This document shows, one piece after another, positions 1 through 64,000 of a DNA stretch of 64,000 nt; positions within the stretch are counted from its first letter, which is position 1, and each line of letters begins with the position of its first letter. Position numbers and translations under genes: made by a program. The DNA comes from an uncultured archaeon (GTDB taxonomy: Archaea > Iainarchaeota > Iainarchaeia > Iainarchaeales > Iainarchaeaceae), in contig CAZNZM010000002.1 of the NCBI GenBank assembly GCA_964577555.1, positions 11,741 to 75,740 on the forward strand. The letters run 5' to 3'. Under the pieces are notes generated by a model. It was given only the letters and a program-made list of their open reading frames with translations. It had not been told where the DNA came from and made no database searches.

Positions 1-2143
1 AGGTCCATCGGCAAGTTCTTATCAAGCAACTTTCCAATTATTGGATAGCGAGGGCAATATAATTGATGTCCAAACAGTAGGCTCTGGAAACAATTTGAGG
101 GATTACTTCAAGGACAGCAAAGACGATTATGCTCTCTCAAGCAATGTGTATATTGATACAATTGCAACAGGTGCAACATCAGGCGCTGGCTATGTTGAAG
201 TAACCAAAGGCTCTGATACGCTTGAACTTTGGGATACTAAAATCTACCCATACAAGAGCGACTATACAGGGACAAAACCTTATTCGGTTTCAATAGGCAC
301 TAATGATAACTATTTGAAGTCAATCAAAATTGTGAACACTGCTGAGAAGTGGGAAGAAACCAAAACAGGTTATGACCTTGGTGCTCTTTACCCTACCAAC
401 TCTGGCCAGTCCTTGACCGGCAAAACAGGAACAACAGCAGTATTTGGGCAATCTTGGCCTGATGGAACCCTTGGAAAAGGTTACTTCAAGGTTGAGTTCC
501 TCGGATTCCAAGGAAGCGAGGAAAGAACAACCACTATGATTGGCAAGTCAACTGAAAATCTGCCATCAGGTTCAACTGGTGGAATAACATTGTATGCCGA
601 CGACGACACCAAAATGGAAATTCCGTTCTACATCCAAGTTGATGATTCAAACGGCTCGTTTGAATTCATGCAAAAACCATATTCAGTGTTTTATGACTTT
701 GGTTCAGGCGGAAAAACAGGGACTTACGACGTGAACGTTGTTGTCACATCAGGCGACTACGTGAACGGCAGACAGTGGACGGTTTCAGCTGATACTATTG
801 GCTCTGCTGACGTTAACATAACTGTTGGTTCTACCACCCACAGTAATAAACAAACAGGCTTTATTTTCCAAGTCGAAGATGTAAATTATATGATAGTAGA
901 TGCTAACACAGCGACTAACAAGACAACAATCGCTGTTGACACCGCTGTTGAGTTGTTCTATGGTAATGTGTCTGATGACGCGAGTTCAAAGAATGCGGCT
1001 ACTGCTGTATTCAACACAACCAGTGGAACATATCAAACAAAAGGGGCTTATGGTAGAATCCTTTTGTCAAACAATGCAGCGTTTGACATAAATGGAACTA
1101 CTGTTGGTCTTTACGGCACCGACAACCAAAGAAAGATTTATTACGTGCCAAAGTATAACGGCAACGACTTTTACTTGTTGCTTGAGGCACAGCAATTAAA
1201 CAAAGACAAGTCAGGGCTACAAAATGGCCATAACTTGTACTTCTTGGGTACAAGCTTGCCGGTAGATACTTCATATACTGAAGTAAAAGGCGTATCCGCC
1301 AACTATTATTTAGGTAACATTGGTGGTGACACAACTTTAGGCTCTACTGCAAGGCAATACGGCTATTATGTGCCTAAAACAACTGACTTCAATTCAGCAG
1401 CTGCATACTCTGCAAGCGACGCATACTTCGTTGCAGAATTCAGATACATTAGCGCTATAACAAGCGATTCAAACACAGACATATACATCGATACTTCGAA
1501 GGGAGCACCTCTCGGTACATTCCCGATACAGAACTTGACAGGATACTCTAGCGCAGTAAGTTATAATTCTGACGCTATTGTATTAAAGCCTGGTTCCGAT
1601 GCGGCTTACTTCCAATCGATGTATACGGATTCAGGCTCTAAATTTTCAGTGACCAACGACGACGTCACTTTGAGTTCGCCTCAAAGAGCGGAAAAAGTTG
1701 AAGTTGTTGTCTACGGCACTGAATTGCAGAGAACTGTTGAAGGCGAAAAAGTCAGTTTGAAAGAAGGTGAAACAAAAGAATTGCCTTCAGGCACAAAGGT
1801 GACTTTCAGCGGAGTCAAGGGAGGAGCTTGTAAAGTAAGCGCAGGCGAACCTGGACAACCAGGTATTTGTAAAGCGGAACCATCTTCTTACGTTGTTCCG
1901 GCTCCAATTAGAGGAAACCTCGTATTCCTTGACACGGAAAGCCCGGCAGGAACCAACATAATTGTTGGTGGTTGGGCAGTCAACAAAATGGCTGAAAAAA
2001 CCAAGTCAAAGCTCGTAGCAGCAGGCGACATGGTTGCCGAAGTTGACGCAGCAAGCGGCGACATATACGTTGCAGGCTATACTGCTGAAGACACCGGAAG
2101 GGCAGTAAAAGAACTCATAGACGCAATAGATGCATTGCAATGA
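1..2143 (+). CDS. Large T/S/N/G-rich extracellular or cell-surface protein (S-layer-like). C-terminal part only; the frame is open to the window start.
   Basis: The ORF frame has no stop from position 2. The protein is low in charged residues and rich in Thr/Ser/Gly/Asn/Tyr beta-type segments. A Cys pair lies near the C-terminus. There are no catalytic motifs. Confidence 0.4.
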   Translation, partial: GPSASSYQATFQLLDSEGNIIDVQTVGSGNNLRDYFKDSKDDYALSSNVYIDTIATGATSGAGYVEVTKGSDTLELWDTKIYPYKSDYTGTKPYSVSIGTNDNYLKSIKIVNTAEKWEETKTGYDLGALYPTNSGQSLTGKTGTTAVFGQSWPDGTLGKGYFKVEFLGFQGSEERTTTMIGKSTENLPSGSTGGITLYADDDTKMEIPFYIQVDDSNGSFEFMQKPYSVFYDFGSGGKTGTYDVNVVVTSGDYVNGRQWTVSADTIGSADVNITVGSTTHSNKQTGFIFQVEDVNYMIVDANTATNKTTIAVDTAVELFYGNVSDDASSKNAATAVFNTTSGTYQTKGAYGRILLSNNAAFDINGTTVGLYGTDNQRKIYYVPKYNGNDFYLLLEAQQLNKDKSGLQNGHNLYFLGTSLPVDTSYTEVKGVSANYYLGNIGGDTTLGSTARQYGYYVPKTTDFNSAAAYSASDAYFVAEFRYISAITSDSNTDIYIDTSKGAPLGTFPIQNLTGYSSAVSYNSDAIVLKPGSDAAYFQSMYTDSGSKFSVTNDDVTLSSPQRAEKVEVVVYGTELQRTVEGEKVSLKEGETKELPSGTKVTFSGVKGGACKVSAGEPGQPGICKAEPSSYVVPAPIRGNLVFLDTESPAGTNIIVGGWAVNKMAEKTKSKLVAAGDMVAEVDAASGDIYVAGYTAEDTGRAVKELIDAIDALQ

Positions 2144-2149
2144 AGCTGT

Positions 2150-2835
2150 TTTGCTTCATTGTAACTTATTTTTTTGGTTGCTCCTGAAAAGGAGCAATCA
2201 ACTCTTTGTTTTTTTGTGTTGGATTAAACCCTTGTTTTTCTTAATTTTTTGCAATTTTTTTTGAAATTTGTTTTATTTTTTTTGCTAGCCGTTTTTTTGT
2301 TTATTGTTTTTTTATTTTGAAAACTTGTTTTTTTTTGCAAGCTTTTTTTATCGTTTTTTTGGCATTTTTTTGTTTTTTTTTGAAGCCGATTTTTTTGTAT
2401 TTTATTTTTTGTTTGGTTTTGTTTTTGTGTGCCTAATTTTTTTTAGCCATTTATTTTTTTGTCTTTTTGCGAGTCGTTTTTTTGGTCTATTTATTTTTTT
2501 ATTTTTTTTACCAGGCATTTTTTTTGAAATTTGTTTTATTTTTTTTGTTTATTATTTTTTTGTTTTTTTAGTCAGTTTTTTTTGGCGTTTTTCTTTGTTT
2601 TTTTTTGCGAGCCGTTTTTTTTATTTTGCTTTTTTGTTGTTTGTTTTTTTTGGTGAGCCATTTTTTTGTCTTGTTTTTGCGAGCCAATTTTTTTTAGGCG
2701 TTTTTTTTGTTTTTTTAGCACAGTTTTTTTAGTTTTGATTTTTGTTTTTAGCCATTTTTTTGGGTTTTTAAGCATTTTTTTTAAGGTGTTTTTTTTTGCG
2801 GGTTTTCTTTTTTTAAGAGTTTTGGGGTGTTATTG
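2150..2835. repeat. Degenerate tandem array of the GCGAGCC(G/A)-oligo(T) repeat family. T-rich on the + strand, with an internal duplication of about 260 bp.
   Basis: Units seen directly include gctagccgttttttt, gcgagtcgttttttt, gcgagccgtttttttt, gtgagccattttttt and gcgagccaatttttttt. A 31-bp block, attttttttgaaatttgttttattttttttg, recurs at about 2259 and about 2519. Confidence 0.8.
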
Positions 2836-2839
2836 TTTG

Positions 2840-3457
2840 ATGGATTCAAAAGAAATTTACTTTTATCTTACCTTAGTTGTTGTAATTCTTATTGTGGTTT
2901 TTGGTGTTTATGTAGTGCTTAATATTGATTTTTCAGAGTATAAGCATGTTGTTGTCAAGCAGAATGTTGAGTTTGTATCTAACAGTGCAGAGCCTTCTTT
3001 AATAATTGATTCAATAAGGTCTGCTGATACTTTGGTATTTTCTCCTGCTTTTGTTGAAAGCGGGGAGGAAAATTCTTATATGGTTGAGTCTCTTACAATG
3101 TTTTCAACTGTTTTTTCCGCTAAAGGTAAGAATTTGATAGTTTTGGCAAGGGTTTTTGATTCTTCTGGCAATATGGTGTCTTGTAATTCCAATTTTGGGG
3201 ATTTGAAGAGGAACGAAGAGGTTTCTTTGGAGGATTGCAAAAAAATGTTGTCTGATAAGGATTCTGCAATTGTGCTTGTTCAATTGCCTTCTAATTCGCG
3301 AAAAGCAAGGGTTGTTTTGGAGGGCAAATCCGCTGAAATAATTTCTCCTGATATAAAGGCTGTTCCTTATGTTTCTTTTGCTTTGTTGGAAGCCATTTAT
3401 CCTGACTCTGCTAATATAATAAAAAATGTCAATTTGGCTTTGGCTGGAATGAAGTGA
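2840..3457 (+). CDS. Hypothetical membrane-anchored protein with an N-terminal TM helix.
   Basis: An ATG at 2840 is in frame with the track ORF 2666..3457. An N-terminal hydrophobic helix (LTLVVVILIVVFGVYVVL) is followed by a soluble domain. The upstream part of the track ORF is poly-T translation. Confidence 0.45.
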   Translation: MDSKEIYFYLTLVVVILIVVFGVYVVLNIDFSEYKHVVVKQNVEFVSNSAEPSLIIDSIRSADTLVFSPAFVESGEENSYMVESLTMFSTVFSAKGKNLIVLARVFDSSGNMVSCNSNFGDLKRNEEVSLEDCKKMLSDKDSAIVLVQLPSNSRKARVVLEGKSAEIISPDIKAVPYVSFALLEAIYPDSANIIKNVNLALAGMK

Positions 3458-3468
3458 GGCATTAAAAC

Positions 3469-4755
3469 ATGGTTGTTAGGCTTCGCACTATTTTAGTTTT
3501 TTTCATGATTTTTGCAATTGTTTATTTTATAGTAAAGCTTGTTTCTTTTTATTGGCTGGTTGTTTTTTTTAATATAATTCTTATTTTCATAAATAGTATT
3601 TTTTTGTTTGCGTATTTTGAAATCAAGAAGCCTAAAAAGTTTTTTTTTGATGAATGGCCTTCTGTTTCTGTAGTTATTCCTAATTATAATGGCGCAAAAA
3701 CTGTTAAAGCATGTATTGAGGCTGTTAAAAAGCTTGATTATCCTTTGAAAAAGGAAATAATTGTGGTTGATGATGGTTCAAAGGATGATTCGCTTGGCAT
3801 TATTTCAAAAATTAAGGGTATTAAAATAATTTCTTTTAAAAAGAATCGTGGAAAGTCGGCTGCGCTTAATGCGGGGATTAAAATTGCAAAAGGCGAGCTT
3901 GTTGTTACAATAGATTCTGATACTTATCCTTCTTCTGATTGTTTGATGAAAATGGTGCCTTATTTTGGCGAGGGTGTTGGGGCGGTTACTGGTTTTGTCA
4001 AGGCTCATAATGCGAGGAATTTTATTCAAAAAATCCAGGAGATAGAGTATTTGATTTCTTTTGGTTTTTTTCAGAGCGTGCTTTCTGACATAAACGCTAT
4101 TTTTGTTACTCCTGGGCCAATGAGCATTTATCGAAAAGATGTTTTGAGAAAAATAGGTGGCTTTGATGAAAATAATATTACTGAGGACATGGAGATAGCT
4201 TTTCGTTTGAGAAAGTATGGTTATAAAATCGTGGCTTGTACAGAAGCCTTTATTTTTACTGAAGTGCCTTGCACTATAAAGCAATTGTTTAAACAACGTG
4301 TGAGGTGGTATAGGGGGAAGTTTGCCAATACTTTGATTTACAAGAACATGCTTTTTAACCCTAAATATGGCGAATTTGGGCTTTTTACTTTTCCGTTTTC
4401 GGTGATAGTTGAGTGGTGTATTGTGTTGTTTATTTTTGTTTTTGTTGCTGGCAATATTGATGGTTTTGTCAATTATTTGTCTTATGTTTTTTCTTATTTG
4501 CAATTGTCCAATGTTAATGCTTTTGCTTTGTTGCCTGTTTTTACTGGTTTTAATCCTAACTTGTTTTTTTATATTATAGGCGGAGTTTTTTATTCTGTTT
4601 TTATATATTTGAGTCATTTGCTTGCAGGCGACAATTTAAGGCTTTCCAAGTTGCCTGAAATAACACTGTTTTTATTGGTTTATGGATTATTTATCCTTGT
4701 AGTCTTTTTTGTAGGTTTTTATAAGGAGATAAATAGTAGTGAAAAGATATGGTGA
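3469..4755 (+). CDS. Family 2 glycosyltransferase, processive type (cellulose/chitin-synthase-like), with C-terminal TM segments.
   Basis: It has VVIPNYNG...VVDDGS and TIDSDT (a DxD motif). QRVRWYRG matches the QxxRW signature of processive GT2 enzymes. There are multiple C-terminal hydrophobic helices. Confidence 0.75.
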   Translation: MVVRLRTILVFFMIFAIVYFIVKLVSFYWLVVFFNIILIFINSIFLFAYFEIKKPKKFFFDEWPSVSVVIPNYNGAKTVKACIEAVKKLDYPLKKEIIVVDDGSKDDSLGIISKIKGIKIISFKKNRGKSAALNAGIKIAKGELVVTIDSDTYPSSDCLMKMVPYFGEGVGAVTGFVKAHNARNFIQKIQEIEYLISFGFFQSVLSDINAIFVTPGPMSIYRKDVLRKIGGFDENNITEDMEIAFRLRKYGYKIVACTEAFIFTEVPCTIKQLFKQRVRWYRGKFANTLIYKNMLFNPKYGEFGLFTFPFSVIVEWCIVLFIFVFVAGNIDGFVNYLSYVFSYLQLSNVNAFALLPVFTGFNPNLFFYIIGGVFYSVFIYLSHLLAGDNLRLSKLPEITLFLLVYGLFILVVFFVGFYKEINSSEKIW

Positions 4756-5399
4756 ACAAGTATTTTTTGGCTATTTTGCTTACTTCCATATTGGTTTTGC
4801 TTGGTTTTTCTTTTACTCGTTGGGTTGACGAACAGCGTTTAATGGAGTTCAAAAATTCTTTTGACGAAGCTTATTTGGATTATCAAAGCGTTGAACAATT
4901 GTTGCTTTATGAATCGCTTTTTTCTGATCGGGAACATGTTTGTCCGGTTATTCGTGCAAGCATAGATTATCAAATTGGAAAGTTAAGGAAGTTGCTTTTT
5001 GAGCTTGAGGTTGCTCAAAAACAAAATGTTTTTTCAAATTTTGAGGTTCTTAAAAGAAAGTATCATTTTAACAATTTGCAATTGTATTTGCTTATTCAAA
5101 AGGCAACTGATTCTTGCGGTTATTCTGATTTGGAGCCTGTGCTTTTCTTTTATTCTGATAAAGAAAATTGTCCCGAGTGTGTTGTTCAAGGAAAGGTTTT
5201 GGATTCGCTTACTTCTAATTGTTCAAACTTAAGGGTTTTTGCTATTCCTTATGATTTTAATATTCCGCTTATTAGTGTTTTAAAAGAGAGAAATAGTGTT
5301 GTAAGGGTTCCAACTGTTATTGCTAATGATAAAAATTATGTTGGCTTGGTTTCCGGCAACAGGCTTTTGGAAGACGGACTTTATTGTCAGACGAATTAA
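4749..5399 (+). CDS. Membrane-anchored thioredoxin-like (thiol:disulfide oxidoreductase-type) protein.
   Basis: It has an N-terminal TM helix. A C-terminal CPEC (CxxC) motif is followed by a VPT cis-Pro-like motif. The start overlaps the GT2 stop (ATG 4749 versus TGA 4753-4755). Confidence 0.45.
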   Translation: MVNKYFLAILLTSILVLLGFSFTRWVDEQRLMEFKNSFDEAYLDYQSVEQLLLYESLFSDREHVCPVIRASIDYQIGKLRKLLFELEVAQKQNVFSNFEVLKRKYHFNNLQLYLLIQKATDSCGYSDLEPVLFFYSDKENCPECVVQGKVLDSLTSNCSNLRVFAIPYDFNIPLISVLKERNSVVRVPTVIANDKNYVGLVSGNRLLEDGLYCQTN

Positions 5400-5408
5400 C
5401 TTGTTTTT

Positions 5409-6683
5409 TTATTGTTTGTTTTTATTTATTGTATTTTTATCGTTTTTCATTAGTTCTCTTAGTATTGTGGTTGCGTAACCGCCTTTTTCCAGTTTGAATG
5501 AAATTTTCATTTTGAGTTTTTCTTGGTTTAGTTCGTCTTTTGTTATTTCAATTATTTTTGTTTGTTGTGGGTATATAAGCATTTTTTTTCTTGCTCCGCT
5601 GCAGCTTACTTGCATGAAGCTTTTTACTTTGAAGTCTTCTAATTTTATTTGTTCTTTTTCCAATATTTTTTTTTCAATTTCTCCGGCTTTGCCTTCTGCT
5701 AATTTTAGGTCGAATCCGAATAATGGTCCTGCCGCGTATTTTTCTTCTATAATAATGTCTCCTTCTATTGGTTCCAAACCCAATCCGGATTCTATTCTTT
5801 CGTTTATCACCATGTTGAATAAGTAGCTTTGGTACGCGTGTGTGAAAAGATAGATTAGGTGTTTTGGCATTTTTTGAAAAGCTCCAACAAAGTCATGAGG
5901 GTAGTTTGCAAGGTGATGCATTATGGTTCTTTCGTATCTGAATTTTTTTGGAAATTCGCGTAGTCCTTTTTTAAAGTCTTTGGTTTGTGCCAAGTTTTTT
6001 CTTGCTTCAAGTATTTCTTTTTCTTCTTCCGAACCATGGGTTAGGTATGTCATTATCGCTTTTTCAAAATTTCCTTTGATTAATTCTTTTCCAACCAAGT
6101 GTGTTACTTTTCTTATTCCGCCAAATCTTTGTTCTCCGAAGTAATTTGCCACTCCTTTTGTTTCCATTTCTGAAAAGCATTTTTTTGTTGTCTCTCTTAA
6201 TTCTTTTTCGTTCATTTCTATGTTTCTTATTGTAATTTCAAATTCGTTTCCTTGCAAGTCGCCTATTTGTATTGGCTTGTCTTTCCATTCAGGTTCTGTT
6301 AATGCAATGTATCTTGCTTTGAAATTTTTGAGCTTGTTTATATCAGGTTTCCAAATTGAAATTTTTTGGGATGTTATTGCTCGCCTGTCTTTTAAGCCAG
6401 CGTATCCTGTTCTTTTTGGCGAAATTCTGAGTATTCTGCCGATTCTTCTTATTGCTTCTGTTGTGTCCAAATTGAATTTTTCCATTGTGAGATGAAGGTA
6501 TTCTTTTTCGTTTTCAGGTATTTCAATTGGTTCTTGTGTTATTTCGTTGTTTTTTCCGAAGGCTTTTGTTTCAAGTTTTTTTCCTTCAAGCGTTATTTCT
6601 CTTACAATGAAATCGGAGATTCTTTTTTTTATTAAACCGCCTATCCCGTTTGTTGAAGTAGTGTAGTGTTTTATTTCAACCAT
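5409..6683 (-). CDS. truD: tRNA pseudouridine(13) synthase TruD/Pus7.
   Basis: The TruD-family motifs are present: ISDFIVREI, GYAGLKDRRAITSQ and NYFGEQRFG. Length is 424 aa. Confidence 0.8.
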   Translation of the reverse strand: MVEIKHYTTSTNGIGGLIKKRISDFIVREITLEGKKLETKAFGKNNEITQEPIEIPENEKEYLHLTMEKFNLDTTEAIRRIGRILRISPKRTGYAGLKDRRAITSQKISIWKPDINKLKNFKARYIALTEPEWKDKPIQIGDLQGNEFEITIRNIEMNEKELRETTKKCFSEMETKGVANYFGEQRFGGIRKVTHLVGKELIKGNFEKAIMTYLTHGSEEEKEILEARKNLAQTKDFKKGLREFPKKFRYERTIMHHLANYPHDFVGAFQKMPKHLIYLFTHAYQSYLFNMVINERIESGLGLEPIEGDIIIEEKYAAGPLFGFDLKLAEGKAGEIEKKILEKEQIKLEDFKVKSFMQVSCSGARKKMLIYPQQTKIIEITKDELNQEKLKMKISFKLEKGGYATTILRELMKNDKNTINKNKQ

Positions 6684-6702
6684 AAAAAATCATTTTTAAT
6701 TT

Positions 6703-7917
6703 TTATATTTTGTACCTTAAAATGGCTCCCAATCCGCCGAATCCTTTGAAAAATTGGTCTCCTTCTGGTGTTTCTGTTGAGATTGCCGCTACTTTTGTGT
6801 TTGTGTTTGCCGCCAATTCTTCTATATAGTCAATGTATTCCATTTCTTCTATTATTTCAATTTGTTCTGTTTCTTTGAATTTTTTTTCTTTGTCTACAAT
6901 GTATTTTATTCCGTTTGTTTGGTTTTCTTTGATTTTGTATACTTCCCATTCTATTCCTTCGCTTACCAATACTAGGCTTGCTTGTCCCAATTCAAGAGCT
7001 TTGAGTACTTCTTTTTCGCCGTATGTTGCTAATTCGTCTTTTGCAAGTTTTTCAAAAAAATCTGCTATTAGTTTTCTTTCTTTCATGAGGTCTGTGTCTT
7101 TTAGTACAGTTTCGCTTTTTTGTACTAGTTCTCTTATTCCTCCTTCGTCAGTGTATGATGCGTCAAGCATTGCAATTATTTTGTTTTTGAGCCTGTGGTC
7201 TAGCAAGTCTTTTTCCACAAAAAAGTTTTTTGACATTCCGGGGCCGCCTATTATTAATCCTTTGAATTTTTCTCCGTATGGCAGGAATGCAGCATTTGCT
7301 TTTTCGCTTATTCTTTTATAGAATTCTTGTTCTGCTTCTTCTCTGAGTCTTTCAAATCTTTGAGAGCTTTGTCCTCCGGCCCTTGATTTTCCGCTGTATC
7401 CTGAAGTGAATTTTCCTATTATTTCATATCTTTTGCCTATTAATGTCGCTATTGTTGCTTCGCTTTTGTCAATTGTTATTAATCCGTAAATGTTTTGTGG
7501 TTTTGACATTTCTTTTAATGGTTCAAGGTAGAATTTTGAGTCGCACCAGTATAATTTTGTTCTGAGGTCTTTTATTGGTTTTATTGTGAAAAGCCGGATG
7601 TCTGTTTTGCCTTCTGTTTCGGAAATGTTGCCGGCAAAAATCGCTATTCCGTTTTCAGGTATTTTGAAGTCTATTTGTTTGAGAAAATTTATTATTTTTC
7701 TTAATGCGGCTTGGACGTTTTTTCTTGTTGTCGGGCTTTTAATGTTTGAGCTTTGGCTTATTTCTTCTGTGAGTTGTCCCATTACTCCGCTTCTGTCTGC
7801 TTTGTTTGGAATATATACGCTTATAAGTTCTGTTCCTCTTCCTTGGTATTCTGCCATTTTTTTTAGTTTTTTTTTGAATACTATTTCTTCGCTTTGTGTT
7901 GTTTCATATTCTGGCAT
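6703..7917 (-). CDS. prf1: Peptide chain release factor aRF1 (eRF1 family).
   Basis: It has the NIKS motif (SSNIKSPTT) and the GGQ motif (RAGGQSSQRF). Length is 404 aa. Confidence 0.85.
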   Translation of the reverse strand: MPEYETTQSEEIVFKKKLKKMAEYQGRGTELISVYIPNKADRSGVMGQLTEEISQSSNIKSPTTRKNVQAALRKIINFLKQIDFKIPENGIAIFAGNISETEGKTDIRLFTIKPIKDLRTKLYWCDSKFYLEPLKEMSKPQNIYGLITIDKSEATIATLIGKRYEIIGKFTSGYSGKSRAGGQSSQRFERLREEAEQEFYKRISEKANAAFLPYGEKFKGLIIGGPGMSKNFFVEKDLLDHRLKNKIIAMLDASYTDEGGIRELVQKSETVLKDTDLMKERKLIADFFEKLAKDELATYGEKEVLKALELGQASLVLVSEGIEWEVYKIKENQTNGIKYIVDKEKKFKETEQIEIIEEMEYIDYIEELAANTNTKVAAISTETPEGDQFFKGFGGLGAILRYKI

Positions 7918-8024
7918 ATTGTTACCTTTTTATGAAAATCAGTGATTTTTCTAAGAATTATTGGTTTGCATCATTTTAATTCATTTATTGCATAAAGCTT
8001 AAATACCCAGGACGCTGTTGTCGG

Positions 8025-8175
8025 CGTGTTTCATGTTTTCATGTTTTTTTTGTTTTGGCCCGCTTTTTTTTGGGTTGTTGTTTGTTTTTTATATTTTTTT
8101 TGCAACTCATTTTTTTTTGAGTTTGTTTTTTGCAAGCCAAGTTTTTTTGAATTTATTTGTTTTTTCTTGGCTTTT
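8025..8175. repeat. GCGAGCC-oligo(T) family repeat array. T-rich on the + strand, lying between divergent genes.
   Basis: Units include ggcccgctttttttt and ttgcaagccaagttttttt, embedded in T-runs. Confidence 0.65.
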
Positions 8176-8178
8176 AGT

Positions 8179-8192
8179 AAAAGTTATATATT
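8179..8192 (+). promoter_or_regulatory. Archaeal TATA-box-like element upstream of pyrH.
   Basis: aagttatatatt lies about 30 nt upstream of the ATG at 8217, consistent with a leaderless transcript. Confidence 0.4.
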
Positions 8193-8216
8193 CTTTATTC
8201 TTAATTTTTAGGAATT

Positions 8217-9125
8217 ATGTTCGACATGTTTCAGGAGGGTGGCGAGACTTCTTCGCCTGATGCGGGTTATTTGCAGTCTTCAAATGTTTTTGTTGTTTCA
8301 ATTGGTGGCAGTATTTTGTTTGAAGAGAATGAGCCAAGCCCTGAAAAGTTCAAGGCTATTGTTGATGTTGTAACCCAATTGCATCGTTCTGGAAAGAAAA
8401 TTGTTTTGGTTGTTGGAGGTGGAAAGGTTGCAAGGCTTTATTCTGGTGTTGCAGGTTCTTTGAATTTGAATAAGTTTGAACAGGACTTGGTTGGCATAAA
8501 AGTAACGAGGCTTAATGCTTCTCTTTTGGCTGCTGCAACGCCTGACGCTCATAAAAAAGTCCTTGAAGAAATTGTTGATGCCAAGAATGTTTTGGACAAT
8601 GGGAAAATTCCTGTTTTTGGAGGCTTGGTTCCTTTTTTTACCACTGATTCTGTTGCTGCTCTTCTTGCTGAATTTCTTAATGGGGTTTTTGTGAATTTGA
8701 CTGATGTTGATGGAATTTATGATTCCAATCCAAAGGAAAATCCTGATGCCGTCATGTTTTCTGAAATATCATATTCTCGCCTTGTTTCTCTTGCAATTGC
8801 TGCAGGTTCTGCGCCGGGGCAGAATGTTGTTGTTGATATTGCGTGTGCAATGATTTTGAAAAGAAGCAAAATTCCTGCTGTTTTTTTGAATGGAAACAAT
8901 TTGGACAATTTTATGGCTTATATTAATGGCCAGTCGTTTGTTGGTACTGTTGTGAGAGATATTCCTGAAGATGTTTCAAATTCCAATTTGTCGGATGTCG
9001 GTGGTTTTCCAGATTCCGTTGTAGTGGGAAAAAAGAAGCCTAGGAAAAGGCGTTCAAAAAAACCTGTTGTCGGAAAATCCAAAGACGATTATTCACACCC
9101 TGACCCTTATCAAATTGATTTTTGA
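8217..9125 (+). CDS. pyrH: Uridylate (UMP) kinase, archaeal amino-acid-kinase family, with a basic C-terminal tail.
   Basis: VVSIGGSILF and VLVVGGGKVARLY match the aa-kinase fold. The C-terminal roughly 40 aa is KKKPRKRRSKKP-rich and is not part of the canonical enzyme. Confidence 0.7.
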   Translation: MFDMFQEGGETSSPDAGYLQSSNVFVVSIGGSILFEENEPSPEKFKAIVDVVTQLHRSGKKIVLVVGGGKVARLYSGVAGSLNLNKFEQDLVGIKVTRLNASLLAAATPDAHKKVLEEIVDAKNVLDNGKIPVFGGLVPFFTTDSVAALLAEFLNGVFVNLTDVDGIYDSNPKENPDAVMFSEISYSRLVSLAIAAGSAPGQNVVVDIACAMILKRSKIPAVFLNGNNLDNFMAYINGQSFVGTVVRDIPEDVSNSNLSDVGGFPDSVVVGKKKPRKRRSKKPVVGKSKDDYSHPDPYQIDF

Positions 9126-9143
9126 TTTTTTGGAAAGTTTTTT

Positions 9144-10154
9144 TTAGTGCATGAATTCGTCTGGTTTCCAGTCTTCCCATTTTTTTATTCCTATTGCGAT
9201 CAGGCATTCTGTGGGGTTTATTATTAGCATTTTCCAGTTTTCTGCGTCGTCTAAAACTATTCTGTTGCATGCCGTGTTTACTAGGCAGTCAAATCCTGTT
9301 CCAAGCATGTAATTTTCATTTACTAAATCCATTTCAAGCAGGTATGCTTTTTTTCCTGTTTTTTCAATTTGTTTTTTCAGTTCCAGTGCTTTTTCTTTTT
9401 GTCTTTGTCCTGATTTTATTGAAACGATTATTCCGAATGTTTTGGCTTGGGATGCCATGGCTATTGCGGCAAATCTTTTTCTCATTAATTTGTCTTTGTT
9501 TTTTTCGCTTATTTCTTCAATTGTTTTTGTAATTGGATTCACTACTATTACTGGTTTTTTTGTGTTGAACACTAACCCCATTGGGTGGAAGTAGCCGTCT
9601 CCAAAGTAGACGTTTGCTTGTATGTTTGGTTGTGCTTCTTCCACAACGGTATAATTGCATCCTAATATTTGTCCTTCGGATGCTATTCTTTGGCTGCCTT
9701 TTCCAATGTATGTTTTTATTCCGTTTCTGAATAGTATTTCTCTTATTTTTGGGATGTGTGTGTTGTATTGTGCGTTTGCTACCAGTGTAATTGTTTCTAT
9801 TTTTCTTTTTTTTAGTTCTTTTAGCAGTTTTTCTGTGCTTTCTTTTATTTCTTCTTCGCTCAGCTTGTATTCCAATGGCAGATAAAGTATTTTTTCGCTT
9901 TTATGAATTGGACTGTGTCCTATGTGTATTATTGCATCAGCATTAAGCACTTTCATGTCGTGCAATGGGAGGTCGCATGCTCCGTAGCATGGATCCATTT
10001 TTATGAAAATGTTTTCGCAGACTGTTGATAAGGTGTCTGCTATGAATTTGGTTTTTTGTTTCAAGCCTTCAGGTATTTGTATTATTGCTGTTTGTGCTTT
10101 TTTTTCCTTTAAAAATTTTTTTGCAGGTTCAAGGTCTATTATTAATTCTGCCAT
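9144..10154 (-). CDS. dph2: 2-(3-amino-3-carboxypropyl)histidine synthase (diphthamide biosynthesis Dph2).
   Basis: Length is 336 aa. Three spaced Cys residues (DPCYGACD, ILGCNYT, VNTACNRIV) are positioned as in the archaeal Dph2 radical-SAM-like fold. Confidence 0.7.
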   Translation of the reverse strand: MAELIIDLEPAKKFLKEKKAQTAIIQIPEGLKQKTKFIADTLSTVCENIFIKMDPCYGACDLPLHDMKVLNADAIIHIGHSPIHKSEKILYLPLEYKLSEEEIKESTEKLLKELKKRKIETITLVANAQYNTHIPKIREILFRNGIKTYIGKGSQRIASEGQILGCNYTVVEEAQPNIQANVYFGDGYFHPMGLVFNTKKPVIVVNPITKTIEEISEKNKDKLMRKRFAAIAMASQAKTFGIIVSIKSGQRQKEKALELKKQIEKTGKKAYLLEMDLVNENYMLGTGFDCLVNTACNRIVLDDAENWKMLIINPTECLIAIGIKKWEDWKPDEFMH

Positions 10155-10254
10155 AGTATTGTTTGTGTGTTAGAAAGTTGTTAATACTTTATGTATTTGG
10201 CGATTTTTTTTGTTTGATGTGTTTATGTTTTATTAATAAATCAGTTGTTTTTTT

Positions 10255-10305
10255 GTTGTTTGTTTTTGTCGAGCCATTTTTTGAGTCAATTTGTTTTTTT
10301 TTTGA
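10255..10305. repeat. Short GCGAGCC-oligo(T) family repeat.
   Basis: gtcgagccattttttgagtcaatttgtttttttttgagtcatttttttg. Confidence 0.5.
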
Positions 10306-10306
10306 G

Positions 10307-11035
10307 TCATTTTTTTGTTGTTTTTGTTTCAGTTTTCTTTTCTGTTGTTTTTGTTTCTTCTTTCTTTGTTTCGGTTTTGCTTGCTTCTGTGGTTGTGCTT
10401 GTTATTGTGCTTGCTGCTGCGGCTTTTGCTGTTTCTTCTTCTGCAATTATGTCTCTTGTTTTCTTTGGTTTTGTGCCTATGCTTTGAACGTCTTTGTGTA
10501 TTATTACTTCTATTTTGCATGGAAATCTTGCTTTTGCATACATTAATGCTTTTTTTGCTTTTTCTTTGAATTCGTCATTTACAAGTACTGAGAATATTTT
10601 TTGTTTGTCTCTTACTCTTACTGCCCTGCCTATTGTTTTGCCAAATGCGTGGCTCATTCCTTTTTGTATACGGTCCGCGTGTGCTCCTTGTGCTTGCTTG
10701 TTTTCTCTTAATATGTGGTATGAGTATACTCTTAGTTTTAAGAAAAATTCTTCTTTTCCAACTAGTTTTATTAGTTGTCTGTTTATCATTAGTCTTGCGC
10801 TTTCAATTGCGTTGTCTCTTATTTGGATTCCCATTGGCGGGACTCTTACTATGAGATCAAGTATTGTGTCGAATTCTTTTTGGCCGTTTCCCATGTTCCA
10901 TTGTCTTGTTTTTAATCCTGGCACTGCTCCGATATAGTCTTTTTCTTGCACTTTTTCTGCGTGCCTTGTATATGCCCTGTCTCTTGTGTGTCTATAGCAG
11001 TATCCTGGCCTTAAACCCATATTATAATCACTCAA
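10307..11035 (-). CDS. rpl10e: 50S ribosomal protein L10e (uL16) with a C-terminal T/K/E low-complexity tail of about 60 aa.
   Basis: The core MGLRPGYCYRHTRDRAYTRH...IRDNAIESARLMINRQL matches L10e. The tail is AAAASTITSTTTEASKTETKKEETKTTEKKTETKTTKK. The true start may be the internal MGLRP. Confidence 0.8.
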   Translation of the reverse strand: MSDYNMGLRPGYCYRHTRDRAYTRHAEKVQEKDYIGAVPGLKTRQWNMGNGQKEFDTILDLIVRVPPMGIQIRDNAIESARLMINRQLIKLVGKEEFFLKLRVYSYHILRENKQAQGAHADRIQKGMSHAFGKTIGRAVRVRDKQKIFSVLVNDEFKEKAKKALMYAKARFPCKIEVIIHKDVQSIGTKPKKTRDIIAEEETAKAAAASTITSTTTEASKTETKKEETKTTEKKTETKTTKK

Positions 11036-11104
11036 AATAAGTTTTTTTTATGCCTAAAAGTTACTTATTTTTCCTTAGAATGCTTTAAAAAGCTTCTCTC
11101 GGCG

Positions 11105-11360
11105 CTTTTGCTTGTTCTTTTTGCTTTCGCTTTTGCATCTTGTTCTTTGTCATTTTTTTTGTTTTGGCGAGCCGTCTTTGGCAATCATATTTTTAATTTA
11201 AATTTTTTTGTCTTTGTTGGTTTGGTTTTTGTGTGTTTTTTTTGTTGTTTTGTGAGATGTTTTTTGGTATTTTTTTTATTTTTCGTGTGTTTTTTTGTTT
11301 TTGTGTGGCAATTTTTTTTAGTTAATTTTGTTTGTATTTTGGCTTGGTTTTGCAAGTTGT
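11105..11360. repeat. GCGAGCC-oligo(T) family repeat array.
   Basis: ttggcgagccgtctttggc plus T-rich units. Confidence 0.6.
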
Positions 11361-11364
11361 TTTT

Positions 11365-11862
11365 TTATAAATATTTTCTTCTTATCATTTCGAGGCTTTC
11401 CATTCTTGTTTCTAATTTTTTTCTTTGGTAGTAATCAAGTTTTTTTATATTTTTGAGGAATTGTTTTAATGCAATGGCTTGTTTGTATGCTTCTTCGTTT
11501 CCGTTAAGTGCTTTGTTTTCGGCTTCTTTTATCATTTCTGTTATTGTTTTTTCTAATTGGTCAAATTTCGTTATTTTATTTTCTAATATTATTTGAATCA
11601 GGCTTTCAACCAATTGTTTTTTTTCTTCCTCTTTCATTCCTGTTTTTGGCCAAAATATTTCCCCTATTAATTTCATTTCATTTTCCAAACTTACTTCTAA
11701 TTTTTTTTCTCTGGTGAATTTTATTCCGTAGTTATGGGTTCCGCTTGTGTTTATTGGCGGTCTTTTTTTGGGTTCTCTCTGTGCAACTATTATATTTAAT
11801 AAGTTTTTTAATCCTGTGGCCAAGACTGTTTTATTGGTTCGTGATTGCATTCTTTTTTTCAT
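11365..11862 (-). CDS. Hypothetical protein with a basic N-terminus and a helical C-terminus.
   Basis: The ORF is 165 aa and A-rich in coding, consistent with the strand composition. No recognisable motif was found. Confidence 0.4.
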   Translation of the reverse strand: MKKRMQSRTNKTVLATGLKNLLNIIVAQREPKKRPPINTSGTHNYGIKFTREKKLEVSLENEMKLIGEIFWPKTGMKEEEKKQLVESLIQIILENKITKFDQLEKTITEMIKEAENKALNGNEEAYKQAIALKQFLKNIKKLDYYQRKKLETRMESLEMIRRKYL

Positions 11863-11956
11863 AGTATAAAATGGTGTTCTTTTATTTTATAATTTTGGTG
11901 TCGTTTTTTTGTGTCGATAGTTTTATTTAGTTTAAAAACAGATATATTGTTTATTT

Positions 11957-12736
11957 ATGCCGAACAATGCTGAAGAAATTTCTTTTGAAGATAATGAATT
12001 AGTTAAAAGAGTTTTTGAAGATAGGCAAAGGGATATAATTTTAAAAGTCAAGGTTTATCTTTCCGCGAAAATGGGAAAACAGGAGATTTTGAAGCGTCTT
12101 GAGGAAAATAATTTGTCTCCGCAGGAAAAAAAAATGGTTTGTGATATGATTGAAGAGTATTATTTTGTCGAGCAGGAAAAGTTAAACAAGTTTTTGATTA
12201 AGGGTTTTTTGGCTTTGTTGTTTGTTTTTTTTGTTTTAGGTGTTTTTTATTACGTATTTTTTTTGTATAATTCCACTTATTTTTCTTCCAAGTGTTCTAA
12301 TGTTGGTGAATTTTCAATTGATGGGGATATTATGCAAAGATCTTATGTGGTTAATGCTCTTAAAATAATTGAGTATGATTGTGATTATTTGAAATTTGTT
12401 AATTCTTTTGTTCCTAATCTTATCGTGAGGAATATTTCTTTGTTTGAAGGTGGTTTTTATGAAAAGGATTCTCGCACTGCTGTTTTGGATATTAAAAAAT
12501 TTTCTTATTATGGTTTGGCCGGAGTAATTGTTCATGAAGCATGTCATGGTTATCAAGATGCTTTTGGTTTGGATTTTTCAGAGTCTGAATGCGTTTCTAC
12601 ACAATACAATTTTTTGGAGAGTATCAATGCTTCTGATTCAGAGTTGATTTATGTAAGAAATATTGCTTCTTTTAATCCAAAGTATTCTTTTGGGAAGAAA
12701 GATGTTTTTGCTGAATGGAAATCCAAGCAAAAATAG
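11957..12736 (+). CDS. Hypothetical membrane-anchored protein with an HExxH motif (putative metallopeptidase-like).
   Basis: It has a TM helix (LALLFVFFVLGVFYYVFFL) and a VIVHEACHGYQ motif. Confidence 0.4.
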   Translation: MPNNAEEISFEDNELVKRVFEDRQRDIILKVKVYLSAKMGKQEILKRLEENNLSPQEKKMVCDMIEEYYFVEQEKLNKFLIKGFLALLFVFFVLGVFYYVFFLYNSTYFSSKCSNVGEFSIDGDIMQRSYVVNALKIIEYDCDYLKFVNSFVPNLIVRNISLFEGGFYEKDSRTAVLDIKKFSYYGLAGVIVHEACHGYQDAFGLDFSESECVSTQYNFLESINASDSELIYVRNIASFNPKYSFGKKDVFAEWKSKQK

Positions 12737-12745
12737 TTTTTGACT

Positions 12746-13378
12746 TTATTTGATTATTTTTTGGAGTTCTGCTGCGCTTTTTATTGAATTTTTTCCTAGT
12801 TGTTTTTTTGTTCCGAGTCCTGTCAATACTCCTATGAATTTCATTCCTGCTGCTTTTGCTCCTTGTTTGTCGTATACGGAGTCTCCTACTACTATGCATT
12901 CTTCTGGCCTGAGCCCGAGTTTTGCTGCTGCAATTAGGAAGCAGTCTGGTGCAGGTTTTCCTTTTGTGACGTCGTCTATTGTTATTACTGCGTCAAAGAG
13001 TTTTCTGAATTTTTTTTGGGTTGAATGGAAATATATTATGTTGCTTGATCCTGTTGCTATCGCCATTTTTATTCCTTGTTTTTTGAGTTTTTTTATTGCA
13101 TTTATTGTTCCTTTGAATTCCAATTTTTTTTCTCCTATTAATTTGAAGTAATAGTAGTGCCTTTCTTCTCTGAGATCAGCCAGTCTTAGCCCGGATTTTT
13201 TGACGCTGTCAAGTCGTTTTAGTATGTCAAGTGTGCTCATTCCCATTAGTTTTTCTATTTCTTTTGGCTTGATTTTTATGTTGTAGTCTTTTAAGAGTAA
13301 TTTGAAGGCTTTGTAGTGGTATGGTATGCTGTTTATTAGTGTTCCGTCCAAGTCAAAGATTATTCCTTTTGTTTGCAT
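12746..13378 (-). CDS. HAD-superfamily hydrolase, subfamily IA (beta-phosphoglucomutase/phosphatase-like).
   Basis: It has the N-terminal IIFDLDGTL motif and the C-terminal GDSVYD motif. Confidence 0.75.
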   Translation of the reverse strand: MQTKGIIFDLDGTLINSIPYHYKAFKLLLKDYNIKIKPKEIEKLMGMSTLDILKRLDSVKKSGLRLADLREERHYYYFKLIGEKKLEFKGTINAIKKLKKQGIKMAIATGSSNIIYFHSTQKKFRKLFDAVITIDDVTKGKPAPDCFLIAAAKLGLRPEECIVVGDSVYDKQGAKAAGMKFIGVLTGLGTKKQLGKNSIKSAAELQKIIK

Positions 13379-13424
13379 TTAATCAAAATTATTGTAAATG
13401 TTTTATTTTAATGTGTTGTTTTTT

Positions 13425-13500
13425 TTGTGAGATATTTTTTTGGTATTTGATTTTTTTTAGCAAGCCAATTTTTTTGTCAGGTTTTTGTTTCGTTTTTTTT
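13425..13500. repeat. GCGAGCC-oligo(T) family repeat.
   Basis: tagcaagccaatttttttg plus T-runs. Confidence 0.5.
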
Positions 13501-14371
13501 TTAGGTTTTGCAAGTAGTGTTTGTAGATTAAAATTATGCCGATTATTAGGACAATTGTTTGTGTTATTGTTGTTTCTGCTGTTTGGTATATTCCGAGTTC
13601 TTTTATTTTTGGAATTTGAATTATTGTTTCGTTTATTATTTTTGCTTCTTGTAGTTCGTGTATTCCTTTTCCAGCAAATTTGAATGATAGTATAAAGAGA
13701 ATTATGCTTGTAATTGAGAAAATTGTTTTGGTTGGGAGTTTGTTTTCTATTTTGTTAATTAAAAAATACGCAATTGAAAGGAAAATTATTCCTAATATGA
13801 AACCTGCTATTATGTTTGGTTGGTTTGTGGTTATTGCAAGTGCTTTGTAGAATAATACTGTTTCAAATCCTTCTCGGTAAACTGCTAAAAAAGCTATTAT
13901 GGTGAGTGTTTTTTCGCTGTTTTTGTTAATAGCGTTTTTTGTTTGTTTTTCTATGTGATTAACCCAAATTTTTTTGTCTATTTTTCCTAAAAACCAGTTT
14001 GTGGTGTATAACATTATTATTGCTGCAAGGATTGTTGTTATTCCTTCTATTATTTCTTTTTGGCTTTTGTTGCTTTCTAGTGTTTCATTAAGGGCTATTC
14101 CTGTGATAATGCTTGTGATTATTCCTAGTGCGACTCCGTAGTATATGTATTTTTTCTTTTTTTCATTTCCCGTTTTTGAAAGGTAAGCTATGATAGTTGA
14201 TATTATGATAATTGTTTCAAGTCCTTCTCTTGCAATTATTGAAAATGATTCGGCTAAAATCATTGTGCTGTTTTCTTGGTTGTTATTTTTTTGTGCGTAA
14301 TTGCTTATTGTTATTTGCGAAATTAATATTATTGATATTGCAAGTGTTGCGAAAATTGTTGTTTTTTTCAT
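13457..14371 (-). CDS. FTR1/EfeU-family high-affinity iron permease.
   Basis: Two REXXE motifs (AREGLET, YREGFET) sit in a polytopic membrane protein. It has an N-terminal signal or TM segment. Confidence 0.6.
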   Translation of the reverse strand: MKKTTIFATLAISIILISQITISNYAQKNNNQENSTMILAESFSIIAREGLETIIIISTIIAYLSKTGNEKKKKYIYYGVALGIITSIITGIALNETLESNKSQKEIIEGITTILAAIIMLYTTNWFLGKIDKKIWVNHIEKQTKNAINKNSEKTLTIIAFLAVYREGFETVLFYKALAITTNQPNIIAGFILGIIFLSIAYFLINKIENKLPTKTIFSITSIILFILSFKFAGKGIHELQEAKIINETIIQIPKIKELGIYQTAETTITQTIVLIIGIILIYKHYLQNLKKKRNKNLTKKLAC

Positions 14372-14406
14372 GGATTTATTCTTTGGCGGGTGTTTTTAAT
14401 TTAAAT

Positions 14407-17076
14407 CTATTTTTGTGTTAATATTTGTTGATTGTTTTCTGTGAGAAATATTTTGGTTGTTTCCATTAGTATGAATCCGATAATTGAGATTGTTATTATT
14501 TCCATCCAATTATTTAATGTGATTGGCGTTGTTTCAAAAATTTGTTGTAGTGGTGTTAGATAGATTATTGCTATTTGTAATATTATTGATGAAGTGATGC
14601 CAATTACAAGCCATTTGTTTTCCGTTATTTTTGAAAATCCTTTGAATGGTTGGATTGATCTGCTTCCTATTGCCGCAAACATTTGGAATATTACAAGGGT
14701 TGTGAATGCTATTGTTTTGGCTTTTTGTTCCCCTTCCCAAGCATGTTTTAGAAAAAGTAGAAAACTTCCTATCCCCATTGTAATGCCGAATATTATTATT
14801 GCGAGTAGCATTTTTCCTTGCAGTGGTTGTTCTTCTTTTTTTATTGGTGGGTTTTTCATTACTTCTTGGCCTGATTTTTCAAATCCTAATCCTATTGCTG
14901 GCAGTCCGTCTGTGAGAAGGTTCATTACAAGTATTTGCAATGGGTTTAATGGTAATGCCGTATTTTTTATCAAGGCTGCTATTACTATTGTTATTTCTCC
15001 AAGGTTGCATGATAAAAGGTATTTTGTGGAGTTCATTATTTTGTAGTATGTGTTTCTGCCTTCTTTTATTCCGGTTATTATTGTTGTGAAATTGTCGTCT
15101 GTTATGGTTGTGGCTGAGACTTCTTTTGCTATGTCTGTTCCTGTTATGCCCATTGATATTCCGACGTCTGCTTTTTTGAGGGCTGGTGCATCGTTTACGC
15201 CGTCTCCGGTCATTATGACTACTTCGCCTTTTTTTTTGAGTGCTTTTATTATTTTGAGTTTTTGTATTGGCAATGCGCGTGAAATTATTGTTACTTTGTC
15301 TATTATTTTTTGCAGGTTGTTTTCGTCAATTTTTTCAAGTTCTTCTCCTGTTAGTACTATGTCTTCTTTTTTGTAAATTCCTATTTTTTCAGCTATTGCT
15401 TTTGCTGTTTCTGAGTGGTCTCCGGTTATCATCATTATTTTTATTCCTGCGTTTTTTGCATTTTCAATTGATTCTTTTACTTCTTCTCTTGGAGGGTCAA
15501 TCATTCCTATTAAACCAACAAAAATCAGGTCTTTTTCTATTTCTTCTATTGTGTATTTTTCTTTCATATTTTCTTTGTATGCAAAGCCAAGGACTCTTAG
15601 GGCGTTTTGCGCGAATTTTGAGTTGGTTTGCAGTATTTTTTTTCTGTCTTCTTCGGTGATTTTTCTTTTTTTTCCGTTTTTTTCCAAAATTGTTGTGCAT
15701 TTTTTTAATAGAATGTCTGGGGCTCCTTTTGTGAGGGCTTGTTTTTTTCCTTTGTCGCTTATTATTGTTGTCATTAGTTTTCTTTCTGGATCAAATGGCA
15801 ATTCTTTGATTATTTTGATGTTTTTGTCTTCGGTTTTGTATCCTGTTTTTTTTGCAAATACTAGGAGAGCGGCTTCTGTAGGGTCTCCAATTACTTTCCA
15901 TTTGTCGTTTTCTTTGAATATTCTTGAATTGTTGCAGAAGGTTGATATTTGAGCCAGCATTTGTATTGCAGGATTTTTTTTGTCTTTTGTGATTAGTTCT
16001 CCTTTTGGTTCGTATCCTGAGCCAGTTATTTCGATTTCTTGGTTTTCAATAAAGATTTTTGTGACTGTCATTTCGTTTTTTGTTATTGTGCCTGTTTTGT
16101 CAGAGCAGATTATTGTTGCTTGTCCTAAGTTTTGTATTGCGTCAAGTTTTCTGACAATCATTTTGTTTTTTGCTAGTTCGTTTGCTCCAAGGGAAAGGCT
16201 TATTGTTACTACTGCTGGAAGGGAATTTGGTACTGCCGCTACTGCAAGGCTTATTGCAAAGACGAGCATTTCGTCCGGTTTTAATTTGCTTTGTATTATG
16301 CCTAATAAAAAAACTATTCCTATTATTGCTATTACTAATAAGCCTATTTGTTTTGACATTTTTTCAAATTTTTCTTCTAACGCGGTTTTTTTGATTTCTT
16401 GATGCATTATTGTTTCTGCTATTTTTCCAAATTCCGTGTTTTTGCCTGTTGCTGTTGTTATTGCGTTTCCTTTGCCATAAGTTACTATTGTTCCTGAAAA
16501 AGCCATGTTTTCTTGGTCTGCAATAGGGCAGTTTTCTGGCAGTATTTCAGTTATTTTTTTTGAGGGCACTGATTCTCCGGTCAGACTTGATTCTTCAATT
16601 TGGAGGCTTGTTTCTTCAAAAATTCTGCAATCTGCTGGCACTATGTCTCCTGCTTCAAGAAGTATTATGTCGCCTGGCACTATTTCTTTTGCGGGTATTT
16701 TTTTTTGTTTTCCTTCTCTGATGACTTTTGCTATTGGTGCAAAAAGCCTTTCCAGTTTTTCCATGGATTTTTCAGCTTTGTATTCTTGGAAAAACCCCAA
16801 CAAGCCTGAAAGTATTATTATTGTGATTATTGCAGTTGCTTCAAGATAGTCTCCTAATATTATTGAAAAGCATGTCGCCAAAAAAAGTAGTAATTGCAGA
16901 AAGCCGGTGAATTGCGATGTAAGTATTGTCAGCCATTCTCGTTTTTTTGTTTTTGGGATTTCGTTCAAGCCGTATTTGTTTATTCTTTTTTTTGCTTCTT
17001 CTTCGGAAAGCCCGTTTTTTGAAGATTGGAAGTATTCAAATATTTTGTCAATGCTTGTTGAATGCGGATTTTTCAT
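14407..17076 (-). CDS. P-type cation-transporting ATPase (P2-type, Ca2+/Mg2+-like).
   Basis: It has the CSDKTGTIT phosphorylation motif, MITGDH, and the GDGVNDAPALKKADVG hinge. Length is 889 aa. Confidence 0.85.
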   Translation of the reverse strand: MKNPHSTSIDKIFEYFQSSKNGLSEEEAKKRINKYGLNEIPKTKKREWLTILTSQFTGFLQLLLFLATCFSIILGDYLEATAIITIIILSGLLGFFQEYKAEKSMEKLERLFAPIAKVIREGKQKKIPAKEIVPGDIILLEAGDIVPADCRIFEETSLQIEESSLTGESVPSKKITEILPENCPIADQENMAFSGTIVTYGKGNAITTATGKNTEFGKIAETIMHQEIKKTALEEKFEKMSKQIGLLVIAIIGIVFLLGIIQSKLKPDEMLVFAISLAVAAVPNSLPAVVTISLSLGANELAKNKMIVRKLDAIQNLGQATIICSDKTGTITKNEMTVTKIFIENQEIEITGSGYEPKGELITKDKKNPAIQMLAQISTFCNNSRIFKENDKWKVIGDPTEAALLVFAKKTGYKTEDKNIKIIKELPFDPERKLMTTIISDKGKKQALTKGAPDILLKKCTTILEKNGKKRKITEEDRKKILQTNSKFAQNALRVLGFAYKENMKEKYTIEEIEKDLIFVGLIGMIDPPREEVKESIENAKNAGIKIMMITGDHSETAKAIAEKIGIYKKEDIVLTGEELEKIDENNLQKIIDKVTIISRALPIQKLKIIKALKKKGEVVIMTGDGVNDAPALKKADVGISMGITGTDIAKEVSATTITDDNFTTIITGIKEGRNTYYKIMNSTKYLLSCNLGEITIVIAALIKNTALPLNPLQILVMNLLTDGLPAIGLGFEKSGQEVMKNPPIKKEEQPLQGKMLLAIIIFGITMGIGSFLLFLKHAWEGEQKAKTIAFTTLVIFQMFAAIGSRSIQPFKGFSKITENKWLVIGITSSIILQIAIIYLTPLQQIFETTPITLNNWMEIITISIIGFILMETTKIFLTENNQQILTQK

Positions 17077-17119
17077 TTAACCTAAATAAAAGAAGTTTTG
17101 TTAATTAAATATTTCTATT

Positions 17120-17854
17120 TCAAAACGAAAAAATGAATATTAATAGATTGTCTGTGATGTGTGCTATGATTGACGGTGCAAGGCTTTTTTGTTTGTAACA
17201 AATCCAATTAATGAAATATAATGAGCCATACATAATACCTCCTCTAAATGCAGATAATTGATTTATTGGCGGGTGAATTATTGCAAATAAGAATGCTTGG
17301 TCAATTATAATAAGAATGATTAGTAATAAGTGTAATAAGTTTTTTTTGCCGATTTTGATAAAAATGTCTGTTATTTTTGCGTTGGTCGGTATTTGTTGAA
17401 TTGTTTCTTCAATTCTTGTTGTTTTATTAATTATTGCAAAACCAATGACTCCGAATATGATCCCTCTGAATATTATTTCTTCGAATATTGGCATCAAGAA
17501 AACAACAGTTATTATAATTCCCTGCAAGTTATTTGTTGGCAATTTTATTATTGGATGCTGGAGAATACAGTATATTGATATGATGCAATTTATCAATAAA
17601 TAAATTATCATTCCGGGGTGAAATTTAAATTCTAAAGGTTCGATTATTGTTTTTATTGTTTTTTTGTTTTTCTGTAAAAATTCTTTTATAGGGTATTTTC
17701 CTTTATCTTTATAAAATTCTGTCGCATCAATAATTTTTTTATGAATGATTTTCTTGGTTGTTGGAAAATTGGCAATTATGTAAATAATTACTATTATAAG
17801 CAAAGATATTAAGTCTGGTTTTGGAATGTCTATGTAAATGTAATTTTCAAACAT
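17120..17854 (-). CDS. CPBP-family (CAAX/Abi-like) intramembrane metalloprotease.
   Basis: It has the EEIIFRG (EExxxR) and FAIIHP (FxxxH) motifs and is polytopic. The start is trimmed to the MFENY ATG because the longer ORF overlaps tRNA-Cys. Confidence 0.6.
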   Translation of the reverse strand: MFENYIYIDIPKPDLISLLIIVIIYIIANFPTTKKIIHKKIIDATEFYKDKGKYPIKEFLQKNKKTIKTIIEPLEFKFHPGMIIYLLINCIISIYCILQHPIIKLPTNNLQGIIITVVFLMPIFEEIIFRGIIFGVIGFAIINKTTRIEETIQQIPTNAKITDIFIKIGKKNLLHLLLIILIIIDQAFLFAIIHPPINQLSAFRGGIMYGSLYFINWICYKQKSLAPSIIAHITDNLLIFIFSF

Positions 17855-17878
17855 TTTTTTATCACTATTTTTGGCCGA

Positions 17879-17949
17879 AGCTGGGAGAGGGAGTCGAACC
17901 CCCCTAGCCCGCTCTGCAGGCGGGTACATAGCCGCTCTGACATCCCAGC
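17879..17949 (-). tRNA. tRNA-Cys (anticodon GCA), with no encoded CCA.
   Basis: On the minus strand it reads GCTGGGA...CCCGC-CTGCAGA-GCGGG...GGGGG-TTCGACT-CCCTC-TCCCAGC-T. There is a perfect 7-bp acceptor stem, a T-loop and an anticodon stem-loop. D-arm pairing is weak. Confidence 0.6.
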
Positions 17950-17954
17950 TGTTG

Positions 17955-18115
17955 TTTTTTTTGTTTTAAGAAGAAGTGTTGAGAAAGGATTAAAAGCAGT
18001 CGTGTGTTTTTGTGTTTTGATTTTTTTGTTTTTTTTAGCCATTTTAGGTTTTTTTTTATTTCGTTTTGTTTTTGGTTATATTTTTTTGCCGAGTTTTTTT
18101 GAATTTTACTTTTTT
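17955..18115. repeat. GCGAGCC-oligo(T) family repeat array.
   Basis: tagccattttagg and tgccgagtttttttg units in T-runs. Confidence 0.55.
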
Positions 18116-18121
18116 TAGTTT

Positions 18122-20161
18122 TTATAAAAAGAGTGGTGCTAGTACAAGTGTGATTGTTGCTAATAGTTTTATTAGTACGTGTAGTGATGGTCCCGCGGTG
18201 TCTTTGAATGGGTCTCCTATTGTGTCTCCGATTACTGCTGCTTTGTGCGTTTCGCTTCCTTTTCCGCCTTCATACCCTTCTTCTATGAATTTTTTTGCGT
18301 TGTCCCATGCTCCGCCTGCGTTGTTGAGGAATGTTGCGAATAGTATTCCTGTTATTGTTCCTACCATTAGCATTGCTGCTACGGCTTCGTATTTTAATGC
18401 AAGTCCTATTACTAATGGGAATATTACTGCTAGTGCTCCTGGTATTATCATGTTTTTTAGTGCTCCTTGTGTTGTTATGTCCACGCATTTTGCGTAGTCT
18501 GGTTTTTTCTTGCCGTTCATTATGTCTTTGTCTTTGAATTGTCTTCTTACTTCTTCAATTATGTATGTTGCGGTTTTGCTTACTCCTCTGATTGCTCTTG
18601 ATGTGAATAGAAGTACTAGTAGTGCTCCCATTGCTGCTCCTACGAATACTTCTACTTTGGCTATGTTGACTACTTCAAATGTGTTTTTCGATAGGTGTGT
18701 TATTTCGCTCATGTATGCTGAAAATAGGAGGAATGCTGCAAGTGATGCGCTTCCTATGGCGTATCCTTTTGTGAGTGCTTTTGTCGTGTTGCCTACTGAG
18801 TCTAGTTTGTCAAGTCTTGTTCTTGTTTCTTTTTTTTCTCCTGAGAATTCTGCTATTCCTGCTGCGTTGTCTGTTATTGGTCCGAACATGTCCATTGCTA
18901 GTACGTATGTTGCTGTCATTAGCATTCCTATTGTTGCTATTGCTGTGCCGAATAATCCGCCGTTTTCGATGCCTGTTTGTTCGCCAAAGTTGTATGCCAT
19001 TAGTAGTGCTATTGAAATTGTTATGAGTGTTGGGCCTGTTGATTCTAATGCTAATGCAAATCCTGATAGGAAGTTTGTTGCGGCTCCTGTTCTTGATCCT
19101 TCAACTATTCTTTTTACTGGTCTGTGTTTGTGTTCGGTGTAGTGTTCTGTTATGAAGACGAATATTATTGAAGTGGCTATTCCTATCATGCCTGCTCCAA
19201 AAAACCATATGTTGTTGAATAACCAGTCTGTTGCGAAGTAAAGGAAAATAGAGGATAGTATTGCTGTTAGCCAGTATCCTCTGTTCATTGCTTCCATTGG
19301 GCTTTCTTTTTCGTTGAGTTTGACATACATTATTCCTGCTATTGATGCTATTATTCCTAATGCACTGGCGAGTAGCGGGAATACTACTCCGTTTTGTCCG
19401 AATATTGGGAATAGTGCTACTCCAAGTATCATTGCTCCTATGTTTTCTCCTGCTGTGCTTTCAAATAAGTCTGCTCCTCTTCCTGCGCAATCGCCTACGT
19501 TGTCTCCAACCAAATCTGCTATTACTGCTGGGTTTCTTGGGTCGTCTTCAGGTATGTTTGCTTCTACTTTTCCGACTAAGTCTGCTCCTACGTCTGCCGC
19601 TTTTGTGTATATTCCTCCGCCTAGTTGTGCAAATAGCGCCACAAATGATGCTCCAAATGCATATCCAACTATTATGAAGGGTGTTTGTTCCGGGTTAGAT
19701 CCAAATAGAATGTATGTTATTGAAACGCCAAGCAATGACATTGAAACTAGTAAAATTCCTGCTACTGCGCCTCCTTTGAATGCTATGTCAAATGCTGTGG
19801 CGAGTGATGTTTTTGCTCCTGCTGCTGTTCTTGAATTGGTGTTGACCGCCATTAGCATTGAAAGTATGCCTGCCAGTGCGCTGAGTGTTGCTCCTATTAA
19901 GAATGAAATTGATGTTGTCAGGGATTTTTCATGGGAGAAGAATTGGAATATTATGTAAAGTGCTGTTGCCACTATTATTGCAAAAATTGCTATTGTTTTT
20001 GTTTGTCTTTTCATGTATGCGGCTGCTCCTTCCCTTATGTATTCGGCTACTTCAATCATTTTTTCTGTGCCTTCTTCTTTTTTGAAGACGTAAATTGCCA
20101 GCAATGCCGAAATAACTAAAGTGATTATGCTTATTATGAAAACAATTAGTATTGGATCCAT
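18122..20161 (-). CDS. hppA: Membrane-bound proton-translocating pyrophosphatase (H+-PPase).
   Basis: It has GDNVGDCAGRGADLFES and further conserved PPase loops. It is a polytopic protein of 679 aa. Confidence 0.9.
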   Translation of the reverse strand: MDPILIVFIISIITLVISALLAIYVFKKEEGTEKMIEVAEYIREGAAAYMKRQTKTIAIFAIIVATALYIIFQFFSHEKSLTTSISFLIGATLSALAGILSMLMAVNTNSRTAAGAKTSLATAFDIAFKGGAVAGILLVSMSLLGVSITYILFGSNPEQTPFIIVGYAFGASFVALFAQLGGGIYTKAADVGADLVGKVEANIPEDDPRNPAVIADLVGDNVGDCAGRGADLFESTAGENIGAMILGVALFPIFGQNGVVFPLLASALGIIASIAGIMYVKLNEKESPMEAMNRGYWLTAILSSIFLYFATDWLFNNIWFFGAGMIGIATSIIFVFITEHYTEHKHRPVKRIVEGSRTGAATNFLSGFALALESTGPTLITISIALLMAYNFGEQTGIENGGLFGTAIATIGMLMTATYVLAMDMFGPITDNAAGIAEFSGEKKETRTRLDKLDSVGNTTKALTKGYAIGSASLAAFLLFSAYMSEITHLSKNTFEVVNIAKVEVFVGAAMGALLVLLFTSRAIRGVSKTATYIIEEVRRQFKDKDIMNGKKKPDYAKCVDITTQGALKNMIIPGALAVIFPLVIGLALKYEAVAAMLMVGTITGILFATFLNNAGGAWDNAKKFIEEGYEGGKGSETHKAAVIGDTIGDPFKDTAGPSLHVLIKLLATITLVLAPLFL

Positions 20162-20269
20162 TAGGAATTCCTCGTTTTTCTTTTGTTTTGGCTTTGTATA
20201 AAGTAATTTGGCTAACCCTTATAAAACCTTCTTTTTTGGCCGTTGCGTTACTATTGTTTTATGTTTTTT

Positions 20270-20345
20270 GCAAAGTTTTTTTTCGTTTTTTTTTGTTAGA
20301 AAACTTTTTTTTATTTCAACTCATTTAAAAAAATAAGAAATTTTT
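20270..20345. repeat. T-rich spacer with weak GCGAGCC-family character.
   Basis: The T-runs carry ttggccgttgcgtt and caaagttttttttcg. Confidence 0.35.
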
Positions 20346-20406
20346 TTTGTCTTTTTTTTGGCTCGTTAATGTGCTTGTTTTAATATTTTGTTGTTTTTAT
20401 TTTGTT

Positions 20407-20925
20407 ATGCAGAAACCTATTTTTTCTATTGTGGCTGTTTTGTCTTTGGATGGAAGGATTGCGCGTGATTCTAAGCATTTTACTGGTTGGTCTTCAAGAG
20501 AGGATAAAGAATTTTTGCATTCTTTTCTTGACAATTCGGATGTAGTGGTTGTTGGCAGGAATACTTGGGTTGCTGCGAGGCATCGTCTTTCAAAGCGTAA
20601 TTGTGTTGTTTTTACTTCAAAAGTTGATGGTGTTGTTGTCAAAGGTGAAAATCTTGTTTTTTTCAATCCTCGTAAATCTGATTTTTTTGATTTTGTTTCC
20701 AAATCAGGTTTTGTCAAAGTGGCTGTGCTTGGCGGTTCAATGGTTTTTTCTTATTTTTTGGATAATGGTTTGGTTGATAATATTTATTTGACTGTTGAGC
20801 CATTGGTTTTTGGTTCTGGTTTGTGTTTGTTTGATTCCAAGTTTGAGATTAGAAAATTCAATTTGGTTTCTTTCAAGAGGTTGAATTCTAATGGGTCGTT
20901 GCTTTTGCATTACTCAAGGCAATAA
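20407..20925 (+). CDS. RibD C-terminal domain / DHFR-like reductase (candidate diaminoribosylaminopyrimidinone-5-phosphate reductase).
   Basis: An ATG at 20407 is in frame with the track ORF. SIVAVLSLDGRIA...VVVGRNTW...AVLGGSMVF matches the RibD_C/DHFR fold. Confidence 0.55.
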   Translation: MQKPIFSIVAVLSLDGRIARDSKHFTGWSSREDKEFLHSFLDNSDVVVVGRNTWVAARHRLSKRNCVVFTSKVDGVVVKGENLVFFNPRKSDFFDFVSKSGFVKVAVLGGSMVFSYFLDNGLVDNIYLTVEPLVFGSGLCLFDSKFEIRKFNLVSFKRLNSNGSLLLHYSRQ

Positions 20926-20944
20926 AATATAATAAAATATTTTT

Positions 20945-21610
20945 GTGGCAATTGTTTTTTTTATGGTTGGGCTTGAAGCGGTTTTTTTTGATTTTGATGG
21001 CGTGATTGTTGATACTATGCGTTTGCATTCGATTGCAACTGATTTGGTTTTTAAGGATCTTGGCGTGGCTTTTCCGCGTGATAAGTTTAATGGAATGAGT
21101 TCTATGAGAACTTATGATGTTTATAAGGCTGTGTTGCCTGATTTTTCTGAAAGCGAATTGCGTTTGCTTGAGGCAAAAAAATATTCTAAGTTGAAGGAGT
21201 TGTCAAATTCCGTGGTTGTTTATCCGGGTTTTTTGGAATTTTTGTCAAAGCTTTCAGGGTTTAAAATTGGCGTTGTTTCAAATTCGAGGCGTGATTTTAT
21301 TAATTGGGTTCTTGGAAGGGTTTGCAATAATTGTAAGTTTGATGTTGTTGTTTCGGCTGATGATGTTGTAAATGGCAAGCCTGATCCTGAGTGTTATTTG
21401 AAGGCGGCTTCTATTTTTGGTGTCAAGCCTGAAAATTGTGTGGTTATTGAGGATTCTGTTGCCGGCGTGCTTGCTGGAAAGTCTGCCGGCATGAAGGTTG
21501 TGGCTCTTACTCATACTCATGACAGGATTTTTTTGTTGGATGCCGATCTTGTTGTTGATTCTTTTAAAGAGCTTTCAGTTGAAAAGTTGAGGGGGCTTTT
21601 TGTTGCTTGA
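20945..21610 (+). CDS. HAD-IA hydrolase (beta-phosphoglucomutase-family phosphatase).
   Basis: It has AVFFDFDGVIVDT and a C-terminal IEDSVAG motif. Confidence 0.75.
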   Translation: MAIVFFMVGLEAVFFDFDGVIVDTMRLHSIATDLVFKDLGVAFPRDKFNGMSSMRTYDVYKAVLPDFSESELRLLEAKKYSKLKELSNSVVVYPGFLEFLSKLSGFKIGVVSNSRRDFINWVLGRVCNNCKFDVVVSADDVVNGKPDPECYLKAASIFGVKPENCVVIEDSVAGVLAGKSAGMKVVALTHTHDRIFLLDADLVVDSFKELSVEKLRGLFVA

Positions 21611-22253
21611 AGCCGTGATTTTTGATTTTGATGGCGTGATTGTTGATACTCCTGGAATTTATTTTAAGCATATGAAGAAATTGTTGCAAAAGTATCATGC
21701 TGATATTTCCAATGAGGATGTTTCAAATCTTGTTGGCAGGCATTTTGAAGAGGAATTGGATTATATAAATAAAAAATATGGTTTGAATATTTCGCTTTAT
21801 GAGTTTGTGGCTGAAACAATAAATTCTGCAAAGGAAGACTTTGCAAAGCTTGTGCTTGATCCTTGTCTTAAAAATTTGCTTGTTGAGCTTTCACAGTTTG
21901 GTGTCAAGTTGGCAATTGCTTCAAATGGGCCTAAAAGCAATATAGATTTTATTGTTTCGCGTTTGGGTGTTGGAAAGTATTTTTCTGTAATAATTTCAGG
22001 CGATGATGTTGAAAATTATAAGCCTTTTCCTGATGTTTATCTTGCCGCTGTTGAAAGGCTTGGCGTGTCTAAGAGAAATTGTGTTGCTGTTGAGGATACT
22101 TTGATTGGCTTGAAGTCTGCTCAATCTGCGGGTTTGAAGGTGGTGGTTATTCCAAATGAGTTTACTGTTTTTTCGGATTTTTCTGGAGCCAGTCTTGTTG
22201 CCAAAGGTTTTAATGGTTTAACTTATAAGGTTCTTAATGGGCTGGTGGAATGA
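21600..22253 (+). CDS. HAD-IA hydrolase, a tandem paralog of the preceding gene.
   Basis: It has AVIFDFDGVIVDTPG and VEDTLIGL. It overlaps the upstream paralog by about 10 bp. Confidence 0.75.
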   Translation: MLLEAVIFDFDGVIVDTPGIYFKHMKKLLQKYHADISNEDVSNLVGRHFEEELDYINKKYGLNISLYEFVAETINSAKEDFAKLVLDPCLKNLLVELSQFGVKLAIASNGPKSNIDFIVSRLGVGKYFSVIISGDDVENYKPFPDVYLAAVERLGVSKRNCVAVEDTLIGLKSAQSAGLKVVVIPNEFTVFSDFSGASLVAKGFNGLTYKVLNGLVE

Positions 22254-23473
22254 AGATTGCGTTTTTTTCTGATACTCATCTTGGTTTTGATGAAAAGGGT
22301 GAAAGGGCTGATGATTCTTTTCTTGCTCTTGAATCAGCTATTGAACTTTCAGGCAATCATCGGGCTGATTTGATTGTTATTTCTGGGGATATTTTTGACA
22401 TGCGAATTCCTTCTCATTCTGTTCTTTACAAGTCTATTGTTTCTTTTTCCAAGGCAAAGAATTTTTCTTCCAATGTAATGCTTTCAATTGGAAAGGCTGG
22501 TGAAGAGAAGTCTATTTCGTTTTCAGGCATTCCGATTTTAGCAATTCATGGGAATCACGAGTATTTGGGCAAGGGTGTCAGGTCTGCTCTTGATTTGCTT
22601 GATCTTTCTGGTTCGTTGATTTATTTTCATGGAGCCAAAATAGTTGCAAGAAAGGGCTCTGAAAGAGTTTGTATTTTTGGGCTTGGCGCTGTGCCTGAAA
22701 AATCGGCTCTTGATGTTATTAGGTATTGGTCTCCAAAGCCGGAGGAAGGTGCTTCCAATGTTTTGGTTTTGCATCAGGGTTTTAAGGATTTCATGGCTGT
22801 TGATGACGAAATGATTGCTTCGCTTAGCTTGGATGATTTGCCTAAAGGTTTTGATTTGATTGTGAATGGCCATTTGCATTGGAGTAGTATTCAGGATTTG
22901 GGTGGTTCGATTTTTCTTCTTGCAGGCTCGACAATTCCTACTTCTATTAAAAAGCTTGAAGCTGAAAAATTGAAGGGTGTTTTTTTCTTTGATACTGTTT
23001 CCAAGTCTCTTGATTTTGTGGCTTTGCCTTTTCAAAGGAAAATGTTTTATCATAAAATAGTTTTTTCAGATGCAGATGCTGACAAAGTGCTTTCGGAATG
23101 TCGTAGTTTTGTTCTTGGTGATTTAAGTGTTTCTGGTGTTTTGAAGCCTCTTATTAGACTTAATCTTGTTGGCACTTTGAAAAAGGGTCTTTCTAATGCC
23201 GATGTTGATTTGGGCCCTTTTATTAATGAATTTTCTTCCAAGACTTTTCTTTCTGTTTCAAAGAATTTTTCTTCTTCTTCGTTTAAAACAAAAATTTCCG
23301 AGTTAAGGGAGTTGCAGAAGGAGAAACTTTCAATTGCTTCTGTTGGTTTTGAGTTGTTGGAAAAAAATCTTGCTGAAACCGATTTTGGGAAGGAGTTTGA
23401 CGCCAAAAAACTTTTTGAATTGCTTGGGTCTGACGAGCTTGATGAGGCTATGTATCTTTTTTTGAAATCGTGA
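22250..23473 (+). CDS. mre11: Mre11-family metallophosphoesterase (DNA double-strand-break repair nuclease homolog).
   Basis: MKIAFFSDTHLG, IVISGDIFD, AIHGNHE, VLVLHQGF and NGHLH are the calcineurin-fold motifs. Their order and spacing match archaeal Mre11. No rad50 is adjacent. Confidence 0.55.
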   Translation: MKIAFFSDTHLGFDEKGERADDSFLALESAIELSGNHRADLIVISGDIFDMRIPSHSVLYKSIVSFSKAKNFSSNVMLSIGKAGEEKSISFSGIPILAIHGNHEYLGKGVRSALDLLDLSGSLIYFHGAKIVARKGSERVCIFGLGAVPEKSALDVIRYWSPKPEEGASNVLVLHQGFKDFMAVDDEMIASLSLDDLPKGFDLIVNGHLHWSSIQDLGGSIFLLAGSTIPTSIKKLEAEKLKGVFFFDTVSKSLDFVALPFQRKMFYHKIVFSDADADKVLSECRSFVLGDLSVSGVLKPLIRLNLVGTLKKGLSNADVDLGPFINEFSSKTFLSVSKNFSSSSFKTKISELRELQKEKLSIASVGFELLEKNLAETDFGKEFDAKKLFELLGSDELDEAMYLFLKS

Positions 23474-23990
23474 TTTGTTTTTTTTGTAGAATGTTTTTTG
23501 TTCAAATCATTTTTTTTAATTTTTTTATTTTTTTTCGCTGGCTTTTTTTAGAAGTTTTTTTCAAGATTTTTTTATTGGTTTTTTTGTTTTTTTTAATTTG
23601 TTTATTTTTTTTGCGAGCCAAGTATTTTAAGTGTGTTTTTTTGTGTGAAACTTTTTTTTTGTGATTTGTGTTTTTAGGTAATTTGTTTTTTAGACATTTT
23701 TTTATTTTTTTAATTATTTTTTTAAAAATAATTTTGTTTTTTTGCGAGCCGTTTTTTTGTTGTTTTTTTTTGGATTCTTTTTTGCGGGACGATTTTTTTG
23801 TTATTTTTTTGTGAATTTGTTTTTTTTAAGTTTGTTTCGGAATTATGTTTTTTTTGTGCAATTTTATTTTTTTGTGGTTTTTTTTTGGCTATTTTTTGCG
23901 AGCCGTTTTTTTTTAATTTTGTTTTTTTGTTTTAGCCACTTTTTTTGTCATTTTTTTTGAATTGTTTTTTTTATTCTTTTTTTAGGAATT
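23470..23990. repeat. GCGAGCC-oligo(T) family repeat array between convergent genes.
   Basis: ttgcgagccaagtatttt, ttgcgagccgtttttttg, tgcgggacgatttttttg, ttgcgagccgtttttttttaa and ttagccactttttttg. Confidence 0.8.
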
Positions 23991-25350
23991 CGGCGTAGTT
24001 TACCATGTGCATTATGGATTTTGCCGCTGAGCCGGGGTAGTCGTATGTTGTGAATCCGTGTTCTTCTATTTTTTTTAGTTGTTCTGCGGTGTATTCTCCT
24101 CCTACTGCAACAACTATTATTGGTTTGCTCGTGTTTTCTCTTGCTTGTTTTAGTATTGTGAGTTCGTCCGCGTTTAATGTTGAGAGTGTGAATAATATCA
24201 TTATTACTATTATGTCTACGTTGTTGTCTTCTATGCATGCTTTGATTGCAATGTCGTATTTTTTGGCGTCTGCGTCTCCTAAAAGGTCAAGCGGGTTTGA
24301 GATTTTTATTTTCAGTTCTTGTTCTAGTTTTTCTTTTGTTTTTTCGCTGAGTGTTGCTAGTTCCATTTGTCTGTTTATTATGTGGTCTGCCATTACTATT
24401 CCGAATCCTCCTCCGTTTGTGATTATTTGTACTTTTTTGCCTTTTGGGAGGGGTTCGTTTTCAAGTATTTTTGCTGTTGAAAACAGGTCTTGTATTCCAA
24501 ACGCTGATATTATGCCTGCTTGGTGGAAGACTGCTTCGTATACTTTTGCCGATCCTGCGAGTGAGCCGGTGTGTGAGATTGCTGCTTTGCTTGTTTCTTC
24601 GTGTTTTCCGCCTTTTAGTATTATGATTGGTTTTTTTTTGGCGACTTTTTTTGCTGTTTCAAAAAATTTTCTTCCGTTTTTTGCTCCTTCTAAGTACATT
24701 GTAATGACTTTTGTTCCTTTGTCTTCTCCAAAGTATTCGAGTAAATCTGATTCGTCTATGTCCATTGCGTTTCCGTATGATGCGAATTTGTTTAATCCGA
24801 ATCTTTGTGTTGCAGCCCAGTCGAGTATCATTGAACCAAGTGCTCCGGATTGTGATATGAATGACAAGGTTCCTTTTGCAGGGCTTTTCATTCTTGTGTT
24901 TTCAAAAAACGTGGTGTCTATTCCGCTTTCTGTTGATTTTACTCCTACGCAATTTGGGCCCATTACTCTTGTTTGAGGGTATTTGTTTATTATTTGTCTT
25001 ATCTTTTCGGTTAATTCTTTTTCTCCTGTTTCTGAAAATCCTGCGCTTATTATTATTGTTGCTTTTATTTGCATTTCTGCGCATTCTTCAAGTGTTTTTG
25101 GGACGAATTCTTTTGGCACTGCGATTATTGCAAGGTCTATGTTGTCTGGGACGGCTTTTATTGAGGAGTATGCTTTTGTTCCTTGTATTGTAGTGTATTT
25201 TGGGTTTATTGGGTATGCTTTGTCTTTAAGAGCGTTTTTTATGTTTTTAAAAATAGTGTATCCTACGCTGTTTTCGTTGTTTGAGGCGCCTATTACTGCA
25301 GCGGTTTTTGGGTTGAAGAATTTGTCTATTGATTCTATGTTTTGTTTCAT
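23971..25350 (-). CDS. acdA: ADP-forming acetyl-CoA synthetase alpha-type subunit (CoA-binding / succinyl-CoA-synthetase-like).
   Basis: It has the N-terminal CoA-binding Rossmann AAVIGASNNENSVGY followed by a ligase-CoA domain. Length is 459 aa. Confidence 0.75.
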   Translation of the reverse strand: MKQNIESIDKFFNPKTAAVIGASNNENSVGYTIFKNIKNALKDKAYPINPKYTTIQGTKAYSSIKAVPDNIDLAIIAVPKEFVPKTLEECAEMQIKATIIISAGFSETGEKELTEKIRQIINKYPQTRVMGPNCVGVKSTESGIDTTFFENTRMKSPAKGTLSFISQSGALGSMILDWAATQRFGLNKFASYGNAMDIDESDLLEYFGEDKGTKVITMYLEGAKNGRKFFETAKKVAKKKPIIILKGGKHEETSKAAISHTGSLAGSAKVYEAVFHQAGIISAFGIQDLFSTAKILENEPLPKGKKVQIITNGGGFGIVMADHIINRQMELATLSEKTKEKLEQELKIKISNPLDLLGDADAKKYDIAIKACIEDNNVDIIVIMILFTLSTLNADELTILKQARENTSKPIIVVAVGGEYTAEQLKKIEEHGFTTYDYPGSAAKSIMHMVNYAEFLKKE

Positions 25351-25502
25351 AATTGATAATAAATATTTTAACGATTATTAAGCTTTCTAATTGCATGAAG
25401 TTTGGTGTAATTTCAAGAATTGAGTTGTTTTATGTTGTTTTACAATTGTTGATTGGGGTTAAGTGTTTGTTTTTTTTCTTTTTTTATGGGCGCGGGAGGG
25501 CA

Positions 25503-25829
25503 ATGCCTTTTAGTTTGTTTGATTTTCCATCTGATGCTTTGTTTTTTGATTTTGTTTTTCATGAGTTGATGCATGTTTTGATAGGTTTGCTTGCTTTGGT
25601 TTATGGAATGAACGTTCCTGAATTTAGGGTTGGTTTTTTGCTTCCTCGGATTTTTTTTGCTGTTTTTATTCATAATTTTTTTTATTGGTTGACTAATGTT
25701 CATCCAAGCGTTATTTATTCTGTTATTGATTTTGGTTCTGATTCGGTAATTTTATTGAGTTTTGTTTTTACTGGCTTTTTATTGGGTAAGTGGAATAAAT
25801 TAAAAGCTTTTAAAGTTCCTTTTTTTTAG
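25503..25829 (+). CDS. Small hypothetical membrane protein with an HExxH motif inside a TM helix.
   Basis: The internal ATG at 25503 gives about 108 aa. FHELMHVLIGLLALVYG lies within a hydrophobic segment. Confidence 0.3.
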   Translation: MPFSLFDFPSDALFFDFVFHELMHVLIGLLALVYGMNVPEFRVGFLLPRIFFAVFIHNFFYWLTNVHPSVIYSVIDFGSDSVILLSFVFTGFLLGKWNKLKAFKVPFF

Positions 25830-25834
25830 TATTT

Positions 25835-26150
25835 TTTTTGTTTGTCTTTTGGCTTGTTTTTGCAAGCCATGTTTGTTTTGTAAGCAGTTTTTTTGCAGAG
25901 ACATTTTTTTCATTTTTTTTGAAATTAATTTTATTTTTGTATTTGTTTTGGCTGGTAGTTTTTTTGTGAAGCCATTTTTTTTAGGCATTTTTATTTTTTT
26001 GATCTAAATTATTTTTTGTCTTTTTTTTGGTAAAAAATGTTTTTTTATTGTTTGCTTTTTTGCAAGCTGTTTATTTTTTTTGAAAAAATAATTTTTTTGT
26101 TTTTGGTCGTTTTTTTTTGCGAGCCGTTTTAGGCAATTTTATTTTTTTTA
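25835..26150. repeat. GCGAGCC-oligo(T) family repeat array.
   Basis: tgcaagccatgtttg, gtgaagccatttttttt, ttgcaagctgtttatttttttt and ttgcgagccgttttagg. Confidence 0.75.
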
Positions 26151-27236
26151 TGGTAAAAAGTCTTCTTCTTTGATTTTTTTTGGCACGTATTCTTCTGTTA
26201 TGAATCTTATTCCTTTTTTGCTTAGTGCTTCTAATTCCAGTTTTACTGCTTTTTGTCTCATGTTTGTGAATTCTTCTTTCCATTGTTTTGCTTGGAACCA
26301 TTCGTAATTTTCCATTTCTTTTAGCCTTTTAGCGTCTAGTTGGTTGAGTTTGATTGTGACTTCTTTTGGTATTTTGAATTTTTCAATGTCTAGTGTTGTT
26401 AGTCCTACAAATTTTGCTGCTGGAGTTGCCAGTTTTTCTTCTGAGTATGAAAGCGATATTGAGCCTTGTTTTATTACTGAGTATATGTACATTCCCCATG
26501 GGTCTGCATCGCAGAGCACGTATAATGGCAAGCCGTATTCTTTGTTTAGTCTTTGTGCAAGCCTTCTTTCTCCTCTTCCTGGTTGGCCTCTTCCTGTTAG
26601 TATTATGCATTTGTGTTTTTTCCAGAATTGGTCTTCGTTGAATCTTCTCCATACTGCGTCTTTTTCAATGAATAGTATGTATTCTGCGTTGACTTTTTTG
26701 AATTCTATGTTGTCTGGTTCAACGTTTGATGGTACGCTCCATCCGCCTGAGCCCATTTTTGTTAGGTCTATGTTGTCTTTTCCGTCTCTGAGTTGTATGT
26801 CTCCTGCGATTATTCCTTTTGCTGAAGCCGCTAAGTGTAGTTCTTCTCTTAAGAGGTCTAGTGATGCTTCTATGTCTTCGATGCATGGGTCTGATTCTGA
26901 TTGTTCTTCAAAGGTGTTTTCGTTTGTGCCTTCTATTGTGTGTTTTAGTGCGTAGTAAAGATCCCTAATGCTTACTGTTGCTTTTGCTTCTATGACTTTT
27001 TTTATTTCTGCTGCTACGAGTATTGTTTGCATGAATTTTCTGCTGTGTGCAATGTTGAGGAATTGCCTCTCTGACATTTTGTCCCCGAGTTTTATTGTGC
27101 CGGTTTTTTTGTCAAAGAAGACGTTTCCTAGTGTTCTTACTGGCACTGCGTATGTTGGTCCTTTTCCTGCTTCTATTTGTTTTAGCAGTGTTGTTCCTAT
27201 GTTTTCAAGTTTTTGTTGTACCTCTTTGTCCGCCAT
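26148..27236 (-). CDS. top6A: DNA topoisomerase VI subunit A (Spo11-like).
   Basis: It has IEKDAVWRRF and the Toprim DxD motif CDADPWG. Length is 362 aa. Confidence 0.85.
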   Translation of the reverse strand: MADKEVQQKLENIGTTLLKQIEAGKGPTYAVPVRTLGNVFFDKKTGTIKLGDKMSERQFLNIAHSRKFMQTILVAAEIKKVIEAKATVSIRDLYYALKHTIEGTNENTFEEQSESDPCIEDIEASLDLLREELHLAASAKGIIAGDIQLRDGKDNIDLTKMGSGGWSVPSNVEPDNIEFKKVNAEYILFIEKDAVWRRFNEDQFWKKHKCIILTGRGQPGRGERRLAQRLNKEYGLPLYVLCDADPWGMYIYSVIKQGSISLSYSEEKLATPAAKFVGLTTLDIEKFKIPKEVTIKLNQLDAKRLKEMENYEWFQAKQWKEEFTNMRQKAVKLELEALSKKGIRFITEEYVPKKIKEEDFLP

Positions 27237-27238
27237 TT

Positions 27239-28975
27239 TTACTCACTCTCTTCTTCAAATCTTTGTTTATTTTTTGTTTTTTCTTTTGCTTTTTTTTCTT
27301 TTTCTTTTATTTTTTCAAAATTTTTTTCAATTTCTTCTTCTGTTGGTTCTCCTTTTGCTTCTAATTCTTTTTCTTTTTGTTCTTCTAGCTTAAGGTGTTT
27401 TAGCACTATGTTGTGGAGTTTTTCTTCTATTTCTTTTTTGTTCTTTTTTGTCAGTTCTGCTATTGCTGTTGCTACTTCGCTTGCGTATTTGTAGTACATT
27501 TTTCTTTTTGCTTCTTTTTCTGCTTGTCTTCTTACCATGCCAACGTAGTGGTATATTTTTCTTCCTGTTTCCATGATGGCTAATCTCAATTCTTCCATTA
27601 TTTCGTCTTCGTCGCTTATTGCTTGTTTTCCTGCGCTTGTGTATGGTATGTGTACTGATATTAGGTTGACAAATATTGTGAGTGGCGCGTTTTCATAGTC
27701 TTTTAGTCCGTATCTTTTCCAGTCAATTGTTTGTATTGCTTTTGTTATTGCGCATCCGCCTTGATCGAATAGCAGTGGCGCTCTGTTTGCGAATCTCATT
27801 ATTTCTATTTTTCTTGTTTTTTGTCCTTCTTCGTTTGTTTCTCCTTCTTTGCCTGCATTTCCGCCGTATGCTATTCCTACTTCTATTTGGAATGGAAATC
27901 CGCCTTTATATACTGCTGGTTTTCTTGTTACAACTGAGATGAATTCTGGTTTTACTATTGATTCGAGGCTTTTTTTTATTCTTTCTTCTCCTATTGGCAA
28001 GAGTCCGTCTGTGCGTGGCGCTATGAATGTCATTTTTTTGAATTGTTGTATTATTTCTTCCGCTTCTTCCCAGGTTAGTTGGTGGGGGTCTTTGTTGAGG
28101 TCAAATTTTAGGTTTTTTTGCATTTCTTCGATTGATTTGTCGCCTATTCTGTCGAATGTGTTTTTTAAAAAGGTTGAGACTTTTTTTGCTTCCGTGTACT
28201 TTGCAAGGGTATAGACTTCGTCCACGTTTACTCCTTTTGGATGTGGTTTCATTTCTATTGGTTTTCCAGGTAGTTCTTTGAGTGTTCTTTTGAAAATTGT
28301 TTTTTCTCCTGTGGGTTCTATGAATATTATTTGTGCGTGCGGGTTTGCTATTGCTGTCCTTCTTAAGTATTCTAATGGTGCTTGATCTGAATTTACGTAT
28401 TTTACTCCTTTGAATTTTGCTTTTATTATTGTGCCTCTGAATTCTTTGTTTATTTCTTGCAAGTTGGATATTTTTGGTTCGTTTTTTTTAGGGTCAATTG
28501 TGAGTTCAAGGCTTATAGGTTTTCCTTTGCCTGTTCCTGTAATGACTTGTACTGCTTTTCCTGTTGTTATTTGTGATAGCATAGTGCATCCTGATGCTCC
28601 GATTCCTTGTTGTCCGCGTGTTTGCATCATTCTGTGGAATTTTGTTCCTGCTAAGAGTTTTCCAAGAGCTTTGCCTACTGTTTCTTGTGTCAAGCCAGGC
28701 CCGTTGTCTTTTACAATGACTTCGTAATATTCTTCTCCAAGTTCTTTGATTTGGACTTCTACGTCTGGCAATATGTTTGCTTCTTCGCATGCGTCTATTG
28801 AGTTTGTAACATATTCGTGGACTATTGTTGTAAGTGTTTTGATTTTTCCGGTTAATCCTAGCATTTGCATGTTCTTTTTGAAGAATTCGGCCACGCTGTG
28901 TTCTTTGAATTCTTTTGCTATTTCTTCGGCTGTTTTGCCGTTGCTTTGTATGTTTTCTTCTGCCATTTTTTTCAC
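27239..28975 (-). CDS. top6B: DNA topoisomerase VI subunit B (GHKL ATPase) with a K/E-rich C-terminal tail.
   Basis: The Bergerat-fold motifs are present (EYVTNSIDACEE, VKDNGPGL). It sits immediately upstream of top6A. Confidence 0.85.
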   Translation of the reverse strand: MKKMAEENIQSNGKTAEEIAKEFKEHSVAEFFKKNMQMLGLTGKIKTLTTIVHEYVTNSIDACEEANILPDVEVQIKELGEEYYEVIVKDNGPGLTQETVGKALGKLLAGTKFHRMMQTRGQQGIGASGCTMLSQITTGKAVQVITGTGKGKPISLELTIDPKKNEPKISNLQEINKEFRGTIIKAKFKGVKYVNSDQAPLEYLRRTAIANPHAQIIFIEPTGEKTIFKRTLKELPGKPIEMKPHPKGVNVDEVYTLAKYTEAKKVSTFLKNTFDRIGDKSIEEMQKNLKFDLNKDPHQLTWEEAEEIIQQFKKMTFIAPRTDGLLPIGEERIKKSLESIVKPEFISVVTRKPAVYKGGFPFQIEVGIAYGGNAGKEGETNEEGQKTRKIEIMRFANRAPLLFDQGGCAITKAIQTIDWKRYGLKDYENAPLTIFVNLISVHIPYTSAGKQAISDEDEIMEELRLAIMETGRKIYHYVGMVRRQAEKEAKRKMYYKYASEVATAIAELTKKNKKEIEEKLHNIVLKHLKLEEQKEKELEAKGEPTEEEIEKNFEKIKEKEKKAKEKTKNKQRFEEESE

Positions 28976-29505
28976 AATTCAAATTTTTGATTGTTGTAAT
29001 GTCTTTTTAAAGATTCGTATGCCATGTTGTGTGTTGCTCCGCCCAAGAGCATTTCTATTGCGCTTTTTGCTTTTTCGACTCCTTCTGGTTTGCCTATTAT
29101 TGATATGGTTTTGCCGTAAACCGATATTTTTGTTCCTGTTTCTTTTTCTATTTCTTCTCTTGCTTCTCCTTTGCTGCCTATTACTCTTCCTTTTTTTGCT
29201 TTCATTCTGTTTTCGCTTTTTCCGAGTATTTCTCTTAATTCAATTATTTCGAGTGTTGTTTCGTCTTGCAGTAGTTTGAAAGCGTTTTCCGGTGAAAATC
29301 CTCGCCCTATTGCTTTTACTATATTCATTGCTTTGAGAAAGCCGATTGGGTTGCCTTTCATTTGTATTTCGACTTCTCCTGAATTGCTGTCAATTTCAAT
29401 TTTTGTATGCGTAGTTTTGGCTATGTATGTTTTTGTTTTTCCTTTTTGTCCTATTAAGACTCCTATGCGTTCGTGCGGTATCAAGAGAAATTCCGTGTTT
29501 TGCAT
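28972..29505 (-). CDS. Two-KH-domain RNA-binding protein (Dim2/Pno1-like).
   Basis: It has two GxxG KH loops (IGQKGKTK, IGSKGEAR). Adjacency to rio1 is a conserved archaeal pairing. Confidence 0.7.
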   Translation of the reverse strand: MQNTEFLLIPHERIGVLIGQKGKTKTYIAKTTHTKIEIDSNSGEVEIQMKGNPIGFLKAMNIVKAIGRGFSPENAFKLLQDETTLEIIELREILGKSENRMKAKKGRVIGSKGEAREEIEKETGTKISVYGKTISIIGKPEGVEKAKSAIEMLLGGATHNMAYESLKRHYNNQKFEL

Positions 29506-29574
29506 TTTAATGATAAAATATGTTGAAGTATTATTAAGTTATTGTCTTTCCTGAATTTTAAAAAGTGCTTTGCA

Positions 29575-29935
29575 GGTCGTTTTTTTTATTTTTCTATTGT
29601 TTTTTTAGTCATTTTTTTTGTCTATTCTGGTTTTTGTCTCTTTTTTTTAATTTTTTTCTTTTGTGTGTTTTTTTTCAAGCCGTTTTTTTGTTTTTTTTGG
29701 TGAGCCTTTTTATTTTTTGAATTTTGTTTTTTTTGTTTTTTTTTGGCGAGTCTTTTTTTTCTATTTTTTTGCTTTATTTTTTTTGTTCTTTTCAGTGTTG
29801 TGTTTGTTTTTTTATTTGCAATTTGTTTTTTTTGTTAACTGTTTTTTTTTGACAATTTTTATTTTTTTTAAGTTTTATTTTTTTAGGCTGTTTTTTTTGG
29901 ATTTCTTTTGGTTGTTTTGGCGATTTTTGGAGTTT
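29575..29935. repeat. GCGAGCC-oligo(T) family repeat array. It contains a 50-bp block identical to 40416..40465.
   Basis: ttcaagccgtttttttg, ggtgagcctttttattttttgaattttg and ttggcgagtctttttttt. Confidence 0.8.
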
Positions 29936-29938
29936 GGT

Positions 29939-30712
29939 TTATTTTTTTTCTATTTCTTTTTTTCTTTGTTTTATGTCTGAGTACATTTTTTCGTAGTTGG
30001 TTTTAACTCCTTTTTTTGCAAAGTATGTTGACATGTTTAGTATGTCTCTTTCAAAGAATTCTTTGCTTTTTGGGTGTGAGGTTATGACTGCTTGTGCAAA
30101 ATCTATGAACCATAATTTTTTTTCTTTGACGAGTATGTTGTATTCTGAAAGGTCGGAGTGTATCAGGCCAGCCATGTAGTATTTTACTATGAAATTTATT
30201 GTTTGTTCGTAGTAGTTTTCAAGTTCTTTTGGAGTTGGGTTTGTTTCTTTGAGCCTTGGTGCTGGTGTTGAATTTTTTCCGATGAATTCCATTACTACTA
30301 TGTTGTTTTTGAATGCTAGTGGCAGCGGGACGTTGAGTTTTGCGTGGGTTGCTTCAAGGAGGTTTTTGAATTCTTTTTTTGCCCATGAGTTTATTAGGTT
30401 TCTTATGTCTGTTTTGATTTTTCCGAATCTGTGGTCTCCTGCAATGTATTCGTTCATTCGTTTGAAATTTGTTGTTTCTTTTTTGTATATTTTGACTGCT
30501 CTTGTTCTGCCAGCCAAGTCTGTTGCGGCAAATACGTGTGCTTCTTTTCCTGTGCTTATAATGTGTTCAAGCACGTCAAAGTGTCCTTTTTGTGCTAGGT
30601 CATGTATTGTGTCAAGTGTTTGTTTGTCAAATACTTTTGCAAATGTTTTTCTATCTGATTCTTTTTTGAATCTTTTTTCTAAAATCGGGTTGTCTTCGTA
30701 TTCTATTTCCAT
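29939..30712 (-). CDS. rio1: RIO-type serine/threonine protein kinase (Rio1).
   Basis: It has an ATP-binding lysine region, the catalytic loop LIHSDLSEYNILV, and the metal-binding FIDFAQAV. Confidence 0.8.
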   Translation of the reverse strand: MEIEYEDNPILEKRFKKESDRKTFAKVFDKQTLDTIHDLAQKGHFDVLEHIISTGKEAHVFAATDLAGRTRAVKIYKKETTNFKRMNEYIAGDHRFGKIKTDIRNLINSWAKKEFKNLLEATHAKLNVPLPLAFKNNIVVMEFIGKNSTPAPRLKETNPTPKELENYYEQTINFIVKYYMAGLIHSDLSEYNILVKEKKLWFIDFAQAVITSHPKSKEFFERDILNMSTYFAKKGVKTNYEKMYSDIKQRKKEIEKK

Positions 30713-30759
30713 GTTTATATTTGTTTTGGGATTTGATTAAAATTAGTACTATAGGTGGT

Positions 30760-31083
30760 TTATGTTTGGAATTTGTTTAAGTAGCCGTTTTTTTTGAGGT
30801 GTTCTACTTGTGTGCCTATGTATCTCCAAACCACGTCCGCTTTTGATGGTTGGAAGTCCCATAATTTTATTATGACAATGTCTCTTTCTCTCAGCCATGT
30901 TTTCTTTTTCATTCTTCCAGGTATTCTGCATATTCTTTCTTTTCCGTCTTCGCATAGTATTTTGACTTGGTTGGAGCCGTGGAGTTGTATTACTTGTCCG
31001 AACATTTCCAGTTTGTCTTTTTTTGGCATAACTATTTTTCTTAAATGTTCTTCTTGGATTTCTTGTTCGTTTTCTTCTGTCAC
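30760..31083 (-). CDS. eif1a: Translation initiation factor 1A (aIF-1A).
   Basis: The S1-like OB fold matches eIF1A: VIQLHGSNQVKILCEDGKERICRIPGRMKKK...RDIVII. Confidence 0.8.
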   Translation of the reverse strand: MTEENEQEIQEEHLRKIVMPKKDKLEMFGQVIQLHGSNQVKILCEDGKERICRIPGRMKKKTWLRERDIVIIKLWDFQPSKADVVWRYIGTQVEHLKKNGYLNKFQT

Positions 31084-31085
31084 TT

Positions 31086-31376
31086 TTACACCTTGATTAT
31101 AATTGCGTGTTCTATTCCGCAGATTTTTATTATCTCTTTTTCGTTTATTAAACCTTCTTTGATGGCTGTTTTTATTGGTTCTTTGCCGAACAAGTTTATG
31201 CTTGTGGCTTCTTTCATGAGTTGTGCGAGTTTTTTGTGGTTTGTTTTTTCTCCTTTATAGAATTCTTCGGAAATTTGTATGTCGTATTTTTCATCTTTGA
31301 AATTTTTTCCAATAAGATTTTCTTCGCAAGCCGCGAGTATTGTTTCGTTTCCCATTTGGTGTATTTTGTAGTACAA
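31086..31376 (-). CDS. Conserved archaeal small protein (DUF424-like).
   Basis: At 96 aa, the pattern HQMGNETILAACEENLIGK...GIEHAIIIKV resembles the DUF424 family. Confidence 0.4.
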   Translation of the reverse strand: MYYKIHQMGNETILAACEENLIGKNFKDEKYDIQISEEFYKGEKTNHKKLAQLMKEATSINLFGKEPIKTAIKEGLINEKEIIKICGIEHAIIIKV

Positions 31377-31380
31377 TATT

Positions 31381-31788
31381 TCACCCTAGTTTTTTGAGCG
31401 GGCTTATTGCGCCGCATGCTGTGCATTTCATTACTTTTACCCCGCTCTTGTCAATTATTTGGGTATCTGGCTTGCCACAAGCGTGGCACAGGACGTATTC
31501 TTTTAAGTAGCTTGCAAAGAGTTTTGTTATTGTGTCTTGGTAGAATTTGCCGCTTAATATGAGTTTTCCGTCTTCTATTGTGCCTGCTGTTGCGGTTTCT
31601 TTTGTTAGATATTTGTAAAATTGTTTTTCATCTCTTGAAATTGTTTTCATTGCTTGGCTGAAGTTTTTTATTATTGTTTTTTTGCCTTCTATTGTGCTTT
31701 GCATTGTTGGTAATTCGAATCTGTCTTTTGAAACGGTTTTTTCAGGCAGGCTCATATAAAGCCTTTTGAGCATAGAGTCATAATCCAT
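31381..31788 (-). CDS. eif2b: Translation initiation factor 2 beta subunit (aIF-2beta).
   Basis: It has a C-terminal C4 zinc ribbon (CHACGKPDT...CTACGA) preceded by the aIF2-beta core. Confidence 0.8.
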   Translation of the reverse strand: MDYDSMLKRLYMSLPEKTVSKDRFELPTMQSTIEGKKTIIKNFSQAMKTISRDEKQFYKYLTKETATAGTIEDGKLILSGKFYQDTITKLFASYLKEYVLCHACGKPDTQIIDKSGVKVMKCTACGAISPLKKLG

Positions 31789-31864
31789 GCTAATTTAGTG
31801 TTGAAATAGGCTTTTAAATAATCCTTGGGTTTGGTTTTGGAATTGTTTTTGGTTTTATTGTTGT

Positions 31865-32233
31865 TTAAGGTGATAATTCCAACTTATATGTTGCCAAAGT
31901 TAGCAATGAATTGCTGTGTCTGACAATAAGGTACCAGGTATTATCTCTTTCTGCAATTTGTACTTGTATAAAAGGTTTTTCTTGAAATTGTTTTTTTAAA
32001 TTAGTTGGAATGGTAAAATTTATCTGCTTTCCTTTTGCATTTGTAAAAACTTTTCCTAAATCTAAAGTAGCAATTACTCCATTAGTTATTACTCTAATGC
32101 CATCTACTACCTTGTTTTCTGGTTTTATTCCTCTTAATACTACTATTGGCGCCGGTTTTATATTTGGCATTTTGTGTTTAGGTCCAGGTTTAGGCTCTCT
32201 GCCTCGTCTTCTTATTCTTAATATATTTCGCAT
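31865..32233 (-). CDS. Hypothetical basic protein.
   Basis: It is 122 aa with an Arg/Lys-rich N-terminus and beta-rich middle segments. No recognisable signature was found. Confidence 0.35.
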   Translation of the reverse strand: MRNILRIRRRGREPKPGPKHKMPNIKPAPIVVLRGIKPENKVVDGIRVITNGVIATLDLGKVFTNAKGKQINFTIPTNLKKQFQEKPFIQVQIAERDNTWYLIVRHSNSLLTLATYKLELSP

Positions 32234-32493
32234 TAATAAGGCATATCATTGTTTCTAATATAAATAGCTTTACTTTTTGTTGGTTGTGTAGAAATCTTGT
32301 TTGCTTTTTAAGCAAGTTTCGCTTATTCTTTTTGATTTTTCAAAACAAAAGCAAGTTAATTTTTCTTATCTTATCTGGTTTATAAGTTCCAAAAATTAAT
32401 TAGTTTGCATTAAGTAAATTATCTGTGTATTGATATAGAATAAAAGTGGTGCTTTTAATTAATGGTAATTGCACTGGCATAGACGCTTCCCAG

Positions 32494-32505
32494 CGTTTAT
32501 ATTGT
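32494..32505 (+). promoter_or_regulatory. TATA-box-like element upstream of mcm.
   Basis: gtttatattg lies about 30-35 nt upstream of ATG 32535. Confidence 0.4.
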
Positions 32506-32534
32506 GTTTTAAGAATAAACTGTGGTGGGGGAAA

Positions 32535-34649
32535 ATGTACGGGGAAGCAGAGAACAAGAAAGTTTCGTTGGATGAAAATCCGCTTGTTGAGAAATTTGGC
32601 GAGTTTTTAAGGCATAAATGTTCTAAGGAAATTGAGAAGCTTGCTCAAAAGTATCCTGAGAAGAGGAGTCTTTTGGTTGATTTTAAGGAGCTTGAGCGTT
32701 TTGATTTTGAGCTTGCAGATGAGTTGCTTGTAAATCCTGACGAGTCGATGGAAGCGATTTCAGAAGCGATAAGCCAAATTGAATTGCCTTTGCTTGATGA
32801 AAAAAAATTCAAGCCGCATGTAAGGTTTTACAATATTCCTGCTGAAAAAAGTCCCATACTTAGAAAACTTAGTGCTGAGCATATTGGCAAGCTTATTTCT
32901 GTTGAGGGTGTTGTAAGGCAAGTTACTGAAGTGCTTCCTAAGTTGAAGTATGCTTTGTGGCGATGCACTAGGTGTGATGCAACTTATAAGATTCCGCAAT
33001 CAAAGAATTATTCAAGGGCTCCTAATTATTGTGCTGAATGTAAGCAGAAGGCGTTTGAGTTGATTGAAGAGAAAAGCGAGTTTATTGATTATCAAAAAAT
33101 TCAGATTCAAGAGCCTCTTGAGTATTTGAAGGGCAATCAGCAGGCTACTAATCTTGATATTTATGTGAGTGATGATTTGGTGAATAAAGCAAGTCCTGGT
33201 GACAGGGTAAAAATAACCGGGGTGCTTAGGCTTGTTCCTCCGAAAGAGAAGAAGACTGTTTATGGAAGGTATTTGGAGGCTGTGTATATTGAAGAAACTG
33301 CGAAGGAGTTTGAAGAAGTTGAAATTACTAAGGAAGAGGAAGAGGAAATAAGGAAGCTTGCCGCGAATGAAAATATTTATGAAATGTTGATTCAAAGCAT
33401 TGCGCCTCATATTTATGGGCATGAAATAATGAAAGAGGCTATTGCGTTGCAGTTGTTTGGCGGGGTTAAGAAGGTTTTGCCAAATGATCAATTTGTTAGG
33501 GGTAATATTCATGTTTTGCTTGTTGGTGATCCTGGAATGGCGAAGTCTGCTGTTTTGAAAGCAACTAATAGTATTGCTCCTAAATCAATATATATTGCTG
33601 GTAAGACTTCAAGTGGTGCTGGTATTTCTGCTACTGCTGTAAAGGACGAGTTTGGTGAAGGTGGTTGGACTTTGAAGGCTGGTGCGCTTGTGCTTGCTTC
33701 TGGTGGCATGGCGATGATTGACGAGTTTGATAAAATGGATTCTGAGGATAGGAGTGCTATGCATGAAAGTATGGAGCAACAAACCATAAGCGTTGCGAAA
33801 GCTGGTATTGTAACAAAATTTAGAACCGAGACTTCCATATTGGCTGCTGCTAATCCTAAATATTCCAGGTTTGACCCTTATAGGCCGTTTATTGAACAAA
33901 TTGATTTGCCTGCGTCTCTCATAAGCAGGTTTGATTTGTTTTTTATGATTAGGGACATTCTTGACAGGACAAAGGATGCTGAAATAGCTGGGCATATACT
34001 TAGGACTCATAAGGCTGGGGAAATGATGTTGCAGTTGTCAAAGAAGGGTGTTCAGAGCAAATCTGAAGAGCTTGAACAAATAAAAGAGCAAATCACTCCA
34101 AGGATTTCAGGGGAGATTCTTAAAAAATATATTTCTTATGCCAGGCAGAATGTTTTTCCGATTTTGAGTGATGAATCTCTTAAAGAGCTTATGGAGTTTT
34201 ATGTTGGTTTGAGGGATCAGGGTAGAAAAGAAGGTTCTTATAGTGCTACGCATAGGCAACTTGAAGGTCTTATAAGGCTTTCTGAAGCCAGTGCGAGAGT
34301 CAGGTTATCTGATGTTGTTGAAAGGCAGGACGTGGAGCGTGCAATAAGGTTGGTTAGGGCTTCGTTGCAAGATCTTGTTACTGATCCTGAAACTGGAAAA
34401 ATAGACATTGATATAATCACTGCTGGGCATACTCATACTACTCTTTCAAATTTGAAGAAGATATTTGATATAATAAAGGAGAAGTGTCAGACTAATGACA
34501 TGGTGTCAATAGAGGAAATAATTGCTGAGGGACAGGCTCAAGGCATTGATGCAAACAAGGTAAGGGATTTGATAGAAAAGTTGCAAAAGAAAGGTGAAAT
34601 TTATATGCCTAGGAATGGTTATTATAAAGCTAAAGGCGAGTTTAATTAA
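32535..34649 (+). CDS. mcm: MCM replicative helicase.
   Basis: It has a Zn-finger CxxC pair (CTRCDA...CAECKQ), Walker A GDPGMAKS, Walker B IDEFDKM, and an arginine finger region. The start is set at the internal ATG 32535. Confidence 0.9.
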   Translation: MYGEAENKKVSLDENPLVEKFGEFLRHKCSKEIEKLAQKYPEKRSLLVDFKELERFDFELADELLVNPDESMEAISEAISQIELPLLDEKKFKPHVRFYNIPAEKSPILRKLSAEHIGKLISVEGVVRQVTEVLPKLKYALWRCTRCDATYKIPQSKNYSRAPNYCAECKQKAFELIEEKSEFIDYQKIQIQEPLEYLKGNQQATNLDIYVSDDLVNKASPGDRVKITGVLRLVPPKEKKTVYGRYLEAVYIEETAKEFEEVEITKEEEEEIRKLAANENIYEMLIQSIAPHIYGHEIMKEAIALQLFGGVKKVLPNDQFVRGNIHVLLVGDPGMAKSAVLKATNSIAPKSIYIAGKTSSGAGISATAVKDEFGEGGWTLKAGALVLASGGMAMIDEFDKMDSEDRSAMHESMEQQTISVAKAGIVTKFRTETSILAAANPKYSRFDPYRPFIEQIDLPASLISRFDLFFMIRDILDRTKDAEIAGHILRTHKAGEMMLQLSKKGVQSKSEELEQIKEQITPRISGEILKKYISYARQNVFPILSDESLKELMEFYVGLRDQGRKEGSYSATHRQLEGLIRLSEASARVRLSDVVERQDVERAIRLVRASLQDLVTDPETGKIDIDIITAGHTHTTLSNLKKIFDIIKEKCQTNDMVSIEEIIAEGQAQGIDANKVRDLIEKLQKKGEIYMPRNGYYKAKGEFN

Positions 34650-34745
34650 CTTTTTTTTGAAGTTATTTAATTTTTTAAAACCATTTCATCAGAATCATAG
34701 AATTTGGTTAAATAGTAATAAATATGGCATATTCTAATTAGTTTT

Positions 34746-35690
34746 ATGCAATTATTTTCTGTTTTGCAAATAATAATCGGTTTTATAGTTTTGGCTAAAG
34801 CTTCAGAGTTTGCAATTCATAGGGCTTCTGCAATATCTCGCCATTTCGGGCTTTCTGAATATATGGTTGGTTTTATAGCAGTTGGCTTGCTTTCCGTTTT
34901 GCCTGAATTGGGTATAAGCATTATGTCGGCAGTTGAGGGCGAATCGCAATTTGGTTTGGGTGTATTATTAGGAAGCAATATAGCTGATTTAACTTTGGTG
35001 GTTGGAATTGTCGCGCTTTTTGCAGGACAAATAAAGATGAGGGATAAGTTGATAAAGAAAGCCGACAAGTTGCTTTTGTCTATTTCAATGCCTACTCTTT
35101 TGTTGTTGGATGGTGAATTATCGGCTTTTGACGGTTGCATTTTGTTGTTTTGTTTTGTTCTTTATGCTCATGGAATAATAACTTCGGAGCATCCGTTGAA
35201 TAAGCAAGTATTTAGAGTTAGGGTTGATGTTTTGTGGGAACTTGTAATGTTGTTTGCTGCTATAATAATAGTTCTTGTTTCAGGTCATTTTATAACAGAT
35301 GGTGCAAAAGTATTGAGTTTGAATCTTGGCCTTCCTTTATTTGTTATTGGCATTGTTTTGGCAATAGGAACTTGCGCTCCTGAATTAATTTTTTCAATAA
35401 ACGCTGCAAGAAAAAACAAGTTGGAACTTGGTTTTGGCGACATAATAGGAAACGTGTTTGCCGATGCAACTGCAGTAATAGGCATTATATCAATAATTTC
35501 TCCGATAAGGCCCAATCCTCCTGAAATGGCAATATCCAGTGGCATATTCATGTCGTTAAGTCTTGCAATTTTAATATTTATTTTCAATCAAAAAGGCAGC
35601 TTAGGAAAAGCTACAGGCGTGGTTTTGATTATTATTTACATAATTTTTCTGGTTGCGCAATTCTTTATTGATGCATTGTTGCTTTATTAA
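34746..35690 (+). CDS. CaCA-family Na+/Ca2+ exchanger (YrbG-like).
   Basis: It has two alpha-repeats, GSNIADLTLVVG and GNVFADATAVIG. It is a polytopic protein of 314 aa. Confidence 0.7.
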   Translation: MQLFSVLQIIIGFIVLAKASEFAIHRASAISRHFGLSEYMVGFIAVGLLSVLPELGISIMSAVEGESQFGLGVLLGSNIADLTLVVGIVALFAGQIKMRDKLIKKADKLLLSISMPTLLLLDGELSAFDGCILLFCFVLYAHGIITSEHPLNKQVFRVRVDVLWELVMLFAAIIIVLVSGHFITDGAKVLSLNLGLPLFVIGIVLAIGTCAPELIFSINAARKNKLELGFGDIIGNVFADATAVIGIISIISPIRPNPPEMAISSGIFMSLSLAILIFIFNQKGSLGKATGVVLIIIYIIFLVAQFFIDALLLY

Positions 35691-35697
35691 GAAATTT

Positions 35698-37884
35698 TTA
35701 GAGTATTTTGATTTTTTTTGCTTTGCCGCCGCAATATTTTGTTATGTTCTCAAAAATTTTTTCAAGAGCAGAATTAATTTCTTCTTGTGAAGTATTTTCA
35801 TTGCCTTGGACATAAATTAAAATATTTTTTGTTGAGTTTGTAACTTTTGTTTGTTCGCATTGTTTTATGTCCATTCTGCATAAAACGATTTTGTTATCTA
35901 CGAATATGTATTCTCCTTTTGGTATACTGCTTTTTTCAGTGGAGCCCATTGGTGTAAAATCTTCATTGCCATTAGAGATTGTTGCCTTGATGTTGCCTGA
36001 AATTTTGTCAAGGTCATGGCATCCTACAACAAGCCCTTTGGTTAGCGATACAATGTTATAAGAATCTACTGCGGTATTGATGCTTGGCAGTTTTCCAGCC
36101 GTACTTACTATTTCAACCAGATTGGAAATGGCGTTTTTTGTATTTTTTACTCCGAGTTTGTTGTAAATTTCGTAGTATCCTTTTACTTGTTTAGAATTAA
36201 TGGTTTTGGATAAATCAAGCTTTTTGGTTTCCATAGATATTTTTTTTTCAAGCCCTTCGTGTTTCTTTTTGATTGAAACTCCTTCAACTATTCCCGCGGA
36301 TATTTTTAATCCAATGTTTTTTAAGTCTCTTGAAATGGAAAAAGAAATGTCTTTTGTTTGAGTTTCCTTTTTTTCTTCATCAATTTTCTTGAATAGTATT
36401 TCTTTTTTTCCGAGTTTTGTTCCGGGTTTGAGCAAATTAAATTTTGCTTCAAAAAACGCGCCTTTACTAGGAGTGTTGCAATTCAATTGTTTTAATATTT
36501 TTTCAGAAGTTGAAGGAATGAATGGCCATAATAGTATTGATATTATTCTGATGGAATCAAGTACCGAATAGAGTGTTTTTTCAGCTTCTTTTCCTTCAAG
36601 TTTCCACGGTTCTGTGTCGTTTATGTATTTATTGCATTCCGCGATGAATGAGAATATTTCTGCAAGAGAATTATGTGTTTCAAGTTTTTCCATGCATGAA
36701 GAAATTTTTTCCAAATCAAGTTTTGATGAGAGCCTTTCATCGGTTTTTGCATCAGGAACAATTGAATCAAGTTTTTTTTCCGAGAGTGAAATTACTCGGT
36801 AAACCAAATTTCCTAGCGAATCAGCCAGTTCGTTGTTATGTCTTTCAATCAAAGCATTAATTGAAAAATTTCCGTCTTCTCCAAGCGGGATTTCTCGGAG
36901 CAAATAATATCTTACTGCATCAACTCCGTAATTTGAACTTATTTCTATTGGGTCAATCATTTTTCCTGAGCTTTTTGAAAGTTTTTCCCCTGAAGCGGTG
37001 TTTATGAATCCGTGTACGAATACGCGCTTTGGAGGTTCTATGTTCATTGCAAAAAGCATGCATGGCCAAATTACGCTGTGAAACCAAAGAATGTCTTTGC
37101 CAATAACATGGATGTCTGCTGGCCAGAACTTGTCAAATTGTTTTGAAGGATAATCAATGCCTGAAATATAATTAAGTAATGCGTCAAACCATACATAAAT
37201 AACGTGTCTTTTGTCGTGTTTTAACGGTATTCCCCATGAAAAACTTGTTCTTGAAACGCTTAAGTCTTTAAGCCCTTCTTTAATCCTGTTAATTATTTCT
37301 TGCCTTCGCCTCACGGGAAAAATAAATTCCGGGTTTTTTTCGAAATAGTCCAAAAGTTTTTGTTGATACTTTCCCATTCTGAAAAAATAACTTTCTTCGC
37401 TTAAAGGTTCCGGCTTTTTTTTGTGTATTGGGCATAACCCGTCAATTAAATCTTTTTCAAGGTAGAATGCTTCGCATCCTGTGCAATAAAGTCCTTCGTA
37501 TTTTCCCAAATAAATGTCTCCTTTGTCCATGACTCTTTGAAAAAGCATTTGGCATATTTCTTCGTGCCCTTTTTCAGTCGTCCTTATGAATCTGTCGTTT
37601 GAAATGTTCCAAGCTAAGCAAAGTGATTTAAAGTGTTCAACTTGCAAATCAACGAATTCTTTTGGCTTCAGGCCTGATTTCATTGCGGCTTGTTCAATTT
37701 TTTTTCCGTGTTCGTCTGTGCCTGTCAGAAAAAATACTTCTTCTCCTTTGAGCCTGTGCCATCTTGCCAAGCAATCCGCAATTACTTTTTCGTAGGCGTG
37801 CCCTAAATGGGGTTTTGAATTTGGGTAGTCAATTGCTGTTGTAATATAAAATTTTTCCGGCTTGGGTTTTTTGGGATTTTTCAT
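35698..37884 (-). CDS. metG: Methionyl-tRNA synthetase with a C-terminal tRNA-binding extension.
   Basis: It has the HIGH-type PHLGHAY, the KMSKS-type KLSKSSGK, and a Zn knuckle CTGCE...CPIH. Confidence 0.9.
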   Translation of the reverse strand: MKNPKKPKPEKFYITTAIDYPNSKPHLGHAYEKVIADCLARWHRLKGEEVFFLTGTDEHGKKIEQAAMKSGLKPKEFVDLQVEHFKSLCLAWNISNDRFIRTTEKGHEEICQMLFQRVMDKGDIYLGKYEGLYCTGCEAFYLEKDLIDGLCPIHKKKPEPLSEESYFFRMGKYQQKLLDYFEKNPEFIFPVRRRQEIINRIKEGLKDLSVSRTSFSWGIPLKHDKRHVIYVWFDALLNYISGIDYPSKQFDKFWPADIHVIGKDILWFHSVIWPCMLFAMNIEPPKRVFVHGFINTASGEKLSKSSGKMIDPIEISSNYGVDAVRYYLLREIPLGEDGNFSINALIERHNNELADSLGNLVYRVISLSEKKLDSIVPDAKTDERLSSKLDLEKISSCMEKLETHNSLAEIFSFIAECNKYINDTEPWKLEGKEAEKTLYSVLDSIRIISILLWPFIPSTSEKILKQLNCNTPSKGAFFEAKFNLLKPGTKLGKKEILFKKIDEEKKETQTKDISFSISRDLKNIGLKISAGIVEGVSIKKKHEGLEKKISMETKKLDLSKTINSKQVKGYYEIYNKLGVKNTKNAISNLVEIVSTAGKLPSINTAVDSYNIVSLTKGLVVGCHDLDKISGNIKATISNGNEDFTPMGSTEKSSIPKGEYIFVDNKIVLCRMDIKQCEQTKVTNSTKNILIYVQGNENTSQEEINSALEKIFENITKYCGGKAKKIKIL

Positions 37885-38084
37885 AAAGAAAAATTCAAGG
37901 AAATTTAATTTAAATATGATTGGAAAGCAAAAAAATTCCTAAATTAATACTTTTTGCCAGATAATGGCTTGCGTGAAAATGTTATCTTTTTTTTGCGAGC
38001 AGTTTTTCAATCAAGTATTTTATTTTTTTGTACGACGTTGTTAAATAATTATTTTTTATTTAGTTGTGTATTTGAGTTATATTA

Positions 38085-38708
38085 ATGTCGAGGATAAGGG
38101 ATTTGAGGGATTTAAAAAACGAGGAAATGTTTCATTTTCCTTCTTGGTTAAAGTATTTTTTTATTATTGCTTTTTTGTTGCTTTTTGCCTATTTGGTTTT
38201 TTCAAACATGGTTTTTGTTAAAAGCTTTGTAATAGGTTATGGTTTGTTGGGTCTTTTTGTAGGTTCAATAATAGCTAATGCAACCGTGCTTTTTCCAGTG
38301 CCTGTTGTTGATGTTGTTTTTCTTGCACTTGCCGGCGATTCAACTTCTATTTTTGAAGCAATTTTTTTGGGCTTTGTCGTTGGTTCTGGTGCGGCGATTG
38401 GTGAAATGAGTGCTTATCTTGCCGGGCTTTTTGGGATTCAGGCTGCGGAAAGGGTGAAGAAAGCAGAGTTTGATAAAATGAAAATAATAAGGGAAAAAAT
38501 CAGCAAGTTTGGCGGTTATTTCATTTTTTTCTCTGCTTTGGTGCCTTTTCCTTTTGATATAATCGGCATAACTGCTGGCTTGATTAAGTTTGATTATCGC
38601 AGGTTTTTTGTTGCTGCTTTGGCTGGCAAACTCGCTCGTTATGTAATTCTTTCGTTGGCTTCATTTTATGGAATTCATACGATTAAGTCTTTTTTTGGTA
38701 TTGCGTGA
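38085..38708 (+). CDS. DedA/TVP38-family membrane protein.
   Basis: The glycine-rich re-entrant motifs GSGAAIGEMSAY and LVPFPFDIIGITAGL are present. Confidence 0.55.
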   Translation: MSRIRDLRDLKNEEMFHFPSWLKYFFIIAFLLLFAYLVFSNMVFVKSFVIGYGLLGLFVGSIIANATVLFPVPVVDVVFLALAGDSTSIFEAIFLGFVVGSGAAIGEMSAYLAGLFGIQAAERVKKAEFDKMKIIREKISKFGGYFIFFSALVPFPFDIIGITAGLIKFDYRRFFVAALAGKLARYVILSLASFYGIHTIKSFFGIA

Positions 38709-38710
38709 TT

Positions 38711-39538
38711 TTACAAGAAAATAATTTTAAGTATTATAAATGTTGCAATCATGAATGTTGATTGTACTGGTAGTGCTGGCAAGGGTGTTTTCTTTTTTGA
38801 ACTCGTATCTATTGTTGTCATTAGTCCAAGCATGGATGCAAAAATTATTGTTCCTGAAAATAGTAATGCGTATTCTGTTTGGTAATTTTTTTTTGCTTCT
38901 GCGAGAATTGATACTGCGAATGTCAATGGTATTACTAAATCTCCTGTGCCTAGTTCGAATTTTTTTTCTTTTGTCGGTATTGCAAATGTAAAAGCCAGGT
39001 TTTTGTCTATAATTCCTTTTGCAAGCGCCACCATGTGTTTTGTTTTGAAAACCGCTATATAATCGTATATTGCAAGCAAAATTATGAATATTGCTATTGC
39101 GTCTGCCCCAATGCTTGCTCCTATTAGTGCTCCTGCTCCTGCAGTGGCAATTATGCTTGTTATGTTTCTCAAAAAAATATTTTTTGCGAATACCAGCCTT
39201 GCTGTTATTATTCCTATTCCTGCCCCTAATATTAAAAATTCTGGGGGGTTGTAAGGCACTAAAATTATGATAATAGAACTGAATATTGCAATGCTTTCAA
39301 TTATTTTGAATATTATGTATGAAAACAAGTTTGGCATTAATTTGAGCATTAAAAGTATTATTCCTGTTATTATTAACATCCAAATTAGTAATGCTATGAC
39401 ATTAACCAAAGAGTTTGGGTTTTCTTCTATTATTATTGCTCTTATGTTGTTTTTTGTCAGGAAATTGCCTGCGCTTAAGCCAAGTATCATTGTGGTTGCG
39501 AAAATTAGTGATAATTTGTAGTTTATTTCTTTGTTCAT
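38711..39538 (-). CDS. Presenilin / signal-peptide-peptidase-like intramembrane aspartyl protease (A22 family) homolog.
   Basis: A YD motif (IYDYIAVF), a GxGD motif (LGTGDLVIP) and a C-terminal PAL motif (PLPALP) sit in consecutive TM helices. It is a polytopic protein of 275 aa. Confidence 0.6.
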   Translation of the reverse strand: MNKEINYKLSLIFATTMILGLSAGNFLTKNNIRAIIIEENPNSLVNVIALLIWMLIITGIILLMLKLMPNLFSYIIFKIIESIAIFSSIIIILVPYNPPEFLILGAGIGIITARLVFAKNIFLRNITSIIATAGAGALIGASIGADAIAIFIILLAIYDYIAVFKTKHMVALAKGIIDKNLAFTFAIPTKEKKFELGTGDLVIPLTFAVSILAEAKKNYQTEYALLFSGTIIFASMLGLMTTIDTSSKKKTPLPALPVQSTFMIATFIILKIIFL

Positions 39539-39623
39539 GTTTCATTTTTAGACAACAATTATTTAATTGTTTTCCTTGGCGGTTTGTTGATTATGTATTT
39601 GTTAGTTTTGTAGTTTGTTTTTT

Positions 39624-40286
39624 TTATTCGAATATTTTTCTTCCAATTCTTATTACTGTTGCTCCTTCTTCTATTGCTATTTCATAATCGTTGCTCATTC
39701 CCATGCTGAGGTGTTTTAAATTAAGGTTTTCTTTTATGTCGCATAATTTTTGGAAATATGGCCTTGCTTCTTCGGGGTTTTTGACCAATGGTGCTATTGT
39801 CATGAGGCCTATGAATTTTACGTTGTTGTATGGCAGGTTTTTCATTGTTGTAAGCATTGATTCCACTTCTTCTGGTTTCATTCCGTATTTTTGCGGTTCG
39901 TTTGATGTATTAACTTGCAGAAAAATGTTTTGTATTTTTTCGATGTCGAGGCTTGCGTAATGTATTTTTCTTAGCAAGTCAAGGCTGTCAACCGATTGTA
40001 TGTAATCGCACATTTGAACTGCTTTTTTTACTTTGTTGCTTTGCAAGTGTCCTATAAAGTGTATGTCTGTTTTGAGTTCTTTTAAGTCAGGGTATTTTTC
40101 TTCGAGTTCTTGTATGGTGCTTTCGCCTATGTCTGTAATGCCGTGTGAAACAGCTTCTTTTATTTGGTTTATTTCTCTTTCTTTTGTTGCCGCCACTATT
40201 GTTATTTCTTCTGGTTTTCTTCTGACTTTATTGCATGCCTTGGCAATTGTTTTTCTTATTTCTTCAATGTTTTGTTTTATGCTCAT
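39624..40286 (-). CDS. yggS: YggS/PLPBP-family pyridoxal-phosphate homeostasis protein.
   Basis: It has the alanine-racemase N-terminal-like TIM barrel with a Lys in VAATKER, and GHLQSNK. Confidence 0.75.
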   Translation of the reverse strand: MSIKQNIEEIRKTIAKACNKVRRKPEEITIVAATKEREINQIKEAVSHGITDIGESTIQELEEKYPDLKELKTDIHFIGHLQSNKVKKAVQMCDYIQSVDSLDLLRKIHYASLDIEKIQNIFLQVNTSNEPQKYGMKPEEVESMLTTMKNLPYNNVKFIGLMTIAPLVKNPEEARPYFQKLCDIKENLNLKHLSMGMSNDYEIAIEEGATVIRIGRKIFE

Positions 40287-40299
40287 GTTTATTATTTTA

Positions 40300-40640
40300 T
40301 TGCGTCATGTTTTTATTATTCTTGGCTTAATTGTTTTTTTTGTCTTTGTTTTGTTTTTTTTTTCAAGCCGTTTTTTTGTTTGTTAGTTTTTTTAGTTATT
40401 TTTTTGTTTTTTTTATGAGCCTTTTTATTTTTTGAATTTTGTTTTTTTTGTTTTTTTTTGGCGAGCCTTTTTTTGTCATTTTTTTTTGTAAGTCATTTTT
40501 TTCTTGTTTTTTTTTGTGGATTGTTTTTTTTATAAGCCAATTATTTTTTTTGTTTTTTTGGCGAGCGTTTTTTTTGGTATTTTTTTTGAAATTTTGTTTT
40601 TTTTTCTTTTTGGTTTTTATTTTGTCTCGCCTTTTTTGCC
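40300..40640. repeat. GCGAGCC-oligo(T) family repeat array. It contains a 50-bp block identical to 29701..29750.
   Basis: tcaagccgtttttttg, atgagcctttttattttttgaattttg, tggcgagcctttttttg, ataagccaattatttttttt and tggcgagcgttttttttgg. Confidence 0.8.
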
Positions 40641-41030
40641 TACTACTCGTATTAGCGAGCCCCATTTTATGTATTGTACTTCGTTTCCGCTTGCAAGCCC
40701 CGTAACGTCTTTCGGTTTTTCAATTTCGTTTATTGAATAATCTTTTGTGTCCATTATTTGTATTCTGTCTCCCATTATTGCTACTACTTGTGCGTCGCCT
40801 TTTTCAATTATGGGAATTTCAACATCGGCATCCACCGGTTTGAGAAGTGTTTTTTTGACGTCTCTGAATATTCCCATTCCTGTGGCCCTGATTTTTGCCG
40901 CTCCGTGTTTTCCCGGTTTTGATTTTTCAACGCCTTTTATTTGACAGGGTTCTCCTTCAATTAGCGCGTATGATCCTTCTTTAAGGTCTCCTGCGTATCC
41001 GAATTTTTTTTCTCCTTCAGTTATTACCAT
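40617..41030 (-). CDS. eif5a: Translation initiation factor 5A (aIF-5A, hypusine-containing).
   Basis: It has the hypusination loop SKPGKHGAAK and SH3-like plus OB domains. Length is 137 aa. Confidence 0.85.
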   Translation of the reverse strand: MVITEGEKKFGYAGDLKEGSYALIEGEPCQIKGVEKSKPGKHGAAKIRATGMGIFRDVKKTLLKPVDADVEIPIIEKGDAQVVAIMGDRIQIMDTKDYSINEIEKPKDVTGLASGNEVQYIKWGSLIRVVGKKGETK

Positions 41031-41175
41031 TTTTTTTCACCTGCATTGAAATCGCCTTAGTTAATTTTAAATAGGTTTGCAAAACCCCTTGTATTTGTCT
41101 TTTAATTGGTTTTTAGGCTGTTTTTTTGCCCTTGTGTGAGTTTTTTAATGGTATTTCGGTATTACTTATATTGTT

Positions 41176-41628
41176 ATGTTCAGGTTTGTTAAGAGAATAT
41201 TTGATAAAGGCAATGATTGTCGTAATCTTGCCGTTTTTATTGATGGCCCAAATATTTTGAGGAAGGATTTGGGTGTTAGTCTTGCCGATATTAAGAAAAA
41301 TCTTGAAAAATTTGGAAAGGTGAAGATTGGCAGGGTTTTTATGAATCAATATGCTTCTGAAAAACTTGTTGAAGCTGTTGTGAATCATGGTTTTGAGTCT
41401 GTGATTACTGTTGGTGATGTTGATGTTTCAATGGTTGCTGATGCTGTTGAAGCAGTATTTAATCCGCAGATTCACACTATTGTTTTTGTGACGAGGGATT
41501 CGGATTTTTTGCCTGCTATTATAAAAGCCAAGCGTGAGGGAAAGGAAACAATTGTTATGCTTACTGAAGAGGCCAGTTCTGTTTCTCTTAAAAATAATGC
41601 TGATCATGTTATTTTGCTTGGGAAGTGA
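41176..41628 (+). CDS. NYN-domain (LabA/DUF88-like, PIN-fold) putative ribonuclease.
   Basis: The acidic residues are arranged as in NYN domains: LAVFIDGPN, VGDVDVSMVADA and VFVTRDSDFLP. Confidence 0.6.
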   Translation: MFRFVKRIFDKGNDCRNLAVFIDGPNILRKDLGVSLADIKKNLEKFGKVKIGRVFMNQYASEKLVEAVVNHGFESVITVGDVDVSMVADAVEAVFNPQIHTIVFVTRDSDFLPAIIKAKREGKETIVMLTEEASSVSLKNNADHVILLGK

Positions 41629-41634
41629 TTTTGC

Positions 41635-42129
41635 ATGAATCTTCCTGTAGGTGATATAATTGGAAGGGGTATTAATTTAAAGGAAGTGGATATTCGTAAG
41701 CTTATTGAAGGTTTTTATGACAAGGGTTTTTCTGGTTATCTTGTTGCTTCTCTTTATGGTTTTGATTCGGTTGAAGAGGGCGTATTGCTTTTCAAGGATG
41801 GTTTGCTTATTGCCGCTATTTACGAGTATGAATTTTATGGAATAACTATTTTTGGCGATGTTGCTTTGCCACATATATTCAATTCTTTTGCTGCTGATTT
41901 TATTGTGGCTGATATAGTGTCTCTTTCTAATCAGCAAATTGATCTTGTTACTGCTTTTAATGATAAAGCTAAGTTGAATAAGGTTTTGCAAAAAGGCGAT
42001 GTTGGAAGGTTAATGGTCAAAGCGTTTTCTAAAGATCTTGCCAAATCTGTATTGTCCAATTTGGTAAGTTCTGCAGAGGACAAGGCTGAGATTTTTAAGA
42101 AGCTCGGTTTAGCTGGTTTGGGTGAGTGA
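41635..42129 (+). CDS. Hypothetical protein, possibly a Roadblock-like fold, translationally coupled to neighbours.
   Basis: It is 164 aa. The start lies 7 bp after the NYN stop, and the stop overlaps the next start. Confidence 0.35.
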   Translation: MNLPVGDIIGRGINLKEVDIRKLIEGFYDKGFSGYLVASLYGFDSVEEGVLLFKDGLLIAAIYEYEFYGITIFGDVALPHIFNSFAADFIVADIVSLSNQQIDLVTAFNDKAKLNKVLQKGDVGRLMVKAFSKDLAKSVLSNLVSSAEDKAEIFKKLGLAGLGE

Positions 42130-42590
42130 TTGTGTTTAGGGGTGCCAAGCTGTTTTTGAAAAAGTTTGCTGAAAAAATTCTTGATGTTGATGATACTTCT
42201 AAGCCAGAGTCCCAGTTGCGTTTGTTGGAAGGTTATTCTGAGCGTTTCAAGTTTGAGTATGATTTGTCAGACATTGATAATTTTTTGAAGGTGTTGAAGA
42301 AGAAGCATCTTGTTGATGAAATTGTTGTTTCGACTTTGCATGGCAGTGCTATTGGTTCTACTAATGGCGATTCTGTTTCTCAGGCTGTTTCTAGTGCAGC
42401 GCTTTTCAATTATGTAAAGTCTGAGCTTCCTAAAAGCGAGGCTTTGATTGTAAAGTCTAATGGTTGGCACATGATTTTTAATTATGGAAAAAAACTTTAT
42501 ATAGTAAAGGCTTCTAGTAATCTTAATATGGTTGAGTTGAAAGCATTGGCCCGCGAAATAGAGTCTTTTCTTGAAAAGAATGCTATTTAA
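42126..42590 (+). CDS. Roadblock/LC7-domain protein.
   Basis: EIVVSTLHGSAIGSTNGDS...ALIVKSNGWHMIFNYGKKLYIVKASSNLNMVELK matches the Roadblock alpha-beta core pattern. Confidence 0.5.
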   Translation: MIVFRGAKLFLKKFAEKILDVDDTSKPESQLRLLEGYSERFKFEYDLSDIDNFLKVLKKKHLVDEIVVSTLHGSAIGSTNGDSVSQAVSSAALFNYVKSELPKSEALIVKSNGWHMIFNYGKKLYIVKASSNLNMVELKALAREIESFLEKNAI

Positions 42591-42624
42591 TAGTTGCTTT
42601 TACATAACGTTTTAATAATCTAAA

Positions 42625-42636
42625 TTCTATAAATAC
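42625..42636 (+). promoter_or_regulatory. TATA-box-like element upstream of minD.
   Basis: ttctataaatac lies about 25 nt upstream of the candidate GTG start at 42655. Confidence 0.4.
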
Positions 42637-42654
42637 TTTGGCTTGGTGTTTTTT

Positions 42655-43452
42655 GTGGTAAGGGTAATTTCGGTAATTTCAGGCAAAGGCGGGGTGGGAA
42701 AGACCACTATTGCAGCCAATCTTGGCGTGGCTCTTGCAAAGAGAGGGCTTAAAGTGCTTCTCATTGATGCGGATATTGCCATGGCTAATACTTCTTTGCT
42801 TTTGAATATGCAGAATTCTCCGATTACTTTGCATGATGTTCTTTTGGGCGAGGCTTCTGTGCAGGACGCTATTTATGATGGTCCTGCTGGTTTGAAATTT
42901 ATGCCTTCTGGTCTTAGTCTTGAAAATTATCGCAGGGTTGATTCTGAAAGGTTGCAGTCAATAATTGATTCAGTGAGGGTTCAATTTGATTTTATAATTT
43001 TGGATTGTGCGGCTGGAATTGAAAAGAATGTGCTTGCCGCGATTTCAGCTTCTGATGAAGTTCTTTTGGTTGCTATGCCTACTAGTCCAAGCATTGCTGA
43101 TGTTTTAAAAGCAAAGATTACTGCCCAGCGTCTTGGTGCAAAGCCGATTGGAACTATTTTGAATTTTGTTCGTGATGAAAGGGGCGAGGTTCAAAAGGAT
43201 GAAGTAATGAAGATTTTGGAGCTTCCTGTGCTTGGTTCTGTGCCTTATGACGACGAAGTGAGGCGCAGTTTTATGCAGGAAAATATGATGCCTTTTATTT
43301 TGAGGTCTCCTTCCTGTCCTGCTGCTGTTGCATTGCAAAAGATTGCTGCAAGGCTTGCTGGTTTGCCAATGCTGCAAGAAGAGAAGAAAACGGGTTTTTT
43401 GAGCGGTTTTTTAAATAAATTGTTTTCTATTTTTAAAGGTAAGCCAAAGTGA
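42655..43452 (+). CDS. minD: MinD/ParA-family P-loop ATPase (deviant Walker A).
   Basis: It has SGKGGVGKTT and LLIDADIAMANTS. The start is set at GTG 42655. The track ORF starts at TTG 42643. Confidence 0.8.
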   Translation: MVRVISVISGKGGVGKTTIAANLGVALAKRGLKVLLIDADIAMANTSLLLNMQNSPITLHDVLLGEASVQDAIYDGPAGLKFMPSGLSLENYRRVDSERLQSIIDSVRVQFDFIILDCAAGIEKNVLAAISASDEVLLVAMPTSPSIADVLKAKITAQRLGAKPIGTILNFVRDERGEVQKDEVMKILELPVLGSVPYDDEVRRSFMQENMMPFILRSPSCPAAVALQKIAARLAGLPMLQEEKKTGFLSGFLNKLFSIFKGKPK

Positions 43453-43467
43453 TGGGGGGTTTTTAGT

Positions 43468-43686
43468 ATGAGTGGAAGGCCATTTGATCTTTTGAGTGCG
43501 GCAATAGGCAAGGATGTTATTGTTGAATGCAAGGGGAATGTTTCTTACCGTGGCACTCTTAAAGCATTTGACGTGCATATGAATGTTGTTCTTGAGAATG
43601 CTGAAAAGTTTGAGAATTCCGACCCAAAAAATAAGTATGGCAAGCTTCTTATTCGTGGCGAGAATGTTATACTTATTAGTCCTTGA
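43468..43686 (+). CDS. Sm-like archaeal protein (SmAP/LSm).
   Basis: At 72 aa, it has the Sm1/Sm2 motifs (VIVECKGNVSYRGTLKAFDVHMNVVL, IRGENVILI). Confidence 0.8.
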   Translation: MSGRPFDLLSAAIGKDVIVECKGNVSYRGTLKAFDVHMNVVLENAEKFENSDPKNKYGKLLIRGENVILISP

Positions 43687-43691
43687 TTTTT

Positions 43692-43785
43692 GGGCCCTTA
43701 GTGTAGAGGCTAACACGCGTGCATGGCATTAAGTTTGAACTTACCAATGTGCACGATACGCCGGGTTCGAGTCCCGGAGGGTCCA
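43692..43785 (+). tRNA. tRNA-Ala (anticodon GGC) with a 21-nt intron at the canonical 37/38 position; no encoded CCA.
   Basis: The acceptor pair GGGCCCT/AGGGTCC has G3:U70. The D-stem GTGT/ACAC is perfect. The anticodon stem CGTGC/GCACG is separated by 28 nt, namely the loop ATGGCA-[intron ttaagtttgaacttaccaatg]-T. The T-arm is CCGGG-TTCGAGT-CCCGG. Confidence 0.8.
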
Positions 43786-43931
43786 TTTTGCATTTTTTTT
43801 AAAGTTTGGTGCTAAAAATATTGGTTTTAAGCAATCGCTTGTTTTTCCGGATTTTTAAGTTGTTTTACAATAAAAAAATCCATTTTTTTTGGCACCCCTC
43901 AATAATTAATAATAGTATTTCGTAAAATAGT

Positions 43932-45620
43932 ATGACTTCCATGTTGTTTCCTGCCAATAAAAAGAAAATTCTTAAGGAATCGATTACTAGGTTGTTGCAA
44001 TTAGGCATACCTGACTTGGATATTATTCAAAATCTTCAAAGTGTTGGAGTTCCTGAATCTCTTGCAAAGTCTATTTTAAAGGAAACTAAGGAAGAGTTGG
44101 CTGGAAAACAATCCAAACAATCTTTAAAGCCTGTTTCTGAAATTAAAAATTTGGTTGCTTCTGGTGAAAAACAAGTTGAAGACAAACCCGTTTCAAAAAG
44201 CGATTCCGAATCAGCAGTTTCTGGTGATGTTGAATCTGAAGAAGAATTGATTGACGAGTTTTATGATGATAGGGAAAAAGAAGATGATTCTAATTTGCCC
44301 GATTCTCTCAGCGAAATAAAAAAGTCAATAGTTGAAGATAAGGTTGAAACGGATTCCAGTTCTGGGAAAAAAAATTCTTCTTTGGAAATTGAGACTTCTG
44401 TTTCTCACGAGGCAAGCGATGTTTCTTCTCTTTGGGAGAAAGGCATACTTGCCACTGTTGATGCAAAGTTAACCGAAATGGAGCGAATAAGAGATGAATT
44501 GGACAAGGTTCTGGACCAAAAAATTTCAGAGAAAATGAAGGTTGAAATTAAGAAAGTGGAAGCTGTTCTTGAATCTGAACGCGCTCTTTTTTACAACAAA
44601 ATAGACAGCCATCTTGAATCAAAGGCCGAAGAATTAAAGAATGTGATTGCTGCACAATCCAAGCAGTTGCAGGATGTTAATGCCAAGGCTGCTGATATTC
44701 TTTCCAAGGTCGGAGTTGAAAAAAAGTTTAATGCGGAGCTTTTGAATAGTTTGAATGAAAAAATTGCCAGTATTGAGACTTTGCGTAGCCAAATGCTTTC
44801 TCAATTGAATCAATCCCAACTTGAACAGAGTTTGAAGTTCAAAAATTTTATGGATGAATCTGCAAAAAGGCGTGAGGAACTTGAGGCGAGAATTTCGAGG
44901 GCTTTGCAACTTGAATCAAAGATAGCTGAAGGGCTTATTGAGGACGCCAAGAATCGTATTGAGGAGATGAGGCTTGACAAGGATGCAGAGCTTTCAAAGA
45001 AGATTAACGAGAAAGTTAAGGAGCTTGATGATATTATTGCGAAGATTGATCCGAAGGGAATTGTTGAAACCGGCAAGCGCATTAAAATTCTTGATGAACA
45101 AGTAACCAAAAAAATAAGCGAGATTGACGCATTGTTGGAAAAGAAGTTTAATGATGCTGATCGTAAGATTGAGGAAAGCATTTCTGAAATGCAGGCCGCT
45201 TTGGAGAAAGCAGAGGATGAGAGGTTTGCAAAATTGAAGGAGGAGTATGCTCAAGCAATGGATGAGATGTTTAGCCAAGAGCTTGAAATTTGGGATAAAA
45301 AAATAAAATCCAAAGAGGAAGAAATAGAAAAGTTGAAGGAGCAGATTGATATTGAAAAATTTAATGCTTCTCTTGAGTCGCTTGATATTTTTAAGGATCA
45401 GTTTGTGAATACTATAAGCAAAAGCATTGATGATTATAACAGGGCTAAAAAGGAGCTTGCTGAAAAAGTTATTGCAAGGGACAAGGCGATTAATGATTAT
45501 TTGAAGAGAATTGATTCAAAGTTGGCTGAGTTGAGCGAGTTTCAGCAAAAGTTTTCAAAAAAGTTTGCCGAGATGTTGGACAAGACGGAAAGTTCGGTTG
45601 AGAAAAAACAAAAAAAGTAG
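43932..45620 (+). CDS. Long coiled-coil protein (filament- or scaffold-like) with an N-terminal globular domain and an acidic Ser/Glu linker.
   Basis: It is 562 aa. Continuous heptad-type E/K/L-rich sequence runs from about residue 150 to the C-terminus. No Walker or ABC motifs are present. Confidence 0.5.
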   Translation: MTSMLFPANKKKILKESITRLLQLGIPDLDIIQNLQSVGVPESLAKSILKETKEELAGKQSKQSLKPVSEIKNLVASGEKQVEDKPVSKSDSESAVSGDVESEEELIDEFYDDREKEDDSNLPDSLSEIKKSIVEDKVETDSSSGKKNSSLEIETSVSHEASDVSSLWEKGILATVDAKLTEMERIRDELDKVLDQKISEKMKVEIKKVEAVLESERALFYNKIDSHLESKAEELKNVIAAQSKQLQDVNAKAADILSKVGVEKKFNAELLNSLNEKIASIETLRSQMLSQLNQSQLEQSLKFKNFMDESAKRREELEARISRALQLESKIAEGLIEDAKNRIEEMRLDKDAELSKKINEKVKELDDIIAKIDPKGIVETGKRIKILDEQVTKKISEIDALLEKKFNDADRKIEESISEMQAALEKAEDERFAKLKEEYAQAMDEMFSQELEIWDKKIKSKEEEIEKLKEQIDIEKFNASLESLDIFKDQFVNTISKSIDDYNRAKKELAEKVIARDKAINDYLKRIDSKLAELSEFQQKFSKKFAEMLDKTESSVEKKQKK

Positions 45621-45624
45621 TTTT

Positions 45625-45940
45625 TTTTGTTTTTGTGAGTTGTTTTTTTAGGCGTTTTATTTTTTTTGTTTGGTGTTTTTTTTTGAATTTGCTTTTTTTG
45701 TGTTGTTTTTTTTGTGATTTTATTTTTTTTAATTCCAAATTGTTTTGTCTTTTTTTGTGGCTTGGATTTTTTGTTTGAATTTTTGTTTTTTTTGCGAGCC
45801 GAATTTTTTTTATTTTTGAAATTTAATTTGTTTTTTTTGTTTGATCTGATTTTTTTGCTGGCATATTTAGTTTTTTTTCTATTTTTATTTTTTTCTTTTT
45901 AATGTTTGTTTTGTTTTTTTTTGTTTTACCAAAATTATTA
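45625..45940. repeat. GCGAGCC-oligo(T) family repeat array.
   Basis: ttgcgagccgaatttttttt plus T-rich units. Confidence 0.65.
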
Positions 45941-45945
45941 TATAA
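45934..45945 (+). promoter_or_regulatory. TATA-box-like element upstream of ppsA.
   Basis: attattatataa lies about 35-40 nt upstream of ATG 45979. Confidence 0.35.
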
Positions 45946-45978
45946 CACTATTTCCTCGTAATTTAAGGTGTTTTTTTT

Positions 45979-48390
45979 ATGGATAAGAAAAACAAGATTG
46001 TTTTGTGGTTTGATGAGATTGGTATAGAGGATGTGCCTCTTGTAGGGGGCAAGAATGCTTCTTTAGGTGAGATGTATAGGCAGTTGTCTTCTAAGGGGGT
46101 TAGGGTGCCTAATGGTTTTGCGCTTACTGCTTTTGCTTATAGGCTTTTTATGGAAAAAACAGGGCTTAGGGAAATGATAAAGTCAGAGTTGAAGGGGCTT
46201 GATACAAGTGATATGGATTCGCTTGCCAAAAAGGGGCATAATATTAGGCAAATGATTGTTAAGGCTCAAATGCCTAAGGAAATTGAAGACGAGATTGTTG
46301 TTGCTTATAAGAAACTTGAAGACCAATATGGTAAGGGTGTTGATGTTGCTGTAAGGAGTTCTGCTACTGCTGAGGATTTGCCTGATGCGAGTTTTGCGGG
46401 TCAACAGGAAACTTATCTTAATGTGAGGGGTTATGCTGATGTTGTTAATGCTTCAAAAAAATGCATAGCTTCGCTTTTCACTAATAGGGCTATTTCGTAT
46501 CGTGTTGACAAGAATTTTGATCATTTTTCTATTGCCCTTTCTGTTGGCGTTCAGAAGATGGTTCGTTCCGATCTTGCGTGTAGCGGTGTGATGTTTACTA
46601 TTGATACTGAAACAGGTTTTGACAAGGTTGTGCTTATAAGCGGGGCTTGGGGGCTTGGCGAGAGTGTTGTGCAAGGGGCTGTTAATCCTGATCAGTATAT
46701 TGTTTTTAAGCCAACTCTTGAAAATGGTTTTAGGCCGATTTTGAGTAAGAAGCTGGGCGAAAAGGCTATTAAAATAGTTTATAGCCATGAGGGGCTTAAG
46801 CCTGTAAAAACAGTCAGTACTTCAGAAAGGGAGCGTCACAAGTTTACTCTTTCTGATGATGAAATTCTTCAATTGGCCAAATGGGGTGTTGAGATAGAGA
46901 AGCATTATACTTCTAAGCGTGGCAGGAAAACTCCTATGGATATTGAGTGGGCCAAGGATGGTCATACTGGGGAGCTTTTTATTGTCCAGGCTAGGCCTGA
47001 AACAGTGCAAAGCCAAAAAGATAGGAGTGTTTTTGAGCAATATGTTTTGAAGGGCAAGGGCAAGGTTTTGGTTGAAGGTGAAGCAATTGGTGAAAAAATT
47101 GGTTTTGGAAGGGCTCGTGTGATTGCTGATGTTTCAAAGATAAGCGAGTTCAGGAAAGGCGAGGTTTTGGTTACTGATACTACTGATCCTGATTGGGAGC
47201 CTATAATGAAAATTGCTTCTGCAATTGTGACTGAGCGTGGAGGCAGGACTTCTCATGCTGCTATTGTTTCTCGTGAACTTGGTATTCCTGCTATTGTTGG
47301 AACTAATAATGCTACTGAAAGGATTCGCACTGGAAAAATGGTTACTGTGTCTTGTGCTGAAGGTGAAAGGGGCAGGGTTTATGATGGCAAGTTGCAGTTT
47401 GAAGTCAGAAAGGTTGATTTAAAGTTTCTTCCAAAGACGCGTACTAAATTGATGATGAATGTTGGGAATCCTGAGCAGGCTTTGGAGTTTGCTTCTATTC
47501 CGAATGATGGTGTTGGTTTGGCTCGTGAAGAGTTTATTGTGAATTCTTATATTAAGATTCATCCTAATGCTTTGTTGCATTTTGTCGAGTTGAAGGATGA
47601 AAAGGCGAGGCATGAAATTTTGAGGTTGACTTTTGGTTACAAGGACAAGGTGCAGTTTTATATTGACAAGCTTGCTGAGGGTATTGCAATGATTTCTGCG
47701 GCGTTTTATCCTAACCCTGTAATTTTGCGGTTTTCAGATTTCAAGTCAAACGAGTATGCTAATTTGATTGGTGGCAGTCAATTTGAGCCAAAGGAAGAGA
47801 ATCCGATGATTGGTTGGCGCGGTGCTTCTCGTTATTATGATCCTAATTTTAGAGAGGCTTTTGGTTTGGAATGTGCTGCGGTAAAGAAGGTGCGCGAGGA
47901 AATGGGTCTTGTGAATTTGAAGGTTATGATTCCTTTTTGCAGAACTGTTGAAGAAGGAAGAAAGTGCATTGCTGAAATGGCTAAAAATGGGTTAAAGCAA
48001 GGCAAGGATGGTCTTGAAGTTTATGTGATGTGCGAGATACCTTCTAATGTTATTCTTGCTGAGGAGTTTTGCAAGGTTTTTGACGGTTTTTCGATTGGGA
48101 GCAATGATTTGACTCAACTTGCTCTTGGGCTTGACAGGGATTCTGGTATTGTGACTCATATTGCAAATGAAAAAAATGAGGCTGTGAAGCGATTAATCAG
48201 CCAAGTTATTAAAGTTGCCAAGTCGAATAACAAGAAGATTGGTATTTGTGGTCAAGCGCCTTCAGATTTTCCGGACTTTGCCGAATTTCTTGTTGAACAA
48301 GGCATTGATTCGATTTCGCTTAATCCTGATACTGTTTTAAAGACAAGGCAAATTATTGCAAAAAAGGAAAAAGAGCTCAAAATAATTTGA
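45979..48390 (+). CDS. ppsA: Phosphoenolpyruvate synthase (pyruvate, water dikinase).
   Basis: It has an ATP-grasp N-domain, the phosphohistidine domain GGRTSHAAIVSRELGIPAIVG, and a C-terminal PEP-utilising TIM barrel. Length is 803 aa. Confidence 0.9.
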   Translation: MDKKNKIVLWFDEIGIEDVPLVGGKNASLGEMYRQLSSKGVRVPNGFALTAFAYRLFMEKTGLREMIKSELKGLDTSDMDSLAKKGHNIRQMIVKAQMPKEIEDEIVVAYKKLEDQYGKGVDVAVRSSATAEDLPDASFAGQQETYLNVRGYADVVNASKKCIASLFTNRAISYRVDKNFDHFSIALSVGVQKMVRSDLACSGVMFTIDTETGFDKVVLISGAWGLGESVVQGAVNPDQYIVFKPTLENGFRPILSKKLGEKAIKIVYSHEGLKPVKTVSTSERERHKFTLSDDEILQLAKWGVEIEKHYTSKRGRKTPMDIEWAKDGHTGELFIVQARPETVQSQKDRSVFEQYVLKGKGKVLVEGEAIGEKIGFGRARVIADVSKISEFRKGEVLVTDTTDPDWEPIMKIASAIVTERGGRTSHAAIVSRELGIPAIVGTNNATERIRTGKMVTVSCAEGERGRVYDGKLQFEVRKVDLKFLPKTRTKLMMNVGNPEQALEFASIPNDGVGLAREEFIVNSYIKIHPNALLHFVELKDEKARHEILRLTFGYKDKVQFYIDKLAEGIAMISAAFYPNPVILRFSDFKSNEYANLIGGSQFEPKEENPMIGWRGASRYYDPNFREAFGLECAAVKKVREEMGLVNLKVMIPFCRTVEEGRKCIAEMAKNGLKQGKDGLEVYVMCEIPSNVILAEEFCKVFDGFSIGSNDLTQLALGLDRDSGIVTHIANEKNEAVKRLISQVIKVAKSNNKKIGICGQAPSDFPDFAEFLVEQGIDSISLNPDTVLKTRQIIAKKEKELKII

Positions 48391-48396
48391 TTGTTT

Positions 48397-48472
48397 TGGT
48401 GGGCCCGGCAGGAATTGAACCTGCTACCTCCACCGTGTCAAGGTGACGTCATAACCGATAGACCACGGGCCC
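48397..48472 (-). tRNA. tRNA-Val (anticodon GAC) with genomically encoded CCA.
   Basis: The minus strand reads GGGCCCG-TG-GTCT..GAC-G-TCACC-TTGACAC-GGTGG-AGGTA-GCAGG-TTCAATT-CCTGC-CGGGCCC-A-CCA. Confidence 0.85.
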
Positions 48473-48556
48473 AACAAGTTTTCGTTATTGAATTGGCTTA
48501 AATAATATTAAAAAGGTTGATTTTTTCTTTTCATTTGATGTTTTTTTTGAGTTTTT

Positions 48557-49588
48557 TTAGTTTAAAAATTTTGTTTGGTGGCAACTAAGCGTTTCTTTTT
48601 TTTGGGTTGTTTTGACAATTTTTTGTTTTTCTGTTTTGTTTAATTTTTTTAATTGTTTGCAGGTTCCGCATATTTCGCCGTTGCATGGTTCGCCGCATAT
48701 TATGCATTCTTTGAACTTTGCTTCTTTTTCTTTTTCTATTTTTTTGAGCAGTGGCTTTAATTGTTTGTGTGCTTCAAGTATTTTGAATTTTGTTCCGGGA
48801 AAATTGTTTTCCAGTTCGTTTAGCATTTGTCTGTAATAATTTCTTTTAGCCATCCAAGAGTATGGGCAACATTCTTGGCTGTAATATTCTATTCTTTTCA
48901 TGTTTGCGTATGCTATTATTTCTTTTTCTGGAGTTTCGTAGAGTGGTTTTATTCTTGGAACCAGTTTTTTGTTTTTTCTTTGTCCTGTTGTTTCTCCGCT
49001 TCGTGCAATTCTTGTCAAGTCGTTGTCTGTAATGCTCATTATTATGCTTTGGACTTCGTCGTCTAGGTTGTGTCCTGTTGCGAGTTTGTCAGCGCCTATT
49101 TCTGTTGCTTTTTCGTTTAGTATTTTTCTTCTAAAAACCCCGCAGAATGAACATGTGCTTCCAAGCGATTTGTCTTTTGTTATTTTTTCCATTGTTTCGT
49201 GCATGTCAATTCCTATTTCTTTTTCAAATTTTGCGATTTGGTATTCTATGTTGTTTTTGTCGCAGTATCTTTTTGCGATTTCTATTGCCTTGTCTCTGTA
49301 TCCTTTTATTCCTTCGTCAATCATTATTGCTGTTATTTTATTGTGTTTTGTTTTTCCGAATAGTTCGTTCAGTATGTGTAGCGTTACCATTGAGTCTTTT
49401 CCTCCTGATACTCCTACTGCTATTTTTTCTCCGTATTTTAGCATGCCTTCTTTGGCAGTGGTTTTTTTTATTCTTTTTTCAAATAGTTCGATGAAGTGCT
49501 TTTTGCACAAGTTGTGTGGCCCGTATGGCAAGACTATTGTTGTCTGTTCATTGCATCTGTCGCATTTGTTGTTTATTTTCAGTTCCAT
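48557..49588 (-). CDS. PP-loop ATPase tRNA 2-thiolation protein (NcsA/Ncs6/TtuA family).
   Basis: It has the PP-loop SGGKDS, an N-terminal Zn finger CDRC...C, and a C-terminal CIICGEPC...CGTC zinc ribbon. Confidence 0.7.
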   Translation of the reverse strand: MELKINNKCDRCNEQTTIVLPYGPHNLCKKHFIELFEKRIKKTTAKEGMLKYGEKIAVGVSGGKDSMVTLHILNELFGKTKHNKITAIMIDEGIKGYRDKAIEIAKRYCDKNNIEYQIAKFEKEIGIDMHETMEKITKDKSLGSTCSFCGVFRRKILNEKATEIGADKLATGHNLDDEVQSIIMSITDNDLTRIARSGETTGQRKNKKLVPRIKPLYETPEKEIIAYANMKRIEYYSQECCPYSWMAKRNYYRQMLNELENNFPGTKFKILEAHKQLKPLLKKIEKEKEAKFKECIICGEPCNGEICGTCKQLKKLNKTEKQKIVKTTQKKETLSCHQTKFLN

Positions 49589-49676
49589 TATTTAGAATTT
49601 TGTTTAAAAGGTTTTAAAATACTCGGGTAATTGGGTGTTCATTTTTAAATATTTTTCACTATTGTTTTCAAAATAA

Positions 49677-49686
49677 GTTTTATATT
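49677..49686 (+). promoter_or_regulatory. TATA-box-like element at the head of the superoperon (upstream of rpl15e).
   Basis: ttttatatta lies about 30 nt upstream of TTG 49706 and about 55 nt upstream of ATG 49742. Confidence 0.35.
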
Positions 49687-49741
49687 ACTTCTCTATAAGG
49701 ATTAATTGTCTAAAAGAGGATTTTTTTGTGAAGTGGTTTCA

Positions 49742-50347
49742 ATGAGTTTTTCAAAACATGTTTCAAGTACTTTCCAAAAAGAGTTCAAGAAGTCTAGAAA
49801 GGATGGCGCTTATAATTATGCCGCAATTTTTAGAAATAGGGTTATTGAGCAAAGAAAGAAGGGTGTTGCTGTTGTTAGGCTTGACGGTCCTACAAATATT
49901 CCGAGGGCTCGTTCTTTGGGTTATAAGGCTAAACAAGGTGTTTTTGTTGTATTGGTTAGGGTTAGGAAGGGTTCTGGGCTTAAAAGGAGGCCTTCTAGTG
50001 GAAGAAAGCCAAAGCAAATGGGTATTTCAAAGCTAACTAGGAGGATTTCAAGGCAGTCAATGGCTGAAATTAAGGCTTCTGCCAAATATCCTAATTGTGA
50101 AGTGTTGAATAGTTATTGGGTTGGCGAGGATGGTTTGAATACTTTTTATGAAGTCATTTTAGTTGATACAAATAGTCCTTCTGTTAAGTCTGATAAGTCT
50201 TTAAAGTGGATTTCTTCTGGTAAGCATAGGGGCAGAGCAGAGCGTGGAAAGACTTCTAGTGCAAGAAAAAGCAGGGGTTTGAAGCGTGGAAAAGGGCATG
50301 AAAAAAATTTTCCTAGTTTGAGGGCCAAGCATAGGCTTGCAAAGTGA
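49742..50347 (+). CDS. rpl15e: 50S ribosomal protein L15e.
   Basis: VVRLDGPTNIPRARSLGYKAKQG, NSYWVGEDG and the basic C-terminus match L15e. ATG 49742 was chosen; the track ORF starts at TTG 49706. Confidence 0.8.
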   Translation: MSFSKHVSSTFQKEFKKSRKDGAYNYAAIFRNRVIEQRKKGVAVVRLDGPTNIPRARSLGYKAKQGVFVVLVRVRKGSGLKRRPSSGRKPKQMGISKLTRRISRQSMAEIKASAKYPNCEVLNSYWVGEDGLNTFYEVILVDTNSPSVKSDKSLKWISSGKHRGRAERGKTSSARKSRGLKRGKGHEKNFPSLRAKHRLAK

Positions 50348-50387
50348 ATTTATTGCTATTTAATATTTTTTGTCTTAATTTTTATTC

Positions 50388-50996
50388 ATGCTTGATTTGA
50401 CATTTGGTTATTGTCCTGTTTCGGGGTTGGCTTCAAAGCTTAATGTGAAGGCTTTTGTTGTTGCCGGTTTTTTCAAAAAAGATTTGCCGAAATCAAGTGA
50501 TTTTGATTTTTATTCGTGCAGTGTTTTTTCAAAGCCTGATTTTTCTGGTTTGAAGAAATCAAGGCTTTTATCAGATTTTGTTGCTGTTGATGGTTGTTCT
50601 CCTGAATTGTGTGCTTGGGCTGCCAATTCCAAAGTTGATTTGCTTCTTCAGCCTTTTAGCGTTGAAGGAAATTTTGTTGATTCTGAAACCGCAGGTATTT
50701 TGTCTCGAAATAATGTTTTTGTCGGCATTTTGTTTTCCGAATTTTTGAAGTTGAATGGTTATCAAAGGCAGTTGTTGTTGAAAAATGCGGTTCAGTGTAT
50801 TAAGGTTCTTGAAAATGCAGGTGTAAAAATAGTTTTTTTTTCAGGTGCTGAAAACGAGTTTCAATTGCGCTCTCCTCGTGATTTTTCTTCTTTTGGAGTT
50901 TTGTTGGGTTTGAAGCGTGAAAGTGCTTTGAGGTGCGTGAAGCAAAATTTGAGTTTGTTTTTGGGGCGATTGCATGAGGGTTCCAAGTCAAATTGA
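50388..50996 (+). CDS. rnp3: RNase P protein component 3 (Rpp30).
   Basis: The C-terminal two-thirds aligns by eye to archaeal Rpp30 (VDLLLQPF..., ...IVFFSGAENEFQLRSPRDFSSFGVLLGL). Position after rpl15e agrees with the conserved order. Confidence 0.65.
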   Translation: MLDLTFGYCPVSGLASKLNVKAFVVAGFFKKDLPKSSDFDFYSCSVFSKPDFSGLKKSRLLSDFVAVDGCSPELCAWAANSKVDLLLQPFSVEGNFVDSETAGILSRNNVFVGILFSEFLKLNGYQRQLLLKNAVQCIKVLENAGVKIVFFSGAENEFQLRSPRDFSSFGVLLGLKRESALRCVKQNLSLFLGRLHEGSKSN

Positions 50997-51516
50997 ATGC
51001 GAAGAGTTATTGAAAAAATACGCTGTGCCTGAGAATATTATTGCTCATACTGCTATGGTTAGAAAGGTTGCGAATTTTCTTGCTTTAAAAATTTCAATGA
51101 GGGGTGTAAAAGTTGATTTGGAAGCTGTTGACAAAGGTGCGTTGCTTCATGATTTGATGAAAATGTATTGTATAAAGAACGGTTGCAGGCATGCTGCAGA
51201 GGCTGAGAAGGTTCTGGCTGGTTTGGGTTATCGTGAATTCGGGTTTTTGTTGAAGTTACATGGCCTTGAAGAAGTTAATTATTTTGACGATAATACTCCT
51301 ATAGAAGCTAAAATAATTTGGTATGCTGATAAAAGGGTTAATCATGATAAAGTGGTTTCTATGGATCAGCGGTATGAGTATTTGAAGGAGCGTTATGGTT
51401 CTATTTCAAAGGGAAAGATGGATGAAATAATTGGAACTGAAAAGAATTCAAAAAGGTTGGAAAAAGAATTGCTTGGTTTGGCAGGTGTTAACGAATCTTT
51501 GGAGGGTTTGTTGTGA
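50974..51516 (+). CDS. HD-domain phosphohydrolase.
   Basis: H...HD...D is arranged as HTAMV...LLHDLMK...YADKRVNHD. It is inserted between rnp3 and rnp2. Confidence 0.6.
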   Translation: MRVPSQIECEELLKKYAVPENIIAHTAMVRKVANFLALKISMRGVKVDLEAVDKGALLHDLMKMYCIKNGCRHAAEAEKVLAGLGYREFGFLLKLHGLEEVNYFDDNTPIEAKIIWYADKRVNHDKVVSMDQRYEYLKERYGSISKGKMDEIIGTEKNSKRLEKELLGLAGVNESLEGLL

Positions 51517-51854
51517 CAAAAGTTAAGAAGTTTGTTAATCCTATTCCAAGGGTTTTGCGTGGCAAGAAAAGGTATTTAAAATTTGCTTTTTTGTCTTTAA
51601 AAAGTTTTTCCGAAAAATCTGTTTGGTCTTCTGTCATGAGTGTTTTTTTTCAGCTTTTTGGCGAGGTTGGTTTGGCAAATCAGAAGCTTTGGTTTGTGTC
51701 TTGGAATCAGGATAAATGTGAAGGTATTATTCGCTGTAGCCATGATTCGGTTGAGCATGTAAAAGCCGGTTTGTTGTTTGTGCAGGAAATTGATAGTGAT
51801 AAGGTAATTCCTGTTTTGCTTAAGGTTTCTGGTTCTATTAAGAAGTTGAAGTGA
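51513..51854 (+). CDS. rnp2: RNase P protein component 2 (Pop5).
   Basis: At 113 aa, it has LRGKKRYLKFAF (an R-x-K-x-RY-type N-terminal motif). Position before psmA agrees with the conserved order. Confidence 0.55.
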   Translation: MTKVKKFVNPIPRVLRGKKRYLKFAFLSLKSFSEKSVWSSVMSVFFQLFGEVGLANQKLWFVSWNQDKCEGIIRCSHDSVEHVKAGLLFVQEIDSDKVIPVLLKVSGSIKKLK

Positions 51855-51954
51855 TTTTTTTTGGTTATTATTATTTTTTTGGTTTTTTTGAAAGTATTAT
51901 TTATATACCTTACTATAATGAAATAGTATTGTTTTTCGAAGAGAGTGATTTGTT

Positions 51955-52677
51955 TTGTATCCAAGTTCTCAGCCTGCAAACTATGATCGTGCAGCCACGA
52001 TGTTTTCGCCTGATGGAAGGCTTTATCAGGTGGAGTATGCATCTAAAATAGTTTCGCAAGGCACTATGGGTGTTGCTTGTAAGTTTTCTGATGGTGTTGT
52101 TTTTGCTGCTGATAAGAAGATAACCAGCAGGCTTTTGATTCCCGACTCTGTTGAGAAAATTTTTCCTATTGATGATCATATTATTGCGGTTTCTGCGGGG
52201 CTTGTTGGTGATGCCAGGCGTCTTATTGGCATTGCTAGGCAGAAGGCTCAAGAGAATAGGATTTATTATGATAGTGAGATTCAAATAGAGACTCTTGTTA
52301 AGGAAGTTTCAAACATAAAACAGCTTTATACTCAATATGGCGGTATGAGGCCTTTTGGCATTTCATTTATTGTTGGAGGTGTTGATAGTACTGGCAAGCG
52401 TCTTTTTGAAACAGAGCCTTCTGGTGCTCTTGCCGAATATCATGCAATTGCCATAGGCAAAAACAGGAATAAAGCCATGGATTTTTTTGAAAAGGAATAT
52501 AAGGAGAATCTTTCAAGGGATGCTGGGGTAAGGCTTTTGCTTAAAGCTCTTGAGTTTGGGCTTGACGAGAAGGAGAAGCTTGACATTAAAAGGGTTCAAG
52601 TAATGTATGTTGATTCTTCAAAAAAGTTTACTTCCATATCCCAAGAAGAGCTTAAGTTAATAATTTCAAAACAATGA
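51955..52677 (+). CDS. psmA: Proteasome alpha subunit.
   Basis: It has YDRAATMFSPDGRLYQVEYA. A TTG start is forced because an in-frame TGA lies 9 nt upstream and the conserved YDR precedes the first ATG. Confidence 0.9.
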   Translation: MYPSSQPANYDRAATMFSPDGRLYQVEYASKIVSQGTMGVACKFSDGVVFAADKKITSRLLIPDSVEKIFPIDDHIIAVSAGLVGDARRLIGIARQKAQENRIYYDSEIQIETLVKEVSNIKQLYTQYGGMRPFGISFIVGGVDSTGKRLFETEPSGALAEYHAIAIGKNRNKAMDFFEKEYKENLSRDAGVRLLLKALEFGLDEKEKLDIKRVQVMYVDSSKKFTSISQEELKLIISKQ

Positions 52678-52720
52678 GTTTTGATTGAATTTGTTTTTTT
52701 TAGGGAAAAGGTAATTTAAA

Positions 52721-53422
52721 ATGGTAAGGGTAGAGGATGCGGTAATTGCTCGGTTTGAACATTCTGGGGAGAGATTTGAAATACTTGTAGATCCCAACCT
52801 TGCAATGGATTTGAAGCATGGCAAAGATGTTGATTTTGATGATCTTTTAGCCATTGATTCTATTTTCAAGGATGCGCATAAGGGCGAGGTTAAGAGTGAG
52901 GAGTCTTTGAGAAAGGTTTTTGGAACCACTAATGTTTATGATGTTGCGAGGCGTATTATACTTGAAGGCGAGGTGCAATTGACAACTCAACAAAGGAAGG
53001 AGATTGCCGATAGGAAAAGAAAGGAGATAATTAATTTTATTTCAAGAAACGCTATGAATCCACAGACAAAGGCTCCGCATCCTGCCCAAAGAATTGAGGC
53101 TGCTCTTAATGAGCTTAAATTTAATGTTGATATAAATAAGCCTACTCAGGAGTTGGTGCAAGAGGCTCTTAAAGGCATTAGAAAGTTGCTTCCTATTTCA
53201 ATGGATAAGCTTAATATTGCGGTAAAAATTCCTGCTGAGTTTTCAGGCAAGGCTTCTGTTATTTTGCATAAGTATGGTTTGAAAAAGGAGGAGTGGCAGA
53301 ATGATGGTAGTTTGGTTGCGCTTCTTGAATTGCCTGCTGGAGCAAAGCAGGATCTTTTCAATGAATTGAATCATTTGACGCATGGACAGGTTGAGTCAAG
53401 GATTTTGGAGAACAAGGGGTGA
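52721..53422 (+). CDS. sdo1: Ribosome maturation protein SDO1/SBDS homolog.
   Basis: It has the N-terminal FYSH domain VRVEDAVIARFEHSGERFEILVDP. It sits in the conserved position between psmA and rrp4. Confidence 0.8.
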   Translation: MVRVEDAVIARFEHSGERFEILVDPNLAMDLKHGKDVDFDDLLAIDSIFKDAHKGEVKSEESLRKVFGTTNVYDVARRIILEGEVQLTTQQRKEIADRKRKEIINFISRNAMNPQTKAPHPAQRIEAALNELKFNVDINKPTQELVQEALKGIRKLLPISMDKLNIAVKIPAEFSGKASVILHKYGLKKEEWQNDGSLVALLELPAGAKQDLFNELNHLTHGQVESRILENKG

Positions 53423-53428
53423 GTTTTT

Positions 53429-54103
53429 GTGAAAAGATTGGTTATACCTGGTGAATTGGTGACTGAGGAGAGGAAGAAGTTGGGTTCTCATGTTTTTGTG
53501 CGTGAGGGCAAAATTTATTCTGATTCCATTGGTTTGGTGAATGATGAGAGTGATTTTGCTTCTGTCGTGCCTCTTGAAGGCAGGTATATGCCTCAAGTTG
53601 GTGATATTGTAATAGGGGTTATTACTGGGGAGAAATTTGCTGTTTATGTCATTGATATAAATAGTTTTTATCAAAGTTTTGTTTTGAAGAAGGATATTCG
53701 TGAAATGCTTAAACCTGGTAGTATTGTTTCTGCAAAAGTTGTTAAGGTTAATGAGCTTAATGAAGTGGAACTTGCAATGCCGAGGCTTTTTTTTGGTGGT
53801 GAAGTTATTGATATTTCTCCTGTGAAAATACCTCGTGTTATAGGCCGGGATGGTTCTATGTTGAATTTGCTTAAAGAGGGTACCGGCTCTATGATAATGG
53901 TTGGCAGGAATGGGCGTATTTGGGCAAAAGGCGGCAATATTGATTTGCTCAAAAAGGCTCTTGCCAAGATTGAGTCGGAAGCTCATTTGGATAATCTTAC
54001 TAACAGAGTTGCTGAGTTTCTTAATTTGCATTCTGTTAATAAGCCGAAATTGGCTTCTGATGGTTTGCATGATGGTTTTGATAATGAAGAGGTTGATCAT
54101 TAA
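53429..54103 (+). CDS. rrp4: Exosome RNA-binding subunit Rrp4 (S1 + KH).
   Basis: It has an S1 domain (GDIVIGVITGE...VSAKVVKV) and a KH domain (RVIGRDGSMLNLL). It starts at GTG. Confidence 0.85.
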   Translation: MKRLVIPGELVTEERKKLGSHVFVREGKIYSDSIGLVNDESDFASVVPLEGRYMPQVGDIVIGVITGEKFAVYVIDINSFYQSFVLKKDIREMLKPGSIVSAKVVKVNELNEVELAMPRLFFGGEVIDISPVKIPRVIGRDGSMLNLLKEGTGSMIMVGRNGRIWAKGGNIDLLKKALAKIESEAHLDNLTNRVAEFLNLHSVNKPKLASDGLHDGFDNEEVDH

Positions 54104-54870
54104 TGGGTAAAAAGAAGGAAGTTGAAATGACATATGTGGATTCAAAAGGTAAAAGGCTTGATGGAAGAAAAGTTGATGAGCTTAGGCCTATAAAAATAAC
54201 TTGTGGAGTCATACCAATGGCTGATGGTTCTGCTTACCTTGAATGGGGGCAGAATAAGGTTATTGCTGCGGTTCATGGGCCTTCTGAATGTTTGCCAAAG
54301 CATACTGCTTCGCCGTATAAGGCAATGGTGAAGTTTAGTTATAGGATGGCTACTTTCAGCGTGCCTGATAGAAAAAATCCCAAGCCTGGCAGAAGGGAGA
54401 TTGAGATTTCGAAGGTTTGTGGTGAAGCTCTTGAAAGAGTGATTTTTACTGAGCGTTTTCCAAATACTGAAATTAATATAACTGTTGAAATAATTGACAG
54501 CAACGCTGGTTCAAGGATTGCTGCTCTTACTGCAGCTTCCGTGGCGCTTGCAGATGCTGGCATTCCAATGAGGGACATGGTTTGTGGCACAAGTGTTGGC
54601 AAGGCTGGTGGCAAGTTGATTGTGGATTTGAATAAGGATGAAGAGGATGCTCCTGATGCTGTTGATATTCCTGTTGCAATAATGCCTAATACTGGTGAGA
54701 TAGTTTTGTTGCAGCTTGACGGGATATTGACTCGCAAAGAGTGGGATGATGCTGTGAAAATGGCTTTTGAAGCAGCGCAAAAGGTTTATGAAATACAAAG
54801 ACAGGCTCTTAAAGCCAAATATGCTGAGCCTGATGCAGTTAGTGAGAAAGGAGTTGAGCAGGATGAGTAA
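54103..54870 (+). CDS. rrp41: Exosome RNase PH subunit Rrp41.
   Basis: It has the RNase PH fold (RLDGRKVDELRPI, DGSAYLEWG). Its ATG overlaps the rrp4 stop. Confidence 0.85.
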   Translation: MGKKKEVEMTYVDSKGKRLDGRKVDELRPIKITCGVIPMADGSAYLEWGQNKVIAAVHGPSECLPKHTASPYKAMVKFSYRMATFSVPDRKNPKPGRREIEISKVCGEALERVIFTERFPNTEINITVEIIDSNAGSRIAALTAASVALADAGIPMRDMVCGTSVGKAGGKLIVDLNKDEEDAPDAVDIPVAIMPNTGEIVLLQLDGILTRKEWDDAVKMAFEAAQKVYEIQRQALKAKYAEPDAVSEKGVEQDE

Positions 54871-55642
54871 TGGTTTTTGGGATTTGAGGGTTGATAAGAT
54901 TATTGCTGATCTCAAGGAAGGCAAGAGGCAGGATGGCAGGAAAGTTGACGAGCTTAGAAACGTGGTTATTACAAATAACATAAGCGAGAATGCTGCTGGT
55001 TCAGCAAGAGTTAAATGGGGCTATACTGATGTTATATTTGGAGTAAAATTTGAAATTGCTGAACCTTATCCTGATACTCCTGATGAAGGCGGCATAAGTG
55101 TAGGAGTTGAACTTTTGCCAATGGCGGATCCTGATTATGAAGTTGGTCCGCCTTCGGAAGAGGCTATTGAGCTTTCAAGAGTTGTTGACAGGGGAATAAG
55201 AGAGAGCAAGGGTATTGATTTTAAGGAGCTTTGCCTTGTTGAAGGTGAAAAAGTTTTGATGGCTTATGTGGATGGTTATGTCATTAATAATGATGGCAAC
55301 CTTTTTGATGCGTGTGCAATTGGTGCTTTGAGTTCTCTTCTAAATTGCAGACTTCCAAAAGTTGAAGACGGCAAAATCGTGGCAGGAGAATACTCTGGCA
55401 AATTGAAGTTGAAGTACAAACCAATTTTAAGCACTTTTGGCAAAATAGGGACTGTCATTGTTGCTGATCCTTTGTTGGCTGAAGAAAAAGCAATGTCTGC
55501 AAGGTTTTCGGTTTCTTTGATGGACGATGACAGAATATGTGCGTTTCAAAAAGGACTTTCAGGTTCTTTTAAATTGGACGAAATAAACAATTGTCTTGAC
55601 ATTGCCGCAAAGAACAGTAAGCTTTTAAGAAAGTTATTGTAG
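54863..55642 (+). CDS. rrp42: Exosome RNase PH-like subunit Rrp42.
   Basis: It has QDGRKVDELRNVV. ATG 54863 overlaps the rrp41 stop in the ATGAGTAA arrangement. The longer track ORF is a read-through artefact. Confidence 0.8.
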   Translation: MSNGFWDLRVDKIIADLKEGKRQDGRKVDELRNVVITNNISENAAGSARVKWGYTDVIFGVKFEIAEPYPDTPDEGGISVGVELLPMADPDYEVGPPSEEAIELSRVVDRGIRESKGIDFKELCLVEGEKVLMAYVDGYVINNDGNLFDACAIGALSSLLNCRLPKVEDGKIVAGEYSGKLKLKYKPILSTFGKIGTVIVADPLLAEEKAMSARFSVSLMDDDRICAFQKGLSGSFKLDEINNCLDIAAKNSKLLRKLL

Positions 55643-55653
55643 GAGTGTAAATT

Positions 55654-56010
55654 ATGGGTAGTACAAAAAAAGTTAAAAGTACAGGGCGTTTTGGCTCGCG
55701 TTATGGCGTAGGGATAAGAAAAAGGCTTCTTGATATAGAGCCAGAACAAAAAGCAAAAAACAAATGCCCTGATTGTGGTTCTTATAATGTTAAAAGGGTA
55801 AGCAAAGGTATTTTTGAATGCAAAAAATGCAATGCCAAATTTATTGGCGGAGCCTATTTGCCTCAAACTCTTGCCGGCAAAATTATAAATCAAATGGTTT
55901 CACTTAAAAGTTTCTCACAAGAAATGCTTGCTTCGCTTTCAAAGGCAAAGGGCGAAGAATTGCAAAGTGATGGCCAACAAGGTGATAATGAAAAAAAGGA
56001 GGTTGCTTGA
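55654..56010 (+). CDS. rpl37ae: 50S ribosomal protein L37ae (eL43) with a C-terminal extension.
   Basis: It has the C4 ribbon CPDCG...CKKCN and the GVGIRKRL core. About 25 extra C-terminal residues are present. Confidence 0.85.
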   Translation: MGSTKKVKSTGRFGSRYGVGIRKRLLDIEPEQKAKNKCPDCGSYNVKRVSKGIFECKKCNAKFIGGAYLPQTLAGKIINQMVSLKSFSQEMLASLSKAKGEELQSDGQQGDNEKKEVA

Positions 56011-56142
56011 ATGTATAAATGTTTGCAATGCGGAAAGGAAGTTTCTAACCTAGTGGCTGGTGCGATCAGGTGTCCTGCTTGCGGTTCAAAAATTTTTTCC
56101 AAAATGAGAGACTCTATTTTAAAAAATGTGAAGGCAGTTTGA
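56011..56142 (+). CDS. rpoP: DNA-directed RNA polymerase subunit P (RpoP/Rpb12).
   Basis: A 43-aa ORF absent from the track reads MYKCLQCGKEVSNLVAGAIRCPACGSKIFSKMRDSILKNVKAV, a C4 zinc ribbon. It is in the conserved position after rpl37ae. Confidence 0.7.
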   Translation: MYKCLQCGKEVSNLVAGAIRCPACGSKIFSKMRDSILKNVKAV

Positions 56143-56378
56143 TGGAACAAGTTTTTTTGGAATTCAGGTTTCAAAACGAAACCTGTGCCAATTTTGCGGT
56201 TTTGGCATTATCGCCTGAATTGAATAGAAGATTAGGTCAACGTTCTTCAATTTTAATACAAAGCAATAAAAATATTGTCAAGCTTAAAATATTTGCAAAT
56301 GACAAGCATGCTTTGAAAGCTTCAGAGCATTCTTATAAAAGTTTGTTGGGTCTTTGTCTTAAACTTTGCAATTTATGA
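56142..56378 (+). CDS. pcc1: KEOPS complex subunit Pcc1-like.
   Basis: The 78-aa MEQVFLEFRFQNETCANFAVLALSPEL...ALKASEHSYKSLLGLC fits the Pcc1 pattern F-E-F-x-S-x-x-A...L-x-P-E and the C-terminal helix. Its ATG overlaps the rpoP stop. Confidence 0.5.
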   Translation: MEQVFLEFRFQNETCANFAVLALSPELNRRLGQRSSILIQSNKNIVKLKIFANDKHALKASEHSYKSLLGLCLKLCNL

Positions 56379-56391
56379 AGGTGGATTTTTT

Positions 56392-56745
56392 ATGGTTGAT
56401 TTGAACAAAAACATTCAAGAATTTGAAAGAAGCAGGGTTCAACTTGCCGCAATAGAAAACCAAAGCAATACTCTTTCAATGCAAAGCAAATTCATAGATG
56501 AAGCGTTGAAAGAATTAAAAGAAACTAAAGAGGAAAAGGTTTACAAGGCTGTTGGAAACATTTTAATACTTTCAGATTCAAAAAAAGTCATGAAAGAACT
56601 TGAAGAGCAGAAGGAAACAATTGCCTTGAGATTGAAGACAATTAAAAAGCAGGAAGAAGCAGTTATTGACAAAATGAACAAGCTCAAAAACGAAATTGAA
56701 AATGCTCAAAAAAGTTCCACTGGAGAAAATAAAGAGGAAAATTAA
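56392..56745 (+). CDS. pfdB: Prefoldin beta subunit.
   Basis: It is a 117-aa coiled-coil hairpin protein. It is in the conserved superoperon position. Confidence 0.75.
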   Translation: MVDLNKNIQEFERSRVQLAAIENQSNTLSMQSKFIDEALKELKETKEEKVYKAVGNILILSDSKKVMKELEEQKETIALRLKTIKKQEEAVIDKMNKLKNEIENAQKSSTGENKEEN

Positions 56746-57759
56746 ATGGTGCTGAAAAGCCTTTCAAAGTTTTTCGGCAAAAAATTGCTTATTATTGCTC
56801 ATTCCGGCGCTGATGTTGATGCCATGGCTTCGGCTGGCGCCATATATTTTTCATTACGTAAAAAAATCCAGATTAAAATAGGTGTTCCGGACCATGTGAA
56901 CCTCAACGCAAAAAAATTGTGTGAAAGCCTTGGCATAAAATACGAAATTAATCCTTTATTAAAAAATTTTGATTGCGTTTTATGTGTTGACTTTTCAAGT
57001 AGCGAAATGCTTGGGTCGATGAAAAAAGATTTTGATTTTTTTACTGGTGAAAAATTTGTTATAGATCACCACGACAAAAAAAAGCCACGTCTTGTTCCTG
57101 AAAACAATTTTGTAATTAGGGAAACCGCTGTTTCTTCGACTGAAATTGTTTATGAATTGCTGAAATCAACCAATGGAGCAACCATTTCAAAAAAAGCATA
57201 TGCTTGTATTGCAGCCGGAATAATTTCAGATTCTGCAGGATTTATGGTTGCCGACCACAATACTTTTTCAATAATGGCTGATTCTCTTAAAGGCGCAGGC
57301 ATGTCGTATTATAAAGTCGCTTCGCTTTTTTATTTGCCAAAAGATATTTCCGAATCCATTGCAATGTTAAAAGCGGCAAAAAGAGCAAGGTTTTTCAGGA
57401 GTAGCAATGTTTTAATTGCAATATCTCAAATAGGTTCTTTTGAAGCTGATGCCGCTTCAGGATTGATTAAGTTAGGAGCGACTGTCGCCTTTTGTGGTTA
57501 TGCTGAGAAAAGCAAAATAAGGGTTAGTGGTAGAGTGAATAATAATTGGTTAAAAGAAAACAACTTTGATTTGGCAAAAGACGTATTTCAAAAACTTGCG
57601 TTAAAGTTTGGCGGAGCGGGTGGTGGCCATTCCGGAGCGGCTGGTTTCAACGGAAACGGAGAAGAAGTTGAATCAGTTTTATTAGAATGCGTAAGGCTTG
57701 TCCATTCATTTGTTTTAAATAAATTTAAAGGGGCAAAATTGAGTGAACTTGTTGATTAA
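56746..57759 (+). CDS. DHH-family phosphoesterase (NrnA-like, DHH + DHHA1).
   Basis: It has IIAHSGADVDAMAS, the DHH motif VIDHHD, and the DHHA1 motif GGGHSGAAGF. Confidence 0.7.
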   Translation: MVLKSLSKFFGKKLLIIAHSGADVDAMASAGAIYFSLRKKIQIKIGVPDHVNLNAKKLCESLGIKYEINPLLKNFDCVLCVDFSSSEMLGSMKKDFDFFTGEKFVIDHHDKKKPRLVPENNFVIRETAVSSTEIVYELLKSTNGATISKKAYACIAAGIISDSAGFMVADHNTFSIMADSLKGAGMSYYKVASLFYLPKDISESIAMLKAAKRARFFRSSNVLIAISQIGSFEADAASGLIKLGATVAFCGYAEKSKIRVSGRVNNNWLKENNFDLAKDVFQKLALKFGGAGGGHSGAAGFNGNGEEVESVLLECVRLVHSFVLNKFKGAKLSELVD

Positions 57760-57845
57760 TTTTTTAGCGCTTGCCGCTTTGAAAGTGAAAAATTGTGTCT
57801 TTTAAGAACCTTAAGAACCAAGTACTTTAATTGGTAGTAGGCCCT

Positions 57846-58031
57846 TTATTTTTTTCTTTTTTTTCTTTCAGCTTCAAGGTCTTTTATTTTTTCAATTTCT
57901 TCAGGATTATATGGTTTTGCATATTTCCTGTATTTTGTTTTAGCCCAATGTTCAGGTTGTTTTTTTCTTAATTCAAGCTCTTCATTTATCAAATTTTTTC
58001 TGAGTTTTTCCGACGGTTTAGGAAACTGCAC
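57846..58031 (-). CDS. Small basic hypothetical protein.
   Basis: It is 61 aa and K/R/E-rich with no motif. Confidence 0.25.
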   Translation of the reverse strand: MQFPKPSEKLRKNLINEELELRKKQPEHWAKTKYRKYAKPYNPEEIEKIKDLEAERKKRKK

Positions 58032-58148
58032 ATATTAATATTGTTTTTTTTATATTTAAGCCAACCTGTTAAATGTGTTAGATGAAAGAGGTTTAAAAGT
58101 TTTTGATTTTTTTTTAGCTTCAATTGGTCAATTAAGAATTTTTCATAT

Positions 58149-58466
58149 TTACATGTTTTTTATTTTTAAAAAACAAGATTCGCATATGAATTTATCCATG
58201 AAGTCCATTCCATTTTTGCTGAATTGAGAGCACAATATGCACGGTCTGCCTTCTTTTATTTTAGTTTGGAGGCTCCAAATGTAAAGAGTTTCCCAGTCAA
58301 GCCAAGCAGGAAGAACAATTTCATTTAATACTGTTTTATCGTTTTGCTGTATTCTAATAATTTGAGATGGTACTAGTTGTTTATTGAGTTTTTCCAAAAA
58401 TTCAACTCTTTCTTTTTGTCCTCGTCTTATCATATCTAATTTTTTTGCTTCCCAAATTTCATCCAT
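58149..58466 (-). CDS. Hypothetical protein with a C-terminal CxxC...CxxC zinc-ribbon-like motif.
   Basis: It is 105 aa and contains CILCSQ...CESCF. Confidence 0.35.
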   Translation of the reverse strand: MDEIWEAKKLDMIRRGQKERVEFLEKLNKQLVPSQIIRIQQNDKTVLNEIVLPAWLDWETLYIWSLQTKIKEGRPCILCSQFSKNGMDFMDKFICESCFLKIKNM

Positions 58467-58647
58467 GAATTAAGAAAATGCATTAATATATTTAATTTCA
58501 ACTGTTGTCAGATTTGCCGGTTAAAGTTGTAAATTTTTATTTAAAAAACAGGGGCCTTTTTGTGCGCAAGGCTTGGCAATTATGCATTGTTTTTATCTGA
58601 AAAAAATTGTGCTTTAATAGGGTAAGAAGTATTTTAAATTAATTTTT

Positions 58648-59013
58648 TTAAAGGTATATTATTTTTTTTCCTTTTTTTATTTTTTTCCTTTCAGCATACT
58701 TTATCAGATAATGGCAGGTGCTTTTAGGTATGCCTGTTATTTTCTCTATTTCTCGGTATGTTCTGTTGTCTCTGTGCATTTCCACTACTTCTAAAATTTT
58801 TTCCAAGTCGAGTTTTATAGGTCTTCCAGCAGAATTTTCAACAATTATGTTTCCGCCTGATTCTTTTATGAGTTTTAAAGTTTTTTTTGGCATTCGCTCT
58901 AATGTGCTTTTCGGCATTCTGAATTCTTTTATTCCTGATTCAATCATTTTTTTCACATAGGCAAATTTTTGAGGCCTTGCCAAATGGATTTTTGTTTCAT
59001 TCATACTACTCAT
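58648..59013 (-). CDS. Hypothetical DNA-binding protein with a C-terminal helix-turn-helix (resolvase/transposase-type HTH).
   Basis: It is 121 aa and contains TYREIEKITGIPKSTCHYLIKY. Confidence 0.4.
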   Translation of the reverse strand: MSSMNETKIHLARPQKFAYVKKMIESGIKEFRMPKSTLERMPKKTLKLIKESGGNIIVENSAGRPIKLDLEKILEVVEMHRDNRTYREIEKITGIPKSTCHYLIKYAERKKIKKGKKIIYL

Positions 59014-59056
59014 TTTTGATATACGTAACTTTTTTAAGTAAATTCAAATTCTTTTT

Positions 59057-60262
59057 TTGCTGATTTGTATGAAAGGTTTTGACAGTATTAAGTCTGCATT
59101 GAAAGATCTTAAAAATGGAAAAATGGTGGTTGTGGTTGATGGTGATGATCGGGAAAATGAAGGGGATATTTTGCTTGCTGCCGAAAAGGCGACTCCAGAA
59201 AAATTGAATTTTATAATAAAAGAAGCAAGAGGCCTTTTATGTGTTCCAATAACACAGAAAAAAGCAGATCAATTGGGCCTTCCGAAAATGACTTGGCAGA
59301 ATGACAAATTTAATACTCCTTTTACTGTTTCTGTTGATGCGGCTTCTTGCGGTACAGGTATAAGCGTGCAAGACAGGCTTCTCACTATTAAAAAAATTCT
59401 TTCCGAAAAGTCCAAACCAGAGTCATTGCGCCGACCCGGGCATTTGTTTCCTTTGGTTGCTCAGGATGCAGGAGTTCTTGCGAGGCCGGGCCACACGGAA
59501 GCCGCGGTTGATTTGCTTTTGCTTGCAAATCTGAAACCAGTCGGAGTAATTTCAGAAATTATGAACGATGACGGTTCAATGGCAAGGTTGCCAGAATTAA
59601 AGAAATTTGCTAAATTGCATAATTTGAAATTGATTTCAATAAGGGATTTAATCGATTACAAGATTTCTGCAGGAAAAAACATTTTAGAATGTGGTCATGC
59701 CAAGCTTCCAACAAAATTTGGAAATTTTGAAGCAATAGGTTTTCGCGATTCCCTTGCAAACGAAATTTATTTAGTAGTAAAAAAAGGAGATTTGAAAAAA
59801 GGCAAATCGCCTTTGGTAAGAATTCATTCTGCATGCATAACTGGAGATGTTTTTCACAGCCTTAGGTGTGACTGCAATGATCAATTGCATGCAGCGTTAA
59901 AAAAAATTGAAAGAAATGGAAATGGTTTGGTTATTTATGTGCCTCATCATGAAGGCAGAGGGGCTGGGCTTTTGAACAAGCTTAAAGCTTATGAATTGCA
60001 AGAAAAAGGCAGGGACACTGTTGATGCAAATTTGGAGCTTGGCTTGGAAATTGATAGCAGGGATTTTGGTCCAAGCGCACAAATTTTGCTTCATTTAGGA
60101 ATTAAGAAAATCAGATTAATGAGCAACAACCCTGTAAAAAAATTGAATCTTGAAGCTTATGGTATAAAGATCACAGAAGTGGTGCCTTTAAAGGTAAAAC
60201 CTAACAAATATAATAAATTTTATCTTGAAACCAAAAAATTAAAATTAGGACATTTTTTATAA
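59057..60262 (+). CDS. ribBA: Bifunctional 3,4-dihydroxy-2-butanone-4-phosphate synthase / GTP cyclohydrolase II (bacterial-type RibBA).
   Basis: The RibB half has VVVDGDDRENEGDIL and ARPGHTEA. The RibA half has RIHSACITGDVFHSLRCDCNDQL and EGRGAGLLNK. Confidence 0.85.
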   Translation: MLICMKGFDSIKSALKDLKNGKMVVVVDGDDRENEGDILLAAEKATPEKLNFIIKEARGLLCVPITQKKADQLGLPKMTWQNDKFNTPFTVSVDAASCGTGISVQDRLLTIKKILSEKSKPESLRRPGHLFPLVAQDAGVLARPGHTEAAVDLLLLANLKPVGVISEIMNDDGSMARLPELKKFAKLHNLKLISIRDLIDYKISAGKNILECGHAKLPTKFGNFEAIGFRDSLANEIYLVVKKGDLKKGKSPLVRIHSACITGDVFHSLRCDCNDQLHAALKKIERNGNGLVIYVPHHEGRGAGLLNKLKAYELQEKGRDTVDANLELGLEIDSRDFGPSAQILLHLGIKKIRLMSNNPVKKLNLEAYGIKITEVVPLKVKPNKYNKFYLETKKLKLGHFL

Positions 60263-60325
60263 AATTTGTTTTTTGAAATTATTCATTAAACATTTGTTTA
60301 AATTAATTTATCAAGGTGTTTTAAA

Positions 60326-61234
60326 TTGTCTGAAAAATTCTCTGCTATATTTGGGCTTATAGTTTCGTCTTTTATTTTTGCAATTGTAGGGATTTCTTAC
60401 AAATTGTTTATTTCAATAGGAATTGCATTTATTTCTTTTTTTTGGATAACTCGGTTGTTAAAATTGCTTACTGTTTACGGGATTATGAAAGCAAGAGGAA
60501 TAAATATTGAAATAATCAGTGATAGGCGAGAATTATTTTTTCTTTATTTAAACGGTTTTTTTAGCGTAATAAGTCCTATTTTTTTTGCTCTTGCATTGAT
60601 TTATACAAAAGTATCAACAGCATATTTCCTTTCATACACAATGCCTGCCTGGACTTTGATTTTTTCAGTTGCATTTCTTGGTGAAAAAATTTCTTTAAAA
60701 AAATTATTCGGAATAATGCTTACTGTTATTGGAATTTTTTTGATTACACAACCTGGCGACTTATCTTTAGTAAATTTAGGTTTTATTTTTGGGGTTCTTA
60801 CAGCTTTTTCTCATGCCGGGGATATTATAACCTCGCGAGAACTTAAAGATTATAAACCTGAATTAGTTTCGTTTTACTCTAACTTTTTTCAATTTGTCAT
60901 ATTTACTCTGGCTTTTTTTGCAATGTCAAAAGAAATTATTTTTTGGGAGCCTATAATTATTTTTTATTTAATAATTATTGGCATACTTTTGGGAGTTGCC
61001 AGTTCTTTTTATTATTACTCTCTGCATTATATTGAAGCCTCGAAAGCAGCAATAATATCACTTACAGAACTCATATTTGCTTTATTTTTAGGCATGTTGC
61101 TTTTACAAGAGACTCATTCCATTTTTGAATGGTTTGGTTATTTGTTTATAATACTTGCAGCAGGGATATTTATTTTGAGAAAATCATCTATTCAAAATTT
61201 TACACGATTGATAAATTTCAAAAGAAAATACTAG
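60326..61234 (+). CDS. EamA/DMT-superfamily transporter.
   Basis: It has about 10 TM helices in two halves, each ending in a G-rich helix (LTVIGIFLI / ILAAGIFIL). Confidence 0.5.
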   Translation: MSEKFSAIFGLIVSSFIFAIVGISYKLFISIGIAFISFFWITRLLKLLTVYGIMKARGINIEIISDRRELFFLYLNGFFSVISPIFFALALIYTKVSTAYFLSYTMPAWTLIFSVAFLGEKISLKKLFGIMLTVIGIFLITQPGDLSLVNLGFIFGVLTAFSHAGDIITSRELKDYKPELVSFYSNFFQFVIFTLAFFAMSKEIIFWEPIIIFYLIIIGILLGVASSFYYYSLHYIEASKAAIISLTELIFALFLGMLLLQETHSIFEWFGYLFIILAAGIFILRKSSIQNFTRLINFKRKY

Positions 61235-61459
61235 AGTCTTTTGCAAGTTGTTTTAGTTTAAAGTAATAATTTATGAAGAAATAAATAGAATGGTGCTCTC
61301 ATATATAATCCGATGCTTTATGACTTCTATTAGCAAGCTTGGTTAAATTATTACACAAGAATTTTGATCAGCGTTCGCAAACACGACAATTATAGAAATT
61401 TTGGCATGCCAAACATTAAATAATTGTTTTTTATTATTTTGTGTTTTAATTTTAATTAA

Positions 61460-61798
61460 ATGGCAAAAAAATCTGGGTATCCAGAATTGTCTGAGTTAGA
61501 ATTGCGCATACTTGAAATAGTTAGGGAGCGTTGGCCGTCGTCTGCTTTGGAAATAGCTGAGAATTTAGGTGAAGATGTTTCCTCACATGAAAAACGAAAG
61601 CAACAATCAACCAAATATATTTATTATTTGAAAAAACTCGTTGAGAAAAGGCTGATTCTGTCAAAAAGAGCCGGCAATTTGTTATTGGTTTGGCCAATTG
61701 AAGCCGAAGCCTATAGGGCAATTCACCGCATAATTTCAGAAGCTGAAAAAAACGCAGTTGCATGTATTGAAAAAAAGGCAGGTTATAAAAATGCTTAA
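61460..61798 (+). CDS. Winged-helix transcriptional regulator.
   Basis: It has LSELELRILEIVRERWPSSALEIAENLG (an HTH recognition helix). Length is 112 aa. Confidence 0.5.
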   Translation: MAKKSGYPELSELELRILEIVRERWPSSALEIAENLGEDVSSHEKRKQQSTKYIYYLKKLVEKRLILSKRAGNLLLVWPIEAEAYRAIHRIISEAEKNAVACIEKKAGYKNA

Positions 61799-62360
61799 CT
61801 CGTTTTTGGATAAATACATATTTACAAATTCTTTTAGCTACAAACACAACAACTTTTATTTAGTAAACATTCCGCTTGTTATAATTCCGGTTACTACTTT
61901 GGTTGCAATAGCTGAACAAAACAACAAAGACCTTAATATTGAAGTTTATTATTCAATAAAAGAGTCAATAATTTCTTTAATAAAAGAAAACATAATATTT
62001 GAATTTGGCACTAGCAATGAAAAAATTGTCGAATTCATGAATAATTTTTTTTCAGCTTGTGGTTGGGGGAAAATAGATATTATTGACCTTGATAAATTAA
62101 ATACGCGTGCAATACTTTCAGTTACAAATTCTCCTGTAGCAAAATTGTGTAAAATATCAAAAAATCCTTGTGACACTTTTCTGAGAGGCTTTTTTGCAGC
62201 AATATTTTCAACATATTTCAAAAAAGATATTGATTGTGTGGAAATAAAATGTGCCTGTCTTGGTTCGCAATCATGCGAGTTTATTATAAAACCTATTCAA
62301 GAATTCAATTTTGAAAATAATCTGACAAGAAATCAATTATTGTCTAAAAAAGATTTTTGA
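61791..62360 (+). CDS. V4R (4-vinyl-reductase-like) domain protein.
   Basis: ATG 61791 overlaps the upstream stop. The C-terminal VEIKCACLGSQSCEFII fits the E-x2-C-x3-G-x3-C-x-F V4R signature. Confidence 0.45.
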   Translation: MLNSFLDKYIFTNSFSYKHNNFYLVNIPLVIIPVTTLVAIAEQNNKDLNIEVYYSIKESIISLIKENIIFEFGTSNEKIVEFMNNFFSACGWGKIDIIDLDKLNTRAILSVTNSPVAKLCKISKNPCDTFLRGFFAAIFSTYFKKDIDCVEIKCACLGSQSCEFIIKPIQEFNFENNLTRNQLLSKKDF

Positions 62361-62458
62361 AATGTTTTATCATGTTAATTAAATTCAAAAGATTCAGTCA
62401 ATTACACAAAAAACTAGCAATTTTAATAACACCAGAACCTTTTAAATATGCCAAATAC

Positions 62459-63208
62459 ATGATATTTTTAATGATTGAAAGATGTCCTACAGGTATAGAA
62501 GGTTTGGATAAGGCATTAAACGGCGGAATACCAAGAAACAATATTGTCCTAATTTCAGGCGGAGCAGGAACCGGAAAAAGCACCCTTTGCCTTCAATTCT
62601 TAATTAACGGAGTAAAAATATTCAACGAAAAAAGCCTTTATATCTCAACAGAACAAAGCAAAAAAGAAATATTCAAAACAGCAGAGAGCTTTGGCTGGGA
62701 TTTGGCTTCACTCGAAGCCACTAACAAACTAAAAGTAGTTTACTTCGACATTGTCGAAACCGACGGCTTCTTAGAAAAAATGTATGAACTTTACACTTCT
62801 TTTATGCCAAAAAGAGTTGTCATAGACTCGTTAACAACACTAGCAGATTCTTTACTAATTTCCAATAAAGAAACAGACAAATCCTATTCGCTAGTTAAAA
62901 TAGCAGATAGTGTCTCACCAATACCAAAAACAGAAAGGCTAGTTCAAAAAAGCCTGCTTTATCACTTGATGAAAAAACTCCGCCTCTTTGACTCAACAAT
63001 CCTTCTAACTTCAGAATTACTTGAAGGACAAAACGGCCTCAGCGCCGACCAAATAAGCGAATTCGTATGTGATGGAGTGATGGTTTTAAAATATTTAGCA
63101 ATAGGCGAAACATTGAGTAGGACTATTGAAATAAAAAAAATGAGATACACTACTATTGAAGGCGGAATAAAATCTTATGAATTTAGTGATAATGGAATAA
63201 TACTTTGA
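62459..63208 (+). CDS. KaiC-like / RecA-superfamily single-domain ATPase.
   Basis: It has PTGIEGLDKALNGGIP...LISGGAGTGKSTL (Walker A) and a Walker B region VVIDSLT. The start is uncertain. The track ORF starts at TTG 62357. ATGs lie at 62459 and 62471. Confidence 0.65.
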   Translation: MIFLMIERCPTGIEGLDKALNGGIPRNNIVLISGGAGTGKSTLCLQFLINGVKIFNEKSLYISTEQSKKEIFKTAESFGWDLASLEATNKLKVVYFDIVETDGFLEKMYELYTSFMPKRVVIDSLTTLADSLLISNKETDKSYSLVKIADSVSPIPKTERLVQKSLLYHLMKKLRLFDSTILLTSELLEGQNGLSADQISEFVCDGVMVLKYLAIGETLSRTIEIKKMRYTTIEGGIKSYEFSDNGIIL

Positions 63209-63230
63209 TTTTTATGCGAGGTTAATTTTT

Positions 63231-64000
63231 ATGGATATTAAAGATAATTTTGTTAGACTTTATGTAAAGAGATTTGTAATTCCAAGAGCTTTGATTTTAG
63301 ATGTTCCTGGTTTTGTTAATTTTAAAATTTCTGGAAAAACTTCAATTTTTGCAAGACAACTTTTAGTTCCTGAATCATTTTTTATTAATTTAGAAAAAGT
63401 TATTGTCGAAAAATTCGGTGAAAAAGGAAAATCGATTTTTTATTCTGTTGGAAAAAAATTCGGTTATAGTTTTGCACAATTAGGAAGATTTGAAAATATC
63501 TCAGATCATCCTGGCGATGCTGTTAAGGATTGGATTGTTATAGCTAGTAAATTTGTTGAAGGAACTTATGCTTCTGAAATAAGCCAAGTTATTGATGTGA
63601 AAAATAAAACAGTAGATTATACTCTAAAAAATTTTGTAATTTGTAGAAAGTTAGGTTACGATTTTTTTTTAGCTACTGGCGGTGCAGCAGGTGTCATTGC
63701 ATGGTTATTTCAAGATAAAAACATAGAAGGGTATTATTATGATAATAAATTTTTGGAAGATGGCAACATTTGTAAAGTAAAATGTGCGCCATATAAAATA
63801 TTAAAAAATTCATTTTCTGACAACGTATTTTCTGAAACTAATTTAGATGATCTTACTCATGATCCAATGAATTACTTGAAGTTTAACGAAGAAAAGCCAC
63901 TAAGATATAATAAATCTTTTAGTAATTATCTAGATGCAAAAATATTTTCTTATGAAAATGGTATTGTGAGTTATAATTATAATAAAGAAAGATTTTTTTT
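63231..64000 (+). CDS. Hypothetical protein, possibly a second V4R-like domain protein. The 3' end runs off the window.
   Basis: An open frame runs from ATG 63231 to the window end, at least 256 aa. The Cys and Gly pattern FVICRKLGYDFFLATGGAAGV...CKVKCAPY resembles the upstream V4R protein. Confidence 0.35.
   Translation, partial: MDIKDNFVRLYVKRFVIPRALILDVPGFVNFKISGKTSIFARQLLVPESFFINLEKVIVEKFGEKGKSIFYSVGKKFGYSFAQLGRFENISDHPGDAVKDWIVIASKFVEGTYASEISQVIDVKNKTVDYTLKNFVICRKLGYDFFLATGGAAGVIAWLFQDKNIEGYYYDNKFLEDGNICKVKCAPYKILKNSFSDNVFSETNLDDLTHDPMNYLKFNEEKPLRYNKSFSNYLDAKIFSYENGIVSYNYNKERFF

Follow-up and report, generated by a model that had tools for sequence, protein, structure and literature searches.

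The last 2541 nt of the window, the 64,000-nt stretch of archaeal DNA analyzed here, contain four open reading frames (ORF1–ORF4), all of which lie on the plus strand as the initial annotation had read them. The 43-kb contig L001 matched this region at 100% identity over all 2541 nt, and the host, a DPANN archaeon of low GC content, has its closest relatives among genome bins of Micrarchaeota and Iainarchaeota. The four genes look like two adjacent units rather than one: a winged-helix (wHTH) protein with a stand-alone V4R protein (ORF1 and ORF2), and a KaiC-like ATPase with a tandem V4R-like protein (ORF3 and ORF4). Against the PADLOC defence models, the KaiC protein gave weak P-loop matches only (E-value of 1e-5 or weaker), and the other three proteins gave none.

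ORF1 (61460..61798, plus strand) encodes a 112-aa protein that had been described as a winged helix, and its predicted fold agreed with this description. The AF2 model (pLDDT 83) showed the topology H-H-H-beta-beta-H, in which a three-helix bundle and a beta-hairpin wing (H12-24, H29-35, H43-62, E66-71, and E74-79) were complemented by a long C-terminal helix. Nearly all of the top 50 Foldseek matches were wHTH DNA-binding proteins (ArsR/CzrA/SmtB, MecI/BlaI, MarR, and PadR), the best having an E-value of 1.8e-3 and a probability of 1.0. Matches to the Pfam wHTH families were all below the cut-off: Penicillinase_R scored 17.1 bits against 22.6 (E-value of 0.007), HTH_27 scored 14.7 bits against 22.2, and HTH_24 was likewise below its cut-off. 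The ORF1 family comprised 27 clusters of 95–138 aa.

A perfect 14-bp palindrome, TTTGGCATGCCAAA (61400..61413), lies upstream of ORF1 as a candidate operator for the ORF1 protein and was found once in the 64-kb window. Its core, TGGCATGCCA, was kept at the same position 5' of the wHTH ortholog of three further genomes, as CTGGCATGCCAG in L009, CAGGCATGCCAG in L081, and CTGTCATGCCAG in L079, where the palindrome precedes a TATA-like box by 12–17 nt. The TATA-like box of ORF1 read from the sequence (TTTTTTATTA; 61427..61436, plus strand) has the same placement relative to the palindrome as in these three genomes. Since this putative promoter lies approximately 26 nt 5' of the ORF1 ATG, it suggests a leaderless or short-leader transcript.

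ORF2 (61791..62360, plus strand) starts at ATG 61791 with the expected 8-nt overlap with the ORF1 stop and encodes a 189-aa stand-alone V4R protein with a Cys cluster. The V4R assignment held: residues 109–168 matched PF02830 with an E-value of 3.4e-12 and 46.7 bits (cut-off of 31). The family is narrow, consisting of 16 clusters, all 16 with a precomputed PF02830 match, and its named members belong to Diapherotrites or to unclassified "archaeon" bins. The wHTH-V4R pairing was seen again in L009, L079, and L081; the pair is confined to the Iainarchaeota lineage, and its linkage to the genes for KaiC and ORF4 is loose. ORF2 also matched the NCBIfam MsvR model over the V4R portion at the C-terminal end of that model (E-value of 1e-8). 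MsvR recognizes a conserved motif 5' of the gene that encodes it, and DNA binding is modulated by the cysteines of its V4R domain (PMC3729527). Like MsvR, ORF1 and ORF2 together combine a winged helix with a V4R domain that bears cysteines, and a conserved inverted repeat lies at their putative promoter, although the two parts are fused in MsvR and encoded by two overlapping genes here, and MsvR comes from a methanogen whereas the present host is a DPANN archaeon. Assignment of ORF2 to MsvR itself (NF053755) was rejected, with 35 bits against 220 over model positions 150–236 only, and ORF1 had no match to the MsvR HTH.

ORF3 (62471..63208, plus strand) encodes a 245-aa single-domain KaiC-like ATPase of the RecA superfamily, which matched PF06745 with 174 bits and an E-value of 3.8e-51. 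The ATPase assignment of the initial annotation was borne out by the Walker A (GGAGTGKS), Walker B (VVIDS), and catalytic Glu (ISTEQS) motifs, which aligned to those of KaiC CI, with ISTEQS opposite TFEES; together with the V4R match of ORF2, the Walker B motif and catalytic Glu leave that annotation unrefuted on the points it had named. These motifs were kept across a 55-sequence alignment of ORF3 and 54 KaiCs adjoining ORF4 homologs. The start of ORF3 had been placed at the stop of the V4R gene, which fits only a mechanical TTG start at 62357. A gene caller on L001 chose ATG 62372, giving an 11-nt gap after ORF2, and the N-termini of seven close homologs (MxxxR.KTGIxGLD) favored ATG 62471 or 62459, so that a spacer of approximately 100 nt follows ORF2; the product is 245–278 aa long depending on the start. 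Within this spacer, a TATA-like box read from the sequence, TTTAAATA (62441..62448, plus strand), lies approximately 26 nt 5' of ATG 62471, likewise favors one of these two later starts, and probably serves the KaiC unit as its promoter. Similar boxes were found 25–38 nt before the KaiC start in L014, L016, L018, L019, L034, and L081.

ORF3 resembles the archaeal single-domain KaiC-like ATPases PH0186, PH0284, SSO2452, and ArlH/FlaH in having a single KaiC domain of approximately 245 aa, and it aligned to KaiC CI, PH0186, PH0284, and SSO2452. It differs from the two-domain circadian KaiC in having one domain, and identification as a circadian KaiC was rejected on the domain count and on scores of 124 bits against 408 (PRK09302) and 102 against 546 (TIGR02655). 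ORF3 fell below every NCBIfam equivalog cut-off for KaiC and ArlH, and no kaiA or kaiB was found within approximately 20 kb of L001 around it. Makarova, Galperin, and Koonin reportedly proposed in 2017 that archaeal KaiC-like ATPases act as "KaiC hubs" encoded beside input proteins, and ORF3 is similarly encoded next to a putative input protein. The KaiCs that adjoin ORF4 homologs were diverse, with approximately 30–40% identity among themselves, and their pairwise identity tracked that of the ORF4 homologs moderately (r = 0.60); given this diversity and moderate tracking, the partner KaiCs are not necessarily orthologs. Elsewhere, KaiCs of the window type had other downstream partners: in L081 the partner is a single V4R protein, and L079 and L080 have small unrelated proteins instead.

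ORF4 (63231..64000, plus strand), preceded by a GAGGT Shine–Dalgarno-like motif before ATG 63231, runs off the window after 256 codons as had been noted, and the extension in L001 (L001:12541-12920) completed it to a 382-aa protein, hereafter termed 2V4R. The description of ORF4 as V4R-like found support in fold and profile–profile comparison and none in Pfam: the full-length protein matched no Pfam or NCBIfam family, its sole Pfam match being DUF2507 with an E-value of 0.018, and only 5 of 53 relatives matched Pfam V4R (best E-value of 3.4e-4). The AF2 model (pLDDT 89.8; pTM 0.91) consisted of two repeats of beta-beta, H-H-H, beta-beta, H, beta-beta, and Foldseek matched it to the sensor domains of MopR, PoxR, and DmpR, YslB, TPC6/Bet3, and H-NOX with probabilities of 0.85–1.0. 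In hhalign comparisons with the ORF2 V4R family, the C-terminal half gave 96% probability and an E-value of 4.8e-9, and the N-terminal half gave an E-value of 2.4e-4; the ORF4 family HMM also found ORF2 within the window (E-value of 2e-5). By its predicted structure, ORF4 is a member of the V4R/Bet3/H-NOX fold superfamily with two tandem units.

The Cys pattern that had been noticed in ORF4 is real and represents a partly decayed form of a four-Cys cluster of the family. Across 70 members, C138 was present in 55, a Cys at position 172 in 43, C181 in 55, and C185 in 45; ORF4 of the window keeps three of the four, with Asn at position 172, some members keep none, and the cluster is missing from the C-terminal unit. 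The family counted 103 clusters at 90% identity and 358 representatives at 50% identity, the best 150 of which were stand-alone proteins of approximately 350–391 aa or fragments below that length, longer multidomain forms being absent. It is thus a large, uniform, and previously undescribed family for which Pfam and NCBIfam have no model. All of its members stem from genome bins of uncultured organisms.

The best structural matches of the ORF4 model were XylR, DmpR, MopR, and PoxR (XylR_N plus V4R), with a Foldseek E-value of 3e-4 and target-normalized TM-scores of 0.57–0.60, and the ORF4 family profile weakly matched residues 12–81 of MopR (E-value of 0.008). There is also a likeness of concept, a V4R-type sensor of hydrophobic ligands coupled to an oligomeric ATPase. 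XylR-type regulators, however, join the sensor in cis with a sigma54 AAA+ activator and a DNA-binding domain in one fused chain, whereas ORF4 carries two tandem sensor units on a separate chain, is paired with an ATPase of the RecA/KaiC class, has no DNA-binding domain, and shares 13–17% identity with them. The V4R/Bet3 fold binds hydrophobic ligands, including phenols in PoxR and MopR and palmitate in TRAPPC3 (PMC10933270, PMC2253512). The ORF4 model shares with Bet3/TRAPPC3-TPC6 and the archaeal V4R/TRAPPC3-like proteins an alpha/beta fold with a predicted internal hydrophobic cavity (PMC2253512, PMC10933270), but the working form of Bet3/TRAPPC3-TPC6 is a dimer of two units, which ORF4 has fused in one chain. 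Thor-TRAPPC3 and PoxR possess a four-Cys Zn site, to which the cluster found in most ORF4 homologs (C138, the C172 equivalent, C181, and C185) appears equivalent in sequence. Vesicle tethering, the role of Bet3/TRAPPC3, has no link here, and the genomic partners of ORF4 are KaiC and prenyl enzymes.

These partners emerged from a survey of the gene neighborhoods of ORF4 homologs at 76 loci in DPANN and Thermoplasmatota genome bins, in which genes were called by a simple ORF script and families were defined by BLAST clustering, with Pfam and NCBIfam checks on representatives only. A KaiC gene lay directly upstream of and co-directional with the ORF4 homolog at 50–52 of the 76 loci, directly downstream and convergent at 5, and within 3 kb at 12 more. 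The median distance from the KaiC stop to the start of the ORF4 homolog was approximately 10.5 nt, with 36 of 50 gaps being ≤30 nt. A gene for PcrB, UbiA, GGR, or a divergent UbiA was found within three genes of the ORF4 homolog at 64 of 76 loci, and a cis-prenyltransferase gene (PF01255) at three further loci brought those with a prenyl-lipid gene at this distance to 67; eight of the other nine end straight after the ORF4 homolog, and at the ninth UbiA is four genes away. The gene directly downstream of the ORF4 homolog encoded PcrB at 18 loci, UbiA at 21, and GGR at 8, and co-directional downstream gaps ranged from -26 to +46 nt, most being ≤12 nt. Gene order varied: Aenigmatarchaeota loci had the order KaiC>UbiA>2V4R with overlapping ends, and at one database-annotated locus UbiA overlapped 2V4R, with KaiC convergent and a polyprenyl synthase 1.3 kb away. 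No conserved transporter gene was found in the surveyed neighborhoods.

In the genome studied here, ORF4 is followed by a PcrB/GGGPS-like gene after a 5-nt gap and then by a HAD-IB phosphatase gene with a 4-nt overlap. Both sit just past the end of the window, out of sight of the initial annotation. The PcrB protein matched PF01884 with 38.6 bits against 23.9, and its best NCBIfam match (GGGPS/HepGPS) was below the cut-off at 115 bits against 247. Among the neighbors at other loci, a representative UbiA matched PF01040 (1e-18), a representative GGR matched TIGR02032 with 185 bits against a cut-off of 158.8, and neighbor cluster c8 was a UbiA match by hhalign (95.8% probability). The PcrB and UbiA neighbors were under all NCBIfam equivalog cut-offs for GGGPS and DGGGPS, and their substrates need not be membrane-lipid precursors. 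A similar set of families operates in bacteriochlorophyll synthesis, where the V4R protein BchJ acts in a pathway with the UbiA-type prenyltransferase BchG and the GGR BchP. That the same three families neighbor one another here offers a lead only, and the BchJ system differs in its tetrapyrrole substrate, its occurrence in bacterial phototrophs, and its lack of KaiC.

The best explanation in our judgment, held with slightly less than even confidence, is that a self-regulating wHTH-V4R unit lies beside a KaiC–tandem-V4R module that senses isoprenoids for ether-lipid synthesis. The analysis shows the gene structures, the predicted folds, the ATPase motifs, and the conserved neighborhoods, and it is from gene context and fold only that we infer a lipid function for the second unit. 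The first unit would be a translationally coupled pair of winged-helix protein and stand-alone V4R sensor, comparable to a split V4R regulator such as MsvR. A wHTH dimer would bind the conserved palindrome just 5' of its own TATA box, and a small hydrophobic ligand or the redox state may act through the Cys-bearing V4R partner to modulate it. The second unit, comprising the genes for KaiC, the tandem-V4R protein, PcrB, and HAD, would be transcribed from its own promoter. Its 382-aa protein, a predicted internal pseudo-dimer of two V4R/Bet3-type ligand-binding units, would bind a polyprenyl chain, which could be that of a prenyl-diphosphate donor (GGPP, for example) or that of a prenyl-glyceryl-phosphate product, and would signal its occupancy to the hexameric KaiC-like ATPase whose gene lies directly upstream. 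The state of the ATPase would in turn tune the neighboring prenyl-transfer enzymes, so that the pair would sense and regulate isoprenoid ether-lipid synthesis by feedback. The identity of the ligand, a physical interaction of KaiC with the tandem-V4R protein, and the output of the regulation are parts of the model that we infer.

The initial annotation had instead placed the four genes in a single overlapping operon forming a tightly coupled ligand-sensing cassette with a dedicated HTH. In such a cassette, both V4R proteins would feed ligand information into KaiC and the wHTH protein would be the transcriptional output. The genes are adjacent and co-directional here, and the overlap holds for ORF1 and ORF2, whereas KaiC stands behind its own TATA-like box approximately 100 nt past ORF2 and the palindrome occurs upstream of ORF1 only. 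L081 keeps the RibBA-EamA flanks and the order wHTH-V4R-[IS]-KaiC-V4R, with a KaiC 71% identical to that of the window, but its fourth gene encodes a single 175-aa V4R paralog of ORF2, not the tandem protein. Likewise, each of the seven Iainarchaeota-type genomes encountered has an ORF2-type V4R no more than 7 kb from a KaiC of the window type, but 4–6 kb of unrelated genes separate the wHTH-V4R pair from KaiC in L007, L009, L010, and L079. The comparative data as a whole are at odds with the cassette, which we consider improbable, because the wHTH-V4R pair is narrowly distributed, has its own palindrome, and in relatives either adjoins the KaiC gene or lies 4–7 kb from it, and because the conserved unit of KaiC and tandem V4R keeps isoprenoid-lipid enzymes, not a transcription factor, as constant companions: an ORF2-type single V4R occurred in only 6 of 77 clustered loci (L001 and the 76 ORF4-homolog loci) and a wHTH homolog was detectable in 2 of 76, while lipid genes were near-universal.

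Two further readings concern the second unit. KaiC and the tandem-V4R protein may be a general small-molecule or redox signaling pair of the hub type, with lipid genes as neighbors through inherited synteny. KaiC-like ATPases are multi-purpose in archaea according to the 2017 proposal of Makarova et al., as cited in PMC5847659; the window-type KaiC has different downstream genes in different genomes, and many of the surveyed loci are from related lineages. Inherited synteny would not, however, predict an association that survives changes in gene order, strand, and enzyme type (PcrB downstream, UbiA on either side, GGR, and cis-prenyltransferase) and that spans DPANN phyla and Thermoplasmatota bins with ORF4 homologs only 30–35% identical. 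The tandem-V4R gene, moreover, stays by lipid genes where KaiC is non-adjacent (L021, L045, L054, and L063), and we regard this reading as very improbable. The same neighborhood evidence also serves for a carrier or chaperone, a reading that is unlikely in our estimation and in which the tandem-V4R protein would be a soluble carrier of isoprenoid lipids between the GGGPS-like enzyme, membrane UbiA, and GGR. The KaiC-like hexamer would power it by ATP-driven loading, unloading, or membrane extraction, and in DPANN archaea the cargo might include host-scavenged lipids. The partner enzymes vary (PcrB, UbiA, cis-prenyltransferase, or GGR), which points to the shared isoprenoid chain rather than one enzyme as the common factor; the family is uniform in length and never fused to signaling domains among the best 150 of 358 representatives; and the Bet3/TRAPPC3 cavity holds an acyl chain (PMC10933270). 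Against a carrier, the neighborhoods conserve no transporter gene. A role in channeling substrate during bacteriochlorophyll synthesis has been suggested for BchJ, the founding V4R protein, which favors a carrier, whereas characterized archaeal KaiC-like proteins such as ArlH act as regulators or scaffolds, and we know of no archaeal KaiC-like protein that extracts lipids.

To our knowledge, how archaea regulate or organize ether-lipid synthesis is largely unknown. In the literature searched, no paper contained both KaiC and geranylgeranylglyceryl, and none linked V4R to archaeal prenyl-lipid enzymes. A conserved and closely coupled pair of ATPase and putative ligand binder in operons with GGGPS-like, UbiA, and GGR genes is a concrete and testable candidate for the missing layer. 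Whether by sensing or by carrying, the KaiC–tandem-V4R pair is possibly, and we put this forward tentatively, a previously unrecognized dedicated accessory component of archaeal isoprenoid ether-lipid biosynthesis that controls or feeds GGGPS-type, UbiA-type, and GGR enzymes. If so, it would represent a first candidate for a regulator or chaperone of archaeal membrane-lipid synthesis, mainly in DPANN archaea and in some Thermoplasmatota. The fold predicted for the ORF4 family connects hydrocarbon sensors of bacteria with H-NOX and with the TRAPP subunits of eukaryotes. The lipid autonomy of DPANN archaea is debated, and since the ORF4 family is concentrated in this group, the module could be relevant to the way in which these cells with small genomes build or remodel their membranes.

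The region at 61460–64000 has a G+C content of about 28–36% and carries four co-directional ORFs on the plus strand, as the initial annotation had described. ORF1 (61460–61798, +; 112 aa) and ORF2 (ATG at 61791 to 62360, +; 189 aa) overlap by 8 nt and are translationally coupled. They are followed by the KaiC-like ORF3, which ends at 63208 (+), and by ORF4, which starts at ATG 63231 (+) after a GAGGT motif and runs off the window end. An exact-protein look-up of ORF1 retrieved a 43-kb JGI metagenome contig (L001) that was 100% identical to the region over all 2541 nt, and the truncated ORF4 was completed on it to a full length of 382 aa. Just past the window end (L001:12926–14445), ORF4 is followed after a 5-nt gap by a PcrB-family gene and then, with a 4-nt overlap, by a HAD-IB phosphatase gene. 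Directly 5′ of ORF1 (59057–61234) lie a RibBA fusion of DHBP synthase and GTP cyclohydrolase II, with a mechanically called TTG start, and an EamA-family transporter. The exosome, proteasome, and Rpp14 housekeeping genes upstream identified the host as an archaeon, and the nearest relatives of the proteins of the region were found in Micrarchaeota and Iainarchaeota (Diapherotrites) bins, i.e., DPANN archaea. No further KaiC, V4R, UbiA, GGR, or PcrB genes were found in the rest of the window, and Rfam returned only two tRNA genes, both far from the region (17879–17949 and 48400–48472, both −). A reading of the region as a defence island was rejected.

ORF3 matched Pfam KaiC at 174 bits and aligned with the CI domain of solved KaiC structures, with GGAGTGKS as Walker A and VVIDS as Walker B; ISTEQS aligned with TFEES of KaiC CI, retaining one catalytic Glu. 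When ORF3 was aligned with 54 KaiC proteins encoded next to ORF4 homologues, these motifs proved conserved. ORF3 has a single domain and reaches none of the NCBIfam equivalog cut-offs for KaiC or ArlH; from its sequence, it is predicted to be an active KaiC-type ATPase. We picked out archaeal TATA-like boxes by eye and compared them between homologous loci. The N-termini of homologues, together with the TATA-like box TTTAAATA (62441–62448, +), a putative KaiC promoter element, placed the start at ATG 62471 or 62459, and six other genomes have comparable boxes 25–38 nt 5′ of their KaiC start. When KaiC was initially said to start at the V4R stop, the codon meant was probably TTG 62357, a product of mechanical ORF listing; the description holds for that codon, whereas the homologues and the box favour 62471 or 62459. 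A bacterial sigma70 and terminator scan was set aside as uninformative for an archaeon. From the sequence, we infer two transcription units, ORF1–ORF2 and KaiC–ORF4–PcrB–HAD.

Pfam gave only sub-threshold wHTH matches for ORF1, and a PDB sequence search with its profile returned just non-significant MarR/ZitR matches (E 0.12), so that a fold search was needed. The model predicted from 27 family members (pLDDT 83) showed a helix-helix-helix-hairpin arrangement with a long C-terminal helix, and its structural neighbours were almost all wHTH DNA-binding proteins (ArsR/SmtB, BlaI/MecI, MarR, and PadR), which upheld the winged helix proposed for this protein. ORF2 matched Pfam V4R at 46.7 bits (cut-off, 31) and is a V4R protein, as had been suggested. 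Both families are narrow: that of ORF1 comprised 27 clusters, and that of ORF2 comprised 16, the named members of which were Diapherotrites or unclassified ‘archaeon’ bins. A perfect palindrome, TTTGGCATGCCAAA (61400–61413), occurs once in the window and is a candidate ORF1 operator. Its core was found at the equivalent place 5′ of the orthologous wHTH gene in three other loci (L009, L079, and L081), 12–17 nt before a TATA-like box. The palindrome is thus a likely binding site of ORF1, and its position at the promoter of ORF1 itself points to autoregulation, resembling the arrangement of MsvR, which acts at and autoregulates its own promoter (PMC3729527).

Next, we focused on ORF4. Neither Pfam nor NCBIfam assigned a family to the 256-aa part or the full 382 aa, and only five of 53 relatives showed a weak V4R match; structural and profile–profile methods were therefore used. 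The AlphaFold model (pLDDT 89.8; pTM 0.91) contained one secondary-structure pattern twice, at residues ~29–194 and ~239–381. When searched against the PDB with Foldseek, the model matched the MopR, PoxR, and DmpR domains that sense phenol (E 3e-4; target-normalised TM-score 0.57–0.60), as well as YslB/DUF2507, TPC6/Bet3, H-NOX, and BcsD; judged by the model, these matches correspond to the described V4R/Bet3/H-NOX fold group (PMC2253512, PMC10933270). In local hhalign comparisons with the ORF2 V4R family, the C-terminal half matched with 96% probability (E 4.8e-9) and the N-terminal half matched over the Cys-motif segment (E 2.4e-4); the family profile also weakly matched MopR residues 12–81. 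The two halves did not match each other significantly in hhalign (E 0.089); evidence for the internal duplication comes instead from the recurring secondary-structure pattern and from the V4R similarity that each half shows separately. Most family members keep four Cys residues, C138 and those of a C-x-G-x-G-D-x2-C-x3-C motif; ORF4 retains three of them, which explains the earlier description of it as Cys-patterned. The family comprised 103 clusters at 90% identity and 358 representatives at 50% identity, the best 150 of which were all stand-alone, being either about 350–391 aa long or shorter fragments; none was a longer multidomain protein. ORF4 is a tandem-V4R protein, within the fold superfamily but outside Pfam V4R as now defined. 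Its proposed V4R-like nature is accordingly borne out by Foldseek and hhalign but not by Pfam or NCBIfam, and the initial reading was not refuted by either the V4R profile search, in which ORF2 passed, or the ATPase motifs, which are intact.

To characterize the genomic contexts of this family, we scanned a genome collection and obtained 76 ORF4-homologue loci from Micr-, Iain-, Alti-, Aenigmat-, and Nanohalarchaeota, Thermoplasmatota, and a few other bins, all of uncultured organisms. ORFs were called by our own script and grouped by BLAST clustering, with curated-model checks on family representatives only. A KaiC-like gene was immediately upstream and co-directional in 50–52 of the 76 loci (median gap to the ORF4 homologue, 10.5 nt), immediately downstream and convergent in five, and within 3 kb in 12 more. 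After KaiC, the commonest neighbours included UbiA-family prenyltransferases (38 loci; PF01040, E 1e-18 on the representative), GGR-family proteins (23 loci; TIGR02032, 185 bits; cut-off, 158.8), PcrB/GGGPS-family proteins (20 loci), HAD phosphatases (15 loci), and cis-prenyltransferases (three loci; PF01255). A methyltransferase with a multipass membrane protein, the latter in the UbiA superfamily by hhalign (95.8% probability), was also frequent. In 67/76 loci, the ORF4 homologue had an isoprenoid-lipid gene no more than three genes away; eight of the remaining nine end right after the homologue, and the ninth has a UbiA gene four genes off. Directly 3′ of the homologue, 18 loci have PcrB, 21 have UbiA, and eight have GGR, with co-directional gaps of −26 to +46 nt, mostly ≤12 nt. 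The PcrB and UbiA neighbours scored below equivalog cut-offs, and the PcrB-like protein following ORF4 fell below all those for GGGPS and HepGPS; its pairing with HAD recurs in about 15 related loci.

Gene order varied among the loci. Aenigmatarchaeota showed KaiC>UbiA>tandem-V4R with abutting ends. Two database-annotated loci independently confirmed the pattern: in L082, UbiA overlaps the ORF4 homologue, with KaiC convergent and a polyprenyl synthase 1.3 kb off; in L083 (Ca. Burarchaeum; L083:3736–5996), three tandem KaiC genes precede the homologue, and a methyltransferase and two proteins without a Pfam family come next. Inherited synteny alone is an unlikely cause of the association, because it persists with varying gene order, strand, and enzyme type down to 30–35% identity. 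Pairwise identities of the KaiC partners and ORF4 homologues co-varied moderately (r = 0.60). The KaiC partners are heterogeneous, with pairwise identities indicating at least two subtypes, and on this basis we do not claim a single orthologous partner across loci.

Several further features were observed in these loci. Two tandem KaiC genes occur in five loci (L006, L010, L028, L035, and L049), and two FIST-domain genes lie near the KaiC/tandem-V4R genes of L083. Proteins of 277–317 aa near the module in 11 loci (cluster c5, including L001:14447–15400, −) have a wHTH-like N-terminus by eye and no Pfam family, and may represent another regulator. In L082, a T2SSE/PilB-type ATPase gene with an intein (Intein_splicing and LAGLIDADG; L082:814–3951, −) lies ~2 kb 5′ of the ORF4 homologue. 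The bins of two module loci, L031 and L061, carry the labels ‘Spirochaetes bacterium’ and ‘bacterium’; the two contigs may be mis-binned, since the gene content of these loci (three UbiA, GGR, and KaiC) resembles that of archaeal loci.

The wHTH–V4R pair showed a looser relationship to KaiC. Single V4R proteins of the ORF2 type occurred in only six of 77 clustered loci (L001 and the 76 ORF4-homologue loci), and a detectable wHTH homologue in only two of the 76 (L007 and L009). The pair lies 4–7 kb from the KaiC gene in L007, L009, L010, and L079. Locus L081 keeps the window order RibBA–EamA–wHTH–V4R and a KaiC 71% identical to ORF3, and is otherwise syntenic with the window, but an IS element with an rve-type transposase (L081:8685–9500, −) separates V4R from KaiC, and the last gene encodes a single V4R protein of 175 aa. 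Locus L080 has, in place of the wHTH, another small protein that looks ribbon-helix-helix-like by eye. KaiC of the window type also has other 3′ partners: a 120-aa soluble protein (L080:9895–10257; Roadblock-like by eye, no Pfam match) and a 218-aa protein, membrane-spanning by eye (L079:15793–16449). Because the position of the pair varies and the pair is rare among the loci, we regard the four-gene adjacency as a local arrangement of two units. The single overlapping cassette proposed initially thus stands as adjacent, co-directional genes in this genome but gives way to two inferred units, its observation being partly confirmed and its interpretation partly supported; within Iainarchaeota, the pair may still be functionally linked with the KaiC unit.

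The neighbourhoods show that KaiC and ORF4 homologues are tightly coupled to each other and also to prenyl-transfer enzymes, and the model presents ORF4 as a putative tandem hydrophobic-ligand-binding fold. We propose that the tandem-V4R protein may bind a polyprenyl chain, since this chain is common to the substrates of GGGPS-like, UbiA, cis-prenyltransferase, and GGR enzymes. Its occupancy would be signalled to the KaiC hexamer, which would then modulate lipid-enzyme activity; the N-terminal 35 residues of ORF4, conserved yet of low confidence in the model, are a candidate docking segment. The main rival is that the tandem-V4R protein acts as a carrier or chaperone. The proposed signalling role resembles only in function that of XylR/DmpR-type regulators, in which a V4R sensor gates an ATPase; these differ from the KaiC/tandem-V4R pair in ATPase class and architecture. 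In the literature covered by our search, we found nothing relevant linking KaiC with V4R, geranylgeranylglyceryl, or prenyltransferase, or joining V4R, lipid, and prenyltransferase. Provisionally, the module would be a KaiC hub with a V4R-type input, and this conserved association of KaiC, tandem-V4R, and prenyl-enzyme genes is a more interesting finding than the four-gene cassette.
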